Source: a virus
Virus record (IMG/VR): IMGVR_UViG_3300035171_000016
Span: 32,001-96,000 of that record
Length of the DNA: 64,000 nucleotides
Reading direction: 5' to 3' (one strand)
A model generated the notes under the pieces. That model was not told where the DNA came from. It did no database searches and saw nothing but the letters and a program-made list of their open reading frames with translations. The position numbers and the translations under genes are program-made. Below, piece after piece: positions 1 through 64,000 of the stretch; within the stretch, counting starts at the first letter, position 1, and each line of letters starts with the position of its first letter.

Positions 1-355
1 CTGTTGAAACCTTGCTATGAATATCAAACAAGTTCACAGAAATAAAATGACAGGAATTAATTAATTTAGAAATAACTTTTAAATCAAAACTGTCACCGGG
101 CTGCATAATCCTATCAAATCTAGCACTCATCAAATAAGGAATAACAAGCTCTTTTTTAACTGCGCCGATTTCATCTAATGCGCTAGAAACCTCTAATAAC
201 TGTAAAATTTCTAAACTATTACGAAGCGGAGCAACAACCCTAACCAAATCATTAGGTTTAATTTCGTCTGTATTAACGATAACGTGCGGCTGATTATCTG
301 GATAAAGAATAAGTTTTACGTTTTGCTGGCGGTCTAAATTTATTGTTTTAAGCAT
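1..355 (-). CDS. Ribose-phosphate pyrophosphokinase (Prs)-like protein, partial at window edge
   Basis: Manual translation from ATG at 355: MLKTINLDRQQNVKLILYPDNQPHV...LVIPYLMSARFDRIMQPGDSFDLKVISKLIN...LFDIHS. This matches the PRPP synthetase YPD, PYxxxARxDR and DxHS motifs. Confidence 0.75.
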   Translation of the reverse strand, partial: MLKTINLDRQQNVKLILYPDNQPHVIVNTDEIKPNDLVRVVAPLRNSLEILQLLEVSSALDEIGAVKKELVIPYLMSARFDRIMQPGDSFDLKVISKLINSCHFISVNLFDIHSKVST

Positions 356-397
356 AAATTAAATATAATGGCTAAATTTTAAAAGTCAATCATTAAG

Positions 398-820
398 TTA
401 CATTTTATGTCTGGTGACAAATAACTGACCAACAACAAACTTGTTTGGTCGGCAATCTTTCCAAAAATTTTCTTTTAATTCGTGTCCATAGACTAAATTT
501 AAATAGAAACAAACAGCCGCGCTCCTACTAACGCCAGCAGCACAATGAACAATAAAATTCTTTTCTTTATTTAAATTAATAAAATCTAATAGTTTCAAAG
601 TACTTTCTACGGAAATAGGGAAAAATTCTTTTCCATTAGGTAAAACATATTTAGAAGTAACATCAGAGAAAACTAATGTTAAAACTCTATTATCTTTTCT
701 ATCTATTTGTAAAGGATATAAGTCTCTATCTTCCTCATTAATAGAGATTAAAACTGTATTAATAGGCAATTCTTTAATATTTTCCGCAGCAAAACAGTTA
801 ATGTTTGTGGCTTTTAGCAT
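398..820 (-). CDS. Protein-tyrosine/dual-specificity phosphatase-like protein
   Basis: CX5R motif VHCAAGVSRS. Confidence 0.85.
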   Translation of the reverse strand: MLKATNINCFAAENIKELPINTVLISINEEDRDLYPLQIDRKDNRVLTLVFSDVTSKYVLPNGKEFFPISVESTLKLLDFINLNKEKNFIVHCAAGVSRSAAVCFYLNLVYGHELKENFWKDCRPNKFVVGQLFVTRHKM

Positions 821-1305
821 TTACTTTTATCTGGTAATTTACAAATTATAGCATTAGGAAAATAATATTCAATCATTTTACTAACAATATTCCAGTCGGC
901 CCCGCCTCTATCGCAACCAAAATTATAAGGAAAATAAATATTTTGTCTTTCTGGCGTCCATGCGTATTCAAACTTTAAAATAGTTTCAAAAGCTAATTTT
1001 AAAGCACCGTAATCTGTGTATCTTTGACCATCATAACCATAATTCAATTGTCCAAAAATGTTACATATAACAAGACTTTTACCTAATCTAACTGGTAAAA
1101 TATCTCCAAGCAATCTAATTGAAGCGTTTTCGCGCCCTTCATTTTCTTCTATTTTACTAATATATTTATTATATTCATTATAAACTACCGGCCATTTTTC
1201 TCTAATAGACTTAGCCAAACCACTATTCATTTTACCCTGACAATTTACTTGCTGACAGATAATACCGGACTCTACTGTTAAAATATCTTTTTCAATTATT
1301 TTCAT
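814..1305 (-). CDS. Macro domain (ADP-ribose processing) protein
   Basis: ICQQVNCQGKMNSGLAKSIREKWP and PYNFGCDRGGADW motifs. Confidence 0.85.
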   Translation of the reverse strand: MKIIEKDILTVESGIICQQVNCQGKMNSGLAKSIREKWPVVYNEYNKYISKIEENEGRENASIRLLGDILPVRLGKSLVICNIFGQLNYGYDGQRYTDYGALKLAFETILKFEYAWTPERQNIYFPYNFGCDRGGADWNIVSKMIEYYFPNAIICKLPDKSKC

Positions 1306-1772
1306 ACAGAATCATAATCTACAATTGATTGATTTTCCTCATTAACGATACGATTATGTTTAGTTAATTTATTTAATTTAATTAATTCTTTAAGAATAAT
1401 GTTTTTAGCCTTAACTATATTATAAGCAAAAACATAGGTATGAGTGCCTTTTCCTACTTTACTTTTTTGTAATGGCCCGCAATTAGCCATTTCACAGGCT
1501 AGACCGGCAGCAATTTTTTCTAAATCAGTATTTTTCACGCTTAAATTGTATCGGATTAATTTAGTATGTCAAGAAATATTTACCATTCCCACCAGCTTCT
1601 ATAAAATAATTCAATTTTACAATTAGGACAAAAACAAGATTCTATTTCTAGACTATCCGTGTTTTCAAAAATGAATTTACATTTTTCGCATTGGATTTTA
1701 CAGTTGCCGTTTGGTAAATCGCCAGCAAAGAATCCTACGGGAGCATTTATATCGTCAGATACTTTCATATTT

Positions 1773-2336
1773 CTAACCAAAAATTCCATTTCCGCCATTA
1801 TATAACATATCCACAAGCTTAACCTTACCCTTTTTAAACTTAGAAGTAAGAAGTTTGGCATCTGCTTTTCCTACAATATCTCTATCTTCTACATAGAAAA
1901 AGATAGGAGTTTTAGGAATTATTTTTAAATTTTTTCCGTTTTGATATGCTCCAAGCTGGCCTTTGGTAAATGCGGTAAAAATTTTGTTTCCGGCGGGCTT
2001 ATTATAATTAACAGTACAATTATATTGAGGCTCTCCAATGTTTTGTTTTATATCTTTTTTATGTTTTTTTTGTTCTTTAAGCCAAAAAGTAAGAGTTTCG
2101 CTTTTATCACCATGCGAACTATAAAAAGTAATGACTTCTTTAAATTTGTTTTCTTGTAGAATTGTTCTGGCTTCTTTTTGAAATTTATTGGCAGTTGTGG
2201 CAACAATATATCTATATTCAAGTTTATCAAGTTTATTACGAAAACCTTCTATCTGTGTCTTAGCTGGGGCGTAAGTTCCGCCATAAGGCAAGCCGTCAAT
2301 AACTGCAACATTATCGCCTATGTAATGAGTAATCAT
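1773..2336 (-). CDS. Hypothetical protein
   Basis: 187-aa ORF co-directional with neighbours. Confidence 0.6.
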   Translation of the reverse strand: MITHYIGDNVAVIDGLPYGGTYAPAKTQIEGFRNKLDKLEYRYIVATTANKFQKEARTILQENKFKEVITFYSSHGDKSETLTFWLKEQKKHKKDIKQNIGEPQYNCTVNYNKPAGNKIFTAFTKGQLGAYQNGKNLKIIPKTPIFFYVEDRDIVGKADAKLLTSKFKKGKVKLVDMLYNGGNGIFG

Positions 2337-2364
2337 AGATTATTTAATTATTTATTGATTATTA

Positions 2365-2775
2365 TTAAAATTCGTCGCCGCTTTCTTCGTCTGGATTTAA
2401 AGCTTCGTTAATATCAACTAAATGCGTATCGGCCCCGATTTTTTTAGTAATCACTAATGGAGACGAGCCGCTTTCTTGTAAATAGACGCCTTTAACCTTT
2501 TGAACGGTTTGCTCCGCGCATTTAAGGCAGGCGAATTCATTCTCATATAAACCTAGAAATTTCAAAGCTTCAACACGTTCGCCTGATATTCTAGTTTGAC
2601 AAAAACAGCAATAATAATCACGGCCATCGCTGGTTACGGGTTCTTCGCCAACAATTTCAGCCTCAATTACTTCGTTTTTCTTTGGCAGAAAATCGCTGGC
2701 ATTATAGTTGTAAATCGGTTTAGGGGAAGGCTTAAATACTTCTTCACCAGTTTCTTTACATTTTAAAATTTGCAT
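2365..2775 (-). CDS. Zn-finger protein, DksA/TraR-like C4 motif
   Basis: CCFCQTRISGERVEAL...CLKCA resembles the CxxCxxxIxxxRxxAx...CxxC of TraR/DksA. Confidence 0.5.
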   Translation of the reverse strand: MQILKCKETGEEVFKPSPKPIYNYNASDFLPKKNEVIEAEIVGEEPVTSDGRDYYCCFCQTRISGERVEALKFLGLYENEFACLKCAEQTVQKVKGVYLQESGSSPLVITKKIGADTHLVDINEALNPDEESGDEF

Positions 2776-2828
2776 AGATAAATTTAATATAAGGTATAAA
2801 AGTTAAAAGTCAATAGTTTTTTAAAATT

Positions 2829-3578
2829 TTATAAATCTGAATAATTTTTAATTTCTACTTTACCGTTAAAGATTAGTATATATTGAGACATATTAGTATC
2901 AAGGCAATAATTACCTTGTTTTTCTTGTATTTTATAATCTTGTCTAAAAGTATGGCCCACAATCTGCTTTAAGCCATCAATAGGACTAAATTCTTCATCC
3001 CAGTCAAGCCAACACCAGCCGCCGAATTTCTGGCTACCGCCGCGAGCATAACCTGCGCGATAAGTCCAATAGCTTCCGCCAGACTCTAGGCTTAATTTAG
3101 TTAAAAATATTTCTCTTTCAAGATAATTAATTAAATATTTTTTATTTGTAATATCTGTTTTTGGTAAAATATGATTAGGATGAATGCCTGCGTGCGTCAA
3201 TAGAATATTATCATCTATTAAAACATAATGTAAAAACTTATCTCTAATTAAAGGTAATTTTTTCTCCAAATGAAAAGTAATTAATTTATCTTTCCAGTTA
3301 GTATAGCCAGAACAAATAGCCGGTTTATTATTATATAGATATTGCCAATCATGGTTCCCGCCAATTGTATAAAAGTTATCGTTAAAGATATATTTCTTTA
3401 GTATTTGGCAAGTTTTTTCTACATCCGAGCCGGTATTATAAAAATAAGAATCAAACCAATCCCCTAAACAAACCGCAACATCATAGTTTTCCTTTGTTAA
3501 AATATTATTTAGTTTAACATGGTCTTGATGCGGGTCCGAAAAGACAAGGATTTTTTTATTTTGGCTATTAAGCTGCAT
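2829..3578 (-). CDS. Calcineurin-like metallophosphoesterase
   Basis: DPH, GDWFD, GNHD, HAG and GHT motifs. Confidence 0.9.
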   Translation of the reverse strand: MQLNSQNKKILVFSDPHQDHVKLNNILTKENYDVAVCLGDWFDSYFYNTGSDVEKTCQILKKYIFNDNFYTIGGNHDWQYLYNNKPAICSGYTNWKDKLITFHLEKKLPLIRDKFLHYVLIDDNILLTHAGIHPNHILPKTDITNKKYLINYLEREIFLTKLSLESGGSYWTYRAGYARGGSQKFGGWCWLDWDEEFSPIDGLKQIVGHTFRQDYKIQEKQGNYCLDTNMSQYILIFNGKVEIKNYSDL

Positions 3579-3678
3579 TTAATTAAATTTCTCCGTTCCA
3601 AAGTTATAGACCATATAAAAAAACAACGATATTGAGGATAATATAGTCTATCTTTTAAAATAACTCTGACTTTCATAT

Positions 3679-4353
3679 TTAATATTTAAATTTATGGTTA
3701 ACTATACGAGTTCTAACTGGATTTGTCAACTCATATTTTCCATATTCATTTCTTTCTAAAATCCAATATTCGCAATTTTTAGGATTGCTAATAGTTTCAA
3801 ATTGCTCAACCGTCCAATGCAGCCAACGCATTAGAAAAATTCTATTTAAATATCCATGTCCATAAATTAAACAATTGGTAGGAAAATTATCATTTTTAAA
3901 ATCTCTGTGCATTGTATGGCAATAATCGCTTACCCGGTCATAGCAATCGCCGCCACTCTCGCCGCCATTAAATCGGTAATAAAATGAACTATAAGAATCT
4001 CTTTCTTTTTGTATTTCCCAAATAGATTCTGTTTTTCTAAACGAATTAGACCATTCCTGCTCTCTTAGGCGCGGTTCTTCCTTTAAAAACGATGGTTTAT
4101 TAAAAGCTGGATTATTTCTAAATATATTTAAAGAAACATCCATTGTTTCGCGGGAACGGAAAAACGGAGAATAATAGCATCCATAAGTATCGTTTTTAAT
4201 TATATTTGAAAGTTCATAGCCTAATATTTTAGCCTGTTCTATTCCTTTTCCGGTCAGTCTTAAAGCATAATCTGGAATAGTAGAGTAAATATCTTTATTT
4301 ACTTGCCCCTCTGATTCTCCGTGTCTAATTAATATAATACGTTTAGGCTTCAT
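3679..4353 (-). CDS. Histidine phosphatase (phosphoglycerate mutase family)
   Basis: RHGESEG, SPFFRSRET, GES and GHG motifs. Confidence 0.9.
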   Translation of the reverse strand: MKPKRIILIRHGESEGQVNKDIYSTIPDYALRLTGKGIEQAKILGYELSNIIKNDTYGCYYSPFFRSRETMDVSLNIFRNNPAFNKPSFLKEEPRLREQEWSNSFRKTESIWEIQKERDSYSSFYYRFNGGESGGDCYDRVSDYCHTMHRDFKNDNFPTNCLIYGHGYLNRIFLMRWLHWTVEQFETISNPKNCEYWILERNEYGKYELTNPVRTRIVNHKFKY

Positions 4354-4513
4354 TATTTAGCCATATCATCTATTATTGGAGTTACAATAAAACCAAATAT
4401 ACCAAGCATCAAAAGCGTAGAGCCGGTATAATTAATATTTAAATCTAGTAATACCGTGCCGGAAAGAATGAATACTATTGAAGTAAATAGTATTTTAAAA
4501 AATGTTTTCATAA

Positions 4514-4774
4514 TTATTTTTTTGATTTATAGTAATAAGCTAAACTAATCCAAACAATATTTGCTGCCGCCAGCAAAACGCCGCCATAAAAAGAATACAT
4601 TTGATTTAAACTAGGATAATAGTATATATTCCAAACTCCCCAGCTTGTAAAAAATATAGAAACTGGAAGATATAACCCCATTACCTTTTTATCTCTAATT
4701 AATTTAAAAACATTAAACCAAACTAAAATGCCGCCAGAACATTCAAATAAACCGTTAACTAAATCATTGTTCAT
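4514..4774 (-). CDS. Small 3-TM membrane protein, PQ-loop/SemiSWEET-like
   Basis: Three hydrophobic segments in 86 aa; KLIRDKKVMG resembles the PQ-loop pattern. Confidence 0.45.
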   Translation of the reverse strand: MNNDLVNGLFECSGGILVWFNVFKLIRDKKVMGLYLPVSIFFTSWGVWNIYYYPSLNQMYSFYGGVLLAAANIVWISLAYYYKSKK

Positions 4775-6128
4775 ATTTTAAATTTTGTAACCATTGCCAA
4801 AAACTACCGTTATTTCTTTTTGTTTTGGCGTCTAATCTAAGTTTTTTTCTTTGTTCTGGCGTATATGACTCAAAACGCCTACTTGAAGCCTCTACACTCG
4901 CAAAAACAGCGGCTCGGTCAAATTTCGGCAAATTCTTTAGATTGCTCTTTGTTGTTTTGTTTTTCTTTTTCATATTCTTCTAGTTCCCAAATAGCAAACT
5001 CAGTATGTTCTGGCGATTTAAATAGATTTTTAATTGCCAGTTTCTTTTCGTCTAATGATAGTTGTGCGAACATAAGAAAAGGCTAATGGATATTTTTAAA
5101 AAGTCAATATAATTCTAAAGACATTGAGCCGCAACTTGGACATTTAGCCGGATTTATATTTTGATTTGAATGGTTTCTTATTCCGCCACCAAAATTTCTA
5201 ATTACATCAAAAGCTCGCTCGCATCTTTTACATACTACCGTAAACTGCGCCCCTGTTTCCATAATAGAGCGATTATTTAACATTCTATTTGCGCTACAAT
5301 CTGAAAAATTAATTCTAGCCATATTAATATAAACTTTCAATTACTCTTTCATACACAAAATCAGGAAAATCATTATTTAGCTTTTCTAATTCTATTTCGG
5401 TCATTGGTCGGCCATCGTAATCAGCACTTTCAATATAAGCATCGCAAAAATCAGGATAATCCCATTTGTGAATGCCAGTAACAGTAACATTTGATATTTT
5501 TGATAAATCCATAAAATATTATTTTAAATCTTTATGTCTATTTTTACTAATTAGACTTTCTATATCATGTAATACCTCATTGAAAATAATATCAAATACC
5601 ATAGATTCGTTACCCCATTTCTTTCTATATTCTTGATATTCAGGACTAAAAGCATCTTTGAACCTTTTCGGAACAGGAACTAAATCAGAACCGTCTTGGT
5701 GATGAAACCACATCCCATCAAGTCTTTTCCAAATTGCTATCAGTTTTTCGTCTCTTTCACTAGATTTCATAAAAATGACTATAACTTATTTATTTGGCTT
5801 TGTCAAAGTTATTCGTGTAAATTTTATTAATGAAGATTACATTTAATACATATACAAAATCTAATTCAATTGAAAGAATGAAAGAATTAGCTTTGATTAA
5901 GTATTTGGCTTGGGGCTCTTTGATTTATTATAGTTTATTTTGACTAGATACAAAAGGGTAATATAATAGGCCAAAATAAAACCATTAATATAATTAATAA
6001 AATATTTAAAACCGCCTCGACTAAAATATCCCACCTAAACGGAACCCCTATCCAAAAAAGAACCGTGGCAGATATTAGACCGCCGATTGAGCAGTAAACT
6101 AAAAGAAGGTTGTATATTAATGAAATCA

Positions 6129-7070
6129 TTATTCTTTAATTAGTTCCATATATTTATGGCCGTCAACAGTTAATCTACGTCCTAAAGCCGGTTTTACTTC
6201 AATTAGCCCCATTTTCATAGGATATAATTCGGTATATTTTCTTGTTGCATCTGGCGTTGCATTGAGCATACTAGCTACTCTAGTAAGGCTGGAATTAGGA
6301 TATTTTTTAAGAATTTTAAGTAGTTTAATTTCATTACCACTCAAACCTAGCTCAAAAAGCCCCATTTCTCTATAAAATCCTATCCATTCTTTACTAGAAA
6401 ATGTATTTGTATTACTTCTAGATAGAAATGCCAGAAGGTCATTAGATAGTATTTGGGCTTGTCTAGGATTACTTCTAACTACTTTAACAACTCTATCCAA
6501 TAATCCATCCTCTATGTCATATTTGGACAAATTATTTCTAATTATTTGTTTTAAATTATCAGTAGTATAATCGTCCATATCAATAACGCGAAGCCTGTCT
6601 AATAGCGCATGATGAACGGTTTGTGCCTCGGTAGTACAAAACGCAACAGAAAAGTCTTTAAAATTAAAAATATAATCTTGGCCAGCGTGAGTATATTTAG
6701 TAATGTTATCTTTTTTAGGTTCTAAAATAGTTAGAAACGCAATTGCTATATCTATATTTAAATTTTCAATTTCATCTATAAATAGTAAAACCTTTGAACC
6801 TACTACATATTGATTTACAACTCCAAAAAAATCATCAAGACTTTTTAATTCTGCGGCGTTAGTTTCTACCAATGTTCTATTCATTCCGCCCGCAACCAAC
6901 CTAACTAAACTGGTTTTTCCTGTACCTTTAGAGCCAGTAAGTAAAATATTTGGCATTATTCCAGAAGAATGAAAGTTATTAATATAAAAACTTAATCTTC
7001 TTTTTGTATTATCCAAGCCAACTAAATCACCGAAATATTGATTATCTTCTCTGTTATTGTTTTCTATCAT
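6129..7070 (-). CDS. ruvB: RuvB-like Holliday junction branch-migration AAA+ ATPase
   Basis: Walker A GSKGTGKT, Walker B LFIDEI, ALLDR, C-terminal winged helix with ELYPMKMGLIE...GRRLT. Confidence 0.8.
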   Translation of the reverse strand: MIENNNREDNQYFGDLVGLDNTKRRLSFYINNFHSSGIMPNILLTGSKGTGKTSLVRLVAGGMNRTLVETNAAELKSLDDFFGVVNQYVVGSKVLLFIDEIENLNIDIAIAFLTILEPKKDNITKYTHAGQDYIFNFKDFSVAFCTTEAQTVHHALLDRLRVIDMDDYTTDNLKQIIRNNLSKYDIEDGLLDRVVKVVRSNPRQAQILSNDLLAFLSRSNTNTFSSKEWIGFYREMGLFELGLSGNEIKLLKILKKYPNSSLTRVASMLNATPDATRKYTELYPMKMGLIEVKPALGRRLTVDGHKYMELIKE

Positions 7071-7110
7071 ATTTGCTTATAGTTTAGACTAGTATTGTAA
7101 TTTTGTCAAG

Positions 7111-7371
7111 TTAATAGCCGTAAGGATATTCTTTATCTGTATTGAATCTTTTGGAATTTTTAGAAGCAATAATAATTCTAGCGTCTTGATAAAAACCAAA
7201 TCTTTTATTAATTTCTTTTATAGATTGGCCTATTGCTAGATTATAATATTCCCCGACATTAGAAAAACTAGCGTCGGGCCAGCTTGTAAAAAAATATAAA
7301 TCCTCTTTTCTAATTATATAGTCAGCATCAGTTAACCCTGTTTTAAAAATATAACCTTTAGGAACATTCAT
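7111..7371 (-). CDS. Hypothetical protein ending KRFNTDKEYPYGY
   Basis: ORF; its C-terminus is shared with the upstream frameshifted ORF. Confidence 0.6.
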   Translation of the reverse strand: MNVPKGYIFKTGLTDADYIIRKEDLYFFTSWPDASFSNVGEYYNLAIGQSIKEINKRFGFYQDARIIIASKNSKRFNTDKEYPYGY

Positions 7372-7376
7372 TTAGT

Positions 7377-7566
7377 TTAATAGCCATAAGGGTATGGTTT
7401 ATCGGTTGCGAATCTTTTTTCTATTTCTTTTTCTTCTTTAATTATAAATGCATTTTTTTTTGTAGTCCCAAACAACATTAACAGGAATTTTATATAAATC
7501 ACTGTTTATATAATTAGCATAATTATAAATAGGCATATTAATTATAAAATCATCAAAACCTTTCAT
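7377..7566 (-). pseudogene. Frameshifted small ORF ending KRFATDKPYPYGY
   Basis: ATG 7566 to TAA 7377 is 190 nt (3n+1). Removing one A from the A9 run at 7453-7461 gives a continuous 62-aa ORF. Confidence 0.6.
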
Positions 7567-8714
7567 ATTATTTTAATAAAAAACCACAACTACAAACAAA
7601 ATCGCCGCCAGAATTAGAATATTTAATAAACAAAAGACCGTTTTTACAATTAGGACATTTAATAGAAGTATTTCTATTTTCTCTATTTACCATAAAAGGA
7701 TTTTCTTTAACAAAATTAGCCTGAACCGGAATATTATTATTCTTCATTTTTCTTTTTGGCTTTATGGCTATAAAAAATACTAATTGTTAAATAATCATCG
7801 GTATACTCGCCCTCGCCAGAAGAACTTTGGCTTTGTAGAATATTTTCGATTTTTACATTATTTTTATAAAGAAAATCATTAATAGCATCTTCCATATAAA
7901 AGACTTGATTACCTATTTTTTCGTAATTTATAACGCCATTTTTAGATTTAAAAATTTTACAGAACATTAGGTTAGTTTATTATTGTTTTGTTTTTAAGTC
8001 AAGTTAAATTTCAGTATTTGTATCAGATTCTTTATTTTTATTTCCATTTAGGATTTTTTTTGATAAAGAAGTAACAAATAGGTTTTTTTGTTGAGCCTGC
8101 CAATTTTTAACTTTATTATCAAATTCCGCACACTTTTTAACTTCCCATTTGATTTTCTTATCTAAATTTACTATTTCAGCATGAGTTCTTTCAGCTCTTT
8201 CCTGTAATTCATCTGTAAAATTAGTTTCAAGAGTTTTTAAAATATACTCTAATTCGGCATTTTTTCTTTTAATTAAAGACGTTAGGAATGCGCTAGTTGA
8301 CGACAAAAGAGAATATTCATTACTAATATCTTTTTCAGAAATTTTCTTGATTCTCTTTTTGTTCATGTCAGTATTTACACTTTCAAACATATAATAGTAA
8401 GATATTATTTATTATTGATATAGTTTATATAATTATTGCAAATTTTATTAAGATTTTTTAATTCTTGGTTTTTTCGATATTGTTTTGTTTTTTCTATCCA
8501 TAATCTATAATTAGATTGCCTGAAAATGTAGCAGGTAGTTCGACAAAGTAGTTTAGTTACTAACGCCGAAATATAGAAATAATGATTAGTAATATTAAAT
8601 CTTTTAATTCTATTATGAATATTTGGGTCTCTAATTTCGATTCTTAATGAGTATTTTTTAATCATGTTTATAGTTTATAATAGCATATTTATTGTTTTTT
8701 GTCAATTAATACTT

Positions 8715-9425
8715 CTAATGCTTAACTTTTTCTAATGTCTCGACAATATACCTCACAATTCCAGAGCGCATAATATCTTCACTTGAAAGTTTAATATGAA
8801 TAATTCCCTGTTTGCGGCTATCCTCGTTATCAAATATATCAATTATTTGTTTAAATCCAGAATTACCATTAACATCAGATTGCATTGTGTCGCCAACAAG
8901 AATCATTTTAGAAAACTGGCCTATTCTAGTAATTAAGGTAACTAATTCTTTGTATGTAAAATTCTGGGTTTCGTCCGCAATAATAAACTTAGAATTAAAA
9001 GATGAACCACGAAGAAAGTTGACCGGCAAACATTTAATTCTATCTTCTTTAAAAAGCCTGTCTATTTCTAGTTTATTTAATAATTCATGTAGTTTATCTT
9101 CCAAAGGAATGATGAATGGCTTAAACTTATCAGACTCCGCTCCCGGAAGGAACCCTAGGCTTTTAGAGGCACTTTCAATAACGGTTCTGACATATAGAAG
9201 CTCGCTAACTCTTTTTTCCTGTAAATACTTTAGAGCAGCTAATACAGAAAGTAATGTTTTAGAGCTACCGGCGGGTCCAGAAATAAAGATTATTTTATTT
9301 TCTTTATTTAATAATTGCTTAATTATTTCTATTTGTCTTTCTGTCCATTTAAACTCTTTAATTTCAAAATTTTGACTAATCTTTTCACGTTGAACAACTC
9401 GAACGGACTTGTCTATTTTTTTCAT
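8715..9425 (-). CDS. phoH: PhoH-like ATPase
   Basis: GPAGSSKT, LGFLPG, FLRGSSF, DETQN, TRIG and GDTMQSD motifs. Confidence 0.95.
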   Translation of the reverse strand: MKKIDKSVRVVQREKISQNFEIKEFKWTERQIEIIKQLLNKENKIIFISGPAGSSKTLLSVLAALKYLQEKRVSELLYVRTVIESASKSLGFLPGAESDKFKPFIIPLEDKLHELLNKLEIDRLFKEDRIKCLPVNFLRGSSFNSKFIIADETQNFTYKELVTLITRIGQFSKMILVGDTMQSDVNGNSGFKQIIDIFDNEDSRKQGIIHIKLSSEDIMRSGIVRYIVETLEKVKH

Positions 9426-9470
9426 TATTATTATATATTACACCATATTAACCATTTACCTATTATATCT

Positions 9471-9848
9471 TTATTTTTTATATTTTAACTCTACTTTATT
9501 AAAAAACTTAGTTGAGGTTTTATTATGGCGAGAAACGTATAAAAACTTGTATTTGTGGATGGCAGTAAAATATAGTTGACTTCCAATGCCCATTTTTCTA
9601 TATTCTGGTGATACAAAGACGTAAAATGTTTTACACTTATTTCCATCCTTATCTTTATTATTATTTTGAAAAACAAACGCCCAGCCAATTATTTTATTTT
9701 GAATTTTAGCTATAATAACGAAACCATGATTATTTCTAAATTTAGACCGCAAAAGACCATCTGGATAAGTTAATTCTAAAAGTTTTATTTTTTCTTTTTT
9801 AGTAACTTGACTTTTATTTTTACAAATATAGATGATGCTTGGCGGCAT
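9471..9848 (-). CDS. GNAT family acetyltransferase
   Basis: Acetyl-CoA motif VFVSPEYRKMGIGSQL. Confidence 0.85.
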   Translation of the reverse strand: MPPSIIYICKNKSQVTKKEKIKLLELTYPDGLLRSKFRNNHGFVIIAKIQNKIIGWAFVFQNNNKDKDGNKCKTFYVFVSPEYRKMGIGSQLYFTAIHKYKFLYVSRHNKTSTKFFNKVELKYKK

Positions 9849-10091
9849 ACCTATACTTACACAACTTAATTATTTATAATATAAATAATATTCGTCTTTT
9901 AATTGATTTAGTTTACTATAAATTTTTTTACATTCGGCTTGATAAGTAGCGTTTCTTTTGCCTATTTCCTCAAGTTTTTTAATATCTGTAGTCCAATCGC
10001 AAGATTCTACAAATCTTCCTGTATTCTTGGCGGCATTTTCTAGAGCCGATATTTGATTTTCGTACCATTTTTTAGATTTGATAGACATAAC

Positions 10092-10409
10092 TTATCCTTG
10101 TCCGTGATTGCCAAGAGCATCTTCTAAACAGTTAGCATAAATAATATCACTGTTTTCTTTAATTTTACTATCTTCGTATTCATTTACTCGACGCCTAATA
10201 AATTCAAGTTTAATACATTCTAACGCTCCTACTAAATCATTAGCCGTCCTATATCTTGGATTATTATCAAATAGTTTCCAAACTATACAAGAAACTAAAT
10301 AATTTAAGTCTCCAACATCAAAAGTTTTAGAGTCTTTAGATAGCGTTTCGACGGCCTTATCAATTATTTCTTTATATTGTTCGCGGGCTTCGGGTTTAAT
10401 GTATGGCAT
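10092..10409 (-). CDS. Conserved phage hypothetical protein
   Basis: MPYI...GDLNY...GALECIKLEFIRR...YEDSKIKENSD pattern, common in phages. Confidence 0.7.
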   Translation of the reverse strand: MPYIKPEAREQYKEIIDKAVETLSKDSKTFDVGDLNYLVSCIVWKLFDNNPRYRTANDLVGALECIKLEFIRRRVNEYEDSKIKENSDIIYANCLEDALGNHGQG

Positions 10410-10638
10410 ATAATTTTTTTATTTAAATTTAGGCTTTTATTATTTTTGTATTCTTGCATTAGTTCATCCGCACGAGTTGGACAAATAGGCGGCGAATATG
10501 GATTATCTGTTGCGGGTACAGCATCTACTTCATTATAAATTTTACCGCAAAAACATTTTAATTTTCCATTTCCTTGATACATATCAAAATATGTATTTTC
10601 GACAGAATTTTCTAGGCTTTCTAGGTAATCCATAGTAT

Positions 10639-11280
10639 TTATAACTTCTTATATTCTATACCTTTTTCTGTCAAAAGTAAATAGTTTCTTCCGTTTTGTT
10701 GTCCGGTATGGTGGTTTCCGTCACAAAGCTGACCTACTACATATCTTCTAGGAGAAAAATTATCTACCTTATTTAAATGTAAATGACCCTGAATAACTCC
10801 AATAGTTTGACTATCAAACGTATAGTTATGTTTAAACTGTTCTTCTGTTATTTTATCTGGAAAGCTCCATAGGTCTTTGGGTAAATTATGAAAGCAGTAA
10901 TAATTTAATCCATTAGGTAATATCAACTTAAATCCGCGAGGAAGGTTTTCTAAAAATTGTAAATGTTCTTTAGATAAATTAAAATCCGGCGGCTTGCCTA
11001 GTACTCTTTGAGTAACAAATTTATCGTTATTAGAAGAGGCAACTAAAAATGATTCGTGGTTTCCCTCTAAAACTGGAATATTATTATCTATAAAATATTG
11101 AATAGAATATTTATTAAATTCGTCGCCATCTTTAGCAAAAAGGAAAGTAAAGTCCCCAAGCGAAATCACAGGAGATTCAGGGTATAGCTCTTTTAATTTG
11201 CGAATATTAGCTAAATTGCAATGACTATCCGAAAACAAAACACATGGGAATCTATTTATATTTATTTCTTTAATAGTCAT
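10639..11280 (-). CDS. Metallophosphoesterase
   Basis: SDSH, LGD, GNHE and GHLH motifs. Confidence 0.85.
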   Translation of the reverse strand: MTIKEININRFPCVLFSDSHCNLANIRKLKELYPESPVISLGDFTFLFAKDGDEFNKYSIQYFIDNNIPVLEGNHESFLVASSNNDKFVTQRVLGKPPDFNLSKEHLQFLENLPRGFKLILPNGLNYYCFHNLPKDLWSFPDKITEEQFKHNYTFDSQTIGVIQGHLHLNKVDNFSPRRYVVGQLCDGNHHTGQQNGRNYLLLTEKGIEYKKL

Positions 11281-11848
11281 TATTTCTTTTTATACTTAAA
11301 TGTTCTAGAATTGTAATTTCAAATAAACTAGATATAATAAAAATATATAATATTATTTTCTCGGAAAGAGAAGTTGATAAAATTGGATTAACTAGAAAAT
11401 ATAAAAAATTTAAAGACTTTCTATTTCCTGAATTATAGTATCTATATTAACGGTCTTTTTACCGTTTAATTTTGTATTTAAGAAAATAATTTTTAATACT
11501 TCCTCTCTACAGGCATCCCAGCCATCAGAACATAAAAACACCTGTTCTTTATTTAAATCTTGTTCTTGATTATTATTGTATTTATTAAACCATTCTTTAA
11601 AATTCATAATTATTTCCTTTTTTCAAAAAAAACTTCAAGGCATCTAAATTGCCTAAAAATAGATATTTCGTTAGTATATCCATAAACCTTTCCAGTTTCC
11701 AAATCTATATTTAAATTATTAATATGATTACAATGGCCAATTTCAAAAAAATAAAAATTTGATTTTGAATAAAATCTACAGTCTTTACAAAGTTTTATAT
11801 CTTTAATGTATTGTTTATCAATATCCATAAGAAAGTATAAGGTTTATA

Positions 11849-12646
11849 CTATCTTTTGTCAATTTTTATTTCGTTTCCGGTGCAAGATTTATTATTAACC
11901 TTAAAGCAATCAATTTTATCAGAGAAGATTTGAAATTTATTATTAATACAGCCAGTATTCGTAAACTGATTTACTTGTGCCATAAATATACCAAATTTAT
12001 TATTGTTTAAGTTAATATTTAAAAATTTATTATTGCTACTGTTTCTTATAAAAATTGCAGTATCATTACTATATATAAAACAATTAGAAAATACATTAAA
12101 ATTAAAGTTATTATCAAGAGATATGCCCGCAGCCAAATTCCCTTTTAAAGATATATTATAAAAGAAACTATTAGTAGTTTCGTAAAATGCCGCGCCATCG
12201 TATTCGTTATTTTCTGACGTTAAATTATTTATCTGTAGATTATCAACTCCTAAAGTAGTTACTATGCCGCCAGACTTACAGTTTTTAATATTAATATTGG
12301 ATAATCTTACGTTTTTACAGTTTTGAATAAAGATGCCGTCATTATTAATGATTCCTCGGTTAGTTTTTTTGTACAGTTCTTTAGATTGGTTTAATCTATT
12401 TCCGTCAATAGTAATATTATTTATTAAAATGTTAGTTATCGGTTCTCCATATTCGTTACCAATTATAATTAGGGGACAATCTGATTTACCGTTTAATATT
12501 AAATTTAAGTTGGTTAGTTTAATATTGCTATTAGTTATTAATATCGGAGAGTTTAAATATATTACTTCTTGAAAATTAAATATAGGATATAAACATAAAA
12601 AAACAATAGAAAGAAAAATTATTTCTATTGTAATATTCTTTAGCAC
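11849..12646 (-). CDS. Membrane-anchored right-handed beta-helix (pectin lyase-like) protein
   Basis: N-terminal TM segment; Asn/Ile-rich repeats ITIDGN, DGIFI, AGISLD. Confidence 0.75.
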   Translation of the reverse strand: MLKNITIEIIFLSIVFLCLYPIFNFQEVIYLNSPILITNSNIKLTNLNLILNGKSDCPLIIIGNEYGEPITNILINNITIDGNRLNQSKELYKKTNRGIINNDGIFIQNCKNVRLSNINIKNCKSGGIVTTLGVDNLQINNLTSENNEYDGAAFYETTNSFFYNISLKGNLAAGISLDNNFNFNVFSNCFIYSNDTAIFIRNSSNNKFLNINLNNNKFGIFMAQVNQFTNTGCINNKFQIFSDKIDCFKVNNKSCTGNEIKIDKR

Positions 12647-14292
12647 ATGATATTTACACTATTAATCTTAAATATTATGAAGCGCAGCCGGTAGTTGCAT
12701 TTTTCTCTACCCTTTCTATACCATAAAGCTTAATATTTTTAATTGCAGCATTATAACCGTTGGCAAAAGCAAATAATAAAGTTGGTTCGTAGTTGGTAGA
12801 TTTTGTAGAATCTAGGGTTGCTTTCCATTCTTCTTTATACATATCTACTTTTTGTTTTGTATTATTAGGATTTAATTTTTTCATAATTTATCAGGGTCAT
12901 AACCTTCTGTAATCATGTCATATTTTGGAACTTTAACATTCTTATCTGGTTTGCAACGGTCTGGATATAATACTATTTTAGGATTATTCTCTATAATCTC
13001 GGCTATCAAATTAACAATTTCCTCGGGGCCAAATACCGATTTCCAATCACAAGTTTCGGAAATTTCAGAAACTTTATCCATATAAAGCTGAAATAATTTT
13101 TCTTTATTAATTTTCATATTTTAGGCATCCCATCCATTATCTGAATAATAACTACGTTTTGGTCTTGTATTTTCTTCTATTTTAGATACTTTTTTTATTA
13201 AAATTTCTTCTAATTTTTTAATTCTATTATATAAGCTTTCTATAACTTGTATAGGAATAACAACTATTTCGGACGATTTTATTAATGGCGGCTCATCATT
13301 AATAATCATAAAATTATATTTTAGGATATATATTATTCTTAACTATTAGAATCATAAAACCGGCAATAGCTACAATTAGAATTATATTATGACTCATTAT
13401 TTTATTGCTTCTAAAATTTTACCTAACATTTCAAGTCTCCATTTTTTATCACCCGGATGCTCATTTTGCGCCCATTCATGGTCATAGTCTTTTTTTATTT
13501 CTTTTAAAAGGCTACGATATTCTTCTTTTTCTTTTTTTATTTGGTTAAAATCTTTTTTTAATTCGGTGCATACACCTTCTATAATTTGAATTACCTGTTC
13601 CGAGTTAAGAATTGATAATTTTGCAATTTCATGGTAAAGAACGGCGTCTAAGTTATTTATTGTAGTTTTCATATTTAAAATTAATGTTTTCTATCTTCAT
13701 CTAGCCAGCCTAACCAACCGGCAATAATAAAAATTAATAATCCAATCAAAAATAACGCCCCAACATATTTAACAGTAAAAGTAGCTATTAGTGCGGCATA
13801 ATCAGTATTCATATTTTTTTAAGATATTATAAAGTTTTCTTAATTCTTCTATTCTTTCTTTATAAGAACAATTGCAAAATTCGGTATTATGATAAGAACA
13901 TAAATCCGTATGAAATGCGTAATTTTCAATAAAAGAGCGAGACTTTTCTAAAAACTCTTTTATTTCTAATAAATCTTTAAATTTACAATTGCTATCTGCC
14001 ATAATAAATATTATCTAGGAATAACTTTTCTTTTTAATCTATTAGCGTCTCTCCTAGATGCCCCCTCTTGCTTTTCAACTTCGCATAAAGAGGCCTTTTC
14101 TAGAAAATCAAGAGCGGTTATATAAACTTTATTAAAAAAATTTTCAGAAGAGAATCCGGGTTCAATATTGGTAAACTTAATACCATATATCTTAGACCAT
14201 GAATAGGCCGTTTTCTTAATTTTATCGTTGTCTACAAACTTTTCCATAGAAAAGAGTATAGTATAGAACTACTAGGAAGTCAAATAAAATAA

Positions 14293-14541
14293 TTACTTCT
14301 TATTTTGACCCATTTGATGGCCAAAATAGAAAGATATTACGCTAACAGTTAAATTTGCTAATACATCCGGTATTACCTTCGTCATAAATGCTAATATACA
14401 AATAGTTAAAACAAGAAAAATTGCAATAAGACCTCTAACAGAGAGACTTCCAATTTTAGAACCATCATTTTGAGATACTTGAGCTACATCTGTAGTGTCG
14501 GCAACTTTAGGCGTACTAGTAGTTTGTGTTTCGTCTGGCAT
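14293..14541 (-). CDS. Holin-like 2-TM protein
   Basis: Two TM helices ending VISFYFG. Confidence 0.5.
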   Translation of the reverse strand: MPDETQTTSTPKVADTTDVAQVSQNDGSKIGSLSVRGLIAIFLVLTICILAFMTKVIPDVLANLTVSVISFYFGHQMGQNKK

Positions 14542-14784
14542 AAATATCCTATATATTAAATATTACACCTAATTATTATCTTTTTTATCTTTGTTTTTAT
14601 CTTCTTTATTAATTACTTTATCGTTAATATCAGGTATATATTGAATATTTGCCATTTTTAACCAATTTTGGTGAACTAGACTATAAAAATATTTATCATT
14701 ATCTTCTGGACAATTTTGAATCATATAGGAATATTACATTAAATAAAGTGTAAATAAACAAAAATAATAGATTATTATACATTT

Positions 14785-15081
14785 ATGCCAAGAATTTTAT
14801 TAAATATAACCGTGAATAATACGCCACAACAAATTACTGGCGCACCCACATTCTTTAGAACGGCTTCGTTTTTTGGTATTAGTGGCTTTAATTCCAATGG
14901 AACACCTAAAAATAATATTCAAACCGTTTATGTAGGTACTGTTTCTGGTGAATGCCCTATGGTAGCGGCGGCTGGCAGTAGTTTTGTTTACAATACCCAA
15001 ACAGATAGAGAAAGAGAAAATTTAGGTAATTGGTTTTATCAAGGAACTACTGGAGACGGATTATATATTGTTTATAATTAA
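14785..15081 (+). CDS. Hypothetical beta-rich protein
   Basis: Plus-strand ORF preceded by a GTGTAA motif. Confidence 0.55.
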   Translation: MPRILLNITVNNTPQQITGAPTFFRTASFFGISGFNSNGTPKNNIQTVYVGTVSGECPMVAAAGSSFVYNTQTDRERENLGNWFYQGTTGDGLYIVYN

Positions 15082-15274
15082 AATGAGATTTAATTTAGCA
15101 GTACTAATAATTCCTGCTATTTTAATGCTTTCTGGTTGTGTTATAGTTTCAAAAAATAGAGTATTTCCTAAAGTTGACTGGTATTGGTCAAAAGACGCAA
15201 TAAACCAAAGACAAGATATAATTGCCGAAAAACAATACGAAAAATCCTATGAAACAAATAAAATAAGTAAATAA
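15068..15274 (+). CDS. Small lipoprotein
   Basis: Signal peptide with lipobox LSGC. Confidence 0.55.
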   Translation: MFIIKMRFNLAVLIIPAILMLSGCVIVSKNRVFPKVDWYWSKDAINQRQDIIAEKQYEKSYETNKISK

Positions 15275-15529
15275 TTACTTATCTTTTTTATGTTTTAACT
15301 GGTCTTGAAGAACAGCCATTTGAACTTTTAGATTATTTATTTCGCTATTGGCTTTTTGGATTTCTTGTTCTTTCTCGTTTATATGAGACCAAATTAGAGT
15401 TTGGGTATCTTTTTGCTTGTGGTTTTCATTATATAAATCAGTTAGTCCGCCAATTAAAGCTAATATAGAGCCCCAAGAGATAGCGTGGGACTTATATTTT
15501 CTATATAATCTTTTGGTTTGTTTTACCAT
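15275..15529 (-). CDS. Membrane-anchored coiled-coil protein
   Basis: N-terminal hydrophobic segment followed by a coiled coil. Confidence 0.5.
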   Translation of the reverse strand: MVKQTKRLYRKYKSHAISWGSILALIGGLTDLYNENHKQKDTQTLIWSHINEKEQEIQKANSEINNLKVQMAVLQDQLKHKKDK

Positions 15530-15567
15530 CTATAGGAATTACACCTATAAATGGCAAAATTTGATTA

Positions 15568-16200
15568 CTATTGAGCTAAGAACCAGAACCAATCTGGATG
15601 ACCTAAATGCTTAATAGTTAACGCTACAGGCATGGGAAGAGGCTCCTTATGGTTAAATAAAGGCTTTAAGCCTAACTCTTCCAAAGGTTTATTTCCACGC
15701 TTACTATTAATTTCGGCATCTACGAACATAAGATTTTCAAAAGTATCTTTTCCGCCGTGACTTTTGGCCTGCTTATGTTCAAGATTTCCTCTTTTAAAAG
15801 GAATTTTCTTGCCAGAATAGCCACATCTTCCGTCCTGCTTCTCGTAAAAGTACATTTTAGTTGGCCTAAACCTTTTTTTAGGTATTTTGCCATAATTTGT
15901 AACGATTACTGAAGGGCAACGAATTGTTAGTTTTGAAGTTCTAACTACATTATCTATTCCGACTCTTGGCTCAACCATTAACCATTCTTCAAAATCTAAA
16001 GCTTGGTAATAATCTAATTCGTTTAAATTTAATGAGCCGTCCTCATTTTTCTTATAAACGACATCAATAGCCTTTGCGGTAATAGTATAGTCGTTAGACT
16101 GGCTATTAAGCGCGACTAAAGCCTTCTTTGGTGAAAGAGTGCCGATACACTGGTAGCCTTTATTCAAGACTAATACTGATGATTTATTTAAATAGTCCAT
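15568..16200 (-). CDS. HNH endonuclease (McrA-like, VLVLN N-terminus)
   Basis: VLVLNKGYQ, CGYSG, NLEH...SHGGKDTFENL...NSKRGNK. Confidence 0.85.
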   Translation of the reverse strand: MDYLNKSSVLVLNKGYQCIGTLSPKKALVALNSQSNDYTITAKAIDVVYKKNEDGSLNLNELDYYQALDFEEWLMVEPRVGIDNVVRTSKLTIRCPSVIVTNYGKIPKKRFRPTKMYFYEKQDGRCGYSGKKIPFKRGNLEHKQAKSHGGKDTFENLMFVDAEINSKRGNKPLEELGLKPLFNHKEPLPMPVALTIKHLGHPDWFWFLAQ

Positions 16201-16440
16201 GTTATACTAGTTTCTATTTTATTTTTATTTAATTTGTCCCATTGTTTTAATGCGTAATATATTCTTTTAGTCGCGCTTCCAATTCTTTCTTTAGAAATAT
16301 CTCCGTGTGCATGAATTGTGCTTCTTAGTGCCCCGACAATAGCTTTTTCTAAACTTCCGCGTTTGTTTGTATTAAAATTAAAATTGTTCATTTATTAATA
16401 AAAAATAATAGATAAATATTAAAATGTCAAGAAATTAATT

Positions 16441-16691
16441 GAAACGCAGCCATAATCGCCGTTCTGTTTTATCTCTACATTTATCTCACTTTTCAGTGGC
16501 TAATCTTTATGATTAGCTGCTCCAACCTTTCCTTTACATCGGCCAGCACTAGCCTTTGGAACTTTAGGATTACTGCTAATTTGTGGTATTAATGAACGGG
16601 TGCAAAAGCAAGTACCGTTCTCCCAACATCTGCTATGCAGAGGCGAATTTCCTCAAATCATTTCTGACTTGCGTAGAGTCGCTTACGTTTC
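16441..16691 (-). ncRNA. rnpB: RNase P RNA (compact, about 251 nt)
   Basis: P1 GAAACGUA/UGCGUUUC. P2 CUCUAC/GUAGAG. P3 AAGUCA-GAAA-UGAUUU. CR-I GAGGAAAUUCGCC (16654-16642) pairs with CR-V ACAGAACGGCGAUUA (16467-16453) to form P4 with the bulged U. CR-IV AGAUAAAUG. P18 CACU-GAAA-AGUG. Confidence 0.88.
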
Positions 16692-17144
16692 AAAATTTAT
16701 TTTTTCTATAGTAGCGTCTGGATAAATAATTATAATTTTTTTCTTCATTTTCACAGCATACCTTTTGGTAGACCATGTTCCTGACCTAAGTTGTTCAATT
16801 TTTTCTTTAGGACAAACAATTAATAATTCAGATTCGTTAACAATATCTTTATTTCTATCTAAATACGGTTTTGACGGCAAAATTGTTTTAGCTTTACAAA
16901 AGGCTCGTTTAACCTCATTAATTGGTGGATGAATAATAATTTTTCCTAAAAATTTATTCTTATTTTGAATAAAATAAAAAACAGATAAATTATGAGCATC
17001 ATAATCAGCCCCTAAACAATCTCCATGATGAAATTCTCTACAGTCTAACGTAAACAAAAAAATAAAAAATATATTCTTTTGTTCCTGAGTCATTCCTGCC
17101 TGTGTTCCAGTAAATCCTATAACCATATAATTTATAATTTCCAA
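16683..17144 (-). CDS. SLOG superfamily (YspA/DprA-like) nucleotide-binding protein
   Basis: IGFTGTQ, HHGDCLGAD, RNKDIV and RSGTWST motifs; its stop codon lies inside P1 of the RNase P RNA. Confidence 0.75.
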   Translation of the reverse strand: MEIINYMVIGFTGTQAGMTQEQKNIFFIFLFTLDCREFHHGDCLGADYDAHNLSVFYFIQNKNKFLGKIIIHPPINEVKRAFCKAKTILPSKPYLDRNKDIVNESELLIVCPKEKIEQLRSGTWSTKRYAVKMKKKIIIIYPDATIEKINFET

Positions 17145-17560
17145 TTATCTTGATTATCCTCAAGTCTAGAATTAAACCATCCATAAAAACCAGAAGGAAA
17201 AGAGGCAAATATAATAGACATAAAAATACAAAATAATACTCTAATAGGCCACAATGCTACCCATCCAACCCACCAAGTTATAGTTTTTTTAGTCATATAA
17301 ATATGATAATATTGTTATTTTAAAAAGTCAAGATATATAAAAACAAAAAATCCATCAGAAACTAATCTGATGGATTTGATTTATTAAAAAAATTTATGAC
17401 AATTGTTTTATTACATTTGCCGCAAGATATTGTATCTGGAATAAATCCGGTAGTAGCCCATTTTTGAAAATGGCCGCATTTACATTTTAATTTAAATTGA
17501 GGAACTTGGCCGTATACACCGACCTTGCGACTTCTAATTCTTATTGCGTTTTTCATAAAA

Positions 17561-17635
17561 TGGAGGGAATGGCTGGACTTTAACCAGATTATCTTCTTTA
17601 CGAAAGAAGTGCATCAACATAAATGCTTCAAACCC
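17561..17635 (-). tRNA. tRNA-Thr(CGT), U-U mismatches in acceptor stem
   Basis: Cloverleaf; anticodon arm CTTCT-TTCGTAA-AGAAG; encoded TCCA. Confidence 0.8.
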
Positions 17636-17639
17636 GTAA

Positions 17640-17714
17640 TGGAGGGAAAGCCGGAACTTGCATCCGGTTGACAATATTACCAATATTGCGTTTTACTATA
17701 TAAACCACAATCCC
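17640..17714 (-). tRNA. tRNA-Thr(GGT), U-U mismatches in acceptor stem
   Basis: CAATA-TTGGTAA-TATTG; encoded TCCA. Confidence 0.8.
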
Positions 17715-17945
17715 ATTTAAGCTATCCAGACATCAATCTATAATTACATCCGTATTTTTCTTTAAAAACTTCGTTTTCTTTTTTACCATGAACTTTTGGC
17801 CAGCCTTGTTCTTCCCATATAATACAATACTCGCAAATACCATGAATAATAATCAAATCACGCCCGCATTCTGGACACTGATTTTTTAGATAATATTTGC
17901 GTCCAAAAGTAAAATCTTTCATATATTTAATTATGTTAGGTAACA

Positions 17946-18025
17946 TGGCGAAGTTGGCGAGAGTCGAACTCGCATAATTTCCAATTATGCACTTACTGTT
18001 TAGGAAACAGAGCCATTACAACTTC
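17946..18025 (-). tRNA. Non-canonical tRNA-Arg(CCT) with D-loop relocated 3' of the anticodon arm
   Basis: Acceptor GAAGTTG/CAACTTC; T-arm GCGAG-TTCGACT-CTCGC; anticodon loop TTCCTAA; only 7 nt before the anticodon stem; GCCA end. Confidence 0.75.
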
Positions 18026-18054
18026 AAAATTAATAATAATTAAAATAACTTCCT

Positions 18055-18336
18055 TTACCATAAATGAGAAAAATCAATCTCTCTGGTTCCAACTTGAATG
18101 CCTATGCTCCCATTTAGAGTCGAAAGATGCGTGGCCGTTAGAAAAGAAAAGAAAAGAAAAGAAAAGAAAAGAAAAGAAAAGAAAAGAAATGAACTATGAT
18201 TAGGACATTCAAAATAGAATAGGTCATTCCCACTTCTTTCTCCAGTTAAGGGGTCGAACTTGATTTCCACAGAATACTCTTTTATAATAAGAGGGCTTCT
18301 GCATTTCTCACAAAAAACATCAGATTTAGTTTTCAT
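18055..18336 (-). CDS. Small Zn-ribbon protein containing a pentanucleotide repeat tract
   Basis: CEKC...CPNH followed by (TTTTC)9. Confidence 0.5.
   Translation of the reverse strand: MKTKSDVFCEKCRSPLIIKEYSVEIKFDPLTGERSGNDLFYFECPNHSSFLFFSFLFFSFLFFSFLTATHLSTLNGSIGIQVGTREIDFSHLW
18141..18185. repeat. (GAAAA)9 simple sequence repeat
   Basis: Nine perfect tandem units. Confidence 0.95.
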
Positions 18337-18352
18337 ATTTTGTTTTATAAAA

Positions 18353-18444
18353 TGGCGGATACAGAAGGGGATGCTCCCTCACTGGCTGTTAAACCAGAAC
18401 ACTTTAGCAAAGTGCCGCGCCAAGCTGATATGCGCCTTGTATCC
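18353..18444 (-). tRNA. tRNA-Ser(GCT)
   Basis: GCACT-TTGCTAA-AGTGT; long V-arm; G73; CCA. Confidence 0.9.
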
Positions 18445-18448
18445 AAAA

Positions 18449-18533
18449 TGGTAGCCACGGGGAGATTCGGACTCCCAAACCCATCCGGTTTAAGCGGATA
18501 TGCTGTTCCAGTTCGCAATGAGGGCACGCGGCC
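18449..18533 (-). tRNA. Atypical tRNA-Leu(TAA): 8-nt insertion after position 9, no V-arm hairpin
   Basis: ATCCG-CTTAAAC-CGGAT; A73; CCA. Confidence 0.8.
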
Positions 18534-18803
18534 ATTAAATTAACAAAATAAATACCTATAATATACTACCATCAAAACAAAATACAGAACTAATCCGGTA
18601 ACATATAATATTAGTTTAATTAAATCTTTAGAACTTATATTTTGTTCATAAAAATTATTTTCTTTTTCTGGTGGATATTTTGACCAATAATCTCCATCTG
18701 TTTTATACCATCCATCAAGAATGGCGCGATTACGATGTTTTTCTATCCAAGGTTCTTTCATATAAAAAGTATAATACTTTTATGCTTTAAAGTCAATACA
18801 AAT

Positions 18804-18878
18804 TGGTGCGCCTAGATGGTAACAATCCATCTTCTTTCGGGTAAGGGCCGATTGCTTCATCATTAAAGCTTTAAGCGC
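18804..18878 (-). tRNA. tRNA-Lys(CTT)
   Basis: Anticodon loop CCCTTAC (C33); ACCA end. Confidence 0.8.
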
Positions 18879-18882
18879 AAAA

Positions 18883-18961
18883 TGGTAGGCGATGCAAGGT
18901 GGGAACTTGCGGCATTTTCTTTGTAATAGAAATAGTCTTAACCCGTCTGACGTAATCGCCC
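18883..18961 (-). tRNA. tRNA-Val(TAC)
   Basis: TTTCT-ATTACAA-AGAAA; ACCA end. Confidence 0.8.
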
Positions 18962-18968
18962 ATAAAAT

Positions 18969-19046
18969 TGGTACTTCTACTATGTTACCAGCATAGATAA
19001 TTAGATTCAGAGTCTAATATAATTAAGGTATTTATATTATAGAAGT
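18969..19046 (-). tRNA. tRNA-Gln(CTG), divergent
   Basis: TTAGA-CTCTGAA-TCTAA; all stems pair; ACCA end. Confidence 0.7.
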
Positions 19047-19052
19047 ATGAAA

Positions 19053-19130
19053 TGGAGGACACGGGGAATTGGCTGCTCCCATAATGCTCATTACAAATAA
19101 GCTACTTTAAGCCATTTAAGCTACGAGTCC
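19053..19130 (-). tRNA. tRNA-Thr(TGT)
   Basis: GCTTA-TTTGTAA-TGAGC; TCCA end. Confidence 0.75.
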
Positions 19131-19660
19131 ATTAAAAATTATATTCTCTTTCGCTAATTAAAATTCCGTCTCTATAAACTTTGAACCAATCATAGGGCTG
19201 GCTTAATACAAAATTTTCACATTCAATAAAAGTATCTCTATACTCTTCTATTAAATCTAATCCTCGAATTTTGAGTTTAATTAAATATCGTTTCATAAAC
19301 ATCCACTATAATATTCTTCCCACATACCCTTCCAATATTTATCATTTTCTTCTTGGCATACTGGACATAAGATTGCAAAATTACTTTTATCTTCAACGTA
19401 ATTAGTATTTTGGCGACGTTTTATCGCACCTAACTTATTACAACAATCGCATCTAAGTTTTCTTTTCATTTAAATTAAATTTTGAATTAGGATTAGTATA
19501 ACACCATTCACATTGGACTTGAATTTGTATTTGTTCTCCATATTCATTATGAGTAGTTAAGTGTCCTACATACCATCCAACATTATCACAGTGAGGACAG
19601 TCTTGCCCCTCCTTATTACAATGCGAGCCATTTACAAATGTTGTTGGCTCAAACATAAAT

Positions 19661-19737
19661 TGGTCGCTAATCTTGGAATTAAACCAAGTAACTTGTCTTT
19701 ATGAGAGACAAAGCTCAATCAGTTGCGTTTATTAGCG
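19661..19737 (-). tRNA. tRNA-Met or Ile2 (CAT)
   Basis: TGTCT-CTCATAA-AGACA; ACCA end. Confidence 0.8.
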
Positions 19738-20167
19738 TTTATTAGCGTTTTTTAACTTCGTTTACTTTTACTTTGTAAATTTTAAATTTATTATTAGGTA
19801 ATTTAATCTTAAATGTAAATCCCTTTCCGTATGGTAGATATTTCCCATTAAAATTAATTTCTTTTATTACCCTATATTTTCTATTATAAGAACGATTTAG
19901 CTCTGCTTGTAATCCACAAAGAACTTTATCTCCGAGGGTCAAAGATATTAAATCTGGAATATATTCATTATCAAATTTATTCATAATATAATTCGGTTAT
20001 AAAATAGTTAATGATGGCAACAGCTTCCCACCATAGTAAACATAGAGAAAATAGCAATCCATGATAAGTTAATAGATATATCTTTTAAAATCTTTTTGAT
20101 TTCGTTAAATTGTTTATCGTTCATGTATTGATATTAATATAAAAAATATAAGAAGTCAATATTAAAA

Positions 20168-20243
20168 TGGCCCGGTTTATCCGAGTCGAACGGATTTCTC
20201 CTCCTCTTCAGGGAAGATACATGACCCCACATTAGCAAACCGG
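20168..20243 (-). tRNA. tRNA-Phe(GAA), atypical D region
   Basis: CTTCC-CTGAAGA-GGAGG; T-loop TTCGACT; GCCA end. Confidence 0.75.
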
Positions 20244-20247
20244 AAAC

Positions 20248-20323
20248 TGGCGCGGGTTTCGCTTGAATTGAAATGTATCAACTCAACCAAGTTCCTTTTG
20301 TCTAACTTGGAATAGGAGCCCGC
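20248..20323 (-). ncRNA. 76-nt CCA-terminated tRNA-like RNA without a recognisable T-arm
   Basis: GCGGG/CCCGC terminal stem, G-CCA end, two internal hairpins; spaced like a tRNA within the array. Confidence 0.55.
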
Positions 20324-20328
20324 ATAAA

Positions 20329-20405
20329 TGGTACAGTCGGTAGGAGTTGCACCCACATAATTCTCCTTAGAACGGAGTTCCCTAATCTATTCGAGGCACG
20401 GCTGC
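20329..20405 (-). tRNA. tRNA-Arg(TCT)
   Basis: Anticodon loop GTTCTAA; A20; ACCA end. Confidence 0.85.
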
Positions 20406-20412
20406 ATTAAAA

Positions 20413-20490
20413 TGGACGACCTATCTAGTCGGGAGCTAGAAAATAGACTTTCAAAGAGTCCTGTGTTTAACCCACTTACACTATAGGTCG
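20413..20490 (-). tRNA. tRNA-Gln(TTG)
   Basis: GGACT-CTTTGAA-AGTCT; its 5' end overlaps the last codons of the HNH ORF. Confidence 0.8.
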
Positions 20491-20889
20491 AGCTTTGTGT
20501 GGACAGGTTCCGCCGTTAATTTGCCTACCACAATTACAATTAAAGCATAAAATTCGATAACCGGATGGAAAATTATTTCTAATGATATTAATTAATATAT
20601 TTCTAGAGCCGTTAAATTTTTTTCTTTCTTTGTTTCCGTTATTATTAATATGGTCAACCGTAAGAAATTGATAAGTATCTTCCCCGCAGCATTCACATTT
20701 ATTGCCATAGTGTTCTATTACAGTTTTTCTTATTTTGTTGCAATATCTTTTTGAATTTTCTTTGTAATTGGGGTCTGATTTTGAGCGACATTTCCAGCAT
20801 ACAGAGCGAAATAATGGCTCTCCATTTTCCTTATAATTTGCTATTTCCGCATCTTTTTCTTTACATATTTTACATTTTGGTCTATTCAT
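20476..20889 (-). CDS. HNH endonuclease
   Basis: CECCGE...LTVDHINNNG...YRILCFNCN. Confidence 0.85.
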   Translation of the reverse strand: MNRPKCKICKEKDAEIANYKENGEPLFRSVCWKCRSKSDPNYKENSKRYCNKIRKTVIEHYGNKCECCGEDTYQFLTVDHINNNGNKERKKFNGSRNILINIIRNNFPSGYRILCFNCNCGRQINGGTCPHKARPIV

Positions 20890-20956
20890 AATGGTATTTA
20901 CACTAAATCCATACCACTTTATAAAATATTAAAAAATGATTGTATATATCTATTAT

Positions 20957-27748: not shown

Positions 27749-28441
27749 TTATAATTTTTCAAAAATAGCCATAGAATTGCCACCATTTTCGTCTTTATTA
27801 AGCTTTCTTGTGCCTGAAACCTCTTTAATTAGCTTCCATCCGGCCCTTACCTCATTAATTAGTCCTAATTTATCTAGGGCCCCTCTAACATTAATATATT
27901 CTCCGCAATGACCCTGCCAATCGGTTCCGGTCTCTTCTACGCCAGAATCGTGAAACATCACTATTCCGCCAGATTTAACCTTCTTTTCAATGGCTTTAAA
28001 ATCGTTCATTACGCATTTTGAGCCATGACACGCATCAATTATAACTAAATCTAAGCTATCAGGAGAAATATTATCAACCCACGCTCTAGGGTCTTCTCTT
28101 AAAACTAGGACGGAATTATATTTTTCCGTGGCAAAGGATTCTAGGAATTTTTCATCATTTCCAGAATTATTTATAAGAAGTTCTTCTGGTTTAAATATTT
28201 GATTTATTTTGGCAAAATTAACATCAGCAGAGCCTATTAGGTCTAATCCGATTGTCAGCCAGCTATGTGTTTTAATGTTTTCTGAAATAATATCTCTAAT
28301 AGCTCTGTGTGTTACGGCGGTAGCTACGCCAATTTCTAAAAAGATATATTCTTCCTTATTTCTAACATGATTAGAAATAATATTTTCTAATTCCACCTCA
28401 AGTCCTTCGGTTCTAATTCCCCATGCTCTATTTTTATTCAT
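27749..28441 (-). CDS. Class I SAM-dependent methyltransferase (Methyltransf_24-like)
   Basis: FLEIGV, DLVIIDACH and GGIVMFHD motifs. Confidence 0.85.
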   Translation of the reverse strand: MNKNRAWGIRTEGLEVELENIISNHVRNKEEYIFLEIGVATAVTHRAIRDIISENIKTHSWLTIGLDLIGSADVNFAKINQIFKPEELLINNSGNDEKFLESFATEKYNSVLVLREDPRAWVDNISPDSLDLVIIDACHGSKCVMNDFKAIEKKVKSGGIVMFHDSGVEETGTDWQGHCGEYINVRGALDKLGLINEVRAGWKLIKEVSGTRKLNKDENGGNSMAIFEKL

Positions 28442-28958
28442 ATTTTTTTAGCATTTCTTCGGTCTTTATTCTGGTATTTGGAGATAATTGTATTCTTTTT
28501 TTATTTCTATAATACCATTCGCAAACCTCAATTTTTCCGGTTTTTGCTTTTCCTGCGCCTATCCAGTCAGCAACCATTTCTTTAATATATTTATCTGGAA
28601 TATCTAAACATTTTATTTTGCCGGAATCCTCTAACAATACCCAATATTGCCAATGATGTGGGTTCCTTTTTTGGTGAAAATTCCAAGCTAAATCAAATTT
28701 TCCAGACCAATATTCTTTAGTCCAGCTTTCGGGAAATTCAGTTCCATATATACGATTATATAGTTTAATTGTATCACTTTTTAATGATATTTGGCTTCCA
28801 TAAAAATAATTAGCATAAGGAATAAATTCAGACGGAAGAAATTTTGACCAATCATGTATAATTAAATTGCAAATTGGAGCCTTAATACTTAATCCAGCTA
28901 TAAATACAAACCATTTATGTTTTATAAGATAATTAAAATATTTAATATATTTATTCAT
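28434..28958 (-). CDS. HD-like (DUF5662-type) protein
   Basis: HDWSK, HQKRNPHHWQYW and EMVADW motifs. Confidence 0.75.
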   Translation of the reverse strand: MNKYIKYFNYLIKHKWFVFIAGLSIKAPICNLIIHDWSKFLPSEFIPYANYFYGSQISLKSDTIKLYNRIYGTEFPESWTKEYWSGKFDLAWNFHQKRNPHHWQYWVLLEDSGKIKCLDIPDKYIKEMVADWIGAGKAKTGKIEVCEWYYRNKKRIQLSPNTRIKTEEMLKKYE

Positions 28959-28961
28959 TAT

Positions 28962-29522
28962 TTATTGTATTTGGTTCAAAACTATTGTACCGCCATTAAT
29001 GTTTTTATGAAAAAGAGCCATTTCATGTTGATTATCAACCCACTTAAACAAAAGATGGTTTTTATATATTTCTTTTACTTTTTGGCCTTTAGTATGAAAA
29101 TCATCACAAAGAACTACCTGTTTAGTTAAATCTATTTTTCCTAATTCATCAACCATTTCATCTAAGGAGTCTCCGCCATCCAGATAAATCAAATCATAGT
29201 CTTTATTTATAAAATTAATACCTTCTCCAAGATTAAAATTAATATCTATATGTTTATCTTGCTTATAATTGTTTAAAATAGAAATATTATCTAAAGCCGC
29301 CTTAGAAATATCACAAATATCTAAGCTTCCATAGTTTTTATTAATATATCTAAGAAAATGGAAAGAACTCCACCCGTCAGAAGCTCTTGCTGGAAGACTT
29401 AAATCTCTAATAGTTCCTATTTCTAAAATTTTTATAGGCTTTTCGTTAAAAAGCGATAAAGTATAATCAAAAACTAAGTCTCTATTTCCGGCGCAACTTC
29501 CAAAGTATTGATAATAATCCAT
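28962..29522 (-). CDS. Class I SAM-dependent methyltransferase
   Basis: ILEIGTIR, DGWSS, DLIYLDG and CDD...KG motifs. Confidence 0.8.
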   Translation of the reverse strand: MDYYQYFGSCAGNRDLVFDYTLSLFNEKPIKILEIGTIRDLSLPARASDGWSSFHFLRYINKNYGSLDICDISKAALDNISILNNYKQDKHIDINFNLGEGINFINKDYDLIYLDGGDSLDEMVDELGKIDLTKQVVLCDDFHTKGQKVKEIYKNHLLFKWVDNQHEMALFHKNINGGTIVLNQIQ

Positions 29523-29525
29523 AAA

Positions 29526-30167
29526 TTAATTTACCTGAATAGGAACAAGTTCTAAATATCCGGTGTCCGTTTTGATTTTATTAATAGTATGAGTTTTATT
29601 CCATTTTTCTATAAAAGAAGTATTATAGTTGATAATATGGCCATAACCTTCTTTTTCTAGGTCGCCGCCATGAAAATCCATTTTTTCGTATATTCTCCAG
29701 TCGTCAATAATTATAACGTCTTGATAAAAATTAGGATTTCTATAAGCTCTAATAGTGTCTAATTCTTTTTCTAAAGGAAGTCTAATATCTAAATTTTTTT
29801 CATCATCAAAGCGAGCTTTTCCTAAATCGGCCATAGGAAAATGAGAATCTAGCCAGAATAAGATAGATTTTTCTTTACAAAATCTCTTATTTGCAAAAAT
29901 AGAATTCAAATAATCGTTACTGTTTCCGGCAAAAATACTTACTCTATAATCGTAAGAAAATTCATTTTTTAAATTCTCGGCCTGCTCTAAGTCTATTTCG
30001 CAAGAACAAATATCTAGTAATTCTTTAAATTTTTGAGCCGTTTTAATTCCGGTTCCATAGCCGGAACCAGTTTCTACTAATGTTTTTATATTATATTTTG
30101 AAATATAATCCTGAATAGGAAAATAAGATAAAAGACCCATATTTATTATAAAGTTGAGACAATCCAA
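29526..30167 (-). CDS. Methyltransferase-fold protein
   Basis: LVETGSGYGTG, FWLDSH and IIIDDWR motifs. Confidence 0.75.
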   Translation of the reverse strand: MDCLNFIINMGLLSYFPIQDYISKYNIKTLVETGSGYGTGIKTAQKFKELLDICSCEIDLEQAENLKNEFSYDYRVSIFAGNSNDYLNSIFANKRFCKEKSILFWLDSHFPMADLGKARFDDEKNLDIRLPLEKELDTIRAYRNPNFYQDVIIIDDWRIYEKMDFHGGDLEKEGYGHIINYNTSFIEKWNKTHTINKIKTDTGYLELVPIQVN

Positions 30168-30239
30168 GCAAGCCCAATAATAGAACCGCCAAATAAAGCA
30201 CCAATAATTAAACCAAAATTAAAATTCATATAACATATA

Positions 30240-31082
30240 TTAAACTAATTTCATAATTTTGTCAAGAATTAACTCATTTGGAATATCGTTTACATTATAG
30301 CTATCTAAATAAATAGCATTCTCATTTATTGGTTGAATAGAAGATATATGGTTAATTCCATTTTTTGTATAATAATTATTAGAATATAAACCAATTGTTT
30401 TGTGTTTATAAGCAGAAGAGTACCATGCCGCCCAAGTATCGGTAGTTACTAATAATTCAGAAGCTAAAATATTTTTAAGCGAATCAACATAAGATGTTTC
30501 GACTTTCCAAGTGTCGTTTAGTTTGGGTTCGTCCTTGCCGCCAATTTGTAAAACGGCAAAGCCTAATTTACTTATATCTGTAGCTAAAGATTGAGCCTTT
30601 TCGATAGTAAGTTTTTTATCATTATTTTTATTATACCATCCCGCGAATGGAGCAAAGGCTATATTCCTACGTTTAAATAAAAACGGAGATAAGTCAAACC
30701 ATTTTTCAAGATAGCAAGAATAATCATTATTTAATAATTTGGTATCCAATAATCCATTCATTAGACAGCATTCTTTTGCCTGATGATTAAACATCCACCA
30801 ATCATTACTAGTATGTTGTGGCATAGTAGGATATATAGTATATTTATCTTGGTTGGCTATAATCCAATCTATATCTTTTTTTGAAAAATCATCATATCCG
30901 TCCCAAATTTTAAATCCGTCTATATGAGGATGATTATAAAATAAAGGAATTAAGTCGGCATATTTTTTATTAACCGACATAATAAGGGTCTCGTCTGGAT
31001 GCTGTAGTTTAAATAATCTAGCGGCTACAGTATTTATACATAAATCTCCGACTTGACCCTGATTGAATTTAATGGTCTTCAT
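30240..31082 (-). CDS. Glycosyltransferase family 9 (heptosyltransferase-like)
   Basis: GQVGD, NHPHID, LQIGG and VTTDT motifs. Confidence 0.75.
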   Translation of the reverse strand: MKTIKFNQGQVGDLCINTVAARLFKLQHPDETLIMSVNKKYADLIPLFYNHPHIDGFKIWDGYDDFSKKDIDWIIANQDKYTIYPTMPQHTSNDWWMFNHQAKECCLMNGLLDTKLLNNDYSCYLEKWFDLSPFLFKRRNIAFAPFAGWYNKNNDKKLTIEKAQSLATDISKLGFAVLQIGGKDEPKLNDTWKVETSYVDSLKNILASELLVTTDTWAAWYSSAYKHKTIGLYSNNYYTKNGINHISSIQPINENAIYLDSYNVNDIPNELILDKIMKLV

Positions 31083-32206
31083 TATTTTGAAAAGCCTATA
31101 ACTCTTTCTTCTTTAGATTCTTCGATATGACCAATTTTGTCTTCAATATTATAAATTTCACTAACACTCATAGGTTTTTCAACATTATGTTTTTTACCTA
31201 GTTTTTCTACTAAAATCTTAGAATCTTCGATATTTAGCGGTTTAAATTCATGTTCGTAAGCAAGTCTACCATGTCTAGTAGCCGCCGAATCAATTTTATC
31301 AATTTTAGTATTAAAGGTCGCAATTACCTTACAATCTATAATATCCTGTAAAATACCATCTGATAGATTTAATAGCGTTGATACAGAGCTAGAATGATAA
31401 GAGTCGTTTTCTCTTGATACTAGAATTTTTTCGGCATCTTCTAAAATAATAACACTAGATTTTTGTCTCAAAAGAATAGGAATTAAATCGGGTGAGGACA
31501 ATGCCTCGGCAAAATGAGTAGGAATAAAAATAAATCTTTTCTTATTTCCAAAATATTTTGACAAATGTTTAATATAATAGCTTTTACCAGTACCAATAGA
31601 ACCATGTAAAAGAAATAGATTTCCTTTATCGTTCTCTAATTTAGTTTTAATAATCTTATCAGTTTCTAAAAATGCCTTTCCATAATTTAAACCTATATCC
31701 AAATTATCCCAAGGCCCCATCTTTAGGGGGAGCTGTTTAACCTTAATACCATAAGCATCTTTATATAAAAGGCCGAAATAGGTATTTTTATCGTAATTAT
31801 CAACTGTTAAATATTTTTTTAATAAATTTTCTTGTAAAATTGCTATTCTTTTACTATTGTGACAAAGAAGAGATAGAGTCGTTCCATCGTCTGTTGAATA
31901 TACTCTATATAATAGAGGCTCATCTTTAATAGATAAATCTTTATAATAATAAAGCTCACATTGATTACCAGAGCTTCTAAATAAAGTACCCATATCATCA
32001 ATCTCTAATGATTTTTGAGGGTCTTCATTAGCATAATATTTATATTCACAAACAAGTTCTGAATTTTTATTTAAATACTTAATAATATCAGGGTCAACCG
32101 AAGAAGACATTAAATGAGAGGGAAACTTATTAGTTCCAAAAAGAATCATAAACATCTTTTCGGGTCCCGTTTCAACATATGAGGCAAAATCTAGAATAGG
32201 ATTCAT
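31082..32206 (-). CDS. AAA+ ATPase
   Basis: GSIGTGKS, IILEDAE, LLNLSDG and DSAATRHGRL motifs. Confidence 0.9.
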   Translation of the reverse strand: MNPILDFASYVETGPEKMFMILFGTNKFPSHLMSSSVDPDIIKYLNKNSELVCEYKYYANEDPQKSLEIDDMGTLFRSSGNQCELYYYKDLSIKDEPLLYRVYSTDDGTTLSLLCHNSKRIAILQENLLKKYLTVDNYDKNTYFGLLYKDAYGIKVKQLPLKMGPWDNLDIGLNYGKAFLETDKIIKTKLENDKGNLFLLHGSIGTGKSYYIKHLSKYFGNKKRFIFIPTHFAEALSSPDLIPILLRQKSSVIILEDAEKILVSRENDSYHSSSVSTLLNLSDGILQDIIDCKVIATFNTKIDKIDSAATRHGRLAYEHEFKPLNIEDSKILVEKLGKKHNVEKPMSVSEIYNIEDKIGHIEESKEERVIGFSK

Positions 32207-32239
32207 TATATTAAATAATAAGGTAGTTTTTATAAAAAA

Positions 32240-32989
32240 TCAAGCAATATTATACTTTTTTATTGCTTCTGGACATCCTATATGCTCAATTATTTTATTA
32301 TCTATATAAGAAAAATAATCACCATAAAAACCTAAATCTTTATTATTTGAAGCTAAATAGTTTGCTCCTAATCCAAAATCTCTCTCACAATGCCCATTAA
32401 ATCTATTTTTTAAAACAAATTTGCTTATAAAATACATATCTCTATTTCTAATAAATGTTGGGTTAAAAGAAAACTCCTTAGATTGAATAAATAATCCATT
32501 TCCTATTTCTATTGCCTGTGTTCTGTCTTTAATATCTAAATCATCTACTCTGGTATATCTAAAAGTCAATAGGTTTGGATTTTTTTCTAATAAAAACTGA
32601 GCCAATTTTACTTTCTCATCATAGTTATCAATATTAACAACCCAATCATCTTCATGCCAGTATCCATATTTAATATTTTGCAATTCTGGCTGTGAATATA
32701 ATGTATTTATATCTTTTAAATATTCTAAATGAGATGAGCCATTATTATGACTCCAATCGCCAATAGTTTTAACTACTTTATTAAAGTTAAAATTTTTATA
32801 TAAATCTTCTTCAATTTTATTACCTATTTCTATTTCATCTGGAGAAACTTTTATGTGGGCAATTTTATAAGCATTATTTTTAATTATTGATGATTTCTTA
32901 TATAAACTAGTCAAAGTATAACTATAAATAGCCCTACATCCAAAATGCCCTTTTGTAGATGTAAAGAAGTTAAGTGACAAGTCTTGCAT
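32240..32989 (-). CDS. Putative GT-A glycosyltransferase
   Basis: WHEDDW, FSFNP and EHIG motifs. Confidence 0.55.
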   Translation of the reverse strand: MQDLSLNFFTSTKGHFGCRAIYSYTLTSLYKKSSIIKNNAYKIAHIKVSPDEIEIGNKIEEDLYKNFNFNKVVKTIGDWSHNNGSSHLEYLKDINTLYSQPELQNIKYGYWHEDDWVVNIDNYDEKVKLAQFLLEKNPNLLTFRYTRVDDLDIKDRTQAIEIGNGLFIQSKEFSFNPTFIRNRDMYFISKFVLKNRFNGHCERDFGLGANYLASNNKDLGFYGDYFSYIDNKIIEHIGCPEAIKKYNIA

Positions 32990-33011
32990 AATTAATAATA
33001 TAAGGTAAAAA

Positions 33012-33809
33012 TTATTCGTACCAAAGTTTTAAACCATGAGAAAAATATTCAATTTTATCTAATTTTTCTTTAGATTCGATGATATTATCAACTTTATGAC
33101 CGGCACGATTTTCCCACACAGGCCTCCAGAATGCGTTAGCTTTTAATCTTTTATCCTTGTCGAGCCAGCCAAGATGCCAAACTTTAGGAATACATTTTTC
33201 TTTTATATATGATGGAGTTAAGTTATTGGTTATATAACAGGCGTCGCATAATTTATCATCAAATGATAATAATTCACAAGTATCGCTTTTGTTAATATCA
33301 ACTTTTCCGTCTTCTTTTTTTGCAAAAGAAACAGTACCACGGTGCAAGTGAGGAAGATTTTTATGTAAATACCACTTTACTCCTACGGTCTTATATTCTT
33401 TTTCGGAATTATATAAATCAAATACAGGAATCATTAAGGCATCGCAGCTAGGAGTATAGGAAAGATAATTAGCCCAATTTATCCAGTTAGTTTTATCTTT
33501 AACATCTATTCTTTCGTCTCCGTCTAAAAGAATACAAAATGGTTTTTCGCATAAATTTAATGCTTTGTTTTTCATTTTGCCATCAAAATCAGGCTCTTTT
33601 AAAATATCATCGCTCCAATGATATACTTTAATAATACATTTATTACCTTTATTTAATTCGTTATGAAAAAAATTATTTAATATATTTCTATCTTTTTCTA
33701 ATGTTGAAATACAAACCTCGTCAGAAAAATCTGTAAAATTATTAATTGCTCCCTTCCAATCAATAAAATCGTTATCCAAATTATATAATGAAGTATATAT
33801 TGAAAACAT
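33012..33809 (-). CDS. GT2-like glycosyltransferase
   Basis: KNKAL...LLDGDE...WHLGW. Confidence 0.7.
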   Translation of the reverse strand: MFSIYTSLYNLDNDFIDWKGAINNFTDFSDEVCISTLEKDRNILNNFFHNELNKGNKCIIKVYHWSDDILKEPDFDGKMKNKALNLCEKPFCILLDGDERIDVKDKTNWINWANYLSYTPSCDALMIPVFDLYNSEKEYKTVGVKWYLHKNLPHLHRGTVSFAKKEDGKVDINKSDTCELLSFDDKLCDACYITNNLTPSYIKEKCIPKVWHLGWLDKDKRLKANAFWRPVWENRAGHKVDNIIESKEKLDKIEYFSHGLKLWYE

Positions 33810-33810
33810 A

Positions 33811-35298
33811 TTAAATGGTATGCTCTATTTTGTTATTATCTTTTTGTAAAGGCTTATTTAAAGCTTGGTCTCTTATGATATTTTCTAAAGTTCCCAATTC
33901 TTTAACTTGGTAGTTTTCTATAGTATAATTAATAAAATTCTGTTTCCATTTAGGCTTTCCTGTATGGTCTATGGTCTTAACAGAGCTATTCATATTATAG
34001 TTGTCTTTGCCTTGAACGCGGCTAGTCTTAAAAGGTTTTAATAAATGAGTTCCATAACCATTCCCAAATTCATTAATTTCATCGTGGGTTTTCTTTCTAA
34101 AAACCGCATTGAAACCTACAAGATGGTTAATTCTATCGGAAACAGCCGCCGTAGTACTATCATCATTTCTAGCCCCTTGGTTTTCCGCCGCTCTATTTTG
34201 TTGGCCAGCCGTTAGAATAGAGCTATCGGTTTCATGGCCAAGCTCATTTAAGTAATTTAACATATCTCCAAGAGCTTGATATTCGGCACGATTTTTATCT
34301 GGAACGTCCGTAATTTTTAAATAATCATAAACAAATAAACATTTATTTCCCCTACCAACATTCTTATAATACCATCTTTTCATTAAGCTAACTGTCTCTT
34401 TAATTGGCTTATTTGGTAAATAAATATGATGAATAGAGCCTTTATACTGATTTAGCTTCTCGAATCCCCTTAGAACTTTTTCAGATAGCTCTTTATTTTT
34501 AGTCCATGCGCCGGTTTCTAAATACCAAGCATTTAAATCCATTTCTGAGGCACCCGCGCGAAACATATTTAAGTCTAAATCCATTTCAGTATCTATGTAT
34601 AGGGTCTTAATATTATTAAGCTTGCATAAATTTTTAGCCATGTTAAATAAGAAACAGCTTTTGCCTTCGCCAGACCTACTAATAATATTCGTTGTTTGTT
34701 TTTGTCTAATACCACCAAATAAGCGATTCCATTCTGGATATGCAGTTTTAAAACCCACTTCTTCTTTAGGATTTTTCGCTATCTCTTTTAGAAAATGTTC
34801 TATATTAGAATATAAATCAATCGGCTCTACTTGTGATGAATATTGAGATACTTGGGTATTATAAATTCCATCTACTCCGTGAATTAATTCATCTATAGAC
34901 TTATCCCCACACTCTTTAATAAAGTTTTGAACTAAGCCTGCATTATCCCAAAGCTCTCTTTTAATTCTTAATTTTACTAATTCTTTTCCAAGTTCAATAG
35001 TGCCGCGCTCATTTAGACTTACAAATGAAATAGAGTCTAAGTAATCAAATAAATTTAAATCTTCAAAGGTATTTAAAGATAATTCTTTACATTTTTGAGC
35101 AACAATTACCTTATCGGCTGGCATTCCAGCCATAACTAAGTTTCTTAATACGGCATAAACTATTCTATGAGTTTTATGAAAAAACTCGGCCTCTTTTACA
35201 AATGGTTCAATTTCAATTAAATACTTAGGATTTTTTAAAAGGCTTCCTAGAAAATTAGCTTCTGCTCTAATAGAATAGAGATTATCGGGGTAGTTCAT
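33811..35298 (-). CDS. dnaB: Replicative DnaB-like helicase
   Basis: N-terminal AEANFLGSLL, Walker A SRSGEGKS, DTEM, YDYLK, QQNR. Confidence 0.9.
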   Translation of the reverse strand: MNYPDNLYSIRAEANFLGSLLKNPKYLIEIEPFVKEAEFFHKTHRIVYAVLRNLVMAGMPADKVIVAQKCKELSLNTFEDLNLFDYLDSISFVSLNERGTIELGKELVKLRIKRELWDNAGLVQNFIKECGDKSIDELIHGVDGIYNTQVSQYSSQVEPIDLYSNIEHFLKEIAKNPKEEVGFKTAYPEWNRLFGGIRQKQTTNIISRSGEGKSCFLFNMAKNLCKLNNIKTLYIDTEMDLDLNMFRAGASEMDLNAWYLETGAWTKNKELSEKVLRGFEKLNQYKGSIHHIYLPNKPIKETVSLMKRWYYKNVGRGNKCLFVYDYLKITDVPDKNRAEYQALGDMLNYLNELGHETDSSILTAGQQNRAAENQGARNDDSTTAAVSDRINHLVGFNAVFRKKTHDEINEFGNGYGTHLLKPFKTSRVQGKDNYNMNSSVKTIDHTGKPKWKQNFINYTIENYQVKELGTLENIIRDQALNKPLQKDNNKIEHTI

Positions 35299-35330
35299 TG
35301 TTTTTATTATACTGTCTTAAACTTAAAAAC

Positions 35331-35561
35331 TCAACATAAAAATTTAAGTTCTTCTTTATATCTTTTTTCAAATTTAGACCAAAATTCTCTTGGGCATTCA
35401 TTATATTTTGCATCAGAAAGAATTTTAGATTCTGGAAATCTTTTTTTTAATTCTTTTTCTAGCAAATCATAATTATAATCTGATATTATAGGATTACTTT
35501 TTTCGTAATAAAGGTATTTATGGTATAAAATATCGTCTTCTAGTTGTTCCTGAGTTAGCAT
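35331..35561 (-). CDS. Stand-alone NAD-dependent ligase domain Ia-like protein
   Basis: ILYHKYLYY...PIISDYNYDLL...EL resembles LigA HxxxYY...PxISDxEYD. Confidence 0.7.
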   Translation of the reverse strand: MLTQEQLEDDILYHKYLYYEKSNPIISDYNYDLLEKELKKRFPESKILSDAKYNECPREFWSKFEKRYKEELKFLC

Positions 35562-35566
35562 AATAT

Positions 35567-35953
35567 TTATTTTAATAAATCTGGATTTTGAAAGATATTA
35601 CCAATTATTTCTCTATAGTCATCTTCAATAAACTCTGATACCGGATAATACGAACCAGTTTCGTATGAAACGGTACTTATAGTATCTCTTTCTCCCCAAT
35701 TACCATCAAAAAAATTAGTATCTGTCCATTTTATAATATCTCCCTCATAAATATCTTTTTGATTAATATCTTTTAAACCTGTAAATTGTTGGATAACATA
35801 TAAATCTGGATTAACAGATTTTAGAGATACAGAATTAGTAGTTAATAATTCAACAAAAATTAATTTTCCATCTAAATCTAAACAATACTCTTCTTTTCCA
35901 AGAAACCTATTAAATTCTTTGTGCCAAACGCGAAATTTTAATTCTCTATTCAT
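35567..35953 (-). CDS. YopX family protein
   Basis: RELKFRVW, QFTGLKD...IYEGDI and IIGNIFQNPDLL motifs. Confidence 0.9.
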   Translation of the reverse strand: MNRELKFRVWHKEFNRFLGKEEYCLDLDGKLIFVELLTTNSVSLKSVNPDLYVIQQFTGLKDINQKDIYEGDIIKWTDTNFFDGNWGERDTISTVSYETGSYYPVSEFIEDDYREIIGNIFQNPDLLK

Positions 35954-36948
35954 ACTCTTATATATTCTACGTTTTTAAATGCCGATAAATCTTTTCCGCC
36001 AGCATAAGATATTGCGCTAGACAAGGCCTGTTTTATTTCCTCTAGCTTTTCTTTATAAGAAACGTCAACATTAACCTCAAGCGTTCTTCCTTCAATATGT
36101 TTACTATTTCCTTTTGCCTCGTAAGAAGTTGAGCCAAAATAAATTTTCTTGCCATCTACTTTATTTATGTCCGCAGGCGAATCAGAGCATCTAGCAAATA
36201 AACCGCCAGACATGACCATAGACGCACCCACTGATAATGCTTTTGATATGTCTCCAATAGTTTGAATTCCACCATCTGCTATAATTGGGACTGTTTTAAA
36301 CTCTTTATATGTTGGATTACCAAGTTTATTTTCTTGCCAGTAAAAATTTTGACAACAATCTTGTACGCAACTAAACATGGGAACGGAAAATCCTGTTTGT
36401 AGTCTTGTGGTACAAATAGAGCCTTGGCCAATACCAACTTTAACCGCTTCCGCACCCCATTCTGATAAATTACAAACGCCCTCTGTTGTCGCGGCATTTC
36501 CTACTATTAGTCTAGTTTTTGGAAAGTTTTTTCTAATAAAATCTATTTGGCTCTTAACTTTAAGATGATGAGCGTGAGCAACATCAATAGTAATAAAATC
36601 TATTTTTTCTTTTTTTAAAGATAAAAGTTCTTTCCTTGAGTCTTCGTTTATTCCCGTAGAGATACTAACAATATTAAAATCATGCTTATTTGCATATTTA
36701 ACAAATTCATAAGTATCTAAATGGCCGTTTTTAGTATTTCCAAACCTATGATAAATATAAAAATATCCATTATTAGAAAGATATTCGGCTATATTTACAT
36801 CAATAACAGATAACATATTCGCCGGAACAATAGGTAATTTAAATTTAAATCCTAAAAATTCAATAGAAGTATTAGCTTTTGAGCGGCTTGGTAGCTCTGA
36901 GTATTTTGGAACTAGCAGAACATCTTGATAAGATAAGTATTTTTCCAT
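35950..36948 (-). CDS. guaC: GMP reductase (IMPDH/GMPR family)
   Basis: YQDVLLVP, PANM, IDVAHAH, KVGIGQGSICTTR, ADGGI and SAISYAG motifs; start set at MEKY. Confidence 0.88.
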   Translation of the reverse strand: MEKYLSYQDVLLVPKYSELPSRSKANTSIEFLGFKFKLPIVPANMLSVIDVNIAEYLSNNGYFYIYHRFGNTKNGHLDTYEFVKYANKHDFNIVSISTGINEDSRKELLSLKKEKIDFITIDVAHAHHLKVKSQIDFIRKNFPKTRLIVGNAATTEGVCNLSEWGAEAVKVGIGQGSICTTRLQTGFSVPMFSCVQDCCQNFYWQENKLGNPTYKEFKTVPIIADGGIQTIGDISKALSVGASMVMSGGLFARCSDSPADINKVDGKKIYFGSTSYEAKGNSKHIEGRTLEVNVDVSYKEKLEEIKQALSSAISYAGGKDLSAFKNVEYIRV

Positions 36949-36949
36949 A

Positions 36950-37492
36950 TTATAAAATAGATTTTTTTTGAATATCTGCACTTAAAAATTTATAACCTTT
37001 AATTTTCTCGTATTTTCCGCGAGATAAAGACCATAAAGAATGATAGGAAATGTCTTTTAAAGACTTTCTGATAGTCTTTAGTTTTACTATTTTATTTTTA
37101 GGAGATAAAAATTTATAATTATTAATTATATATGAATTTATATTAATATGATTAATATTAGTATTTTTTAACATTAATCCATTGCTAACCATTTTTTTAT
37201 TATTTATTAATTTCCATATAAACTGAAAAGTTAATCCATTTTTAAAAATAAAATTTCTTATAGAATCTTTATATATATTTCCATATATATCTTTTAGGCA
37301 AATTTTTTTATAAAAGACGGACGGAAGAACCCAATGTTTATGAGACGGCCTATCTCCATTCAATATTGGAGTAATATGAAATTTGTCGTTTTTTAAAAGT
37401 TTGGCCTTTTTACAAAAATCAGATATAGAATCTGCCGATATTATTTGTTCGGTTTGTTTATTAACTAGCAAGCATTTTCTTTTTAAGAACAT
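36950..37492 (-). CDS. Protein with repeated homing-endonuclease-type DNA-binding modules
   Basis: Repeats like SISDFCKK...HKHW resemble those in the GIY-YIG at 42109. Confidence 0.5.
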   Translation of the reverse strand: MFLKRKCLLVNKQTEQIISADSISDFCKKAKLLKNDKFHITPILNGDRPSHKHWVLPSVFYKKICLKDIYGNIYKDSIRNFIFKNGLTFQFIWKLINNKKMVSNGLMLKNTNINHININSYIINNYKFLSPKNKIVKLKTIRKSLKDISYHSLWSLSRGKYEKIKGYKFLSADIQKKSIL

Positions 37493-37799
37493 ATTAAATG
37501 TTAATATTGTTTTATGTATTTGTCAAATTTTTTATAAAAGAAAGCCTATTAAATGAATTATTATATCTAATATACAAATAATTAATAACAGTCCATATAC
37601 TATCCTATTTTTCGCCATTTTTCTATAGTATTAAAATCTTTATAATTAAATTTCTCTTCAAAAAGCCATCCTTTATAATCAACTCCGCTTGAACGATAGC
37701 TGGCGCGGCCAATTTTTCCTACAGAATCAATAACTTCTACAATACTACTATCTTTAGGATATGAATCCTTTATTTTTATCCATTTATTTGTATTCATTA

Positions 37800-38225
37800 T
37801 TATAAAATACTAATATCAAATTTTTCTTGTATATATTTTATTGAAAAGTTATCTAAGTCACTAGAATCTAATCTAACTAATTTTATATTATTAGCTCTTA
37901 ACCAATCATCTTTTTTAAGGTCTCTACCAATACTTGCTAGAAATTTTGCCCTACTATTATTATGAAAATGTTTATTAAATTCATTATGCTGCGGGCCATC
38001 TATTTCTACGCATAACCTATTAGTAGCATTTAAAAAATCCAATCTTAATCTTGTGCCCGGAATTAGTGGCTGGAATAATACAATCTTGTTTTTCCAATAA
38101 GGATAAATAAGGTCTCTAAACTGTCTTTCTATTTTACTGGCACCGTCTTTTTCCCAATCTATCTTATATTTATTTACATTAATAGATACTAGCTTAGTTA
38201 AGCTTCCAAATTTAAAGACCTTCAT
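37800..38225 (-). CDS. DUF559/Vsr-like endonuclease
   Basis: LDF...VEIDGPQH...RDLKKDDW. Confidence 0.8.
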   Translation of the reverse strand: MKVFKFGSLTKLVSINVNKYKIDWEKDGASKIERQFRDLIYPYWKNKIVLFQPLIPGTRLRLDFLNATNRLCVEIDGPQHNEFNKHFHNNSRAKFLASIGRDLKKDDWLRANNIKLVRLDSSDLDNFSIKYIQEKFDISIL

Positions 38226-38226
38226 T

Positions 38227-39360
38227 TTATTTGCTTAAAACTGAATTGTATTTATTACATAGGTATTCTGTAATATTTGGCCTATCTTCTAAATAGTTTC
38301 TTACGTTATCTATACCTTGGAATTTTTCTGGACATTCGGCATCAATTTCTTTTAGTTCCTTTAAGATATTTTCATCTAAATAAAACCAAGCACCTTTATC
38401 ACCCTTACGTTTTAATTGAGACCAAGCCTGTAGCATATCTATACATTCTAATTCCTTCCAAACGCTTTTGCCGCCAACCCTGCCATATTTTACAGGATAG
38501 CTTAGTTCATTATAGTTTTCATTATCACTCTTAATAATTTTAATCTTGCATCTATGACCAATAGCTTTGCTATTTTTATCAGACGGGTTTTCTCTGATAA
38601 TATCATCATTATATCTTCCTAAAAAGTTGATAACTACAGACGAGGCGTGTTCTAGGGCATGACCGCCACTAGATTTACCCTGACGTTGAGTTGTAGCCTG
38701 ATATTGGTTAATTTTAATTTCCTCTCTAATTTGAGAAATAAAAATACAAATATGACCTCTTCTAGCTAAAGCTAGGGCCGTCTTTTTTAAGAAAACAGAA
38801 GTAATTAAAGCCCCGCCAGCAACTTGTTGAGCCTCTTCTAGCGGTTTAGATAAGTCGTCCCTCTTTACCATGCTATCTACAGAATCAATAATAAAGAAAT
38901 ATTTAGCTTTTGTAGGGTTGTCAATAATAAGACTTCTAATAAATCCAAACACTACTTCATAAATATTAGATTCAACAACCAAACAATTATTTTGCCATTT
39001 TTCGGCGTCGGTAACAAAATCAATACCAGAACGCGCTCTTACTTCTGGACTTAATCTCCCCTCGCATTTAAAATAAACCCCTCTATTAGAAGAATCTAAT
39101 TTAAGAAAATTATACATAAAATCTAAGGCACAGGAAGTTTTGCCGCCAGCAGTAATACCCATAAACCTATGCGCTCCATTTGGTAATCCAGAGCCTAACT
39201 CTAAGTTAAGATTCAGACTAGAACTAGGAACCTTATAATAAATCTCTTCTTCAAAATTATAATGGTCTTTTTTATTCTCCTTTAGATAGGCTAAAGCCTG
39301 ACTTTGTGGAGAAATAACTTCTGAATCTTCTTTTATAACTTCTTTATTTTTTGGTGCCAT
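38227..39360 (-). CDS. RecA/UvsX-like recombinase
   Basis: GITAGGKTS, IIDSVD, ISQIRE, SGGHALEH and GAWF motifs. Confidence 0.9.
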   Translation of the reverse strand: MAPKNKEVIKEDSEVISPQSQALAYLKENKKDHYNFEEEIYYKVPSSSLNLNLELGSGLPNGAHRFMGITAGGKTSCALDFMYNFLKLDSSNRGVYFKCEGRLSPEVRARSGIDFVTDAEKWQNNCLVVESNIYEVVFGFIRSLIIDNPTKAKYFFIIDSVDSMVKRDDLSKPLEEAQQVAGGALITSVFLKKTALALARRGHICIFISQIREEIKINQYQATTQRQGKSSGGHALEHASSVVINFLGRYNDDIIRENPSDKNSKAIGHRCKIKIIKSDNENYNELSYPVKYGRVGGKSVWKELECIDMLQAWSQLKRKGDKGAWFYLDENILKELKEIDAECPEKFQGIDNVRNYLEDRPNITEYLCNKYNSVLSK

Positions 39361-39919
39361 ATTTTTAATTATCTAGGAATTCTATAATATTTTGAGGTTT
39401 TCTTTTTATTTCCTCTATTATAACCGTAGAAGTCTCGTTTAGCAAGTATTTTTTATTTTTTTGTTTATTAGAGATATAATTCTTCCATAATTCATCAAGA
39501 TTATGAAATTTCTTACTTTGAAGTCCGCACAAACTATTAAATTTACCGTTTAAATGATTTAAGGTATAAAAAAAATTAAAATCTGGATATTTATTTAATA
39601 ATCTTTTACAGGCAGAACGCTCTCTAATCCAATCCTTTTCTTCCCAAAATTTAGTCCCATCTTTTTTTATGAATAAATTAATTAAAAAACTAAACTTATC
39701 CGTTTTATTTATACTTAATGGTTCGTTTGGTGGTATTTCCATATTGATTAATAAATTCAAAAACTAGGTTATAACAATCTTTGCATAAATGAAATTTAAA
39801 AACACTATCTAAAATAGATAATTTTTCTTCACTAAAAGCACAATAATTAGATGGTGGAGATAGTAAAATTGCCCCCGCTTGTTTTAATTCTTTTCTACAG
39901 CTATAACAAATTGGTTTAA

Positions 39920-40417
39920 TCATACATCTATCTCTTTTCCATCTAAAAATCCCTTTAACCCTAAAACCTCGTCAAGCCATTTAATAGAAATTCCGCTTTC
40001 TGCCAACATCACCTGCGAAAAGGCAATTGATTCTTTCCAAGCATCCGAATTTACCATATCCGGCCATTGTCTATGGCAAATAATTTCTTTAATTCCTCCT
40101 TGAATTATTACCTTACAGCAGTTATCGCAGGGAATACCTTGGGTATATAAAATGGAATCTTTAGAACTTGTTCCAAATCTAGCACATTGCAAAACGGCAT
40201 TAAACTCACCGTGGCAAATAAATTTGTATTTAGTTGGTCTATCTAAATATCTTTGCTCTAAATCATTGACGTTGTACGGGAATCCATTATAACCATTAGA
40301 AATAATTCTCTTATCTTTTACTAAGACGGCTCCAATTTTTGTTCTTGGGTCTTTAGACTTGGAAGCCGCAAGATAAACGTGTTTCATAAACCAAACATCC
40401 CATAGTTTATTATCCAT
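39920..40417 (-). CDS. dCMP deaminase
   Basis: SKDPRTKIGA, GYNGFP, HGEFNA and PCDNC motifs. Confidence 0.92.
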   Translation of the reverse strand: MDNKLWDVWFMKHVYLAASKSKDPRTKIGAVLVKDKRIISNGYNGFPYNVNDLEQRYLDRPTKYKFICHGEFNAVLQCARFGTSSKDSILYTQGIPCDNCCKVIIQGGIKEIICHRQWPDMVNSDAWKESIAFSQVMLAESGISIKWLDEVLGLKGFLDGKEIDV

Positions 40418-40880
40418 ATTATTTATTTTCTGGTTTTAAAGTAAGGCTCATTGTTTGATTTAAAGCATTAGTGGTATCCGAACACCAGACAATATCCCAA
40501 CGCTTATATGGCCAAGTAATATCTCCGTAATTAGGTGGATATACTGGCCTGTCTATAATAATAGGATTTTGTGGAATCCATTTTACTACTTCTTTTTCTG
40601 GAAAGGTAGCATCTAAAACAGCTTTTAATTCTTTAAGCTCATCGGGAGTCAAAGAGATAACCTGTTTTCCTATTTTTATCTCTATTTTTGAGATTTGAAT
40701 TTGATTTGACATAAAATTACTAAAAAGATATATAGACAAATACTATAAACAATAAGAATAGCAAAAATAAAACAGGAACGCCTATTGTATATAGGGTTTG
40801 CCACCATTTAGGCATTTTATTTATAGATTTCATGTTAAAATCGGTCATATAGATTATATTAATTCACTTTAATAAAAAAG

Positions 40881-42023
40881 TCAAGGATATAAAGATTCAT
40901 ATATTTTTATATCGTTCTCAACCATTTCCGAAATTAACATATCAAATGTATATTTAGGATTCCATATTAATTCTTTACGGGCTAAGTCCGAACAACCAAG
41001 AAGTGATTCAACATCAGCAGGACGATAAAATTTAGAATCAATAGCCACTAAAGTTTTACTTGATAAATTATCTATATATCTTTCTTCTAGTTTTTCGCCT
41101 TCCCATCTACCGTATATATTAGCTTTATTGAATGCTACATTTATTAAATCTTTTACCGTATATGTTTCGTTAGAGGATAATACATATTCTTTTATTTGTT
41201 TAGATAACCACTTTCTAGCATCCAAGCTAGTATAATCACCACAAAATCCAAAGTTTATTTTTTTAGCTATTTCACCATTATCTCTCCAAAGCTCTTGATT
41301 CAACATTTTCCATATTCCGTCTACAAAATCCTTAGAATGTGACCAGTCACGTTTTGCATAGATATTACCACAAAAAATTGGCTCAAATTCTTTATTATTT
41401 TTAATAGAATGATAAATTCTCGCAACACCATTTGTAATTTTACGAGATATAAAATGAATTTGGCGACGTGGAGATTCGTGATTGGTTAAAATTCCATGAA
41501 CTACATAAAGATTGTAGCTTTCTCTATATACTTTACATATATGTGCGGCGCAACATTTACTAACTCCATAAATACTACGAGGACTCATAGAATGTTTTTC
41601 ATCTTGCGGTGAATATTTAACATCACCCCATTGTTCAGAGCTACCAGCAGAATATAACCTACAGTTAGGGACGTAATTCCTTATAGATTCTAATATATGG
41701 ACTAAAGAAATAGAATTAGCTTCTATTGTAAAAGCTGGTTGGTTCCATGAATCGGCAACGAAACTTGATGCACCTAAATGAATGAAATAATCAGGTTTTT
41801 CGTTTTTAATTAGCGTTATTATCGAATGGGCGTCGGTTAACTCTAGCGGAACTAATTTAAATCTAGGATTTTTTAGACACTCCTGTAAATTACTAAGAAT
41901 AGCTTGGCTAGTTCGTCTAACGCCGCCTAAAACATCATAATCAGTATTTTTAAGTAAATACTCGCACATATAGGAACCATCTTGACCGTTAGCACCAGAC
42001 ACTATAACTTTTAGTTTATTCAT
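40881..42023 (-). CDS. gmd: GDP-mannose 4,6-dehydratase
   Basis: GANGQDGSY, SSEQWG, PRSIYGVSK, NHESPRR, RDWSH and RPADV motifs. Confidence 0.93.
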   Translation of the reverse strand: MNKLKVIVSGANGQDGSYMCEYLLKNTDYDVLGGVRRTSQAILSNLQECLKNPRFKLVPLELTDAHSIITLIKNEKPDYFIHLGASSFVADSWNQPAFTIEANSISLVHILESIRNYVPNCRLYSAGSSEQWGDVKYSPQDEKHSMSPRSIYGVSKCCAAHICKVYRESYNLYVVHGILTNHESPRRQIHFISRKITNGVARIYHSIKNNKEFEPIFCGNIYAKRDWSHSKDFVDGIWKMLNQELWRDNGEIAKKINFGFCGDYTSLDARKWLSKQIKEYVLSSNETYTVKDLINVAFNKANIYGRWEGEKLEERYIDNLSSKTLVAIDSKFYRPADVESLLGCSDLARKELIWNPKYTFDMLISEMVENDIKIYESLYP

Positions 42024-42108
42024 ATATATATAATAGTAAATTTATAGTTTATTTAACTTTTTAATAAAAAAAAGTTAATACCTATGTTTATTGTGTATTA
42101 TATAGTAT

Positions 42109-43380
42109 ATGCAGGTATATAGAATTTTTAATAAGAAAAATGGAAAAAGTTATATAGGTATAACAAAATGGACATTTAACGAAAGGTACCCACAATCAAA
42201 ATGGTGGAAATGGACTCATTCAAATCATTTAAAAAAAGCTGTAAAAAAATATGGTATAGAGGAGTTTGCATACGAAATATTAAATAATTCATGTAAAAAT
42301 GACAGTGAATTAGTAGAAATGGAAAAATTATATATTAAACAGTACAATTCATTTATTCCGAATGGATACAATTTAACATTAGGAGGAAGCAATCAAAAAA
42401 AAGCGACTTTAGAAAAAGAATATGAATTAATTGATGCTAACGGTACATTGTATAAAATTAAAAATATGTCTGATTTTTGTAGGAAAAACGGATTTAACTA
42501 TGGTTCAATGCTTAATATGGTATCTGGAATAAATAAATCATCTCATGGTTTCGCACTATCTACTACAGACAAAGACGACATAATAAACCCCAACCAAGAG
42601 TGGGAATTAGAAGAAATTAAAACGGGAAAAATTTTTAAAATAAAAAGAAAAAATATTAATGATTTTTGTAAACAAATTGGAGTAAGAAATGATTATATTT
42701 ATATGTTGGTAAACAAAAAGGTATATGTTTCCCATGGATTTAAACTTAAAGAGACGATATTAGATGGAGTAAAAATAAAAGAAGATAGGTTAAAATATAA
42801 AAATATAAAATTTATAAATCCCAAGGGTGAGGAAGTGATTATAGAAAACCTTTATAGATTTTGTCAAAAAAATCCTAATTTAGAACGAGGCGGTTTTTAT
42901 GACTTAATAAATAATAAGTCGCTAGAATATCATGGGTGGAGGTTGCCATATCAAGAAAAAGAATTTAAAGAACTAAAGCAAAAAAGATATGGAAGATTTT
43001 TAAAATTAAAAAATATAATTACTGGAGAAATTTTTGAAATTAAAAACGTATCTAAATTTTGTAGAGATAACAATATAGATATAAATATATTTAATACAAT
43101 GATTAATGGAAATATTAAACAATATATGAATTATGCTATTCCAGAAACAGATTTGACAAATTACAAATACCCTAAAAAAGTTATTTTTATATCAATAATA
43201 AACAAAAATGGTAGCGTTTTAGATGGTCGTAATGCAAAAGATATAGAAAAAAGGTTTGGTATTATGACATCTCAATCAATACAAGATATGATAAACAAAA
43301 AATATGCCTCAATTAAGGGATGGAGAATATTAAAAGTTAAATACAAAAATAATTATTATCCAGAAATAGATAATTCTTAA
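42109..43380 (+). CDS. Free-standing GIY-YIG homing endonuclease with tandem DNA-binding repeats
   Basis: VYRIFNKKNGKSYIG...GYNLTLGG; repeated KIKNxxxFC...HG(F/W) modules; inverted relative to neighbours. Confidence 0.88.
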   Translation: MQVYRIFNKKNGKSYIGITKWTFNERYPQSKWWKWTHSNHLKKAVKKYGIEEFAYEILNNSCKNDSELVEMEKLYIKQYNSFIPNGYNLTLGGSNQKKATLEKEYELIDANGTLYKIKNMSDFCRKNGFNYGSMLNMVSGINKSSHGFALSTTDKDDIINPNQEWELEEIKTGKIFKIKRKNINDFCKQIGVRNDYIYMLVNKKVYVSHGFKLKETILDGVKIKEDRLKYKNIKFINPKGEEVIIENLYRFCQKNPNLERGGFYDLINNKSLEYHGWRLPYQEKEFKELKQKRYGRFLKLKNIITGEIFEIKNVSKFCRDNNIDINIFNTMINGNIKQYMNYAIPETDLTNYKYPKKVIFISIINKNGSVLDGRNAKDIEKRFGIMTSQSIQDMINKKYASIKGWRILKVKYKNNYYPEIDNS

Positions 43381-44168
43381 TCTATATAAACTTCTGGAAT
43401 AGGAATATTTAACCTATTATAGTATTCTTCGTTAAACTTTAAATGGCCGTTTTCCCATTTATAAGAACATCCGTATCCTGATTTAAAATGTTGTTCATGG
43501 TATAGTACTTTATTGTAACTATTTTCATTATCTAACCAAGTTAAATGTTTAACTCCTCCGTCTAAAAAACTGGCGGGAATTGATTTACTGCTAAATAATT
43601 GATAGTTTAATAACTCTCCCTTTTCTTTATCTTCATATATCACATCATTATCAAAATAAAAATTATATAAAGATTGGTTAGGTCTAGGATTTACTCTAAA
43701 TATTCTCGGAGGACAAAACCCGGCTATCCATTCTTTTCCAGAAAAAATATAATTCTTAAATGGTATTCTTACCCAATCATAAAACTTATTATCTTCTCTG
43801 TTTATATACTCAATAATTTTTTCTATTTGATGCTCTGTATAATACTCATCCGATAAATCTAGTAGCCATATAATATCACACTTTTCATCAAGTAAATGCT
43901 TTAAAGCAATGTTTCTTGCCTCGCTTTCTAACATAGCCATTTTAGGAGCTTCTAAAAATTGAATATAATTTATATTTTGATACCTTTCAAGTAGTTCAAC
44001 TGTTTTAGAGTTGTCTTGATTAATATTTAAATCTTCATATTCTTTAAATTTTACAGAAACGAAAGAAAATACTAAATCTTTATTTTCTGCCGTATTAAAC
44101 CACGGTTTTAATCGCTCTCCTAGCTTGTCGTCACAAGCATACCCGCATCCTAGAATTCCAATTTTCAT
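43377..44168 (-). CDS. GT2-like glycosyltransferase
   Basis: ARNIAL...WLLDLSDEYY...PRIFR...KHLTW. Confidence 0.6.
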   Translation of the reverse strand: MKIGILGCGYACDDKLGERLKPWFNTAENKDLVFSFVSVKFKEYEDLNINQDNSKTVELLERYQNINYIQFLEAPKMAMLESEARNIALKHLLDEKCDIIWLLDLSDEYYTEHQIEKIIEYINREDNKFYDWVRIPFKNYIFSGKEWIAGFCPPRIFRVNPRPNQSLYNFYFDNDVIYEDKEKGELLNYQLFSSKSIPASFLDGGVKHLTWLDNENSYNKVLYHEQHFKSGYGCSYKWENGHLKFNEEYYNRLNIPIPEVYID

Positions 44169-44595
44169 ATATATAAAAAGTCAAATTTAAATATTATTTT
44201 TTGATTTTAAACTATTTTCCAAACAATTTAAAACAAATTCTCCTACTTGCTTTTTTGTAGGTTTTTTAGATAAATTTAAGTTATTTTGGACTATTAATTC
44301 AAACTCTTTGTTATAACTAAAGCTTACGCTAGCAGAGCCATCTTTATTCTCTACAATTTTTTTCACTAAAATAGACGGAGTTTTATTCTGCATAAACTAA
44401 AGCCTTACCATCTTTAATTACAATATTTACAGAATTAGGAAAATCTTCTCTTTTTAGTTCTATTTCAAAGATTCCATTTTTTCCTAGTTTTTTTGCAATA
44501 ACTCCTAAAATAATAGATTCTTCACTCCAATATTTTACATTAGAGGTATATTTTAGTTCAGTATTTGCATCAATTATTTTTTCTGATTGGTTCAT

Positions 44596-44626
<31 letters not shown>

Positions 44627-44630
44627 TATA

Positions 44631-45563
44631 TTACTCTTTCGAGGAAAATTCCCATATATATCCTCCGGCAGACTTTGTTTTGTATCCACTTTTATCAATT
44701 TTGTTGTTACAGCACCTACTTATTGATGACCTATCTATTTTACAGGCAATAGAGGCGTCTAAAGCACTAAACCAAACATTAATTACATTTCCAGTTTTAA
44801 TATCTATTTGTTTTACTGGAATACTTCTATTATATAAAGACATTTTCCAACCAATTCTTAGTCCAGAAAGCTGCCTTTCAGAAGCTTTTATTCCTAGTTT
44901 TGATTTACTTATTTTATTCTTAGCTTCTTCCGAATGGTGCTTGCCAGACCAATGCGCCTCATTTTTTCTGTAATAGTCTATATTTTTATCAGAAATTATT
45001 TTTTTGGTTTCTTCTGTATGATTTTTTCCATAAAACGGATTCTTTTCTTTAAATCTTGCTGATTTATACTGAGGATTTTTTTCTTTTCTCCAACTTCCTA
45101 ACCTAATCTTATTTTCTGATATTTTCAATTTAGTGGATTTCTCCATTTTTGACATATCTACAACTTTTTGTATATTTAACAATTCATATTCTCCATTAAA
45201 TTCAAAAAAATCTATCCAATTTTGCTCTCTATTTCTTAAATATTCTATAGAATTGTTTATATCTATTTCTTCCAAAATTATATATATAAAATCTACGCCA
45301 TACTTATTAACATAATTTTTTATCCTGTCATTTGAGTGTTTTTTGTGAAAGATAAAATAAGAATGATTTTTGATTCTTTCGTTTAAATTAATCGTGCTAC
45401 CTATATATAGTCGTCTCTTGTTATTTACTTTTATATCGTCAGAAATACCCAGTAAACAATAAATATAATATTTTTCATAACTATGAATATCGGGCTGATA
45501 CCTATAATCGTTATGAAATTCTACATTAAATTTTCTATTATTGTATATTCCATTTTTTATCAT
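44631..45563 (-). CDS. GIY-YIG endonuclease with NUMOD3/NUMOD1 motifs
   Basis: YIY...YIGSTINLNER, NPFYGKNHTEETKKIIS and SAGGYIW motifs. Confidence 0.9.
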   Translation of the reverse strand: MIKNGIYNNRKFNVEFHNDYRYQPDIHSYEKYYIYCLLGISDDIKVNNKRRLYIGSTINLNERIKNHSYFIFHKKHSNDRIKNYVNKYGVDFIYIILEEIDINNSIEYLRNREQNWIDFFEFNGEYELLNIQKVVDMSKMEKSTKLKISENKIRLGSWRKEKNPQYKSARFKEKNPFYGKNHTEETKKIISDKNIDYYRKNEAHWSGKHHSEEAKNKISKSKLGIKASERQLSGLRIGWKMSLYNRSIPVKQIDIKTGNVINVWFSALDASIACKIDRSSISRCCNNKIDKSGYKTKSAGGYIWEFSSKE

Positions 45564-45578
45564 ATCTATATTATTATA

Positions 45579-46487
45579 TTAGTTTTTTATAGTATTTAAA
45601 ATATTATTTGCTATACTTTTATCACAAAATATATCTAAGTATTTAATAGAGGTGTCAATCAATATCTTTTCTAAAGATATATTTTTATTTATAATATAAG
45701 ATAATTTTTCACTCATATCATATAAAGATGCACGACATATAAACTCGCTAGGACAAAACTCTAACGATGTTGACATATCTTCGCAACATACAACTGGAGT
45801 TTTACACGATAACGATTCTATAAGTGGGAGATTTAATCCTTCCCATTTAGAGGTAATCAAAACAGCCGCACAGGTATTGTACTGTATATTTAAATCCTCA
45901 TCGCTTAATACGCCTAAATAATTAATATATTTCTTGTAATGTAATTTATTTGGCGGTAATATATTACTTGGGTCTTCGGGGCCAACTACGTTAATAATCC
46001 TTCCGGTAAATACTGCTAATTCTAAAGCAATATTAAATCTTTTATTAGGGTCATTCTGTCTCCCTATAGCTAATAAATTACTATTTCTTTCTAAATTTAA
46101 TGGCCTAACTGGTTTAATGGGCTGATAAATAATAGGAATCCCTCTTTTCTGTAGCTGTGGAAATATATTAATCATCTGTAATCTAACCGTTTCGGAAATA
46201 GTAGTAACAATATCCGCCGAGTAGAAATTATTATTAAGGTTAGCTATAATATCTCTTACTTCTTTACAGTGAAAAGGGATGTCCAAAATATTAAGTATTA
46301 ATTTAGCATTAGGATATTTCTTTTTTAGCTCTATTCCTTCTAAATGATAACCGGCGTCATTAACATAAATAATATCTGGATTAATATCAGTTAGTTCATG
46401 GCCTAAACTTTTTAGGCCCTTATCAATCCTATTTAGCTGGCATAGAATATTTCCTCTAGCACCTAATGTTAAAATTTTGTAACTCAT
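45579..46487 (-). CDS. GT4 glycosyltransferase
   Basis: SKWEGLNLPLIESLSCKTPV motif. Confidence 0.85.
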   Translation of the reverse strand: MSYKILTLGARGNILCQLNRIDKGLKSLGHELTDINPDIIYVNDAGYHLEGIELKKKYPNAKLILNILDIPFHCKEVRDIIANLNNNFYSADIVTTISETVRLQMINIFPQLQKRGIPIIYQPIKPVRPLNLERNSNLLAIGRQNDPNKRFNIALELAVFTGRIINVVGPEDPSNILPPNKLHYKKYINYLGVLSDEDLNIQYNTCAAVLITSKWEGLNLPLIESLSCKTPVVCCEDMSTSLEFCPSEFICRASLYDMSEKLSYIINKNISLEKILIDTSIKYLDIFCDKSIANNILNTIKN

Positions 46488-47723
46488 TTAGGAAATAGAT
46501 AGTTATAAAAATCAATAAAAGTATTTAATTTTCTTCCATTGTTCCAAATACTTGTTGAATATGTACAAATATAACTTTCCTGTCTAAAATCGTGCTCTCT
46601 CTTATCAAAGAAAAGTTTAATACTTCCTAAATTATGAAGATGTTTAATAGAATTCCAAAAACGCATTCTGCTTTTATATTCGTCGGTTTCTTTCATTTTG
46701 TTAAACTTTTGTACAAAATTAAGTTCTTTTTTATTTTTGGTTTTCATTGAAATTGGCAACTACTTTTAATGTTGTGTTTTCTAGGTCATGTAAATTAAAT
46801 AAAATATTAATCATTCTGTCCAAGGCCGCGCATTTTAGAGTTCCAAGCTTAATTATTTTTTCATCAGACCAAATATTTTGAATAGCATAGTCGGCCAATT
46901 CTTTATAAGACCATTTAGAAACCTCTTCGCTATGCTTTAGCTCTTTGAGAGCTAGTTCTGTAAATTTATTTATATTTTTTTGTTTAGTCATATTAATTAA
47001 AATTACAACCGTTTTTATGGGCAACATGCCCGTCATCATAAAAAATATAATTTTCTGGTTTATTTTTTAAATCTTCTTTTTTAATAGAAGAATTACATTC
47101 GCAACAATAACTATTTCTAGCTCTAAAGTCTATTTGGTCGTATCCGGCGCGAAATTCTTTAGTACTGATAACCGCTGGCTGGGGAGTTCCTAATTTATCA
47201 AGTGGCATAATTAATGAATTATTAACGATTTATCTTTTTTAATCCATCCTAGCTTTTCCATTTCCTGCGGTTTTAGAATGGATATATCTGTCCCAGTTTT
47301 AAGAACTAAAAAAGAAATATTTTTTTCTTTAAATTGTTTACCGTATATTTGGTGAAGAGCGGCTATGGTTTTAGCAATTAAATCGTTATACTCTTTAACC
47401 CTAAAAAGAATTATAGAATTATTAACCAAATTATCTACGTCAATAATAGATTCTACGTTTATATGGTTATTAATATTTTCTTCCATATTATGATTCGTCC
47501 TTCATCCTATATTCTTTTAATTCCGCCTCTATCTCAAAAATCCTTACATTATCAAGTTCTCTGCAATGATTAAACGCTTTTAAAGCAACTCTTTTTAGAA
47601 GGTTTTCTATTTTGGGGTCTTGCGTAATAGCGTCTTCAAATTGACCAAACGATTTCCAGTATTTATCAAAATCTCTCATATAAATATATTATAGTATAAT
47701 AATTAATTTGTCAATTTAAAATT

Positions 47724-48260
47724 TTATCTGAATTCTTCTCTTAATAGTCTAAATCTATCAGAATCAATTTTTTTCTCTCCATTATTTATTTTTTTTATAA
47801 CATCAATAGCTTCCTCAATAGAGGAATATATATATTTATGAGGAAGGACTCCATACATCCATTTTGGACATAAATCTTTACCGCCTTCTATACATAAAAA
47901 TATAGGTTTTTTCATTCTGTTTGCCCAGAAAATTTCTTCCCATGTTCCACAGGTATTATATTTAGGATTTATATAAACAAAAACAAAATCACATAAATCC
48001 ACACACCTTAAATCTTCGGCTCTAATTTTTTTGACAATTTCTGATATTTCATCATATTTGCCTTCTTTCATTAGTTCGTCAAGCTTAGCCCTAGCATCAT
48101 TGTCTTCTTTGCTAGAATTTATAAAAGGATGATTATATGGATTAAAAATAATAATACCTAATTCTTTTAAAGAATTACTAACAAATTCTCTCCAAGAAGA
48201 GCCGTCCATATACTCCATTTGGCCAACTAAGTAAACTCTTGTTTTATTTAATAGATTCAT
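47724..48260 (-). CDS. Nucleoside 2-deoxyribosyltransferase-like protein
   Basis: VYLVGQM, WRE, FNP, DLRCVDLCD and GTWEE motifs. Confidence 0.8.
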   Translation of the reverse strand: MNLLNKTRVYLVGQMEYMDGSSWREFVSNSLKELGIIIFNPYNHPFINSSKEDNDARAKLDELMKEGKYDEISEIVKKIRAEDLRCVDLCDFVFVYINPKYNTCGTWEEIFWANRMKKPIFLCIEGGKDLCPKWMYGVLPHKYIYSSIEEAIDVIKKINNGEKKIDSDRFRLLREEFR

Positions 48261-48305
48261 TCCTATATAGGATAATCTATTTCTAGGTTTATGTCAAGAT
48301 AGAGT

Positions 48306-48749
48306 TTAACTCCTATCTTCTTTGTAGGCGTGCCAACCACCAATTCTTACGCCTTGATAGATAGCGTCTCTTTGTGCCTTCTCTAGCTCTGTAAGGCTAT
48401 TAGAGACGCTATTCATAGCCTCTAGTAGTAAATCATTACATTTCTCTTCTGTAAGGTTGGCAACCTTTGTAGTCCCGTCATTATTAACTATTAGAAGTGT
48501 ATTTTGAAACCCGCAATCGTGAAGATAAAATGGTCTAGCAAATAGACCAAACGGAACCAAAAACAACGGAGGGCCCCATAGCGGAGACGGAATAGAACCT
48601 AAATCAGAGGGCGCATATTTAGGTAATCTATAATGAGTTCCGTCAATAGCAATATAATCCTCGTCTTCTAAAAGCTTAAAATTACGAAAATCTCCAGAAG
48701 TTATTGTTTTCCAGTCGCAATTAAGAAATCCATGAAATTTATTGTCCAT
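48306..48749 (-). CDS. DUF1353-like protein
   Basis: SDLGSIP, LHD and IYQGVRIGGW motifs; start MDNK follows a GTGTAA motif. Confidence 0.7.
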   Translation of the reverse strand: MDNKFHGFLNCDWKTITSGDFRNFKLLEDEDYIAIDGTHYRLPKYAPSDLGSIPSPLWGPPLFLVPFGLFARPFYLHDCGFQNTLLIVNNDGTTKVANLTEEKCNDLLLEAMNSVSNSLTELEKAQRDAIYQGVRIGGWHAYKEDRS

Positions 48750-48765
48750 ATTAATTATTACACAA

Positions 48766-49269
48766 TTAGAACCTAATTCTAAACCCAAAAAATTGTTTAA
48801 ATACCGGATACGTTAAAGATGAATACGAATCAATTTCTCCGCCGGTTTCCATAAAAATATATTTACCTCTTATTTTAAAATAAAGAGGAGTTTGATAGCA
48901 TATTCCAGTTCCTACAATTCCTATAGCTCGGTGGTCTTTTAAAGAAAAACCCGCACCACTTATTAAGTATATTTCAAACTCTCCAATATTACTATCTATT
49001 TTCTGTCCAATACTGGCGTTACCAGATGATTGATATAGTTGATTATCAATATAATCCAAAGAAATGCCAAATTTTATTTTTGGCTTATAATCATACATTA
49101 GCCTAGAGCTTAGTCCATACTTTCCATGATAATAATTAAATCCAGATTGTAGGTCAAAGTTAGTATATGTTATACTTGGCGGTATATTTGTTGTAGAGTT
49201 TTGAGAATAACAAGATATACCTAAAAATAAAAATAGGCAAAACGGTAAAATTTTGCCTATTAATCTCAT
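48766..49269 (-). CDS. Secreted or outer-membrane beta-barrel-like protein
   Basis: Signal peptide, amphipathic strands, C-terminal FGFRIRF. Confidence 0.5.
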   Translation of the reverse strand: MRLIGKILPFCLFLFLGISCYSQNSTTNIPPSITYTNFDLQSGFNYYHGKYGLSSRLMYDYKPKIKFGISLDYIDNQLYQSSGNASIGQKIDSNIGEFEIYLISGAGFSLKDHRAIGIVGTGICYQTPLYFKIRGKYIFMETGGEIDSYSSLTYPVFKQFFGFRIRF

Positions 49270-49568
49270 GTACTTTTTAAATTAAACCTGCTTTACCCAT
49301 TCAGGCCCCGAAAGAAGGTCTCCGGCTAGAATTTTATATACTCTAGCGAACTGTGCGGCTTGAGCCTCTGGCGTAATTGTACCGCCAGCAGGAATTAGAG
49401 AGATAAGAGATACTAACGATTGAGCGGCACTTACTCCTAACTGAATATTTTGTGCATTTCCTTTGGCGGCAGGTACATAATTTTCTACTACTGGTAGTAA
49501 AGAATTAATTGCGTTCAAAAGAACCTGTGAGTCAACTTGAATTGTTGTGGCGTCTGGCATATATTTTA

Positions 49569-50081
49569 TTAGTTATTTGTTGAAACTGTTGATAGAACAG
49601 TATTTATGTTAAATGATGGATTATTTGTAGTAACAGTAAGAATAGAGGTAAAGCTATTAGATACTGGTGAGGACGAAGCAATATTGGAAAAATATTGTGA
49701 CTGAGCAACTAGAATATTAACTTGAGACTGTAAGTTATTGCTTACATCGTTAAAGTTTCCAGCCGGACTATTGAAATACTTAATATAAAGGTCACGAGCC
49801 TTTTTAACATCAGCTAAGGCGGTAGGGGCACCGGCTCTAATTTGATTAGCTACGTTAAAAATTTCAGGACTATTTGTTTTAATAAAGGCTTGATTTTGTG
49901 TTTCAAATACTAGAAAGGCATCTACTACTTGATAAGTTCTTACAATCGTAGAATCAATATTGTATAGATAAGTATCTCCCTTATATACTCCTGTAGTATC
50001 TAAATTTTTAGTTGTAGCACAGCCTAGAAATAAGGCTGAAAGAGTTATTGCAGATATAGCGGTTAAAAAAGTTTTTTTCAT
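49569..50081 (-). CDS. Lipoprotein
   Basis: Signal peptide with FLGC lipobox. Confidence 0.65.
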   Translation of the reverse strand: MKKTFLTAISAITLSALFLGCATTKNLDTTGVYKGDTYLYNIDSTIVRTYQVVDAFLVFETQNQAFIKTNSPEIFNVANQIRAGAPTALADVKKARDLYIKYFNSPAGNFNDVSNNLQSQVNILVAQSQYFSNIASSSPVSNSFTSILTVTTNNPSFNINTVLSTVSTNN

Positions 50082-50828
50082 ATATTTTATTATACACGGT
50101 TATGGATAAAAGTAAAGAAGTTTTTATTTAAATTTAACTAAAAATAACTACTATAAATAGTGATTAAATCATTAGTAGATACTAGAACCATAAAAGAGGT
50201 AAATAATACCATTAATTTATACTCTTACGAAAGAATATTAATTCAGCCTAATACTAAAAAAATAATTACTCTACCTTATAAAAGAGATAATTTAGATAAA
50301 TATCTTAATTTTGAATTAGATAGGTTTTTAATCCTTAATGGATTACAAGTTTTATGGACTAATATAAATGAAGAGTCTTCAAAGGGTTGTTTTGAATTTA
50401 TATTATATAATAATAATTTAGATAAAGAATCTTTAAATTATTTTAGAGATAGTCCACTGGCGCAGATTGTCGGAAGTAAAGATAAGATAGATATATTAAG
50501 CAATACTTTATTAGGTAAAATCTATATTAATTAATATTTTGGCTTAATACTTACCATTTTTTTATACTCGTTCCATTGAAAATCAGTCATTGGCCCCGTT
50601 GCCTCTTCGACTTTTTTACGCTTTTTATCGTCTAAGTTTTTTAGCTTTTGCGGGGTTTCCATGTTTTTCTTTATTATGTAGATTTTTTTCATTTTATTCT
50701 TTTCCATCCTTCTGGTACTGGAACTCCGTCCTGCCAATATTTTTCATATTTAGTTGATATTTCCTGAATAATAATCCAATAAACACAAAATCCATCGCTT
50801 ATTCTTTGTATAAATGGTGTCAATTTAT

Positions 50829-51722
50829 TCATTTTCTTACCACTCTTTCGTCTTTAAGATTTTCATCTTCAAAAAACTTGCGATATTGTTTGAATCCTCT
50901 ATAATTACCAATAAAATCGCTAGAATCCATAGCTTGCGCGACGTGTTCGGTGGGGCTAAGATGTCTAGGAATGTTGCCAAATAATCTATCGCATAATTTA
51001 ATATCTGCTTCATAATCATCTTTACCTTCATAGTTAAAATAAGAAACCCTTGCACAGCGAGCAACCGCTATTTTCTTTTTTGCTTCTACAGATTCGTTTT
51101 CTAGCCAATATGAGTCAAAAATCTGTAATTTATTTAATTTTAAAATTAAGCTTTTTAGTTTAGAATCATCTATGCCATTTCCAAACGGGATATGCCATTC
51201 GCCAGTTTTTAATTTTTTAGGCTCTGATTTATTATACTGTTCTAGCATTAAATTAGCTAAAAATTGTAATTCGGGCTGGGCGTCTTTGTGGACTCTTAAA
51301 GCAAAAAAGTTTTCAAATTCGGTAGCCGAAACAATAGCTCTAACATACATAAAATTTTCAATCATTCTATTAACATATTGTTTATGTAGGCCTATAGACA
51401 ACAATTCTTCGGCACTATGTATAGCTCTATCCCTAGCATCCAGCCATGCCAATTTAGCAATTTTCTTAGATTTTTCATCCAATTCAATGTTACTTTGCAT
51501 TCCAGGTTGATTTTTTCCCCAAAACTCTGGCATAGCAGGGTTTGCTTTTATCATTTCTATCATTTTTTCTATTGGAATAGCTCTTGAGCTAGCTACGTTA
51601 CGAGAAAACATCCTATGAGTATTTATCTCTGCTAAAATCCATCTAGGAAACTCTAAAATAAAAGTTGTAAGACGGTTTCCGTGTGTGTTTATAGAATCTT
51701 GGATTATTTCAGATTTTATCAT
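50829..51722 (-). CDS. thyX: Flavin-dependent thymidylate synthase (phage type)
   Basis: AEINTHRMFSRNVASSRAIP, NFFALR..DAQPE and ARCARVSY motifs. Confidence 0.88.
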   Translation of the reverse strand: MIKSEIIQDSINTHGNRLTTFILEFPRWILAEINTHRMFSRNVASSRAIPIEKMIEMIKANPAMPEFWGKNQPGMQSNIELDEKSKKIAKLAWLDARDRAIHSAEELLSIGLHKQYVNRMIENFMYVRAIVSATEFENFFALRVHKDAQPELQFLANLMLEQYNKSEPKKLKTGEWHIPFGNGIDDSKLKSLILKLNKLQIFDSYWLENESVEAKKKIAVARCARVSYFNYEGKDDYEADIKLCDRLFGNIPRHLSPTEHVAQAMDSSDFIGNYRGFKQYRKFFEDENLKDERVVRK

Positions 51723-52542
51723 ATTTATGTAATTTTTCTACCTTTAGGAATTTTTTAAAATTTTTATATCCTACTCTATCATATACTATGGATGTTATAA
51801 TATCATTTTTATAGCCAGATGTCAACGCTAATTTTCTAATCCCGTCTTCAATAAAGGTCTCACCTGTTATTAAATTAGTTAGTTTCCAATAAAAAGTATT
51901 ACAATTTCTATTGTTTTTTAATTTTTTTGATATTTTTTCGTTTCTCTTATTTTTGTGAGGTTCTACATTATTTTTTTTATCAAAAAATGCTTGATATTTT
52001 TTTAATATTAAACCTTTAAATCTTATAGAATTTACAATTGTACAATGTTTTATTCCTAATTCTTTGGCACAGTTATTTATTGATTCAAATTCCTTTAAAA
52101 AAAAGCCTTCTTTATTATATAGAAATACTTTTTTCTTATTCTTTGCGGATTTAATATGGTTTTTTATACACTCCTTATTTTTTTTAAAGTTTTCTCCGCC
52201 ATCTGTTAAATTGTAACCATACTCTTTTTCGTTTGATTTAAAAAATTTTATCCAATATGTTTCTCGTTTTGCAAGATTTTTTAAAGATACTTCTTCTATT
52301 ATAAGAAAATCAAATTTATCAAAACCATATTTTTTAATGGCTCTATGTATCGCCATCTGACCTCGCCCATTTATTCCATGATATAAATAAGACTTAAATC
52401 TTTTACTTAAATTGGTAGTTAAGCCTACATAAACCTTTCCATTTACTAGATTAGATAATTTATAAATTAAACATTTTTTATAGTATATGCCATAGGTTTT
52501 ATATCTTTTTCGTTCTAAATTTTTTATTTGTAATAATGTCAT
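51709..52542 (-). CDS. GIY-YIG homing endonuclease
   Basis: IYKLSNLVNGKVYVG...GYNLTDGG. Confidence 0.9.
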   Translation of the reverse strand: MTLLQIKNLERKRYKTYGIYYKKCLIYKLSNLVNGKVYVGLTTNLSKRFKSYLYHGINGRGQMAIHRAIKKYGFDKFDFLIIEEVSLKNLAKRETYWIKFFKSNEKEYGYNLTDGGENFKKNKECIKNHIKSAKNKKKVFLYNKEGFFLKEFESINNCAKELGIKHCTIVNSIRFKGLILKKYQAFFDKKNNVEPHKNKRNEKISKKLKNNRNCNTFYWKLTNLITGETFIEDGIRKLALTSGYKNDIITSIVYDRVGYKNFKKFLKVEKLHKYDKI

Positions 52543-52589
52543 ATTTATGGATACACATAAACAAATCAGAAATACATATAAATATAAAA

Positions 52590-53516
52590 CTAATTTTTAT
52601 ACCATTCTAAGATTGAATCTTTTCCCTCGGCCATTAATTGCTCATTAAAGTCTTTATATGGTTTTTTAGGAAGTTTAATTTTTATTTGTTTAGAATCAAA
52701 ATATTTACTTAATCTTTTATATGCTTTATTTGCAGAATTAAGGCCAGCATTATCATTATTTGTAGCAATAATTATTTTAACATCTTGAATTTTAAGAAGA
52801 TAATTAATTATCGGTAGGCCGCATTCAGTTCCAAACATACAGACAGAAGTTCTTATTCCACAGGTCAAAAATGAAATAACATCTGATATTCCTTCAACCA
52901 AAATTATTTCCTTCTTTTCTTTTATGTCTTTATTATTTAAAAATAAAGGATAAACGGTAGATTTTGAACCTCTTAAAATCCATTTCCACTCTTTATTATT
53001 TCCATTAATATCTCTTCCGGCCAACATTGTTATTTGGTTCTTAGAGTTCAATACAGGAAAAACATATTTGCCTTTTAAAATACCCTTGTCAGAAAAAACT
53101 CCGCCTCTGGTTTCTTGTAGAACTTCCTTGCTAATTCCTCTTGATTCCCAATAATCATAAATAGGAACCAAGCTTTTAAAAATGTCGTCGGAAAAAATCT
53201 TAATTTGTTTGATTTTAGGACTAGGCGGCGGCAAAACTATATTATTTTTTTGTAAGTATTTTTCTAAATCTTCGGTAGATAATTGGTTAGTAACCAAAGA
53301 AATTAATCGTTTAATATCAAACTTGCTACCCTCTACGAAATCCAAACAAAGATTTTCTCCCCAATAAATAGCAACGCTTTTTGGGTCTTGTCCAGAACGC
53401 CATAATGCTGCCGTATTAAGATAGTTAGAACTTTCGCTAACAGGATAGCCATGAGTTAATAGGATATTTTTAATAGCATCCTTATTTTTAAAGGAATATT
53501 CTCCAGAATTATACAT
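52590..53516 (-). CDS. DNA primase (Toprim)
   Basis: YWESRGI, AGR, LVEGISD, NNDNAG and KDFNE motifs. Confidence 0.88.
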   Translation of the reverse strand: MYNSGEYSFKNKDAIKNILLTHGYPVSESSNYLNTAALWRSGQDPKSVAIYWGENLCLDFVEGSKFDIKRLISLVTNQLSTEDLEKYLQKNNIVLPPPSPKIKQIKIFSDDIFKSLVPIYDYWESRGISKEVLQETRGGVFSDKGILKGKYVFPVLNSKNQITMLAGRDINGNNKEWKWILRGSKSTVYPLFLNNKDIKEKKEIILVEGISDVISFLTCGIRTSVCMFGTECGLPIINYLLKIQDVKIIIATNNDNAGLNSANKAYKRLSKYFDSKQIKIKLPKKPYKDFNEQLMAEGKDSILEWYKN

Positions 53517-54301
53517 ATTTTAAATTACTGCTAAAAGTCTAATAGGCCAATATAAAAGATATACTGGTAATAATATAGAATAAAATAATATTACAACTAA
53601 TGAAGGATATTTAAAAGCAGTAGACATATCAATATAAACTGATTTCATATATCGTAAATCAGCCAAAAAGGTGATAAATCCTAAAGTTAAGTAAGCCTCT
53701 ATTAGCATAGGATATTAATATAAGAGTTTAACATTAAAAAGTCAAGACTTTAATATCTGCGTAGCAGTTTGAGATGAAAGACCTATCTTATTTATATAAT
53801 TAATTGCGTAGCAAATATAATTAAAATTATAAGAATCATTTAAAATGGCCGCGATTTGAGCTTCTTATTCTTCTTTCAGAAGAACTGTCGTTCCGACAGA
53901 ATTTAAGAGTAGTATAGTTTTATTTATCTATTACGAGCGATAGCGAGTTTATAATAAAATATTATACTCTTTCGTGTCAAGATACAAAAACTCCATATAA
54001 TTTTAGGGATATGTAAAATATATCTTTAATATTAAGAACGTGCTAAGGTCGCCTATAAGCACTTAATTTTACTATCTGTATTCGACTGTCGTGGCTTCTA
54101 TTAAGAATTTGTATTCGCCACCCTATAATAAGACATCAATATAGTCTTTATTATAAAATATACCTTAAATTAATAGTATTGGTTATCAGCTATTAATAGT
54201 ATATAATCTTTTTGTTTGTTTAAAGTCTCCCCTTCTCTTTCCGCGAGCGGCGAGTTAAATTTCCACCTTTCGGCGTTTCTTATGTTATGGGTCAAGACTC
54301 C

Positions 54302-54766
54302 CTATTCTTTAATTTTAATAGAGTCAGATTTACTTATTTCGTTTTTTAGAAAATTTATACGATTTAAAAGATTATTTTTCTTTTTTATATTTTTAGTACA
54401 TACCTTATTAAGCTCTAAAAGAGCCGAAAGTCTTAATTTAGATAATTCTAACGGACTTATTTTATTATTGTTACTAATTGATATAGTATCTTTTTTAAGT
54501 GTATTTATTTGTTTTTTGTTTAAAAATGGCTCGGAACCATATATAGAAATAGCTTTATGTGTAGATTTATGACATTTAAAACATAAAACAATTAAATCAT
54601 CCATAGATGTTTTATACCAATTTTTATTATAAACTTTATGATGACAATTTAAGTTCTCGGTAGAGCGGCAATATTCGCATTTATTTCCAACCGAAAACTT
54701 CTTTTTTATCGAAAGGTTTTTCCAAAAACCGCTTTCTAAAAAAGCTCTGTAATTATTATTAGACAT
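54302..54766 (-). CDS. HNH endonuclease
   Basis: CEYC...LNCHHKVY...DLIVLCFKCH. Confidence 0.8.
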   Translation of the reverse strand: MSNNNYRAFLESGFWKNLSIKKKFSVGNKCEYCRSTENLNCHHKVYNKNWYKTSMDDLIVLCFKCHKSTHKAISIYGSEPFLNKKQINTLKKDTISISNNNKISPLELSKLRLSALLELNKVCTKNIKKKNNLLNRINFLKNEISKSDSIKIKE

Positions 54767-55553
54767 AAATTATTGCTATAATATTAGAATCATTTAAACA
54801 AAAAGTCAACATCTTTTTAATTAATTTTATTCTTGACTTAATATCATATATAACATATACTTATATCAATGCCTAAAATATTGACTATCTTAGTGGATAA
54901 AATAAATCCAGAGCCAACAATAGAAGAAATGAAGGCTTTTGGTGTAAGATTTGATAGAATTAGCTGGAATAAGCTAACTGGTAATAAGGAATTTATGAAA
55001 GTTTTTCCTAAAAATCTAAAACTAGCAGAGAAATTAGTTAATAATATATTAAATAATTAATTAATTAACTATAATATTAAATATGTCAATAATTGAAGCT
55101 CAATCTATTTTAACAGGCTGGTTCGTAAAGCATGACTCGATTAATAATGAACAATTTATCTCTATCGCTCCGAAAAAGACATTACCGAATGAGGCTGAGG
55201 CCGCGTTTTCGTTTGCTCTACAAGAATTTGAAAATAAAGGAATTGTCGGAAAGTTTATTGGTGTCAACGACAAGGGTAACTCATTATTTACTTGGTGTCT
55301 TAGGAGGCCCTTAATTCTCAATAGCCAAACATTAGTAATTAATGGACAAACGGCCCTATCAATAAGTAATTGTGTTAATTCATTTTACGAATCAATGGGT
55401 GATAAAGAAAATTTCTGCAATCCTTTGGAAATATGTCAAAACGATATAGATATTTTACTAGAAATAACCTCGCTTTTATCTGAACAAAATTTAGAAAAAA
55501 ATAATAATAAAGAAAATATTAAAACTAATAATTAATTATAAATTGTAAACTAT

Positions 55554-56156
55554 ATGAGAAAAACTAATTTAATAGCATTATCATCAGCGGCAACCGGAGG
55601 AAAAGATACTCTGTATAATATTTTAGAAAAAATATTTAAACAATATAGTATTACATCCGATAGGCTTGCTCTTGCTGACCCTCTTAAATCAGAGATAAAT
55701 AGCTTCACGCAAGCTCAATATAATATTAGTGCATTTACTAAAGACCCCAAGGAAAAAGAGTTAATTAGACCGTTAATGGTTATTCATGGAAAAATTAAAA
55801 GAACTCAAACTAGTGGCAAATATTTTACCTCTTTAGCTCAGGAAAGATTAAATAGTAATATTACTGATAATATATTAACAATTGTTACAGATATAAGATA
55901 TTCCTCTTATTCTGAGGACGAACTTTATTGGTTGAAAAGTAATAATGGTATTTTAATACATATCGAAAGAATAAATGTTGACGGCCAAATAATTGAGCCC
56001 GCTAACATTGATGAAAAAGAAAATGACCCTAAAATTAAATCAGCCGCCGATTACCATTTACGCTGGCCAACTACAGACAATGAACAATTAAGAGAAGATT
56101 TTGTCAAAACACAACTTAAAGACTTAATTGAAAAAATTATCAATGAAAAAAATTAA
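55554..56156 (+). CDS. Deoxynucleoside monophosphate kinase-like P-loop protein
   Basis: GGKDT, LADPLK, KELIRPLM and TDIRY motifs. Confidence 0.75.
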   Translation: MRKTNLIALSSAATGGKDTLYNILEKIFKQYSITSDRLALADPLKSEINSFTQAQYNISAFTKDPKEKELIRPLMVIHGKIKRTQTSGKYFTSLAQERLNSNITDNILTIVTDIRYSSYSEDELYWLKSNNGILIHIERINVDGQIIEPANIDEKENDPKIKSAADYHLRWPTTDNEQLREDFVKTQLKDLIEKIINEKN

Positions 56157-56754
56157 CTTTTCTAAATTAACGGAAAATCAATTAGTTAATAGAGTTCAGA
56201 ATAAATGCTGTAACGATTCTATGCTAGAGTTGATTAACAGGCATACTAAATTGGTATGCTCTGTAATTCATCGCTTTTCTAGAAGAAATATTCATATAAA
56301 GATTAACGACCTACTTGACGACCAATATTTAATTTTTGATGATGCTGTTAAAACATTTAATGTTAGAAAAAAAACTAAATTTACATCTTGGCTCTACGCA
56401 AGAACAAGATTTTGGATATTAAATAATCACAAAAATGAGGATAAATTGATTCATTTAGAAAATCAAGATATAGAAGATATTTTTAATAAAAATGAAAAAT
56501 TTTATCATTCAAATGATTCTATGATTGAAAACAATAAATATATTTTTAATATTTTAGGTCAAGTTAAAGATAAGAGAATTATTGATATTTTTAAAATTAG
56601 ATATTTTAATGATGCTGGAAAGTCTAAAACCCCTTGGAAGGAAATTGCTAATAAGTTTAATTTAAGCATTACAAGAGTAATTTCTCTACATGAAGAGGGA
56701 AGAAAGATACTTTTAGATAAATTTAACAGTAAAAATAAAATGGATGTCCTATAA
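56143..56754 (+). CDS. Phage RNA polymerase sigma-factor-like protein
   Basis: Region 2-like AVKTFN...TKFTSWL; region 4 HTH PWKEIANKFNLSITRVISLH. Confidence 0.8.
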   Translation: MKKINFSKLTENQLVNRVQNKCCNDSMLELINRHTKLVCSVIHRFSRRNIHIKINDLLDDQYLIFDDAVKTFNVRKKTKFTSWLYARTRFWILNNHKNEDKLIHLENQDIEDIFNKNEKFYHSNDSMIENNKYIFNILGQVKDKRIIDIFKIRYFNDAGKSKTPWKEIANKFNLSITRVISLHEEGRKILLDKFNSKNKMDVL

Positions 56755-56770
56755 TATATAAAATAAACAT

Positions 56771-57031
56771 ATGCCAGACTTTGAACAATCACCAGTAAAC
56801 AAACCCCAATATCAAAAATCTAATAGAAATCCAGAATCAGTTGGAGCTTGTTGGATTAAACAAAACGGTAATGGAATTGATTACCTTTCAATGAAGATAG
56901 AGCTTAAAAACGGAGAGGTATTAAATATTAAAGGATTTCTAAATTCTGAAAAAGTTACCGGAGACGCAAAGCCAGAATATATCCTTTATCCAAGCAAGGG
57001 AATAGTAAAAGAAAGAAATGGAAACAAGTAA
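56771..57031 (+). CDS. Small OB-fold (DUF736-like) putative ssDNA-binding protein
   Basis: VGACWIKQ...YLSMKI...N..K....PEY. Confidence 0.55.
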   Translation: MPDFEQSPVNKPQYQKSNRNPESVGACWIKQNGNGIDYLSMKIELKNGEVLNIKGFLNSEKVTGDAKPEYILYPSKGIVKERNGNK

Positions 57032-57247
57032 TATGACACCAGAAAATTTCTGCTATTGGCTACAAGGATGGATAGAGTTAAATAAAACCTCTAATAAAAA
57101 TGCCAAAGCTTCAAAAGAAACATTAGAAATGATTGAAAATCATTTAAAGTTAGTTTTTTCTAATGTAACAGAATTTAAACCAATTCCCGTCTCTAATAAC
57201 GGAATCCAACCAACTAGAGACGGAGTTCCCCAGTTATATTGTTAAAT

Positions 57248-58336
57248 ATGAATTATACATTTAATGTTCCCATAAATAATCTTTCATTCGGCTCTGTTTC
57301 TCTAAATATTCTTAGAGAATCATACGCAGCCGGTCACTCTCCATGTATTATTCCTATTGGTGGTCAGGTGGATATTTCTGCCCAAAAAGAAGATAAAGAT
57401 TTTTTTAACTGGCTCCAATCATGTTTAAATAAAGGATTAAAATCTCATAAGAGAAGCTTTCCGGTATTAAAATTGTGGCATCTTTCGGGCGGCATAGAAT
57501 CACTAAGTAATAAACAAGTATTATATACTTTCCATGAACTAGATGGCGTTACGCCAGAAGAAATTAATGCCGTACAAAATAATCATAAAGTATTATTTGC
57601 CTGCGATTATAACACAAATACGTTTAAAGACTACGGATGTACAAATGTAGAAACGGTTCCGCTTGGATTTGATAATATAAATTTTTATAACACTAATAAA
57701 GAATATTTTAATGATGGCAGAATATCATTTTTTATTGGCGGTAAGTGGGAGCCGGTAAGAAAACGTACAGATAAAGTTATTCAAGCTTGGATTAAAAAAT
57801 TTGGAAATAATAAAAAATATTTCTTAAACTGTGCCATTCAAAATAATTTTGTAAATCCAGAACAGCATAACCAAATATATTCAAATATTACTAAAGGACA
57901 AAGATATGGAAACGTACAGTTTTTAGGATTTATGCCTAGAAATGATATTTATAATGATTTTATTAATTCTCACGAAATAGTACTAGGATTAGGAACAGAG
58001 TCTTGGGGCATTCCAGAATTTACAGCCACAGCATTAGGCAAGCATTCGATTATATCAAATTATGCAGGACATAAACAATGGGCTAATAACGATAATTCTG
58101 TATTAGTTAATCCTTGTGCTAAAATTCCGGCATATGATAATATGTTTTTTCATCCTAATCAACCATTTAATCAGGGGAGTGTCTACGATTTTAACGAGGA
58201 CGAATTAGTTAATGCTTTTGAATTAGCTATAAAGCGTGTTGAGGCCAATAAAGTTAATATTGCCGGATTAGAACTACAAAAAGAATTTACCTATAAAAAA
58301 ACCTTTGATAAAATATATCAATTATTAAGCGAATAA
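57248..58336 (+). CDS. GT4 glycosyltransferase
   Basis: TFHELD, VPLGFD, GKWE..K and ESWGIPEF motifs. Confidence 0.8.
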   Translation: MNYTFNVPINNLSFGSVSLNILRESYAAGHSPCIIPIGGQVDISAQKEDKDFFNWLQSCLNKGLKSHKRSFPVLKLWHLSGGIESLSNKQVLYTFHELDGVTPEEINAVQNNHKVLFACDYNTNTFKDYGCTNVETVPLGFDNINFYNTNKEYFNDGRISFFIGGKWEPVRKRTDKVIQAWIKKFGNNKKYFLNCAIQNNFVNPEQHNQIYSNITKGQRYGNVQFLGFMPRNDIYNDFINSHEIVLGLGTESWGIPEFTATALGKHSIISNYAGHKQWANNDNSVLVNPCAKIPAYDNMFFHPNQPFNQGSVYDFNEDELVNAFELAIKRVEANKVNIAGLELQKEFTYKKTFDKIYQLLSE

Positions 58337-58997
58337 CATGAATAATGACAAAACAATATATTGTATTTGTGAAGATTGGCCAATTCAAAGTAAAATTATT
58401 GATAGTTTTATAGTTTTACAAGCGGTTCGTTCTGGGCAATACGATTTATATACTAAAAAGGGCGGAAAAGAATTTATATTTTGTCCGTTTTGTGGGTATA
58501 AACTAAAAAAGAATAAATAATTAAATAAATATGAAAACCAATAAAAATTACATATTAAGAACTGGTTTAGCATTAACATCTAGTAAAAGATTTCCTAAAA
58601 ACTTAGAGTTGTCACAATTTGAATTAGATGGCACAGAAAAAGAAATATTTTATAAAATTATGAGAAATACCGCTGCTGTATTTGCGGCACATTACTCAAA
58701 TATTAACAACACAGATATAAATATAGAAATAAAAAAACTTATTAAAAAGTATAATATTAAAAATAAATAATATGAAAATTAAAATTGAATCGGCCTGCGA
58801 CGGAAAAGAGCTTATTGAAGATTTTATTAATAAATTAAAATCTAATAATATAGAAGCCCCTTGGAAAGAGGGTGCTGACCTACCTATTGGCGTTAGAATT
58901 ATTGTTAAAAATAAAAACGACCAAGAAATAGAGATTAGTCCCGATAAATTAAAAATTGTATTTAATAAAGGGTAACCATTTATAAAGAAGATATATA

Positions 58998-59402
58998 ATG
59001 CCATACTACGATTTTCTAAATCATAAAACCGGAGAAATTAAAACTTTATTCTTTGGAATGAATGAAGATAAAATTTATGTTGATTCTGACGGATATGAAT
59101 GGAAACGACAGTTTTCAGTTCCAATGGCGGCGATTGATACTCAAAATGACGCCTTTGATGATAAAAAAAATCTAGAAAAAATTAAAAACACAAAAGGCTC
59201 TCTTGGAGATATTCTAGATTATTCAAAAGAACAGAGTATTAAAAGAGAAGAAAAGCTTGGAACTACAGACCCTAAAAAACAGGCTTACTATGATAAATAT
59301 GCAGCGGACAGAAATGGTAAAAGACACCTTAATGAAAAAAAAGAAAAACTTGAGAAAACAATAAAAGAAGTAACAATTAAATATAACAAAAGAAACAAAT
59401 AA
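58998..59402 (+). CDS. FmdB-like protein lacking Zn cysteines
   Basis: MPYYDFLNHKTGE N-terminus. Confidence 0.55.
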   Translation: MPYYDFLNHKTGEIKTLFFGMNEDKIYVDSDGYEWKRQFSVPMAAIDTQNDAFDDKKNLEKIKNTKGSLGDILDYSKEQSIKREEKLGTTDPKKQAYYDKYAADRNGKRHLNEKKEKLEKTIKEVTIKYNKRNK

Positions 59403-59503
59403 TCTTTTCAGTACACTTGAAAATATCTGTTAATAACTTTTTTTAGTTTTTAGCAGATTTTTATTTTATTTAAACTTGTTTAGATGTATACTAATATCCT
59501 ATT

Positions 59504-61636
59504 ATGAATAAAGAAAAAGAAGCGGTTAATTATTTAGAAGAAATTTCAAACTTTATATTTTTAAGTAAATATAGTAGATATAACGAAAAATTAGAAAGAA
59601 GAGAGTCTTGGGCAGAGGCGGTTGGTAGAGTAGAGCAAATGCATCTTAAAAAATACTCCTATCTTTCAGAATTAGATAAAAAAATAATCTCAAAAGCTTT
59701 TGATTCGGTTAGAGATAAAAGAGTTGTTCCGTCAATGCGCTCCCTGCAATTTGGTGGTAAGGCTATCGAGGCCAAAAACGAAAGAATTTATAACTGTGCC
59801 GTTAGGCACGTTGATTCTCTAAGAGCTTTTTCAGAAGTATTTTATCTTCTCTTATGCGGGTGTGGAGTAGGTCTAGGATTATCTAAATATTTTCTTAATA
59901 GAATTCCTGACTTAGTTGGAGAAAAAGATAAGACCGGAACCGTATTAACTTATCAAGTTTTAGATTCTATTGAAGGCTGGGCCGATTCTTTAGAGGTATT
60001 ATTAATGTGTTATTTTAAAAACACTCCTTTGACTGGAAGAAAAATTGTATTTGATTATTCTAAAATTAGACCAGAAGGTTCTCTACTTAAAACAGGCGGC
60101 GGTAAGGCACCCGGATATAAAGGTTTAAAGTTTTGCCATAAAAAGATTAAAGAACTTCTTGACCATGTTATAGAATATAAACATCAAAATCGTTTAAAAT
60201 CTGTAGATGCCTATGATATAATCATGCACGCCGCCGACGCCGTATTAAGTGGCGGAGTAAGAAGAAGTTCTACAAGCGTTATCTTTGATAAGGATGACGA
60301 AGACATGATTAACGCAAAAGCTAAATTTAAAGTTGATAAGGTTTTTACTTTTCATTGTATCGGAGAAGAAACTCTAGGCGGATTTACTAATAAAATTTAT
60401 GAAGGTAAAATTAATTTTGAAGGAACTAGAAGAGAAATTCAAATTAAAGATTACGAACTAGAAGACCTACAAAAAAATAATCTAGTAAGTTGGAGCCATC
60501 TTTTTCCTCAAAGGGCTAGGTCTAATAACAGCGTATTATTACTAAGAGATAGTACCACTCAAAAAGAATTTAATGATATTCTTCAAAGAACCAAGCAGTT
60601 TGGCGAGCCCGGTTTCGTATGGGGGAACCATCCTTGGCAATTATTTAATCCATGTTTTGAAATAGGTTTTATTCCTGTAACAAAAGATGGTATTTGTGGA
60701 GTACAATTCTGTAATTTAAGCTCTCAAAACGGAAGAAAAATTACATCTTTGGAGGAATTCAGAGAATCGGTTGTGTCCGCTACTATTATTGGAACCTTAC
60801 AGGCAGGATATACTCATTTTCCATACCTATCAAAAGCCGCAGAAGAGCTTACTAAAGAAGAGGCATTATTAGGCGTTAGTATTACTGGAATTATGGATAA
60901 TCCAGATATTATCCTAAATCCTGACATACAAAAAGAAATGGCAAAATTAGCAGTACAAATCAATAAAGAATGGAGCAAGAAAATAGGTATTAATCAGGCC
61001 GCAAGAATTACTTGTGTTAAACCAGAAGGTACTTCTAGTTTGGTATTAGGAACTGGTTCGGGAATCCATCCTCACCATGATAGAAGATATTTTAGAAGAG
61101 TAATGGCCAACAAAAATGAGAATATCTATAAACATTTTAAAAAGGTAAATTCTAAACTAGTTGAGCCTTCAGTTTGGTCTGCTACTAAAACGGATGATGT
61201 TATTACTTTTCCTATAGAAGTATCTAGTAAAGCTATTATCAAAAAGGATTTAAATGCCATTAAGCATTTAGAGTACATTAAATCAACTCAACAAAACTGG
61301 GTTCTATCAGGAACCACAGAAGTTAATTCTAAGCCGGTAGAACACAATGTTAGCTGTACAGTTATCGTTAAAGATACAGAATGGGATAGCATTTCTAAAT
61401 TTATCTATGAAAATAGAAGGTTTTATGCAGCTATTTCTTTCGTACCAGATGGTAGCGATAAAATATACCAACAATCTCCTATGGAAGCCGTAGTAGATGA
61501 AAAAGACGAAATTAATTGGAATAATATTATTGCTCATTTTAATAAGGTAGATTATAAGTCTCTTAAAGAAAACGACGATAATACCGCTCATATTCAGGAA
61601 ATAGTTTGTGCTGGAGGGGCTTGTCAACTAATTTAA
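59504..61636 (+). CDS. nrdJ: Class II (adenosylcobalamin) ribonucleotide reductase
   Basis: PSMRSLQFGG, YNC, GGVRRS, NPCFEI, FCNL, KPEGTSS and C-terminal CAGGAC motifs. Confidence 0.93.
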   Translation: MNKEKEAVNYLEEISNFIFLSKYSRYNEKLERRESWAEAVGRVEQMHLKKYSYLSELDKKIISKAFDSVRDKRVVPSMRSLQFGGKAIEAKNERIYNCAVRHVDSLRAFSEVFYLLLCGCGVGLGLSKYFLNRIPDLVGEKDKTGTVLTYQVLDSIEGWADSLEVLLMCYFKNTPLTGRKIVFDYSKIRPEGSLLKTGGGKAPGYKGLKFCHKKIKELLDHVIEYKHQNRLKSVDAYDIIMHAADAVLSGGVRRSSTSVIFDKDDEDMINAKAKFKVDKVFTFHCIGEETLGGFTNKIYEGKINFEGTRREIQIKDYELEDLQKNNLVSWSHLFPQRARSNNSVLLLRDSTTQKEFNDILQRTKQFGEPGFVWGNHPWQLFNPCFEIGFIPVTKDGICGVQFCNLSSQNGRKITSLEEFRESVVSATIIGTLQAGYTHFPYLSKAAEELTKEEALLGVSITGIMDNPDIILNPDIQKEMAKLAVQINKEWSKKIGINQAARITCVKPEGTSSLVLGTGSGIHPHHDRRYFRRVMANKNENIYKHFKKVNSKLVEPSVWSATKTDDVITFPIEVSSKAIIKKDLNAIKHLEYIKSTQQNWVLSGTTEVNSKPVEHNVSCTVIVKDTEWDSISKFIYENRRFYAAISFVPDGSDKIYQQSPMEAVVDEKDEINWNNIIAHFNKVDYKSLKENDDNTAHIQEIVCAGGACQLI

Positions 61637-61673
61637 TATTTCACAGTTGGTATATATGGTGTAAAAACCATAT

Positions 61674-62225
61674 ATGAGAAGAAATAAAAAATTAAAACTT
61701 GACCTTACTGGACAAAAGTTTGGAGATTTAAGTGTTGTAACATGGACTAAATTTAAAAATTTACATCGGGTGTGGATGTGCAAGTGTTCTTGTGGAAAAG
61801 AGCATGAGGTTCTTGGAACTCACCTAGTTTCTGGACTTACTAAATCGTGCGGATGTAAAAACCATAAAAGTAAATCTGATAGCCCGTGTTGGACTGGATA
61901 TGGAGATATAAGCGGAGGAATGTTTTCTGGAATTAAGTTAAGAGCCAAAAAATATAATATTATATTTAATATTACGATAGAGTATATTTGGAATCTTTTT
62001 TTAGAACAAAAAAAGAAATGTGCGTTAAGTGGTATAGAAATAACAATGCCAGAAAAAAGCGGTTCTAGACCTACCGCATCTCTTGACAGAATTGATTCAT
62101 CAAAGGGGTATATCGAGGGTAATGTTCAATGGGTTCATAAAGATGTAAATTGGATGAAAAATAGCTTTAATCAAGATTATTTTATTTTTATATGCAAGCA
62201 AATAGCAAATAATAACACTATATAA
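61674..62225 (+). CDS. HNH-type homing endonuclease
   Basis: DLTGQKFG...CKCSCG...SCGC; CALSG...ASLDRIDSSKGYIEGNVQWVHKDVN. Confidence 0.88.
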   Translation: MRRNKKLKLDLTGQKFGDLSVVTWTKFKNLHRVWMCKCSCGKEHEVLGTHLVSGLTKSCGCKNHKSKSDSPCWTGYGDISGGMFSGIKLRAKKYNIIFNITIEYIWNLFLEQKKKCALSGIEITMPEKSGSRPTASLDRIDSSKGYIEGNVQWVHKDVNWMKNSFNQDYFIFICKQIANNNTI

Positions 62226-62298
62226 TTATTATTTATTTTATTATTAAGTGTAAATTTATACAAATAAACATATAACAACTATTTAATACTAAAAAATA

Positions 62299-62550
62299 AT
62301 GAACGATATGGGAACAGATTCTCAATTACAGGAACTACAGAAAGAGTGGAGAGAAAGTACATCTAGAAAGCTAGATTATCTTACAGAGAAAATAGACGGC
62401 CTCCCCTCTTTATTTGCCAATCAATTAGAGTTTAAAACCCTAAAGAATGAAGTAGAAGAGCTTAAAACTTTCAGAAACAAGGCTCTTGGCGGCATTCTGG
62501 TATTTAATTTCCTTATTGCATTAATTGGATATTTAATAGGCCATCATTAA
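62299..62550 (+). CDS. Coiled-coil protein with C-terminal TM segment (holin/hemolysin-like)
   Basis: Coiled coil followed by a hydrophobic C-terminus. Confidence 0.5.
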   Translation: MNDMGTDSQLQELQKEWRESTSRKLDYLTEKIDGLPSLFANQLEFKTLKNEVEELKTFRNKALGGILVFNFLIALIGYLIGHH

Positions 62551-62591
62551 ATAAAGTTGACTATTTTCATATAAAACTATATAATTAATCA

Positions 62592-63386
62592 ATGTTGACA
62601 TATGTTATTATAGACTATAATCGTCCCTTTGAGAGTGAATTATGTTTAAAATCTATACATAAATACTCTAAATTCGATTATAAAATTGTATATCTCTCAA
62701 ATGGCGGAGAGCAAGACTATGCTATTAACTTTTATAAAAATTCTCTAATAGATAAGTTAATTCTAAGAAAAAAGAACTCTGGATGCGGACTCGCAATGAG
62801 AGAGGCTTTTAATGATTTTGACCTAGAATCCGATTATATTGCTTTAATTCAGTGTGACCAATTCCTTATTAGAGAATACTCTAAAGAAGAGCTAGATTAC
62901 CATATAAGCCTCTTAGAAAGTAAAAGGCACCTTTATATTGATTTGGCCGGAAATCAAGGCAATGGCAATCCTAGCGAAAGAGCGCACCTAATAAATAAAT
63001 ATGAGTACCGTAAGATTCCAAATACAATTGGTGGTCCCGGCCCATATGCTAATGAGGTTTGGACTGAAAAATCGTTTCAAGATTATATAAAAAATAATAA
63101 TTTATCGTTTTTTACTTGCCCACTTTTATTTGCCGATAATGGTAAAATATCTAGAAGAGAATATCCGTGTGGGGGAGAGCTGATTCAGTATACCGATGAA
63201 AAATCTGTTTTTATTACCAAGCCAATTAAAAATAGAGTAGATTTTCCAAACTTACATCTTACCGATAAAGAATGGTCTGATATTATTCAAAATAAATGGA
63301 TTAACGGTACTGTTCCAGAAATGCATAAAAAAGATAGCTTTTTATACTGGAGAGAACCATATACAACTAAAAATACAAATGTCTAA
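62592..63386 (+). CDS. GT2-like glycosyltransferase
   Basis: DYNRP...LSNGG...NSGCG...QCDQ. Confidence 0.7.
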   Translation: MLTYVIIDYNRPFESELCLKSIHKYSKFDYKIVYLSNGGEQDYAINFYKNSLIDKLILRKKNSGCGLAMREAFNDFDLESDYIALIQCDQFLIREYSKEELDYHISLLESKRHLYIDLAGNQGNGNPSERAHLINKYEYRKIPNTIGGPGPYANEVWTEKSFQDYIKNNNLSFFTCPLLFADNGKISRREYPCGGELIQYTDEKSVFITKPIKNRVDFPNLHLTDKEWSDIIQNKWINGTVPEMHKKDSFLYWREPYTTKNTNV

Positions 63387-64000
63387 AATATTCTTAGCAA
63401 TATCAACCGGCGCAGGAGAAATAGAAAATATTAAAGAGTTAACAGCTAGTTTCTATAATTTTGATGGATTAGCAGTTACATATCATGGCACAAAAGAAGA
63501 CGAGGAATATAAATTATTAGAAAATAGGAAAGGTAATGGATTTGTTGAAATAATTCCTTATTTTGGACACCACGGACATGATTTAAATCATATTTTATTT
63601 AATCCTAAAATAGACCAATCTAGCTGGCTTTTATTAAGAGATAGTAGTGAAAGAGTAAATCCAGACTTTGCCGCCAATATTAAAGATTTTATAAAAATGC
63701 TAGAATATAATGGTATAAATACTGTATATAATTATAGTAAATTATTACTTTTTAAAAGATTTCCGCATCAATATTTTGTTAATAGTCCGCATTGGGGTTT
63801 GGTAGGAGTACAAGATAAGATGATTTCCATAGAAGCCTCTGGCCTTTTTAGCAGAGAAGAAGATTATTGTTATAGTATAAGAAATAGAAATAGAGATAAA
63901 TATCATTTTGTATGGCATTATTTAAAATATTTCTCTAATATTCTTGATAGTAATCATTGTCTTTTAGGAAACGAAAAGAACCAAAACCAATTTCAAATTG
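63379..64000 (+). CDS. Partial ORF, possibly glycosyltransferase-like
   Basis: ATG at 63379, open to the window end; contains LRDSSER. Confidence 0.5.
   Translation, partial: MSKIFLAISTGAGEIENIKELTASFYNFDGLAVTYHGTKEDEEYKLLENRKGNGFVEIIPYFGHHGHDLNHILFNPKIDQSSWLLLRDSSERVNPDFAANIKDFIKMLEYNGINTVYNYSKLLLFKRFPHQYFVNSPHWGLVGVQDKMISIEASGLFSREEDYCYSIRNRNRDKYHFVWHYLKYFSNILDSNHCLLGNEKNQNQFQI

Follow-up and report, generated by a model that had tools for sequence, protein, structure and literature searches.

The sequence analyzed here, referred to as the window, is a 64,000-nucleotide stretch of DNA corresponding to bases 32001-96000 of a 147,760-bp IMG/VR virus record (31% G+C), the completeness of which is estimated by CheckV at 95%. 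Genes in the record code for a large terminase, a DNA polymerase, a nicotinamide phosphoribosyltransferase, a DnaB-like helicase, a UvsX-like recombinase, a ribonucleotide reductase, and a homing endonuclease. Given the terminase, DNA polymerase, UvsX, DnaB, and homing endonucleases and the high completeness estimate, the contig is that of a large, uncultured soil phage. Several rhizosphere metagenome DNA runs contain the phage, whereas no RNA run is listed as containing it, which counts neither for nor against expression. Over the parts that they cover, contigs assembled from the DNA of other rhizosphere runs do not differ from the locus and hence offer no natural variants. The feature under study is a 251-nt RNA gene at positions 16441-16691 on the minus strand of the window, such that position n of the RNA corresponds to window position 16692-n. 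All features of the window described below lie on this strand.

The RNA gene is preceded by an open reading frame (ORF) of 153 codons for amino acids (16683-17144), the stop codon of which falls inside the first helix of the RNA, P1; over its first 9 nt, the RNA shares sequence with the final two codons and the stop of this ORF, which belongs to the context of the RNA and is not a part of it. The preliminary description of the locus had noted an overlap of the 5' end with a SLOG gene: the overlap is real, but the SLOG identity found no backing, with no match of the ORF to Pfam (E ≤ 0.01) or PHROG (E ≤ 0.001). Neither this ORF nor the DnaB-like helicase, when used as queries, retrieved relatives in IMG/VR. 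Downstream of the RNA are a 67-aa ORF (16188-16391) and, beyond it, a gene for an HNH endonuclease (15568-16200; PHROG 16726, E 3.6e-14), and phage RNase P RNA genes may be homing targets. A terminator-like hairpin of 12 bp (17348-17377) lies upstream of the ORFs and the RNA and is followed by a promoter-like site, TTGACT-17-TATCAT (17303-17331), whereas a second such site, TTGACA-17-TATTTT (16402-16430), starts 11 nt past the 3' end of the RNA; both are consensus matches only. The two sites (17331-17303 and 16430-16402) frame a unit consisting of the ORF and the RNA, although their frequency is not above that in shuffled sequence, and the promoter and terminator scan of the locus as a whole returned no more sites than shuffled sequence did. 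No terminator was found directly behind the 251-nt RNA.

ARAGORN predicts 12 tRNA genes in the window (17640-26908), all co-oriented with the RNA, of which 6 pass the Rfam cut-off. Within the window, the RNA thus follows an ORF rather than a tRNA and is located about 870 nt beyond the last tRNA gene. The CCA end is encoded in 12 of the 12 tRNAs. The T loop is non-canonical in about half of the 12 (UGCAAGU and AGCAUAA are examples), and the tRNA arrays of the related phages considered below score far higher than that of the window.

Anatomy of the RNA

The catalytic domain can be followed helix by helix, and for each helix we give the number of pairs with compensatory changes in an alignment of 19 related sequences (see the next section). 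P1 is formed by nt 1-11, with A9 bulged (16681-16691), and nt 242-251 (16441-16450); 10 of 10 pairs form in the window copy, and all 10 are compensatory in the family. P2 (nt 14-19, 16673-16678, with its partner at 16473-16478) is paired in 100% of the 19 sequences and compensatory at 5 of 6 pairs, and the short P3 hairpin, of 7 bp with a GAAA loop (nt 21-38, 16654-16671), is likewise 100% paired and compensatory at 5 of 7. P1, P2, and P3 are nested around P4. The 5' strand of P4, which includes CR-I and the bulged U, reads GAGGAAAUUCGCC (nt 38-50, 16642-16654), and the segment carrying J2/4, CR-V, and the 3' strand of P4 reads ACAGAACGGCGAUUA (nt 225-239, 16453-16467). The resulting pseudoknot, of the form GAGGAAA..UC.. 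with ACAGAA....UUA, joins GAGGAAAUUCGCC to GGCGAUUA around the bulged U, and all 7 of its pairs form.

P5, which consists of CUGC (nt 52-55, 16637-16640) and GCAG (16573-16576), is 100% paired and compensatory at 4 of 4 pairs. It is followed, after an AUA linker, by AGCA (nt 58-61, 16631-16634), the 5' strand of P6, located in J5/7, which forms a pseudoknot with the UGCU of the P17 loop (16545-16548). J5/15 is UAA (nt 120-122, 16570-16572), the counterpart of A248/A249 in Escherichia coli; it is (C/U)AA in the family and GCAA in the RF00010 consensus. Next comes the P15-P16-P17 arm (nt 123-171, 16521-16569), in which P15 (UCC/GGA, 16567-16569 and 16521-16523) encloses J15/16 (UAAAG), P16 (UUCC/GGAA), P17 (GGCU/GGCC), and the loop that forms P6. 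Compensatory changes affect 4 of 4 pairs in P16 and 3 of 4 in P17, and P15 is UUC/GAA in the homolog L007, a compensatory change, and CUC/GAG in the homolog L012. An initial assignment of P15 to CCU/AGG was dropped in favor of UCC/GGA after comparison with L007, L012, and the RF00010 consensus.

Just 5' of the P15 3' strand, in J16/15, is a GGU (nt 165-167, 16525-16527), the putative partner of the tRNA 3' ACC, at a position of the P15/16 internal loop that matches 'CGGGUaggc' in RF00010. The GGU is invariant in the 19 family members, which is in part a matter of ascertainment, since one of our scans required GGTTGRAGC, but L007, L011, and L012, retrieved with another pattern, have it as well; in L012, it is seen in the sequence, and it is also found in the RF00010 alignment of the class A copy L014. 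The encoded CCA ends of all 12 window tRNAs fit a working GGU in the RNA. Between P15 and P18 lies an extra 7-bp hairpin (nt 175-193, 16499-16517; 5 of 7 pairs compensatory), GCUAAUC-AUAAA-GAUUAGC, which had been taken for a plain P15 hairpin without the GGU, with P16 and P17 thought to be absent. Both of these earlier readings need correction: the hairpin is an additional helix, the actual P15 is accompanied by the GGU, and P16 and P17, together with the P6 pseudoknot, are present and covary. P18, of 4 bp with a GAAA loop (nt 194-205, 16487-16498), is 100% paired and compensatory at 3 of 4 pairs, and J18/2 (CR-IV), AGAUAAAU (nt 206-213, 16479-16486), is identical in L014. The RNA contains both the J18/2 motif AGAUAAAUG (AGA.AAUG) and the J2/4 motif ACAGAA, and the landmarks listed in the preliminary description, namely P1, P2, the short P3, P4 with its bulged U, the J18/2 motif, and the GAAA-capped P18, are all in the sequence. 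In combination with the topology, GAGGAA.., the (N)AA of J5/15, the UAAA of J15/16, the GGU, AGAUAAAUG, and ACAGAA read as the signature of a type A catalytic domain.

The specificity domain is pruned to 54 nt between P6 and the 3' strand of P5 (nt 62-115, 16577-16630). It holds a P10/11-like stem (UGG/CCA), an internal loop (GA / AUUAAUA), and a P12-like hairpin, which is 27 nt long here and 10-140 nt long in relatives and has compensatory changes at 5 of 6 stem pairs; among distant members, covariation is seen in stem S1 (GUAG/CUAC). The conserved junction sequences of the domain are UUGGGAG and CGNUAANACCAC, and the 3' side of the internal loop, CGNUAANACC, resembles the 'gGcAAaCC' strand of type A. 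P8, P9, P13, P14, and the canonical CR-II/CR-III junctions are absent, and P7 is represented by a weak 3-bp candidate at most (GAU/AUU), leaving the domain well short of a full type A specificity domain, with P7-P11 including P8 and P9, P12-P14, and CR-II/CR-III. That the domain is divergent had been recognized from the start. It had further been suggested to be possibly adapted to non-canonical elbows; on such a reading, the domain was remodeled for tRNAs with odd T and D loops that are poorly handled by host RNase P. The specificity domain (P9-P11) normally touches the T loop (PMC10731613) and is reduced here, only 6 of the window tRNAs pass Rfam as against 12 called by ARAGORN, and several T loops are non-canonical. 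However, the identical pruned domain and junction sequences are found in relatives whose arrays hold ordinary tRNAs, such as L139, with 29 ARAGORN tRNAs scoring about 39-70 bits with Rfam. For this reason, the reduction of the domain predates, and is independent of, the odd tRNAs of this phage, and we consider specialization for such elbows unlikely. At most, the reduced domain may have relaxed a constraint, letting the elbows drift.

Homologs, covariation, and tRNA context

At gathering thresholds, Rfam identified only tRNAs in the window and no RNase P RNA. With permissive filters, RF00373 (RNaseP_arch) aligned end to end with 16441-16691 on the minus strand, at 18.3 bits compared with a cut-off of 84 bits, and in the whole 148-kb genome its single match was this locus (E 2.1e-4). 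RF00010 and RF00011 had no match in the phage genome, and the 251-nt RNA stays below the gathering threshold of RF00010 (100 bits). The covariance models thus delimit exactly the element that had been described and single it out in the genome, but do so below the cut-off and through RF00373 only. The minimum free energy z-score of the RNA is modest (-2.56), and blastn of the locus against 50,697 GenBank phages returned no match.

A covariance model, R1, was built with the window RNA as its only sequence and a hand-drawn RNase-P-type structure with the pseudoknots left out (self-score of 331.6 bits). R1 matched L014, an Rfam-validated phage class A RNase P RNA (191.5 bits with RF00010), over its full length at 33.2 bits (E 6.9e-9), and scored L007 at 105 bits, L011 at 51 bits, and L012 at 29 bits, all of them family members. 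A family HMM made without the window copy had this locus as its sole match in the genome (nhmmer, E 4.2e-45); at E ≤ 1e-3, no canonical RNase P RNA was among the matches of the sequence-only family HMM. Among 13 relatives searched with Rfam, none matched an RNase P model, seven of them not even at E ≤ 10. The formal link to canonical RNase P is therefore made up of the 18-bit Rfam match, the match between R1 and L014, and the shared pseudoknotted topology, as modeled here. Since the Rfam scores are sub-threshold for the window RNA and matches are missing in relatives, the assignment to RNase P rests on the structural reading. The whole family of phage mini-RNase P RNAs is missed by Rfam-based annotation.

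Homologs were sought in IMG/VR in two ways. The first scan, for both P4 strands at a spacing of 160-190 nt, returned 10 viral stretches, of which only L007 was genuine, its helices being visibly compensated; other P4 spacings yielded five more stretches, L011-L015. L013-L015 are full-length matches to RF00010, with L014 (191.5 bits) and L015 (176.6 bits) being near-canonical class A RNAs and L013 scoring 26 bits, and L011 and L012 are full-length matches to R1 with no Rfam RNase P match. Because L014 and L015 are near-canonical and L011 and L012 invisible to Rfam, phage contigs carry RNase P RNAs ranging from canonical to strongly reduced. The second scan used a J15/18-J18/2-ACAGAA motif in which the P4 helix is not involved (GGTTGRAGC, gap, GAGANANATG, gap, ACAGAA) and returned 28 contigs; R1 matched 24 of the 26 that were newly fetched, at 64.7-184.3 bits. 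Homologs are present in at least 25 other viral contigs, and members of the family are 209-367 nt long. As a control, the same motif was searched in 185,579 bacterial and archaeal species genomes, where it occurs in 35 stretches, none of which (0/35) is matched by R1; a true rnpB was found in 1 of the 18 control stretches checked with Rfam. Since the cellular motif stretches give no R1 matches, the motif alone does not create them, and the mini-RNase P RNA family appears to be phage-specific.

In metagenomes, a scan for the P4 pattern returned 97 stretches, nearly all of them small cellular RNase P RNAs, and the sole family member among them, L093, is a second copy of L007. In three metagenome contigs (L078, L082, and L109), a small G+C-rich element with canonical P4 strands, GAGGAAAGUCCCCGGGC ... 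ACAGAACGGGGCUUA, in 176-nt matches, occurs three times in tandem at intervals of about 460-470 nt; such repeated mini RNase-P-like units are unusual. Close relatives of the window RNA carry insertions of 60-140 nt in the P12-like hairpin (L117 3978-4344, L126 11157-11519, and L120, L122, and L115), and the window copy is among the shortest of its subgroup.

The abundance of P4 motifs in small cellular RNase P RNAs of metagenomes, along with the best Rfam match belonging to a cellular family, could suggest that a bacterial or archaeal rnpB was mis-binned or mis-assembled into a viral contig. Yet phage genes surround the locus on a single 148-kb contig with terminase, DNA polymerase, and homing endonucleases, identical fragments recur in other rhizosphere runs, and homologs come from at least 25 other viral contigs, with none found among the 185,579 species genomes by the family motif. 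A cellular origin of the locus through such an error is, in our estimation, exceedingly improbable.

The alignment of 19 sequences (A5) was fitted to the nested helices of R1, which favors those helices, and standard pairs occupy 94.5% of its cells, compared with 35-45% after displacement of the 3' partners by 1-3 columns. Compensatory changes are found in 55 of 71 pairs across the 19 sequences, including the P4 and P6 pseudoknots, and none of 500 shuffles reached any of the observed measures. P4 and P6 are absent from R1, so their covariation is unbiased. All pairs of P4 form in 18 sequences (100%), and compensatory changes affect 5 of the 7, with strand pairs such as CGCC/GGCG, CGAU/AUCG, CAAG/CUUG, CGAG/CUCG, and CGGC/GCCG; the second pair of the helix is A-U in the window RNA as opposed to G-C in most relatives. 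In P6, 3 of 4 core pairs are compensatory, the strand pairs including AGCA/UGCU, AAACA/UGUUU, AACUC/GAGUU, AAACC/GGUUU, CCGCU/AGCGG, and UUGCU/AGCAA. The window copy itself is intact at all 62 modeled pairs, at 7 of 7 pairs of P4, and at the 4 pairs of P6. This integrity, together with the extensive compensatory evolution of the family, speaks strongly against a chance resemblance or a decaying, functionless relic, as might be read into the low Rfam score and the z-score of only -2.56, and we regard either as having a negligible probability. The comparative data instead show a fold maintained by selection across a phage-specific family located in, or adjoining, tRNA arrays.

At 16 of 19 related loci, the neighboring tRNA genes have the same orientation as the RNA, and a tRNA gene lies 4-10 nt from it in L114, L117, L132, and L133. 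Because of this co-orientation and, in several relatives, close spacing, the arrangement suggests that the RNA would be matured from a polycistronic tRNA transcript. Of the loci found through P4, L011, L013, L014, and L015 sit inside tRNA arrays, and no tRNA was found at the L012 locus. The topology, the core motifs, the covariation in 19 sequences, and the tRNA context at 16 of 19 loci bear out the central proposal of the preliminary description, a compact phage RNase P RNA beside a tRNA array.

Several further features accompany the phage RNase P RNAs. A tmRNA gene lies within a few kb of the RNA in L114, L115, L117, L120, L122, L011, and L014. L114 and L122 have a tRNA with a CUA (amber) anticodon, called tRNA-Pyl by ARAGORN, which hints at stop-codon reassignment or suppression. 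The L139 contig, which holds a close homolog of the 251-nt RNase P RNA, also encodes a GOLLD RNA (RF02032, 203 bits, above the cut-off) at 8285-8748 on the minus strand, inside the tRNA array.

Proposed function and protein partner

Overall, we think it likely that the locus is a functional gene for a miniature RNase P RNA, derived from the bacterial type A, in a lytic-type large phage. Against this reading stand the sub-threshold Rfam scores, the lack of Rfam RNase P matches in relatives, the missing helices of the specificity domain, the deviant P4, and the lack of a protein gene in the phage, as well as the setting of the RNA in the window, about 870 nt away from the nearest tRNA gene and across an ORF stop codon, with no terminator found right after it. 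In characterized RNase P, the bulged U of P4 is a binding site for catalytic metal ions, the GGU pairs with the tRNA 3' ACC, and A248 in J5/15 reads N(-1) (PMC10731613). All elements of the catalytic domain are present in the window RNA and under selection in the family, from which we infer that the product is an active RNase P RNA.

The RNase P protein families PF00825, PF01868, and PF01900 had no match in the phage genome, and PF00825 had none in the records of four relatives; the absence of rnpA, previously noted for the window, thus extends to the entire 148-kb genome. RnpA binds the leader, and RnpA proteins from different sources can replace each other (PMC10731613). As no RNase P protein gene was found in the phage, the most likely partner of the phage RNA would be the RnpA of the host. 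Under this scheme, the 251-nt RNA would be cut out of a longer transcript, would assemble with host RnpA, and would cleave the 5' leaders off the many CCA-ending pre-tRNAs of the phage. The likely benefit would be extra, or protected, capacity for 5' processing while tRNA transcripts flood the cell.

A rival reading is that of a decoy, an RNA that retains the core bound by the protein but mainly soaks up host RnpA and thereby shuts down the maturation of host tRNAs and of 4.5S RNA and tmRNA instead of processing phage tRNAs. The lack of an RNase P protein gene in the phage, the strong reduction of the specificity domain, and the conservation of P2, P3, J18/2, and J2/4 would all suit such a role. 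However, selection also acts on elements that serve only substrate binding or catalysis (the GGU, the adenines of J5/15, the bulged U, and P6 with P15-P17), and a decoy would starve the phage's own CCA-ending pre-tRNAs, which the gene accompanies. We therefore regard sequestration of RnpA as very unlikely and favor an active ribozyme.

A more far-reaching proposal, which we put forward as a speculation that is rather doubtful in its entirety, is that large, tRNA-rich phages carry their own RNase P ribozyme, of bacterial type and smaller than any cellular one, in which the elbow reader has been mostly shed and the protein is borrowed from the host or dispensed with. Maturation of phage tRNAs would then require neither the RNase P RNA of the host nor recognition of a canonical elbow, so that these tRNAs could diverge, as in this phage, and the supply of tRNAs could be kept running when the host tRNA pool or its processing is shut down or under attack. 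If correct, the set of translation-related genes carried by phages would be extended by a ribozyme, in the form of a virus-encoded RNase P RNA. Natural 'minimal' P RNAs of bacterial type, 209-367 nt in length and accompanied by covariation data, could help to define what the catalytic core needs. They also raise questions about the use of host RnpA, relaxed substrate recognition, and the outrunning of host shut-off or of tRNA-targeting defenses.

Comparison with known RNase P RNAs

In the prevailing view, RNase P RNA is a universal ribozyme of cells. Our full-text literature search found no description of a virus-encoded RNase P RNA, and the passages on phages in a 2024 review treat phage tRNAs only as substrates of host enzymes (PMC11143913).

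The closest known counterpart is the type A RNA (M1 RNA/rnpB of E. coli, Thermotoga maritima; RF00010), with which the phage RNA shares P1-P5 and the P4 pseudoknot, the P4 build of three pairs, a bulged U, and then four to five pairs, the P5-AUA-P6 layout with P6 pairing to the P17 loop, the P15-J15/16-P16-P17 arm with a GGU on the 3' side of the internal loop, a GNRA-capped P18, the (N)AA of J5/15, the J18/2 motif AGAUAAAUG, and ACAGAA. It differs from type A in its length (251 nt compared with about 350-400 nt), in the loss of P8, P9, P13, P14, and the canonical J11/12-J12/13 module, in a P7 of at most 3 bp, in the extra hairpin between P15 and P18, in having no match to RF00010, and in being encoded by a phage. 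Within P4, the pair equivalent to bacterial G68-C358 is U-A in the window RNA and U-G in the family, and the place of A67-U359 is taken by G-C in the family. The IMG/VR copies L014 and L015 resemble the window RNA in being phage-borne, with the same core, and lie in tRNA arrays beside tmRNA; unlike the window RNA and its family, they retain P7-P11, including P8 and P9, and score above the Rfam cut-off.

Other RNase P RNAs are more distant. Type B (Bacillus subtilis; RF00011) has P15.1 where the phage RNA has its extra hairpin, but type B includes P5.1, P10.1, and P19 and is without P6, P16, and P17, whereas the phage RNA has P6, P16, and P17. The full type B set (P5.1, P10.1, P15.1, and P19 in the absence of P6, P16, and P17) is not what the window RNA displays, and RF00011 does not match it. 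The archaeal type T RNase P RNA of Pyrobaculum, of about 200 nt, has almost no specificity domain, and the phage RNA is similar in being a natural RNase P RNA nearly without one; moreover, among the Rfam models, RF00373 alone aligns with the window RNA, albeit far below the cut-off. However, type T works with archaeal proteins, whereas the phage RNA has a P18-type hairpin and a bacterial-style arm with the GGU in J16/15. The RNase P RNA of Mycoplasma fermentans, of 276 nt, and the engineered 'Micro P' or catalytic-domain-only constructs have trimmed peripheral helices and are still active, illustrating that minimization is compatible with function; compared with the phage RNA, they are cellular or artificial and larger, and that of M. 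fermentans keeps P7-P10. The ribozyme family is thus a known one, and what is new relative to published knowledge is a phage-borne lineage with a pruned specificity domain and an extra helix that is invisible to Rfam.

What the first reader, a model, noticed from the sequence alone, without database searches (positions are those of the whole stretch)
17946..18025. Rewired tRNA-Arg(CCT) with the same D-loop relocation
Seen: perfect acceptor stem and canonical T-arm (TTCGACT), but only TAATGGC before the anticodon arm. After that arm comes GCAT-AATTGGA, a typical D-stem 5' strand plus GG D-loop, whose CAT can pair with the upstream ATG. Here U55 goes with GG, whereas the rewired Tyr has G55 with AG, so the two genes support the same topology independently. 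The last A of its CCA is also the A of the ATG of ORF 17722..17946. Inference: a second member of a rearranged tRNA class, decoding the rare AGG codon.
Basis: partly seen in the sequence, partly recalled or inferred. Interest (0 to 1): 0.82.

Follow-up and report, generated by a model that had tools for sequence, protein, structure and literature searches.

The report
Phage arginine tRNA with rewired D-arm
This 80-base phage gene is very probably a working arginine tRNA (anticodon CCU) that has all the usual tRNA parts, but half of the D-stem and the whole D-loop lie after the anticodon arm; about 90 phage sequences share this non-cloverleaf layout, gene finders miss it, and I found no paper describing it.

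Summary
Window 18025..17946 (minus strand) has a perfect 7-bp acceptor stem, U8-A9, a CCU anticodon arm, a canonical T arm (UUCGACU) and an encoded CCA. There is no D hairpin: only AUGGC lies before the anticodon arm, and GCAU-AAUUGGA follows it.

ARAGORN and the Rfam tRNA model miss the gene. It is not a one-off. Pattern scans and a covariance model recovered 90 distinct relatives, mostly in tRNA arrays on viral contigs, 7 on MAG contigs, and in the cultured phages E. coli phi92 and Streptomyces Yaboi.

Across these relatives, a 3-bp helix closes around the anticodon arm. It joins the strand 5' of the arm to the strand 3' of it and covaries strongly, with four pair types per position. No variable-arm hairpin is conserved.

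The relocated loop keeps A14, A15 (which covaries with U48), G18-G19 and A20. A20 is the ArgRS determinant: it is present in 87 of 88 members with an Arg anticodon and absent in the two members with other anticodons.

AGG is not rare here, at 13% of Arg codons. Charging and 3D fold are inferred, not shown. This scan has already reported the same class on other genomes, and eight literature searches found no description.

The parts
17946..18025 (-). Whole gene: rewired tRNA-Arg(CCU), 80 nt including the encoded CCA
   Evidence: Sequence. Model R1 scores 82.6 bits, E about 1e-21. ARAGORN at default settings and Rfam RF00005 at E up to 10 do not find it.
18019..18025 (-). Acceptor stem, 5' strand GAAGUUG
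   Evidence: Pairs perfectly with 17950-17956. All 7 family pairs show changes on both sides.
18017..18018 (-). U8 A9
   Evidence: Invariant in the 58-sequence MAFFT alignment A3 and in all other sequences printed.
18012..18016 (-). AUGGC: takes the place of the D-stem 3' strand (positions 22-25) plus position 26, and runs straight into the anticodon stem
   Evidence: U11 and G12 pair with A38 and C37. Both family positions are 100% paired with 4 pair types each.
17995..18011 (-). Anticodon arm U-CUGU-UUCCUAA-ACAG-U; anticodon CCU at 18002-18004
   Evidence: Four Watson-Crick pairs plus a U.U at the 27-43 position. The stem covaries across the family. U33 and A37 are present.
17991..17994 (-). 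AAGU linker between the anticodon stem and the relocated D-stem strand
   Evidence: The linker is 3 to 8 nt long and mostly A-rich across the family. In this subfamily its last two bases (G34, U35) can pair with C14 and G13 if G36 bulges out.
17987..17990 (-). GCAU: takes the place of the D-stem 5' strand (positions 10-13)
   Evidence: It covaries with 18012-18016. In an anchor-based test 38 of 58 sequences were fully complementary, against 12.9 +/- 2.3 in shuffles (0 of 10,000 reached 38).
17980..17986 (-). AAUUGGA: D-loop equivalent (A14, A15, G18, G19, A20)
   Evidence: U13 and A14 are invariant in 90 of 90 sequences. GGA is present in 87 of 88 members with an Arg anticodon. A15 covaries with the base before the T stem.
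17974..17979 (-). AAUUAU: variable-region equivalent ending in U48
   Evidence: Its length runs from 3 to 18 nt across the family. L090 carries a small extra hairpin here. It ends in A-U in 87 of 90 sequences.
17957..17973 (-). T arm GCGAG-UUCGACU-CUCGC
   Evidence: Five pairs. Family T-stem cells are 98% paired with covariation.
17950..17956 (-). Acceptor stem, 3' strand CAACUUC
17946..17949 (-). Discriminator G73 and encoded CCA; the last A is also the A of the ATG of ORF 17722..17946

Best explanation
The gene encodes a functional elongator tRNA-Arg(CCU) that reads AGG and has non-cloverleaf connectivity. Two internal segments are strung in swapped order.

- Canonical order: [acceptor 5' strand, 8-9] [D-stem 5' strand + D-loop, 10-21] [D-stem 3' strand + anticodon arm, 22-44] [variable region, T arm, acceptor 3' strand].
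- Order here: [acceptor 5' strand, 8-9] [22-44] [10-21] [47-76].

The short D-helix therefore forms by pairing around the anticodon arm, as a coaxial extension of it across a small internal loop. The relocated loop (A14, A15, G18-G19, A20) runs from the top of that helix straight into the T stem.

Shown here: the segment order, the covarying helix, and conservation of the bases that build the canonical core and elbow.

Inferred, not shown: the usual tertiary contacts form (U8-A14, A15-U48, G18-psi55, G19-C56), so the L-shape is kept. Host ArgRS charges the tRNA through A20, C35 and U36. RNase P and the ribosome accept it.

Why phages keep this form is unknown.
For: 1. All tRNA modules are present in the window gene.

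2. Pattern scans found 51 distinct CCU members on viral contigs. Seven more lie in dense tRNA arrays on MAG contigs, out of 185,579 species genomes scanned.

3. Model R1 separates the class from ordinary tRNAs: 44-88 bits against 35 bits or less.

4. The helix around the anticodon arm covaries.
- On the MAFFT alignment A4, which was not fitted to any structure, two pairs are 100% paired with 4 pair types each.
- On 90 distinct sequences the counts are CG58/UA26/GC4/AU2 and GC57/CG13/AU9/UA8.
- In an anchor-based test, 38 of 58 sequences were fully complementary against 12.9 +/- 2.3 in shuffles.

5. Acceptor, anticodon and T stems all covary, with 94.8% of cells paired. This rules out pseudogenes.

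6. Core bases are kept. U8 and A9 are invariant in the 58-sequence alignment A3 and in all other sequences printed. U13 and A14 are invariant in 90 of 90. Position 15 and the base before the T stem are A-U in 87 sequences, and in all three sequences of the alignment with G at 15 the partner is C or G rather than U.

7. GGA (A20) is present in 87 of 88 members with an Arg anticodon (CCU, UCU, UCG, CCG, ACG). The only two non-Arg members (CAU, CUU) have GGU. From established knowledge, A20 and C35 are the main bacterial ArgRS determinants.

8. The gene sits in a co-oriented array of about 33 tRNAs and is the array's only CCU tRNA. Arg(UCU) at 20329-20405 and Arg(ACG) at 25835-25911 are ordinary cloverleaves. 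AGG supplies 13% of Arg codons.

9. The E. coli phi92 copy has a near-consensus promoter (TTGACA, 17 nt, TG-n-TATAGT) ending 12 nt before its 5' end.
Against: - I obtained no expression, processing, charging or structure data.
- Energy models do not favour the short helix. The MFE fold of this sequence uses the 8-bp AU-rich hairpin instead.
- With the three main stems fixed, the family fold (-15.1 to -15.6 kcal/mol) and the variable hairpin (-15.3 kcal/mol) are equal.
- RNAalifold predicts neither.
- In the window's subfamily (16 of 58) the third helix position is G.G. The helix there is 2 conserved pairs plus A10-U39, or 4-5 pairs if G36 is bulged.
- Shuffle controls ignore relatedness among the sequences.
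- The CM-fitted alignment A6 leans towards the modelled structure.
Confidence: 0.8

Rival explanations
1. It is a D-arm-less tRNA with a class-II-like variable-arm hairpin (AUAAUU-GGA-AAUUAU). The GG lies in the hairpin loop, and the strand before the anticodon arm stays single-stranded.
For: The MFE fold of the window sequence forms this hairpin. With the main stems fixed, it is as stable as the family fold. L082 carries the same UAAUUGGAAAUUAU segment, and a few members have 4-bp hairpins of this kind, such as L010 and L020.
Against: Across 58 sequences, the longest hairpin in the 3' segment is no longer than in shuffled sequence: the mode is 3 bp, against 3-4 bp in shuffles. RNAalifold predicts no such hairpin. 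This reading does not explain why the 5' strand covaries with the 3' strand.
Confidence: 0.08
2. It is a tRNA-like RNA that is not used in translation, for example a decoy for a host tRNA-cleaving or tRNA-modifying enzyme, or a processing or regulatory element in the polycistronic array.
For: The fold departs from what tRNA-handling enzymes normally see. The Rfam tmRNA model weakly matches its acceptor/T domain (19.4 bits, gathering score 47). The CCA overlaps the start codon of the next ORF.
Against: Five different Arg anticodons occur in the class, and all keep A20, the ArgRS determinant. The two non-Arg members lack A20. That pattern fits charging identity better than mimicry. The gene is the array's only reader dedicated to AGG. 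ARAGORN finds no tmRNA.
Confidence: 0.08
3. It is a decayed tRNA pseudogene, or the transcript is cut and rejoined into the normal order as with circularly permuted tRNA genes.
For: No standard gene finder accepts it.
Against: About 90 diverged copies keep every stem through compensatory changes. The acceptor ends lie at the gene termini, unlike permuted genes (PMC3978253). Restoring canonical order would need two cut-and-join events, I saw no splice motifs in the sequences, and bacteria are not known to have that machinery (established knowledge).
Confidence: 0.03

Closest known systems
Canonical class I bacterial and phage tRNA-Arg (Rfam RF00005), for example this window's own tRNA-Arg(ACG) at 25835-25911 and tRNA-Arg(UCU) at 20329-20405
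   Same: 7-bp acceptor stem, U8-A9, 5-bp anticodon stem with 7-nt loop, 5-bp T stem with UUCGANU loop, encoded CCA, and A14, A15, G18-G19, A20, C35 and a U48-like base.
   Different: There is no D hairpin. The D-stem 5' strand and the D-loop lie 3' of the anticodon arm, so the secondary structure is not a cloverleaf. RF00005 gives no hit even at E up to 10.
D-arm-lacking mitochondrial tRNAs (mammalian mt tRNA-Ser(AGY), nematode mt tRNAs)
   Same: No hairpin lies between the acceptor and anticodon stems. The anticodon helix is effectively extended.
   Different: Those tRNAs have lost the D-loop and the G18-G19 elbow contact (established knowledge). Here the loop with GG and A20 is kept but relocated, and the T loop is fully canonical.
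Circularly permuted and split tRNA genes (Cyanidioschyzon merolae, Nanoarchaeum; PMC3978253)
   Same: tRNA segments lie in a non-standard order in the genome.
   Different: There the mature tRNA is a normal cloverleaf after processing, and the permutation moves the acceptor ends. Here the ends are normal, and the mature RNA itself is expected to carry the swapped order.
allo-tRNAs and 8/4 or 9/3 tRNAs (Mukai et al. 2017, PMC5389517)
   Same: Non-canonical tRNA architectures found by mining metagenomes and phage tRNA clusters.
   Different: Those change the lengths of the acceptor and T stems and keep a D hairpin. This class keeps the 7/5 arrangement and changes strand connectivity.
tRNA-like domain of tmRNA (Rfam RF00023)
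   Same: Acceptor stem plus T arm without a proper D stem. This is the only Rfam model that touches the gene (19.4 bits).
   Different: There is no tag reading frame and no pseudoknots, and the gene is only 80 nt. It has an anticodon arm. ARAGORN's tmRNA search finds nothing.

Membership tests
tRNA (Rfam RF00005 cloverleaf) | 7-bp acceptor stem, discriminator base and 3' CCA | tested here: met
   GAAGUUG pairs with CAACUUC, followed by G73 and an encoded CCA. The pairs covary in the family.
tRNA (Rfam RF00005 cloverleaf) | T arm: 5-bp stem and 7-nt loop with U54 U55 C56 and A58 | tested here: met
   GCGAG-UUCGACU-CUCGC.
tRNA (Rfam RF00005 cloverleaf) | Anticodon arm with a 7-nt loop, U33 and a purine at 37 | tested here: met
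   CUGU-UUCCUAA-ACAG. The 27-43 position is U.U in the window and is paired in most relatives.
tRNA (Rfam RF00005 cloverleaf) | D hairpin between position 9 and the anticodon stem | tested here: not met
   Only 5-6 nt lie there. ARAGORN makes a call only at an 80% threshold, with a shifted acceptor stem and a forced arm.
tRNA (Rfam RF00005 cloverleaf) | Scores above the family's gathering threshold (29 bits) | tested here: not met
   There is no RF00005 match at this locus even with E up to 10.
tRNA (function) | Aminoacylated and used by the ribosome | not testable with these tools
   This needs wet-lab assays.
Bacterial tRNA-Arg identity set (A20, C35, U/G36, A/G73; established knowledge) | A20 directly after G18-G19 | tested here: met
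   The window has GGA. So do 87 of 88 class members with an Arg anticodon, while the CAU and CUU members have GGU.
Bacterial tRNA-Arg identity set (A20, C35, U/G36, A/G73; established knowledge) | C35, U or G at 36, purine at 73 | tested here: met
   The anticodon is CCU and the discriminator is G.
Rewired phage tRNA-Arg class (defined here by model R1) | Layout: acceptor, U8-A9, 5-nt strand, anticodon arm, linker, complementary strand, U-A-A-n-G-G-A, then A-U, then T arm | tested here: met
   R1 scores 82.6 bits over its full length.
Rewired phage tRNA-Arg class (defined here by model R1) | 3-bp helix closing around the anticodon arm | tested here: inconclusive
   The window has 2 of the 3 family pairs (U11-A38, G12-C37), G13.G36 at the third position, and an extra A10-U39. 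The 16-member subfamily shares the G.G and allows a bulged-G alternative of 4-5 pairs.
tmRNA | Tag-peptide reading frame and pseudoknots | tested here: not met
   The gene is 80 nt. ARAGORN -m finds nothing. RF00023 scores 19.4 bits against a gathering score of 47.
Circularly permuted tRNA gene | Gene termini lie inside the tRNA body, with the acceptor ends joined internally | tested here: not met
   The acceptor strands are at the two ends of the gene.

The most novel reading that the evidence does not exclude
The swapped connectivity is an adaptation rather than a neutral oddity. It would keep charging and decoding intact while making the phage's arginine tRNAs poor substrates for enzymes that recognise the normal D-arm or core. 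Such enzymes could be host tRNA-cleaving defence or toxin nucleases, or the phage's own host-tRNA-depleting activity. The rarer Tyr, Lys and CAU versions would do the same. If so, the phage supplies a nuclease-proof replacement set. It would also be the first natural tRNA whose mature form is a topological isomer of the cloverleaf that still builds the L-shape.
Probability: 0.2. Interest if true: 0.9.

Novelty: new variant of a known kind. Interest (0 to 1): 0.8.

Why it matters
The cloverleaf is treated as universal outside a few mitochondria. This class keeps every canonical base and helix but strings them in a different order. It would show that the L-shape, ArgRS, RNase P, EF-Tu and the ribosome tolerate a different strand topology.

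It also has a practical side. Standard finders miss or mis-bound these genes: ARAGORN called 3 of the 59 CCU-type genes, each with wrong ends. As a result, phage tRNA inventories and codon-supply analyses undercount arginine tRNAs. The phi92 and Yaboi records leave the gene unannotated, and a newer phi92-like record labels it 'tRNA-OTHER'.

Because cultured E. coli and Streptomyces phages carry members, the class is directly testable.

Tried and rejected
- **Phage record search.** Megablast of the whole array against 50,697 phage records gave no match. The first blastn with the window gene hit only T-arm fragments.
- **Wrong search pattern.** TAATGGA..ATGNNNNGTTCGA had the T stem one base too long and returned mostly unrelated sites.
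- **Wrong strand.** Alignment A1 used the wrong strand for L009 and was redone as A2.
- **MAFFT limits.** The alignment of all 58 sequences (A3) splits the relocated strand across gap columns. I built the model from a 24-sequence subset (A4) and did the anchor-based test in a script.
- **Indexing error.** The D-stem energies used indices off by one and are void. One search replaces them and is indecisive.
- **RNAalifold.** It did not recover the short helix.
- **Flanking ORFs.** PHROG searches of the small flanking ORFs gave nothing usable.
- **Readings rejected.** tmRNA, mitochondrial-type armless tRNA and permuted-gene readings were rejected (see the membership tests).
- **Literature.** Eight full-text searches found no description of this layout. 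Subscription-only papers were not searched.

Full report
**What is at the site**

On the minus strand, window 18025..17946 reads as follows:
- acceptor strand GAAGUUG
- U8 A9
- AUGGC
- anticodon arm U-CUGU-UUCCUAA-ACAG-U (anticodon CCU)
- AAGU
- GCAU
- AAUUGGA
- AAUUAU
- T arm GCGAG-UUCGACU-CUCGC
- acceptor strand CAACUUC
- G73 and CCA

The final A of the CCA is the A of the ATG of ORF 17722..17946.

ARAGORN at default settings does not call the gene. The Rfam tRNA model gives no match even at E up to 10. Only the tmRNA model touches the acceptor/T part, at 19.4 bits against a gathering score of 47. ARAGORN at an 80% threshold calls tRNA-Arg(cct), but with an acceptor stem shifted by 6 nt and a forced D arm.

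**Context**

The window is bases 32001-96000 of a 147,760-bp IMG/VR virus record estimated 95% complete. It has about 29-34% G+C. It encodes a clamp loader, a DnaB-like helicase, a UvsX-like recombinase, ribonucleotide reductase and homing endonucleases, so this is a large lytic phage.

The gene lies in a co-oriented tRNA array at roughly 17.5-27 kb. The array also holds ordinary cloverleaf tRNA-Arg(UCU) at 20329-20405 and tRNA-Arg(ACG) at 25835-25911. The gene studied here is its only CCU tRNA.

In ORFs of 120 aa or more across the genome, AGG occurs 158 times (4.6 per 1000 codons). That makes it the second most used Arg codon, at 13%. It is not rare.

**Relatives**

- The pattern 'anticodon arm plus T loop at an over-long distance' found 11 viral contigs, all with the same odd layout.
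- A looser pattern (TTCCTAA, 18-40 nt, ATGNNNGTTCGANTC) raised this to 51 distinct genes on viral contigs.
- The same pattern across one genome for each of 185,579 prokaryote species gave only 7. All 7 lie in dense tRNA arrays of up to 24 tRNAs in 8 kb on MAG contigs.
- A covariance model (R1) built from 24 of them scores class members at 44-88 bits and ordinary tRNAs at 35 bits or less.
- R1 also finds the layout with other anticodons. In the 90 distinct sequences the counts are CCU 58, UCU 20, UCG 6, CCG 3, ACG 1, CAU 1 and CUU 1.
- Cultured phages carry it. E. coli phage phi92 has an Arg(UCU) copy behind a near-consensus promoter. The copy is unannotated in FR775895.2 and labelled 'tRNA-OTHER' in phage Antha. 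Streptomyces phage Yaboi has an unannotated Arg(CCU) copy scoring 81.6 bits.
- ARAGORN at default settings of the 59 CCU-type genes tested, each with wrong ends.

**The fold**

All members share this order: acceptor, U8-A9, N-XXX-N, a 5-bp anticodon stem with a 7-nt loop, a 3-8-nt linker that is mostly A-rich, X'X'X', U-A-A-n(n)-G-G-A, 3-18 nt ending in A-U, T arm, acceptor.

I located XXX and X'X'X' from fixed landmarks, not from their pairing.
- They are fully complementary in 38 of 58 sequences, in 12 different complementary combinations. Shuffled partners give 12.9 +/- 2.3, and none of 10,000 shuffles reached 38.
- On the MAFFT alignment A4, which was not fitted to any structure, the first two pairs are paired in every sequence, with four pair types each.
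- On the 90-sequence model alignment the counts are CG58/UA26/GC4/AU2 and GC57/CG13/AU9/UA8. The third pair is standard in 56 sequences and G.G in 31.

The G.G cases form one subfamily, to which the window belongs: U-G-G-C facing G-Y-G-C-A. There the helix is either two pairs plus a mismatch, or four pairs with a bulged G. The second reading is supported by a G-U to G-C change and by L053's UAG/GUA variant. In the window, A10-U39 adds one more pair.

The rival fold is a hairpin within the 3' segment. It is not conserved. The longest stems there are no longer than in shuffled sequence, and RNAalifold predicts none.

**Tertiary and identity signals**

The relocated loop begins U13-A14 in 90 of 90 sequences. 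Position 15 and the base just before the T stem are A and U in 87. In all three sequences of that alignment with G at 15, the partner is C or G. A further copy, L041:10185-10265, also shows G with C. This is the behaviour of the canonical 15-48 Levitt pair.

GGA follows in 87 of 88 members with an Arg anticodon. The two non-Arg members have GGU. From established knowledge, A20 and C35 are the principal ArgRS determinants in bacteria, so this pattern argues for arginine charging.

**Geometry (inference)**

In a normal tRNA, the strand 22-25 runs down into the anticodon stem and the strand 10-13 runs up from it to the D-loop at the elbow. In this gene:
- U8-A9 feeds directly into the descending strand.
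- The 3' side of the anticodon stem feeds, through the linker, into the ascending strand.
- The loop goes from the elbow straight to the T stem.

The same helices and loop can therefore occupy their usual places, with three backbone connections exchanged.

**Caveats**

- Nearest-neighbour energies do not decide the fold for this sequence. The MFE (-20.4 kcal/mol) uses an 8-bp AU-rich hairpin that invades the T stem.
- With the three main stems fixed, the family fold gives -15.1 to -15.6 kcal/mol and the variable hairpin -15.3 kcal/mol (which replaces the mis-indexed values).
- I have no evidence for expression, charging or 3D structure.
- The shuffle controls ignore relatedness among the sequences, although the number of distinct compensatory combinations is large.

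**Comparison with what is known**

- It works like a class I tRNA-Arg but fails the cloverleaf definition: it has no D hairpin and no RF00005 hit.
- It differs from armless mitochondrial tRNAs, which lose the GG loop.
- It differs from permuted or split tRNA genes, whose mature product is a normal cloverleaf (PMC3978253).
- It differs from allo-tRNAs, which alter the acceptor/T stem lengths but keep a D hairpin (PMC5389517).
- It is not a tmRNA.
- Eight full-text searches found no description of this layout.
- This scan's own records show the same class reported on several other phage genomes, with the same conclusion. I reached my reading before consulting those notes and re-tested the claims here.

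**Verdict**

The gene is a real and conserved non-cloverleaf phage tRNA-Arg, very probably functional. Relative to the literature I could search, the class appears undescribed, and it can be tested directly in phi92 and Yaboi.

Noticed in passing
window 26245-26333 (-): A tRNA-Tyr(GUA)-like gene with no D hairpin. CUCAAC before the anticodon arm (AGGGU-CUGUAAA-ACCUU) is the exact complement of GUUGAG after it. AAGUUAAGC and a 4-bp T stem with loop AGCGUUA follow, and the acceptor looks like 8 bp with a bulge. The topology resembles the Arg class, but model R1 does not detect it.
   Followed up: partly
window 16000-28000 (-): ARAGORN at default settings finds only 12 tRNAs in an array where Rfam at relaxed thresholds and relaxed ARAGORN find about 30. 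Many of the array's tRNAs score unusually low, so the whole set looks atypical.
   Followed up: partly
window 18140-18193: A perfect pentanucleotide microsatellite, (AGAAA) x 10.8, lies inside the small minus-strand ORF 18055-18336, where it encodes FLFFS repeats. It sits directly upstream of the rewired tRNA.
   Followed up: no
window 17722-17946 (-): A 74-aa ORF with two CxxC motifs (zinc-ribbon-like). Its ATG shares its A with the tRNA's CCA end, so 3' processing of the tRNA would remove the start codon. PHROG matches are not significant (E about 0.007-0.01).
   Followed up: partly
L194:1420-1538 (E. coli phage phi92, FR775895.2 about 51,834-51,952): A rewired tRNA-Arg(UCU) that is unannotated in the phi92 record. 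It lies behind TTGACA, 17 nt, TG-n-TATAGT, which ends 12 nt before the tRNA 5' end. The identical gene is labelled 'tRNA-OTHER' in phage Antha (L195:1460-1538).
   Followed up: partly
L039:2038-2113 (-) and L041:11003-11080 (-): Two class members carry non-Arg anticodons (CAU and CUU). Both have GGU instead of GGA after the relocated loop's GG, as expected if A20 marks arginine identity.
   Followed up: partly
L003, L031, L033, L035, L043, L048, L054, L055 (acceptor positions 6-67): A conserved U.U mismatch at acceptor pair 6-67 in one subfamily. At this pair 19 of 90 sequences are unpaired, while all neighbouring pairs are kept.
   Followed up: no
window 16441-16691 (-): A weak match to archaeal-type RNase P RNA (18.3 bits, gathering score 84) at the distal end of the tRNA array. 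Another note of this scan flagged it too.
   Followed up: no
L090:1421-1507 (+): A class member with an extra GCC-GGAA-GGC mini-hairpin between the relocated D-loop and the T stem. This shows that the segment behaves like a true variable region.
   Followed up: no
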